From assembly GCA_965644295.1 (NCBI GenBank), contig CBFFRP010000579.1, forward strand, positions 1 through 11,946: a stretch of DNA of 11,946 bases, written 5' to 3'. Shown one piece after another: positions 1 through 11,946 of the stretch. The number at the start of each line of letters is the position of its first letter. The stretch's first letter is position 1. Under the pieces are notes generated by a model that had not been told where the DNA came from, did not search any database, and saw only the letters and a list, made by a program, of their open reading frames with translations. The stretch is from Paraphysomonas bandaiensis. Its lineage: Eukaryota > Protista > Chrysophyceae. The translations under genes and the position numbers were made by a program.

Positions 1-140
1 TAACGACCAGACCGAGTACCGGATACTTTCTCTACGGGGATCAAAATACGCTGAAGTATACAGTTGGAATTCCTACCATGCAGCATATCGATGATGTCGC
101 ACACAGCAACACTGAACAGCAGCAGCACCAGCAGCAGTAG
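1..140 (+). CDS. Possible C-terminal end of an upstream gene (partial, Gln-rich tail)
   Basis: Frame 3 is open from the window edge: TTRPSTGYFLYGDQNTLKYTVGIPTMQHIDDVAHSNTEQQQHQQQ* (TAG 138-140). The CAG-rich tract reads as polyQ. No homology recognised. Confidence 0.35.
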   Translation, partial: TTRPSTGYFLYGDQNTLKYTVGIPTMQHIDDVAHSNTEQQQHQQQ

Positions 141-231
141 CAGCGGAAGAAGTATCTATCTCTCAACTTCACAGCAGCAGGAGGGAGCGGAGTGGAAGAT
201 ATCCGAATAGCGTGTTCTTATTTGGGCTGAA

Positions 232-1329
232 ATGAATTTGGAAAATATTACTGCATCTCATAAAGATCCTGGAAGATCGACAGTGGGTTGTACAGCGTTT
301 TCCGCTGCAATATGCCGAGCGTTTGCATCGAAATCACGGCGGCCGCTTGTGTATGACCCCGTAGCATGTGCCTTGTTCGATTTTCGTACGAGACCAAAAG
401 AAGTGCCCATAGTATTCTGTATTATGTATATTATGTGGATTGTGTTACCTCTGCGATGGGTACTACTTCTAATTGGGAATCTCCTCGGGCGTGATATACA
501 GGCTGCAACAGATATGCTTGGCACGCGATCTAAGTTCATTGATGATCACATTATTGAGGGAATTCAAGAGGGGGGAATTAATCAAATTGTCATATTTGGG
601 TCCGGTCTGGACGCCCGCGCTGCCCGCATGCCTCTTTTGCACACAACCACTGCCGTCAGGGTATATGAGGTGGATTTTCCAAACATGCTGCATGCCAAGC
701 AAAGACTGTTTGCAGAAATCGGATTCAGTGGCTGCTATGAGGCCACTGATGATAAACATGGAAGAGCTGTTTTCGTTGGAACAGATCTTTCCGAACCTTC
801 AAAGCGCTGGCAGAGCGATCTATCTGATGCCGGATTTGATGCAGGAGTACCAACTATTTGGGTTCTAGAAGGTTTAACAGGGTACTTAAATGAATCCGAA
901 CTGGGAGTACTTTTCAAAGCTGTCTCTAGTATGTCGTGTAAAGGAAGTTTAGTCGTGGCTACGTGGAATGGTGCAAGCGGGGAGACTAGCAAGACTCCTT
1001 GGAGACAGAGTATTCATTGCTCATATGTTGACGACCCAGGTACACAATAATATTATATTATATTCCATTAAGATATTATAGCATGGCATGTATTTTTAAT
1101 TGGATGAAAGTATTATGTTAAAAGTATTGCTACATATTGAATGCCGTATATTAGCAATATCACTTTCTTGAAATAAATTATCACTTCAGAAATGTTTCTT
1201 CCCGGATCTATATGGAAAAAGAAGAAGCACATTGGTATTGGGGCTGCAACTCGTGCGTATGGACTATCTTCCAGTGGAATAAATGCTACAGACAAATCTT
1301 ACTGGTTGTCTTTACATTCCAAGTTATAG
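232..1329 (+). CDS. Class I SAM-dependent methyltransferase, leucine carboxyl methyltransferase (LCM)/TIGR00027-like; join(232..1039,1190..1329), ~315 aa
   Basis: Family motifs: STVGCTA..AAICRA, DPVA, RSKFIDD, QIVIFGSGLDARAARM, VYEVDFP, VGTDL, GFDAGVPTIWVLEGLTGYL. A phase-1 intron 1040-1189 (GTACAC...TTCAG) restores the frame: DDP-E-MFLPGSIWKKKKHIG...LHSKL* (TAG 1327-1329). Confidence 0.88.
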
Positions 1330-1810
1330 GGTGTTCCGGTGTTTGGCTGAACTGTATTGGTGATTTCATTAATTGTGTCTTTGAAGCCTGCTCTTTCGAT
1401 TCCCTGCTGAAATACCCTTTATATGCATTATTATGTTCGGGTTCATAACATATATGGACAACACACTTCAAGTCATGCAGTAAAATAATATTCTGCGCTG
1501 TACGAGGTTACATTTATGTTGCTGCGTAATAAATAGGTTATGAAGTCAGTGTCTGCAACTTAATCGGCCACATTCTATACAGAGGATTCAGTTTATATAA
1601 CAGCTCCTAAAATAAAGTAGCAAACTAGCGATCATGAAATAATACAGACTTTTGTAAACGTTAATGAAAAAGGAATAATATTTCAATGGGATAAATTAAA
1701 TTTATTCTGTGCCTAAGACCTGTGAAGGTGAAGTAGCTGTGTAACTTTAACACATATCGGGACTTACGTTGACATATAATGGCTAAAAGAATAAATGTGG
1801 CGCACTAGTA

Positions 1811-2029
1811 GTGAATGCCTTACTATTAGCAATAGGCGTTTAAGAGTCAGAACTATTTTAACTAACTAGTGCTTTACTCTGATGCCCTACTACTTTACAC
1901 TACGAAAGCTGCTTGTGCGTCACCGAAAGCACCAAGGTGCAGTTACTTTAGCTCTATCACTCAAAGCAAACGCAGTAAGCAAGCAGAATGTTGATACACT
2001 TGACATCTGCTGACTTAAGGAATTTTGAG
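1811..2029 (-). repeat. Repeat copy A (inverted relative to B and C)
   Basis: The reverse complement of 1886-2016 begins AAGTCAGCAGATGTCAAGTGTATCA, identical to 2958-2982, and similarity continues to TAGTAGG. Copy A has an internal deletion relative to B and C. Confidence 0.9.
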
Positions 2030-2047
2030 CCTTTAATTAAGTGTGGT

Positions 2048-2221
2048 GCACAAGCAGATTTCGTAGCGTTATATAGATATATAGTAGGATATGAGAATTT
2101 GTACTAGTTAGTTACAGGTCGAAGTCTATCTAGCTTGACTAATTTTCATCTAGCTACATACCAGGTGCTGATTCTCGACGCCTATTATATGCTAATAATA
2201 AGACTTTCATGATATTATAAG
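2048..2221 (+). repeat. Repeat copy B (partial, direct with C)
   Basis: GCACAAGCAGATTTCGTAGCG...TAGTAGGATA...GAATT...TTAGTTA...ACGCCTATT...TAATAAGACTTTCA..ATATTATAAG is collinear with 3056-3239. Confidence 0.8.
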
Positions 2222-2633
2222 TACGTGTGAGAGCTGCCGATGAACATGTCGTCCTTCAGTGTTTTAAGAGGTGCAGTTAAACAGGGGGACGCCCTTTGTG
2301 ATAGAAGTCCGTGAAGCTTGAGGGAGGATCAGAGTTATGTAGATGGGAGGATAGTGTTCCGAGGGAGAGTGAGATGGTGCGAGTTAGAGGCGTAGAATCT
2401 GTAGAGTCTCAGGGTGCTACTGACTGCAGTGTATAAGTTGGACGTAAATAAAGCTGACGGAGTCGTCTACGTTGGAGGCTTGAAAGTGTAAAAGCGTAGG
2501 AGAAGGGGTCATACGTACAGCTGTGATTCTATACTGAGGCACCATCCGGTCCGAAGTGGAGGGACTTATGGGTAGTGTGGGTGGTAGTTGGAGGTTGATT
2601 GTGGAGTGAGCTATTGACTTGCTGGGTCAGGAT

Positions 2634-2813
2634 TAAGTCGAGGTAATACCAAAACCTGGTAAAGCGATTTCACCAGGTTTCATATCTAAGTATTGAGTTA
2701 TTATTTTACTGTAATTTGTATCTATAAGTCGAGGTAATACCGAAACCTGGTAAAACGATTTCACCAGGCTTCATATCTAAGTATTGAGTTATATTTTACT
2801 GTAATTTGTATCT
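2634..2813 (+). repeat. Tandem duplication, 2 x ~90 bp, each unit containing a hairpin
   Basis: TAAGTCGAGGTAATACC...GTAATTTGTATCT at 2634-2723 and 2725-2813; about 3 substitutions and one 1-nt indel. Confidence 0.95.
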
Positions 2814-2944
2814 GAGAGGTTAAAGATAAAGAAAAAGTCGCAAGTATAGTTGTTATTAACAGTATTTAATGGGCTAACCTCAAGGGCATCCGAGGGCTTG
2901 GGCTGTTTGCTGAAGTCAATCATCCAGGCTGTTTACCTTAAGAA

Positions 2945-3245
2945 CTCTAAAACCCTGAAGTCAGCAGATGTCAAGTGTATCATCATTCTGCTTGCTAACT
3001 GTGTTTGCTTTGAGCGATAGAGCTCGAGTGGTTGCACCTTGGTGCTTGCGGCGACGCAGAAGCAGCTTCTGTAGCGCTAAATAGTAGGATAATAGAATTA
3101 GGGTTAGGGTTAGGGTTAGGTTAATGCTGATTAGTTATGGGTAGAGGTCTAACTAGTAGGTCTAGCATTCAACTAACCACTATATCGGAATGAGGTTTTA
3201 ACGCCTATTGCTAAATAATAAGACTTTCAATATTATAAGACATGT
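2945..3245 (+). repeat. Repeat copy C (longest copy; carries a TTAGGG insertion)
   Basis: Aligns inverted to copy A and direct to copy B. Confidence 0.88.
3098..3123 (+). repeat. Interstitial telomeric sequence (TTAGGG)3 TTAGG TTA
   Basis: Read directly; same motif and same orientation as the terminal array. Confidence 0.95.
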
Positions 3246-3831
3246 CATTCACTAGTGGCGTCCAATGGTCTAGGATGAAGCGATAAAAATATATTGCATA
3301 TAGGTACCTCTGTGCTGCATGTAGACATGTGTGTATGTATGTGTAGCCTAGCAGACACTGTCTTAGCTCAGAGAACATGGGGCTTCTCGTAATTTAGTAC
3401 ACGAGGCTTTTTTAAAACAATCTAGCCACTTTATAAAACGATATACTCCAACAATCACCAGATCACCAGACATGAGAAGGAAGGTAATGATTATTTAGCT
3501 TATCTGGAAAGTGAACACTTATATTTCTCAAGGATTATTTTTCAGAAAATATCACACACCGCCAAATGGTGTGAGCGCAATATTTTCCTTGCTTTGCCTA
3601 TCATGTGTGGCTTCAGGATAGCAACCAAGCGCAACTGCAACGTATAGGAATACAACGGATTTATATATATCATATACATGCAACAGGTATGCATAGCAAT
3701 GATTTTAGTGCATAGCTGCATATTCGAAACCACCTTCCACTTCAGTAAATTAAATATAACGGTACGTAACAATGATGACGCACGCCATGCGTAACTAATT
3801 TAACATCAAATATATTAGTTATTATCGACAG

Positions 3832-5078
3832 CTATCGAAACATCAAAGGCGCAAAAGAATATAGCACTACCAGTAACCACAGCGCAAAGCATACAACGAG
3901 GGCCCAGCTGTGTTGTTTAAACGCAGCAAGAGAGAGCTCCATCACAGGTTTTACTCCCCACTTAAACCTATTCACACACAAGCAATTAGCCATAATGTAA
4001 TGACACTTGACCATACGGTTGCTACGCACTTGAATTTTTTGGATGCTGCCGTGGCCTCACCCTCTCTTCTGTCGCTGAGTCTATAGAGCATGGCTTGTGC
4101 ACAGTCCACTACCCGACTGCCAAGGATGTTCAAATTCGCAAGACTTTGTCTCTCCATGTCGCGGGCCAACTGCAATCCTATAGTTGCAGATGAGAAAGCT
4201 GGACCATACACTTCAGAAGATAGGTGACGTACCACCATTTCCCTTTATAGCATCCGCGAGTCGTGGGTGCGCCGATGCGTTGGCTAGGGCAGCAATAGCG
4301 TAAAATTTTTGAGGGCCCTGCCCTTTGCCATCAAACGACGAGGGCCGTAGTGGTTCCATCAGAGTAGGGATCGACCCCGCTAGAACTTCTAACAAAACGG
4401 AGTCAGTAAGCAACAAGGTATCGCAATACGAGAAAATATTGGCTAAGATCGCAGTCGATAGAACTGACACTTCCTGGTCAGGGGCTTGTGCAAAATCGAT
4501 TACATGACCAACGATATCTGTCTGTAGAACCCCCTTTACACAGGCCTGTACAAATTAAGAGACTAAGTAAAGCCATGCCACCAGAGCAAAGACTTCACCT
4601 TATCCCAGGTAAGGGTCTGGAGGGCACCGAGGAGCTCTCGAAGACAGAGTACCTGACATGGCGCACATCATTAATATATATATTTTACTCGTAATACTAC
4701 TACGCAACCTCATCTTCCCACTGACGAATAGCTCCACAGACAACAGCCGGTACTCCTGCAACCACGGCCTGCGATCTCAGCGCGTCGTCAAGAACCAGTA
4801 GCTTTAATGCCCTCGCAGAATAAGAAGCAACTGTCCTGTTCGTGCTTGGGACAAGACGACATAAAGCGTGGCTGATGGGACCAAAGGACACAGCTGGGAA
4901 AACAGCACCCTCAACTAATTTTGAAAGGTCAACGGCAGCCTGTGGATATGCATATACGGAATCAGAAGTTGTTTACGAATTATAGGATCTCAGCCACCTT
5001 TTGCTGATCTTCTGGGTTCTCTGAATATGATAACTGCAAGAGATGTTGGAGTTCACTGAAATTCCCAGGCGTTGCCAT
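3832..5078 (-). CDS. Armadillo/HEAT-like repeat protein with C-terminal transmembrane helix; complement(join(3832..3967,4030..4177,4233..4545,4599..4652,4709..4939,4998..5078)), ~320 aa
   Basis: Five GT-AG introns (58, 56, 53, 55, 62 nt) join the listed minus-strand ORF fragments into one open frame of 963 nt from ATG 5078 (MATPGNFSELQHLL...) to TAG 3832. ARM-like amphipathic helices: YSARALKLLV, ELLGALQTL, LSTAILANIF, YAIAALANAS. Hydrophobic tail WALVVCFALWLLVVLYSFAPLMFR*. Confidence 0.82.
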
Positions 5079-5534
5079 TTACAATGCAAAAGTTAAACGG
5101 AATTTTATAAGGAATGGAAGGGACAATATCAGTTGAGAAATACAATATCAACGCCAGATACACATCAAAATACACCTATGGCGACAATATTTTACGATGA
5201 GATAATATCAGACAACAGGCAAGCAATCGTAGAGGTCAATGTTCCTTTAATGCTACACTGACAAGACAAATAACATCGAGGCTGTATCCCTCACAACTGC
5301 AAATGGTAGATGTGTGCGACAGGCGCGCTGAATGATCTCCTCGACCTGCATATACTCCACAGCAGACACGTCCACATGCACTCCTACTGCTGACTGTATC
5401 CTTCAGAGCGGTATTCTTGTACTACAGTCCACTACACTGTGTTATGGGCGAGTTTCTATTCAAATAATTTGATTTTGATGCGAAACGAGTTCACTCTGAT
5501 TCCTTTTCCAGTCTAGAATTGCCAAGTCCTTAAT
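5079..5534. promoter_or_regulatory. Divergent (bidirectional) intergenic promoter region
   Basis: 456 bp between the head-to-head start codons of the ARM gene (5078, -) and thymidylate kinase (5535, +). No specific motif identified. Confidence 0.45.
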
Positions 5535-6277
5535 ATGCCGTCAGGTCGTGGGGCATTCATTCTTTTTGAGGGAATTGACAGATGTGGGAAGTCAACGCAA
5601 TGCGGTCTATTGACTCAAGCGCTTGCGTCAACAATGTCGACTGAGGCGATCAGATTTCCAAACAGAGAGTCAAGTATTGGACAACTAATTAACTCTTACC
5701 TTTCGTCATCTAGTAACTTAAATGACCAAACTATTCATCTTTTGTTTTCTGCCAATCGCTGGGAGTCGAGTAAAGACATCATGGCAAAGCTGGAATCTGG
5801 GACTACATTGGTACAGTCAGTGCCCCTACGTGGTAATGTGCGTTTAATATATGTAGATATGTGATAGGTACGCCTATAGTGGAGTAGCATTTTCATCAGC
5901 AAAAGGAATGGACCTAGGATGGTGCAAAAGCTGTGACGTTGGCCTTCCTGCTCCTGATTGTGTGTTTTACTTCGACATGCCCGTCGATGCCGCAACCCAG
6001 GTAGTGTACATAAATCTGGTGTGGTTGTAGCTTACAGAAATATTAGCGAGGCAGCTACGGCGAAGAAAGATATGAAAAAATTGACTTTCAAAGGAAAGTA
6101 CAAAAGCAATTCCTGAAGCTCAAAGCGGAGGATGAGGCTGCTGGTGCAGCAGGTGTTCGCTGGACTGTGATAGATGCGCAAAAGAGCATAGATGAGGTCC
6201 ACATGGACGTGTTGGCAGCCGCTCAAAGTGTAATTAGTAAAGTTCAAGGTGAACCAATCGGCGAATTGTGGAAGTAG
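5535..6277 (+). CDS. DTYMK: Thymidylate (dTMP) kinase, eukaryotic type; join(5535..5810,5857..6000,6047..6277), 216 aa
   Basis: [18 protein letters not shown] (P-loop), [54 protein letters not shown]-terminal LW. Two 46-nt phase-0 GT-AG introns (5811-5856, 6001-6046). Orthologue of CDC8/DTYMK. Confidence 0.97.
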
Positions 6278-6426
6278 TTGTACTTAGAATTGTACCAGAA
6301 TCCGTTCGTCTGTATTACAAAGTTCGATTTTATTGCAGGTGGAAATAAGAACGTTATGTGACTGTGATAGTGAGGATTTAAGTCATTATATGAAAACAGT
6401 TATATTTCGACGTTTTTTATGAAAGT

Positions 6427-6882
6427 TCATTGGATACGAATGATCTCATTTCGAGTATATAGGTGTATCGACCGAGCTATACTAATACAATAGGAAAGAG
6501 TACTCAACAGTAATTGAAATAATTTTTTATGTGAAAACAAAATACTGTTGCAGTGACTGTTCTTTAATGTTTCTAGTTCAAAAGAATAGTGAATGATCAC
6601 CAATTTTACATACTCTTTTGCAGCGAACAATGACCAGTCGCCACAAGATGTGTGTATTTCTATCTGCCTCATTAGGTCCCTCGATACATATGCTTTTGGC
6701 GTAAATATTATATATGTTGTCATTGCATCCGCTACGTTTATATGCACTGAGTTGATGCTGGATTCGTGTATCCAAAGGAGGGAAGTATGCTGCTCGAGTA
6801 GTAGTACATAGTAGCCTTCATTGGAATCGATTAGGTCATCTGTGATGAATTGCAATAGCACCGTTTTGGTCACCGCTATCAA
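6427..6882 (-). CDS. Hypothetical 151-codon open frame (possible terminal exon of an unknown gene)
   Basis: Long stop-free frame in AT-rich DNA. No ATG at the called start, and no recognisable motif. Confidence 0.2.
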   Translation of the reverse strand: MIAVTKTVLLQFITDDLIDSNEGYYVLLLEQHTSLLWIHESSINSVHINVADAMTTYIIFTPKAYVSRDLMRQIEIHTSCGDWSLFAAKEYVKLVIIHYSFELETLKNSHCNSILFSHKKLFQLLLSTLSYCISIARSIHLYTRNEIIRIQ

Positions 6883-7312
6883 AGTCTACAAAAGTCATAC
6901 CCATACTTTGCAACAGAGACCACCAACAGTACGACATGAACAGAGGCTTCAAAAAATCTTCTACCCATTAATTTCAAACTTCATATCTACACTCTGTAGA
7001 TGCATGTCCTTTATTGGGACACACTGCTGTACTTCAGATATACCGCTATATGGTACGCACGATATATCCAGTAATATGGAATACGTAGTGATACAGGTAG
7101 ATTCCTAGCGCGAGCTGCCCGTACTTCTGTAGTCTGCTGTAGGAATATAAAGCAGTATTTGCTATAAGAATACGATGTATTTATGACGACATCAACACTG
7201 CTCTTGTTTTCACAAGAAACGCAGAGAAGAGAGCCGCTGTGTGCTGATACTGTGAGATTAATGCACGTATGTTATCCTTATGAAGTGATATGGATACATA
7301 GATCAGAGATCT

Positions 7313-10300
7313 ATGAAGAAACCTTCACCAGAGAAAAGCGAAAGAGAGTGCAAAGAGCTGCAACGAACTCATGCAATCATAAGAGATCTTGAAGATAAAT
7401 TAGCAGCTGAAAAGCAGAAGAATCAAGAGCTGGAGAATGAAGTACTGCAACTCAAGTCGTGCTTATTGCAAATGTGGTCTCACGATCAACACAACAGCGA
7501 TGAGGGATTATTCACCGATCCCTCTGGTGGATCATCCGCTATGCTAACTGATGACTCACAGGAGAATGTTGGCTCCAGAGCTCCATTGAGACAGAAATCG
7601 AAGAGTGTGATTGACAGTGGAGTTGTCGAACATTTACGTATACACAAGGAAGAAATTACGATTAAGGTTTTCCTGTTGCAGTACGTCCTTCACTACATTG
7701 ACACCTTGACAGGAGAGGGTGGGTATGGGAAGCTTCGGAATAGTACACAAAGCAATGTTCGAAGAGAGTATAGTGGCAGTCAAAGTATTTATTTCAAGGG
7801 AAGTTGATATTAATAGAGAAATTGTAACGATGTCCAAAACTAAAGGTCAACCCCATGTGTTGGACCTGCTTGGTACGCTGTGAACTGCACAGCTGTTTTT
7901 ATGACTGACGAGTACTGTTGTTGTGCAGGTGTCGTTATTTCAGAAGAAGACCCTTACAAACCCCCCCAGGTTAACATTTGCATGTATTACGGATATATGC
8001 TGGCGTCGGAAATATGGTCATGCATATTTACGGTTATTTTTGCATTGGTTTTATAATGCTTATTCTATCTTCCAGGTTGCTTTGGTTATGAAGTTTATGG
8101 CAAATGGCTCTCTGCAAGATATTTGCTACCGGGACTCCCCTATGTATCACTCACATATTACCAATGAAACGAAAGTCAAGTTCGCTTATCAAGCTGCAAG
8201 AGGGGTTCTGAGTTTACATCAACTGAATATCATCCACCGTGATCTGGCGTGCAGGAATCTTCTTGTGGATGACAAGATGGATGTTTATGTAGCAGATTTT
8301 GGGTTTGCTCGACTGAAGCATATTGCGATGTCGAAGGAGTTTACTCAAACAAAGATAGGGCCCGTTCGATGGGAAGCCCCAGAATCTCTCGTAAACAAGG
8401 AGTTTTCTGAGAAGACGGATTCGTTTTCATTCGGAGTATGTTTATATGAACTCATTAGTGGCAAGCAGCCCTGGGACTCAATGCCTACTCCAGCTATGGT
8501 GATAGGTAACGTACTGAATGGCCATAGAATGCGCATTCCCATAAATTGCGATCCTGTACTTGCCGAACTCTGTGAGCTATGCTGGGCCCATGATCCTGAC
8601 GTGCGCCCGAATTTTGATGTCCTTGTACGTACACTTGGAGATCGATACAGAAAGGTATTACAAGATAACCGTGAAGTCAATAGAAAAATTGACACGGTCG
8701 AGTTCATGATCAGCGGCTGTAATGTAATAAAGTTTCCATTTGTTTTGAAAGATGGAAATAAGGCGAAGAAGCCAAAGCAACGCTTTCTGCACTTGACGTC
8801 GGACCTCAAGAGTTTGTTGTGGAGCAAGACCATAGAACGAGGACTTGAGATGAAAGATGTCACCGATATTCTAGTTGGCCAATCTACAAAAAATTTCAAG
8901 CTATTCGGGCCCGGTGGGTTGGGTCCATCATCGGCTGCCTGTTCCTTTTCCATTGTCACAGTGAGCCGGACACTTGATATAGTTTGCGAGAGTTCACATG
9001 CGAGGGACCAGTGGGTATGGGGTCTTAGATTTCTGCTTGCTCGTCAGAGAGAAGACAGTTTATATAGTAGGGTGATGATAAACCTTCGCCACAACTGGTC
9101 GATTTTACCTCGCGATATTACGTTGAGTTCATTTGGAAAGAAAGCGAAGGAAGATTTCGAGCTGACTCCGCAGATATTGAATGGTATTCGCCATGTGGCT
9201 TACAACCTCCAACGCGGTGAAATTATGATTAAATTCACTACCCGTAAAACTCACGCTCGTCATGTGTGTCTGTCGGAGGATTTAACGTGTATAACATGGA
9301 GTTCAGAAGAGGACGGGCCGGTCAGAAAAGGACGCAGCAAGAGCATTCTAGTTGATGAGATAGAGCGGATAGTACATGGTAATCAACCGAAACTACTAAG
9401 TGGTAGTGCTCGCATGGTTGCCGCAGCAGCTCAACTGTCAGAATCGCTGACGCTCATTAAGTCTCCTCCGACGATCAACCAACGACGAGAAAGAAAATGG
9501 GGCGTTGAGTCAACAGATGATCGACACATTGCGCACCAAACCCAAGCTACACATACGATGCCTTCCTCAGTAGGAATCTCAACATCCAGACGGGATAGGC
9601 GACTTTCAGTTTCCTCCAACAAAGATATAACTTATGATGATAAAGTCTCACACTCACAGAGGAATCCGACATCTTGGTCGCAACAGGTGCAGAGTTTTTT
9701 TCCTCCTCTTCCTTCTCTAAAGCGAGAGAGATCACTGGAAACGGGGCAGGGGTATGGGGGGGACGCGGGAGGTTCTATTGTGTCGGAGGACTCCTCTGGA
9801 GCCGAAAAAGAAAGAAATGATGATGAGGAGGATTACCAACTCTGTGTGTCATACTTAGGGACTGACGGGAGGACGCTTTTGGCAATTCGCTGCCCCAACA
9901 AGGACGCGTTGGACTTGTGGACCGAAGGCTTGACAGCTCTAATTGTTGTTCGAAAGATGTTCAGGCATTTCCAAATGCCCAATTATAACAGCCCTTCTGA
10001 CTTTGATGGCAGTGTGGTACGTGGTCGTCGCTGTGTTTCCCGTTATCTTATTCTCTATATCTTTGCATTTTGGCAACAGGTTGCGCATGTGCCTTCCAAT
10101 CGGAGCTGTATTGTAGATACCCTGCTGTCATCATCCGAGGATATAACTTCGAGAGAAACTACCAGAGTTACAGAGCAGTTATCTTGCGATGAGAAAACTC
10201 CTCACCAATTAGTAACATCTGTGGTGTCTGATGACGAACACAAACTGCTCCCGATGCTCACACCCGGAGAAATACAAATTCCTATACTTGATGAGAAAGA

Positions 10301-10760
10301 TGAGAAAGAGTACGGCTTTGGCAGGACTAATCACTCTTATACCTTGATGAGAGGGTCAGATCATGAGAGTAGTATTTTTGTGGATAGGATGTCGGTTGAT
10401 TCTCGCGATACTTCTACAACTGCAGCAGAACGCCGTGCTTCGCATGGTAGGTCCCATACGGAATCCGTCACAATGCACTATGTGGAGATGAAAGAGAATG
10501 GATCTCTGCTGGATCGATTGCCGGGATCGCTGAGAAATAGTGATAAGCGTCCAATTCGCGAGCTAAGTAGTGATGATGAAAATGATCATAATTCTACGAC
10601 GGATGACAGAAGTATCACATCGGCTAGTGAGTTGGATGGCTCTTTAGTCGGCATGTCCATTGTGAAAGATAAGTCAATAGAGAAAAAATGTTGCCATGCT
10701 TATGAATTTGCCTCGACGTCGTTATGCAGCGATACTCTCGTTACGAACGCTGAAAAATGA
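7313..10760 (+). CDS. Tyrosine-kinase-like protein kinase with N-terminal coiled coil and two PLC-type PH domains; join(7313..7666,7713..7872,7929..7969,8076..10016,10080..10760); possible extra first exon 7183..7266 spliced to 7307
   Basis: Splicing at 7667-7712, 7873-7928 and 7970-8075 rebuilds the full kinase domain: ERVGMGSFGIVHKA, VAVK, REI, HVLDLLG, ALVMKFMANGSL, HRDLACRN, DFG, GPVRWEAPE, DSFSFG, CWAHDPDVRPNF. PH1: GCNVIKF..KPKQRFLHL..LLWS..CSFSIV..RTLDIVC..DQWVWGLRFL. PH2: RGEIMIKF..HARHVCLSEDLTCITW...RTLLAIRC..LDLWTEGLTAL. The real start is upstream of the listed 7923 ORF. Confidence 0.9.
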
Positions 10761-10860
10761 TATTTAATTTGTTTGTGTTATGTGTGCTTGTATGTAGCAT
10801 GGCTGCGTATCATCTAATTGACGTAGGTTGTAAATTATAATTGCGATTATTACTATTCCA

Positions 10861-11074
10861 TTAGGGTTAGGGTTAGGGTTAGGATTGTTTGGGTTATACG
10901 CTGTCCCCCGATAGCTCCTTACCCATTTGAGGTTAGGGTTATACGCTGTCCCCCGATAGCTCCTTACCCAATTGAGGTGTGGATCTGTTTAACAATCAAA
11001 TTTAAGCCAATCAAAAAAAGGGTTAGGGTTAGGGTTAGGGCTCGCATGGTTGCCGCAGCAGCTCAACTATTCGA
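10861..11074 (+). repeat. Telomere-proximal mosaic of short TTAGGG tracts and unique spacers
   Basis: TTAGGG tracts at 10861-10883, 10931-10941 and 11019-11040. Spacers include a 45-bp-period duplication (10891-10933 / 10936-10978), an A7-ended segment (to 11019) and a kinase-derived 29-mer (11040-11068). Confidence 0.93.
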
Positions 11075-11925
11075 TTAGGGTTAGGGTTAGGGTTAGGGTT
11101 AGGGTTAGGGTTAGGGTTAGGGTTAGGGTTAGGGTTAGGGTTAGGGTTAGGGTTAGGGTTAGGGTTAGGGTTAGGGTTAGGGTTAGGGTTAGGGTTAGGG
11201 TTAGGGTTAGGGTTAGGGTTAGGGTTAGGGTTAGGGTTAGGGTTAGGGTTAGGGTTAGGGTTAGGGTTAGGGTTAGGGTTAGGGTTAGGGTTAGGGTTAG
11301 GGTTAGGGTTAGGGTTAGGGTTAGGGTTAGGGTTAGGGTTAGGGTTAGGGTTAGGGTTAGGGTTAGGGTTAGGGTTAGGGTTAGGGTTAGGGTTAGGGTT
11401 AGGGTTAGGGTTAGGGTTAGGGTTAGGGTTAGGGTTAGGGTTAGGGTTAGGGTTAGGGTTAGGGTTAGGGTTAGGGTTAGGGTTAGGGTTAGGGTTAGGG
11501 TTAGGGTTAGGGTTAGGGTTAGGGTTAGGGTTAGGGTTAGGGTTAGGGTTAGGGTTAGGGTTAGGGTTAGGGTTAGGGTTAGGGTTAGGGTTAGGGTTAG
11601 GGTTAGGGTTAGGGTTAGGGTTAGGGTTAGGGTTAGGGTTAGGGTTAGGGTTAGGGTTAGGGTTAGGGTTAGGGTTAGGGTTAGGGTTAGGGTTAGGGTT
11701 AGGGTTAGGGTTAGGGTTAGGGTTAGGGTTAGGGTTAGGGTTAGGGTTAGGGTTAGGGTTAGGGTTAGGGTTAGGGTTAGGGTTAGGGTTAGGGTTAGGG
11801 TTAGGGTTAGGGTTAGGGTTAGGGTTAGGGTTAGGGTTAGGGTTAGGGTTAGGGTTAGGGTTAGGGTTAGGGTTAGGGTTAGGGTTAGGGTTAGGGTTAG
11901 GGTTAGGGTTAGGGTTAGGGTTAGG
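11075..11925 (+). repeat. Telomere, perfect (TTAGGG)n, ~141 units + TTAGG (851 nt)
   Basis: Uninterrupted TTAGGG array with the G-rich strand running 5'->3' towards the end of the sequence, as expected for a right chromosome end. Confidence 0.99.
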
Positions 11926-11946
11926 AGCAATACGTAACTGAACGAA
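11926..11946 (-). other. Untrimmed Oxford Nanopore ligation adapter (technical artefact)
   Basis: AGCAATACGTAACTGAACGAA is the reverse complement of TTCGTTCAGTTACGTATTGCT, the 3' end of the ONT adapter top strand. Confidence 0.96.

Follow-up and report, generated by a model that had tools for sequence, protein, structure and literature searches.

The chromosome end and its two telomere junctions

The window, that is, the whole stretch of DNA analysed here, is a complete contig of 11.9 kb (11,946 nt; G000:C579) with a telomere at its end, and all features of the window described below are on the forward strand. The unique sequence of the chromosome ends with positions 10787-10854, the final part of a dispersed repeat that is broken after ...ATTATTACT. 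At least eight further copies of this repeat were found in the genome, with 81-86% identity. These copies run on with ...ATTATT followed by ACTTGCTG, or with ACATGCT..., so that AC(T) is shared before they diverge from the window. No allelic or unbroken copy of the window end was found in the genome; only its last 65 nt recur, as the dispersed repeat. Since other copies of the repeat continue as ...ATTATT and ACTTGCTG..., the ACT at 10852-10854 is chromosomal sequence.

This ACT begins the 9-mer ACTATTCCA (tag 1, 10852-10860), and TTAGGG starts at 10861. The first telomere tract, now buried, occupies 10861-10893 and consists of three perfect TTAGGG repeats followed by degenerate TTAGGA, TTG and TTTGGG. 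It is followed by the first 40 nt of a subtelomeric family (piece 1, 10894-10933), which start with TTATACGCTG... and are cut at ...GAGGT, the GGT of which overlaps the next repeat. A single telomere repeat (10934-10941; TAGGG, then a TTA that is ambiguous with the element start) stands between this piece and the first 81 nt of the same family (piece 2, 10939-11019), cut at a run of seven A. A second short telomere tract of 3.5 repeats comes next (11020-11040), and the G at 11040 may be either its last base or the first base of an exact 29-nt copy (11040-11068) of positions 9408-9436. The donor is coding sequence of a gene with kinase and PH domains (PK_Tyr_Ser-Thr, 2.6e-46; PH_12, 8.6e-15). 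Because the copy has the same orientation as its donor, we regard it as a DNA-templated patch. Tag 2, ACTATTCGA, occupies 11066-11074, and the terminal array of 141.8 perfect TTAGGG repeats runs from 11075 to 11925, the physical end of the molecule. Positions 11926-11946 form a non-biological tail, an A-tail plus GCAATACGTAACTGAACGAA, which marks the true end of the read and is presumably a remnant of a nanopore (ONT) ligation adapter. The letters of this tail also follow the telomere at the ends of two other contigs, C135 and C325.

The first-pass annotation had claimed that near-identical 9-mers precede both telomere tracts, and our analysis confirmed this. Tags 1 and 2 are equal at eight of nine bases in the same register; the eighth base is G in tag 2 and C (10859) in tag 1. 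In shuffles of the window, ACTATTCNATTAGGG with up to two mismatches was expected 0.13 times, and two matches were obtained in only 1 of 200 shuffles, indicating that the two matches in the window are more than chance. The ACT said to be common to the tag and the captured kinase 29-mer was also found: the copy ends in ...CAACT, and the shared ACT is at 11066-11068.

The subtelomeric family represented by the two pieces has about 19 copies in the genome. All of them start right after telomere repeats, and their variable ends are capped by TTAGGG. The long copies continue ...AAAAAAAGTAAG... for 0.7-2.6 kb. The sole long ORF of the family is on the C-strand; it encodes 358 aa and had no match in Pfam. 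We searched the 2.6-kb copy for a reverse transcriptase and found no such ORF, and its distal 600 nt correspond to a dispersed LTR-like repeat.

Tags at telomere tracts throughout the genome

A search of the 62.5-Mb genome with ACTATTCNA plus two repeats (TTAGGGTTAGGG) gave 44 occurrences, and the reversed control gave none. The variable base was G in 42 of the 44 copies. The C at 10859 is one of the only two deviations; possible causes are a mutation that arose long ago as the tract decayed, misincorporation and an error of the consensus. The flanks of 30 loci were fetched and proved unrelated between loci on both sides, in the upstream DNA as well as in the DNA after the repeats. Most of these loci were short interstitial tracts of 2-5 repeats within large contigs. 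It had been suggested that the sequences before telomere tracts be compared across the genome, a shared motif speaking for seeding and an end-specific one for template switching. The 9-mer is shared genome-wide with unrelated flanks, and its presence at unrelated loci rules out an end-specific duplicate and favours seeding.

To count tracts irrespective of the tag, we took a census of tracts with at least three repeats in all six registers, each as a 75% sample, which comprised about 85 real tract starts. About 38 of these carried at least 4 nt of the motif. Tagged starts made up 64% in the TTAGGG register and about 45% over all registers (75% samples). The remaining half or so of the tract starts were in other registers and had no tag, which is what ends able to pair with the telomerase template itself should give. 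A separate search for tags of at least 5 nt plus two repeats gave 58 matches in a 75% sample, against none in the control. Altogether, about 80 places in the genome bear the tag.

Tags had apparent lengths of 4 to 16 nt and were without exception suffixes of CACCCAAACTATTCGA. At the junction with the kinase patch the apparent length is 10. Past 9 nt, each added base agreed in about 70-85% of loci, compared with 25-30% from composition; since the tag itself was the query for most of the tagged loci, the ladder above 9 nt is partly a biased sample, the census and the search for at least 5 nt being less biased. This agreement beyond 9 nt indicates that the upstream part of the tag was either copied or selected as pairing. 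Tags were also present within long terminal arrays. At the C591 end, for example, ACTATTCGA stands between GGGTT and TTAGGG, and TATTCGA stands between GGGT and TTAGGG.

Two copies of a foldback element served as mutual empty sites, which are paralogous, not orthologous. The copy on C419 contains a 27-nt block, CCCAAACTATTCGA plus TTAGGGTTAGGGT, that is absent from the copy in the window (3030-3215); conversely, the C419 copy lacks the untagged tract of the window copy. This comparison shows that the whole block of CCCAAACTATTCGA and repeats was inserted at the C419 locus, the upstream part of the tag clearly having been copied.

A candidate telomerase RNA gene as probable source of the tag

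The tag has a single candidate source in the genome. It lies on contig C144 and reads ...ACACCCAAACTATTCGA, TTAGGGTTAG and ATGCATCC... without interruption; the longer form past the template is ATGCATCCAGAGAATGC.... Only at this locus is the full tag sequence joined to a short, template-sized repeat (1.67 repeats). This locus of tag and template, on the minus strand at about 108,498-108,805 of G000:C144, is our candidate telomerase RNA gene. In the predicted RNA, the template CUAACCCUAA occupies nt 73-82, its 10 nt corresponding to 1.67 C-strand repeats, of which 4 nt are the alignment part and 6 nt are copied. The predicted single-stranded linker 3' of the template reads UCGAAUAGUUUGGGUG... 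(nt 83-98). The templated parts of the two tags of the window, ATTCCA at 10855-10860 (C for G at 10859) and ATTCGA at 11069-11074, both correspond to nt 83-88 of this RNA. The chromosomal ACT at 10852-10854 doubles as a 3-nt microhomology to the linker, and the last four bases of the kinase patch, AACT, match it as well. The first-pass annotation had advised looking for TSGAATAGT beside the template of a candidate telomerase RNA. TCGAATAGT was indeed found directly 3' of CTAACCCTAA at the single-copy, expressed, approximately 300-nt locus on C144.

Expression of this locus was seen in two metatranscriptomes from different studies, as discrete contigs of 280 nt (L031, 1300-1579) and 308 nt (1283-1590). 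In both, the flanks of the RNA were bare, save for a 29-nt scrap with two mismatches (L031, 1604-1632) in one run. A polyA-selected run covered the neighbouring protein gene up to 1283, and the C144 RNA was absent from it. A culture transcriptome spanned the region of C144, with the 64-nt intron of the neighbouring gene removed. These data fit an RNA that is about 300 nt long, lacks polyA and has its template 62-72 nt from the 5' end, the contigs showing neither strand, exact ends nor abundance. Across the template and the linker, the metatranscriptome contigs (Illumina) matched the genomic source without differences. The metatranscriptomes with this RNA were from marine plankton.

The predicted fold of the RNA (z = -2.3) contains a 10-bp helix that closes the core (nt 29-38 with 189-198) and a hairpin (nt 54-72) that ends 1 nt 5' of the template. 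An 18-nt linker separates the template from the next predicted hairpin. U8 and A-rich strands are present at nt 135-175, and a three-way junction is predicted at the 3' side (nt 200-308). According to this model, the RNA may fold like a telomerase RNA, with a pseudoknot only as a candidate. Rfam gave a weak match to the Telomerase-vert core on the correct strand (15 bits against a gathering score of 70, E 0.26), which was gone in a narrower window, and we take it only as a hint. A metagenome scan for CAT plus template plus TCGAA yielded five contigs, about the number expected by chance, and none was homologous beyond the 18-mer. As no homologue was found, none of the predicted helices, including the hairpin next to the template, has support from covariation. 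Among the strain variants of the RNA, which are too few for a test of the fold, C201U retains a G-U pair and G227C disrupts a predicted pair. A gene with a TERT RNA-binding domain is located at C426:461912-462433.

The other flank of the template was recovered at a telomere. The end of C591 reads CTATTCGA, ten repeats, TTAG, then ATGCATCCAGAGAA, then GGGTTAGGG...; its array thus passes from ...TTAGGGTTAG through ATGCATCCAGAGAA to GGGTTAGGG. The 14 nt are the 5' template flank of the C144 gene, in register with the repeats, and they would represent read-through of the template boundary into the upstream hairpin loop. Copies of both template flanks of C144 have thus been found joined to telomere repeats, and in register with them: the 3' linker is represented at over 70 loci, the 5' side by 14 nt on C591. 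No other finding argues as strongly that telomerase copies the C144 RNA. A third match to GGGTTAGATGCAT, at C433:390786, may be due to chance, the reversed control also giving one match. We also considered whether the 87-nt TTATACGCTG... element could be the 5' part of the telomerase RNA, acquired by read-through, and rejected it; in the C144 gene, the sequence 5' of the template is ATGCATCC... instead. Judged by its template, its single copy, its expression as a non-coding RNA and the joining of both template flanks to telomere repeats, C144 qualifies as a candidate telomerase RNA gene, with putative binding of the product to TERT.

Origin of the tags and comparison with known systems

Both 9-mers of the window are very probably footprints of telomerase that started on non-telomeric 3' ends and copied its own RNA. 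The second of two earlier proposals, that the 9-mer is a seeding motif that pairs with the template flank of the telomerase RNA, was supported by the genome-wide motif and the linker of C144. A DNA end that is unable to pair with the 4-nt alignment part would be placed on the linker, where 0-7 bp could form. In its first round, reverse transcription, presumably by TERT, would then copy linker and template, giving (CACCCAA)ACTATTCGA plus TTAGGGTTAG, and later rounds would copy the 6-nt repeat only.

For the window, this mechanism suggests the following history. The chromosome would have broken within the dispersed repeat, leaving ...ATTATTACT-3'. Its ACT may have paired to AGU of the linker, and telomerase would have added ATTC(C)A and repeats (10855-10893), which are now degenerate. 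Two truncated subtelomeric pieces (10894-10933 and 10939-11019), with one repeat between them, would have been attached next and capped by the 3.5 repeats at 11020-11040. The end would then have copied 29 nt of the kinase gene from 1.6 kb further in (11040-11068). Finally, with its new end ...CAACT-3' and AACT paired to AGUU, it would have received ATTCGA (11069-11074) and 142 repeats from telomerase. What had appeared in the window as a junction copied twice may thus be read as successive events at a single end of a chromosome, in the order break, healing, attachment of elements, a DNA-templated patch and a second healing.

Four other explanations were weighed against telomerase footprints. 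The tag and the repeats could be the 3' end of the RNA of a telomere-targeting retroelement, an endonuclease-less Penelope-like element or a LINE, most loci being extremely 5'-truncated copies. Seven copies of the TTATACGCTG... family are indeed preceded by the tag and 2-5 repeats. However, this family attaches equally to long untagged arrays, its 2.6-kb copy has no reverse-transcriptase ORF, and the sequence common to more than 70 loci upstream of the tag is at most 16 nt long. Moreover, the tag is extended at one locus only, the C144 gene, which is single-copy, specifies an RNA of about 300 nt and contains a 10-nt template, and the other flank of that template was also found in a telomere. 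We consider a retroelement origin very unlikely.

Equally improbable is that the tags were copied from DNA, 3' ends having invaded the C144 gene or another tagged locus for break-induced or microhomology-mediated copying, with telomerase only extending the product later. DNA patches exist at this end, as the kinase 29-mer in sense orientation demonstrates, and interstitial tagged tracts could act as donors. Copying of this kind would nevertheless run past TTAGGGTTAG into ATGCATCC, which was seen only once (C591); nearly all loci continue with perfect repeats. Entry at graded positions, with pairing of 0-7 nt, agrees with alignment of primers on a single-stranded RNA.

The first of the two earlier proposals was that the growing end switched by its ACT from the kinase 29-mer to the junction at 10852, as in FoSTeS/MMBIR, creating a duplicate private to this end. 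Short templated patches did arise in series at this end, and the 8/9 match in register and the common ACT would agree with such a switch. The supposed donor, however, has C where tag 2 has G, the base of 42 of the 44 copies and of the RNA gene. The same 9-mer precedes TTAGGG at no fewer than 44 unrelated places, and its G-bearing form is found elsewhere 42 times, with flanks that are unrelated. In addition, the RNA provides a source for the G. These results make a switch between the two junctions scarcely credible. Part of the proposal stands: the microhomology-guided switch at ACT is real, and its partner would have been the telomerase RNA, not the first junction. Finally, errors of assembly or of nanopore base-calling at array starts have a negligible chance of explaining the tags, even though the contig is short (11.9 kb) and untrimmed (adapter at 11926-11946), its end may rest on few reads and the C/G difference could be a base-calling error, because the same 9-16 nt recur in large contigs, where dozens of short interstitial tracts carry them, and Illumina metatranscriptome contigs reproduce the source sequence.

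Copying of the telomerase RNA as the origin of the tags would have several consequences. The footprint offers a route from sequence alone to the telomerase RNA of a stramenopile lineage. Among stramenopiles, the literature that we searched contained a proposed telomerase RNA for Blastocystis only, itself a candidate, none for diatoms or chrysophytes, and no description of the C144 gene. As for the organism, its genome contains at least seven silicon-transporter genes, and a search of the genome found no light-harvesting-complex gene. Together with the marine plankton origin of the RNA contigs, this gene content would suit a colourless, silica-forming stramenopile better than a photosynthetic diatom. 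The tags also constitute an in vivo record of about 80 events of non-telomeric primer placement, apparently up to 16 nt past the 3' edge of the template, a process otherwise studied in vitro. They further suggest that a protist can frequently acquire telomerase patches at internal breaks, which are known as rare events from the evolution of vertebrates. A bolder idea, which we hold to be rather unlikely, is that the 18-nt linker acts as a dedicated 'healing template', used once per event and priming on almost any 3' end, and that telomerase patches are a routine form of double-strand-break repair in this lineage. If so, the approximately 80 events would have become fixed mostly as short interstitial tracts, and the tag would be a barcode of breaks touched by telomerase.

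Several known systems resemble parts of these findings. The 29-nt kinase patch, and possibly the subtelomeric pieces, are like patches of the MMBIR, FoSTeS or polymerase-theta type in being joined by 1-4 nt of microhomology; in contrast to MMBIR/FoSTeS, both 9-mers appear to have been templated by RNA and not by a DNA-to-DNA switch. Endonuclease-less Penelope-like retroelements attached to telomeres (Athena, Coprina) were reportedly described by Gladyshev and Arkhipova (2007). Like them, the TTATACGCTG... family has a constant start after G-strand repeats, variable distal truncation capped by repeats and an ORF on the C-strand. Unlike them, it has no reverse transcriptase in its 2.6-kb copy, the distal part of which is LTR-like, and the tag is not part of the family.

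In chromosome healing, known from ciliates, yeast, Plasmodium and human terminal deletions, telomerase adds repeats to non-telomeric 3' ends with a few bases of pairing to its RNA, and classically the added sequence begins within the template. The untagged half or so of the tract starts, in other registers, conforms to this pattern. About 45% of the tract starts depart from classical healing in carrying bases from beyond the 3' boundary of the template.

The closest known case is that of the TERC-ITS of vertebrates, interstitial telomeric repeats flanked by retrotranscribed telomerase RNA (Nergadze et al. 2007, PMC2246262; Sola et al. 2021, PMC8537989). As in TERC-ITS, repeats appear to have been inserted at breaks together with a piece of telomerase RNA, in one step and with microhomology at the junctions; here, one-step insertion is indicated by a comparison with empty sites, which were paralogous. 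A total of 41 TERC-ITS loci were described from 22 species; their pieces of RNA sequence, 25-98 bp long, derive mostly from the scaRNA or pseudoknot domains and are mostly inverted relative to the repeats (PMC2246262, PMC8537989). In contrast to this rarity, we found about 80 loci in one genome, and each piece is 4-16 nt long, adjoins the template directly and has the orientation of the repeats. Only a single Xenopus locus, attributed to copying of the sequence next to the template (PMC8537989), is similar. In addition, the tags described here differ from TERC-ITS in that they occur at true chromosome ends and inside arrays, besides internal sites.

Probable read-through, aborted and variant telomerase events

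Tags, the 4–16 nt directly before TTAGGG repeats, are read as telomerase copies of the linker that adjoins the RNA template on its 3' side; the candidate gene for this telomerase RNA is on contig C144. Some 130 nt upstream of the gene, beyond its 5' end, C144 carries an (ACAT)n microsatellite more than 350 nt long (L031 1720–2100). On the minus strand of C591 (L062, ~2345–2255), the 14 nt after TTAGGGTTAG match the 5' flank of the C144 template exactly, and further repeats come after them. Judged by this sequence match, the C591 array is a telomerase read-through past the template boundary. The minus strand of C146:322324–322343 (L059) carries ACCCAAACTATTCGATTAG, in which just four template bases come after a 15-nt copy of the linker, with unique DNA immediately beyond; this is apparently an aborted telomerase event. 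At C208:125941–125975 and C214:90096–90130 the tag takes a variant form, ...CC(C)AA(A)CTA directly before TTAGGG, from which CGATT is missing; this suggests slippage from one ATT of ACTATTCGATT to the other.

Telomere tracts and the foldback element

A foldback/TIR element occupies ~1803–3256 of the window, with two tandem copies of a 91-nt unit (95% identity) in its middle (2634–2813). Inside the element is an untagged interstitial tract, (TTAGGG)3 TTAGG, at 3098–3120. The C419 paralogue (L028) contains a tagged tract 24 nt from the position of the untagged tract in the window copy, and each copy represents the empty site for the other's telomere tract. Further tagged tracts (L008, L017 and L020) adjoin ends of the element family. 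Because several tagged tracts abut these ends, the results suggest that the family is break-prone.

Subtelomeric repeats, internal arrays and contig ends

The subtelomeric family, beginning TTATACGCTG..., was found at 10894–11019 of the window and in L033–L041 and L051–L054; a diverged version, TTATAGGCTG..., is present on C591 (L062). Its start always lies directly after G-strand repeats, and its end points are variable and capped by new repeats. Long copies span 0.7–2.6 kb, and the sole long ORF (358 aa; L051:2920–3996, C-strand) had no match in Pfam. In the C573 copy, the distal 600 nt are part of a dispersed LTR-like repeat.

Internal arrays of 197–572 telomere repeats, followed by non-telomeric sequence, were observed on C573 (L051), C119 (L052) and C596 (L053); they could reflect chimeric joins in the assembly or, alternatively, interstitial arrays of very large size.

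Distal to its telomere, the window ends in A + GCAATACGTAACTGAACGAA... (11926–11946), which we take to be a nanopore adapter remnant; C135 (L010/L058) and C325 (L048) end in the same way. The presumed remnant lies beyond the telomeres, indicating that the assembly is untrimmed and that these three contig ends are physical ends of molecules. In two of the three telomeres, the last letters before the A-tail are ...TTAGG.

Gene content and lifestyle

Across the whole genome, we found at least seven silicon-transporter genes and no gene for either a chlorophyll a/b-binding or a fucoxanthin-binding protein. With this gene set, the organism appears to be a colourless protist that silicifies, not a photosynthetic diatom.

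Follow-up and report, generated by a model that had tools for sequence, protein, structure and literature searches.

The end of this chromosome raises the question of how a piece of a protein-coding gene came to lie among the telomere repeats beside the gene that it matches. The stretch analysed, referred to here as the window, is contig C579 in its complete length of 11,946 nt. The 29-mer GCTCGCATGGTTGCCGCAGCAGCTCAACT at positions 11040–11068 (+) is identical to positions 9408–9436 on the same strand (29/29, 0 mismatches), and no match to it arose in dinucleotide shuffles (0/200). The donor copy (9408–9436, +) lies in frame, with the codons ARMVAAAAQL, within the last long open reading frame (ORF) of the ORF list (7923–10760, +; 945 aa), which encodes a protein kinase with a PH domain (Pfam PK_Tyr_Ser-Thr, E=1e-46; PH_12, E=1e-14) and whose stop codon at 10758–10760 is followed by ~95 nt of 3′ flank before the first telomeric junction. 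Identity, orientation and the in-frame donor had been recorded in a first-pass annotation of this DNA and were confirmed. Across the 62.6-Mb assembly (669 contigs) the 29-mer occurs at these two places only, even with up to 3 mismatches tolerated; since it is unique apart from its donor, the dispersed repeat that the annotation had named as a finding against its own reading is ruled out. Two other matches were seen elsewhere in the window, namely an ORF resembling leucine carboxyl methyltransferases at 232–1050 (Pfam LCM, E=3e-31) and, directly upstream of the kinase gene at 7313–7807, a weak, below-threshold Mei4-like match.

To establish that the insert is real, the contigs of four public runs were compared with positions 7000–11086 of the window, the long TTAGGG array being left out. 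The public runs that contain this DNA are labelled marine. Run X1, from 2020, belongs to another study than the 2024 runs that were flagged as a possible source. One of its contigs, 102 nt long, aligns with 10991–11086, covers both junctions of the insert and shows 0 differences and 0 gaps at a depth of 152, compared with a depth of 98 for the 7.7-kb contig carrying the flanking single-copy gene; the insert is therefore present in X1 at or above single-copy depth, as counted on assembled contigs. Because an assembly built from 31-mers needs reads that hold the 29-mer together with both new flanking bases, the two junctions are supported by reads. A contig of run X6 that joins 11014 to 11065 was considered as an insert-less allele and rejected, as it matches the paralogous locus C319 (...CAATCAAAAA joined to CTATTCGA). 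X1 differs from the window at position 7108 at full depth, and may thus represent another isolate. A chimeric or mis-polished nanopore consensus could be suspected from a contig of merely 11.9 kb with an adapter remnant still at its end, but the exact repetition of 10991–11086 at depth 152 in a 2020 run of another study, from an assembly unable to bridge the 29-mer without reads holding both new flanks, makes such an artefact extremely unlikely. The annotation's concern that the insert might exist only in the consensus or in one chimeric read is thereby answered, whereas its claim that perfect identity implies a recent event fails: 29 nt have almost no dating power, and the insert was already there in the 2020 run.

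The chromosome end consists of repair products deposited one after another, and the 29-mer opens the newest layer. At the junction of unique DNA and telomere lies an older leader tag, CTATTCCA (10853–10860, +), one change from the leader CTATTCGA described below. It is followed by a short proximal telomere tract (10861–10893, +) consisting of (TTAGGG)3 and then the decayed repeats TTAGGATTGTTTGGG, and by a 38-nt fragment of a sequence that we call element A (10894–10931, +; TTATACGCTGTCCCCC...), which likewise comes after the telomere tract at ≥12 other contig ends. GTTAGGG and a second piece of element A (~81 nt), truncated at ...ATCAAAAAAAG, occupy 10932–11019 (+). The next segment is a short telomere seed, GGG(TTAGGG)3, at 11020–11040 (+), the last G of which is common to the 29-mer (1-nt overlap). 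Beyond the captured 29-mer, the leader tag CTATTCGA (11067–11074, +), recognised from its genome matches and their consensus, overlaps the end of the 29-mer by CT, or by AACT in the AAA-extended form of the leader, and opens the terminal array (TTAGGG)141 + TTAGG at 11075–11925 (+). The last 21 nt (11926–11946, +) are the reverse complement of an adapter sequence, which we take to be that of nanopore ligation, and the same 21-mer stands at ~20 contig ends. This remnant indicates that the assembly is nanopore-based and that the array of 141 repeats stops at a real molecule end. At the ~20 ends, such remnants directly follow telomere arrays; they mark molecule ends, yet are a contaminant in the deposited assembly.

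The left flank of the donor resembles the sequence that precedes the captured copy. A repeat search and the alignment of the junctions placed a telomere-like site immediately left of the donor (9399–9407, +), where AGTGGTAGT(G) in the gene and AGGGTTAGG(G) in the telomere agree at 7/10 bases, and this is the presumed annealing site for the 3′ end of the G strand. The annotation had noted that the donor flank is telomere-like; the likeness in fact reaches 9–10 nt leftward beyond the 29-mer (gene AGTGGTAGTG, telomere AGGGTTAGGG; 7/10), so that 38 nt in total agree at 92%. At the entry junction the seed and the 29-mer share one G, and at the exit junction 2–4 nt ((AA)CT) are common to the insert and the leader. 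The immediate distal neighbour of the insert is ATTCGA, which with the final CT of the insert makes up the leader CTATTCGA. The earlier description of the 29-mer as lying between two TTAGGG tracts is accordingly right on the proximal side, where GGG(TTAGGG)3 abuts it, but not on the distal side, where its neighbour is the ATTCGA of the leader. The locus therefore shows the features of a templated insertion: an insert identical to its donor, microhomology at both entry and exit, and recurrence, which was found at C289 and C591. The imperfection of the entry microhomology, with 3 mismatches in 10, is a point against this explanation.

These junctions also bear on an origin independent of telomere shortening, in which a free 29-nt fragment was end-joined into the tract or the replication fork slipped or switched templates. 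Short fillers are common at end-joined repairs, and slippage has a counterpart at this very end in the tandem duplication at 10887–10976, which would count as slippage here. Such an origin is nevertheless very unlikely, given that the left flank of the donor resembles the telomeric primer at 7/10 positions, that the orientation of the donor is kept, that the insert ends precisely in the leader microhomology, and that a gene lying 1.6 kb off would not be expected to yield free 29-nt pieces. The duplication itself has a 45-nt unit, comprising the start of element A and the telomere-like bases before it, in two copies that are 96% identical; it may reflect slippage or else two additions made in succession.

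The leader that closes the exit junction is widespread in this genome. Followed by two TTAGGG repeats, CTATTCGA has 91 genome matches at ≤1 mismatch, 52 of them exact, and ~15 further sites were found with 1.5 repeats, giving a total of ~105. Most sites are internal and have the form of unique DNA, tag, 1.5–5 repeats and unrelated unique DNA; other copies either stand before element A/B or open terminal arrays, whose repeats number 49 to >250. Across 89 distinct junctions, the sequence preceding the tag is biased to A at positions −1 to −3 (76/64/61%) and to C at −4 to −6 (37/34/30%), the signal ends at −7, and ACCCAAA stands before unique flanks five times. This decaying upstream consensus suggests variable start points on one RNA, at which reverse transcription began 3′ of the telomere template, and an RNA template 5′-(CCCUAA)n-UCGAAUAG-UUUGGGU-3′ would fit the junction sequences. 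The number of repeats after the leader varies from 1.5 to ≥250, a spread so wide that it points to a copying enzyme that adds repeats processively, as telomerase does. Inspection by eye found no target-site duplications flanking the internal leader insertions, which argues against endonuclease-driven retrotransposition, and these insertions look like breaks repaired by telomerase. With ~105 tagged sites, leader-tagged interstitial telomere repeats may be more frequent here than in any other single genome in which they have been seen.

Leaders also occur within telomere arrays and near another repetitive element. At C591:622–2742 (minus strand), the leader sits inside a pure array, (TTAGGG)7 TTA CTATTCGA (TTAGGG)10 TTA TTCGA (TTAGGG)55, which indicates that a restart is possible without a non-telomeric end. 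At C144:211880–215500, two arrays stand in tandem, one of ~250 repeats and then one of ~250 with small defects, followed by an A8 run, the leader, 85 repeats and a second A8 run; the double array reflects either a chimeric nanopore read or telomere synthesis that truly restarted within an array. In the window itself, an element at 1886–3115 with 151-nt inverted arms (1886–2036 and 2938–3088; 83% complementary) adjoins an interstitial (TTAGGG)3 at 3098–3115. Its arm sequence (...CTACGAAAGCTGCTTGTGCGTCACCGC...) is likewise found beside leader-tagged telomere insertions at L026, L058, L098 and L115, and this inverted-arm transposon may target insertions of telomere repeats or attract them.

A genome-wide search for the pattern of a telomere tract, a 3–64-nt spacer and the leader returned eight junctions at five contig ends. 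At C289, the spacer is an 18-nt copy, in the same orientation, of sequence 62 nt upstream, and it lies between GGGTTAGGGTTAG and a leader-like TAATCGA(TTAGGG)3; its entry homology is near nil, which is a further point against the explanation that we favour. The telomere array of C591 contains TTAG-ATGCATCCAGAGAA-GGG, a 14-nt filler identical to the sequence that follows an internal leader-tagged telomere repeat at C144:108716. By our own arithmetic, the chance that such a match would fall next to one of the ~100–200 sites of this kind is ~1e-6, and the filler, being the flank of that repeat, suggests that a telomeric 3′ end paired with an interstitial repeat of a different contig and was extended along its flank. 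The remaining spacers were TTTTATA, an A8 run, none at all (the leader within the C591 array) and 30 nt at the C144 end, for which a donor was found nowhere in the assembly. Templated copying is thus not behind every spacer. The annotation had asked whether local donors are the rule at other ends; among the leader-adjacent spacers surveyed here, the donor was local at C289 and on another contig at C591, and the 30-nt C144 spacer had none.

Taken together, we favour, with confidence slightly better than even, a scenario in which the seed primed on the kinase gene, ~28 nt were copied, the strand was released and the end was re-capped via the leader. The chromosome end would have been rebuilt several times and at one time would have carried only the seed GGG(TTAGGG)3 on a truncated element A. 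The 3′ end of its G strand (...AGGGTTAGGG) would then have annealed to the complementary DNA strand at 9399–9408, 1.6 kb inward, either on the same molecule in a t-loop-like manner or on the sister chromatid, pairing with the site AGTGGTAGTG at 7/10 positions including the terminal G. A DNA polymerase would have copied ~28 nt, and the strand would have been released with a ...CAACT-3′ end. The AACT could subsequently have paired with the AGUU that lies 3′ of the template in an RNA of the form 5′-..CCCUAA-UCGAAUAG-UUUGGGU-3′, from which an RNA-templated telomere-adding enzyme would have resumed with ATTCGA and gone on to add 141 TTAGGG repeats. We infer this order of events from the layering and the junctions. 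In substance, the annotation had already proposed that a telomeric 3′ end primed 1.6 kb inward, copied ~28 nt and was re-capped, and the core of that proposal is reinforced by the parallels at C289 and C591; its re-capping by plain TTAGGG repeats has to be amended, as the leader came first.

The exit junction lends itself to another account. A sister or homologue broken at 9436 could have been healed by the leader and TTAGGG repeats. The intact copy, its telomere critically short, would then have invaded it at 9399–9408 and followed it to the end through break-induced replication, taking up the 29 nt, the leader and the telomere together. This genome clearly has many healed breaks, the exit ...AACT/ATTCGA looks exactly like ~100 other junctions of unique DNA and leader, and a single unusual event, the invasion, would suffice. 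However, this account requires two rare states in one cell, and the contigs of X1 and X2 run unbranched through 9436, although contigs drop rare variants. Moreover, the exits at C289 and C591 differ, being leader-like in the former and plain telomere in the latter, which release and re-capping explains more easily. We therefore regard healing of a truncated sister as unlikely and retain copying from the gene followed by release and re-capping.

The enzyme that adds the leader seems to copy more than its template. Inside telomere tracts there are short pieces from the opposite flank of the template (TTATACGCTGT.., TTATAGGCTGATCC..; TTATASGCTG.TCC, 10–17 nt), and at C289, C519 and C624 such pieces are directly followed by (CCC)AAACTATTCGA and more repeats. 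Judged by their sequence, these pieces and restarts look like read-through of the template boundary, after which the enzyme returned to the 3′ flank. The insert in the window could similarly be RNA-templated, if telomerase or another reverse transcriptase jumped to an antisense kinase transcript, copied ~28 nt and returned to the 3′ flank of its template. An enzyme that evidently copies non-template parts of its own RNA and restarts after jumps would be suited to this, the short microhomologies at both junctions are typical of template jumps by reverse transcriptases, and the kinase gene is transcribed in marine metatranscriptomes, as judged by word share only. The insert is mRNA-sense on the extended strand, so that the template must be the antisense strand, and an RNA template would have to be a hypothetical antisense RNA; in addition, the filler at C591 derives from sequence flanking an interstitial repeat, where a G-strand end would naturally anneal to DNA. 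An RNA template for the 28 nt is hence quite unlikely. The annotation had offered t-loop-like DNA and RNA as alternative templates; sequence alone cannot decide between them, and the priming of the C591 filler on an interstitial telomere repeat favours DNA over antisense RNA. Copying of a DNA template thus remains our preferred reading of the 28 nt.

The most likely source of the leader, as far as the sequences indicate, is the telomerase RNA, which would be predicted to carry UCGAAUAGUUUGGGU 3′ of its template (...CCCUAA-UCGAAUAGUUUGGGU); the alternative is a non-coding retroelement that mimics the template. Neither the assembly nor two scans of JGI metagenome contigs showed a locus in which the full leader flank is connected with the 5′ flank of the read-through copies. 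With the gene of the leader's RNA not found in the assembly or the JGI metagenomes, telomerase RNA is a source that we infer. The leader with one repeat and TTATA gave 18 matches in the genome, 0 of them with an A/B flank. Two candidates for the source gene were rejected. C333:23681 has the full 15-nt leader consensus, yet lacks A/B homology, and its read-through product occurs nowhere else, for which reasons it was taken as an ordinary insertion; C119 is the sole match to the full leader, repeats and A/B flank, but its flank is non-consensus. The literature searched contained no account of telomerase RNA from a diatom or an oomycete.

The A element cut off in the window belongs to a pair of homologous subtelomeric units, A and B, which are candidate retro-copies of an RNA bearing the telomere template. 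They are ~380–400 nt long, non-coding and homologous over ~380 nt (C119, C80, C591 and window positions 10894–11019). TTATASGCTG joins them to telomere tracts, and one 40-nt block within them (TAGAATACATAGAATACAGTGAATRCGGCTCTGTGAGCG) is nearly invariant. The units are antisense to the G strand, with their 3′ ends attached on the centromere side via short telomere tracts and their truncated 5′ ends capped by new repeats. Unit A contains no ORF of >50 aa, the ORFs neighbouring the units encode no reverse-transcriptase domain (three loci examined), and a search of three units against Rfam gave chance microRNA-like matches only and no telomerase RNA. Nothing similar to the U6 promoter, our comparison for a Pol III type-3 promoter, was seen upstream of the units or of the C333 locus. 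The two high-scoring U6 snRNA genes (C256:30483 and C430:228279) themselves have GAATCGAACC ~55 nt upstream and then a TTTATAT box at about −28. This upstream GAATCGAACC is similar to a tRNA T-arm in reverse complement, and the arrangement recalls the U-snRNA genes of trypanosomatids, which have divergent tRNA promoter elements upstream.

These observations can be drawn together in a wider model, which we put forward tentatively and hold with somewhat less than even confidence. The enzyme would habitually begin 8–15 nt 3′ of its template, so that every healed break and many chromosome ends (~105 sites) would be tagged; it would sometimes read through the 5′ boundary of the template, leaving 10–400-nt copies of its own RNA, which would be A/B; and critically short seeds would undergo microhomology-primed DNA copying before telomerase restarts, to which the 29-mer and the fillers at C289 and C591 would bear witness in a telomerase-positive wild organism. 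If this model is true, the genome preserves past telomere crises and their repair in readable form, and the leader reveals part of an undescribed telomerase RNA.

The units A and B invite comparison with endonuclease-deficient Penelope-like elements, of which Athena and Coprina are reportedly attached to telomeres and have RNAs that end in reverse-complement telomere repeats (Gladyshev and Arkhipova, 2007). Like these elements, the units are antisense to the G strand, have their 3′ end toward the centromere, are truncated at the 5′ end and are capped by repeats. Unlike them, the units measure 380–400 nt and contain no ORF, and no reverse-transcriptase domain was found nearby at the three loci, a difference also from telomere-specific retrotransposons of the HeT-A/TART and MoTeR kind, which encode a reverse transcriptase or are the partner of one. 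The repeat number is a second difference from Athena and Coprina, as it ranges here from 2 to ≥250, which is expected of telomerase.

Arrays added to non-telomeric ends are known as neotelomeres, which show 0–4 nt of microhomology and start in the repeat itself or, at times, after short, variable non-telomeric fillers (PMC11293586), and related work on de novo telomere addition concerns SiRTA in yeast (PMC7018233). The constant leader sets the present genome apart from neotelomeres, for which that study reports none (PMC11293586). Because the leader marks the start of each de novo addition, healed breaks, in-array restarts and fillers can be read directly from the sequence.

The capture of the 29-mer is closest to the templated insertions of the MM-BIR/Pol-theta type that arise in human cells at short telomeres and subtelomeric breaks and are ended by telomere addition (PMC13065848). 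Both share a deprotected end, priming by microhomology, a short copy in donor orientation, dissociation and telomere addition. The human events are fusion products in manipulated or cancer cells, whereas the insert described here is fixed and germline-like in a wild marine protist; it is, moreover, a single short insert with a cis donor 1.6 kb away, and its re-capping opens with an apparently RNA-derived leader. Templated insertions at deprotected ends are known mostly from cancer cells and from engineered yeast and human systems. Here, a capture has become fixed in a natural chromosome end beside the intact gene, and two more are present in the same genome. In our best reading, the copying step is itself known, and what is new is a templated, MMBIR-like insertion at a telomere that was re-capped through a leader tag.

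The wider leader-tag system is a more surprising result than the capture of the 29-mer, and its nearest parallel is the TERC-ITS of vertebrates, in which repeats at repaired double-strand breaks are flanked by retrotranscribed fragments of telomerase RNA (PMC2246262, PMC8537989). These were described at 41 loci in 22 species, with fragments of 25–98 nt that derive mostly from distant TERC domains and lie in the opposite orientation; a rare type in Xenopus has the fragment immediately beside the template (PMC2246262, PMC8537989). The two systems agree in that repeats inserted at breaks are contiguous with a non-telomeric piece attributed to telomerase RNA, here as its most likely source. They differ in that the present genome alone has ~105 loci, with a constant 8–15-nt tag in template orientation that is also found at terminal arrays. 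If the tag does come from telomerase RNA, it would disclose 15 nt on the 3′ side of the template and ≥17 nt on the 5′ side, in a lineage without a described telomerase RNA in the literature searched, and that RNA would be retrotranscribed far more often than vertebrate reports indicate.
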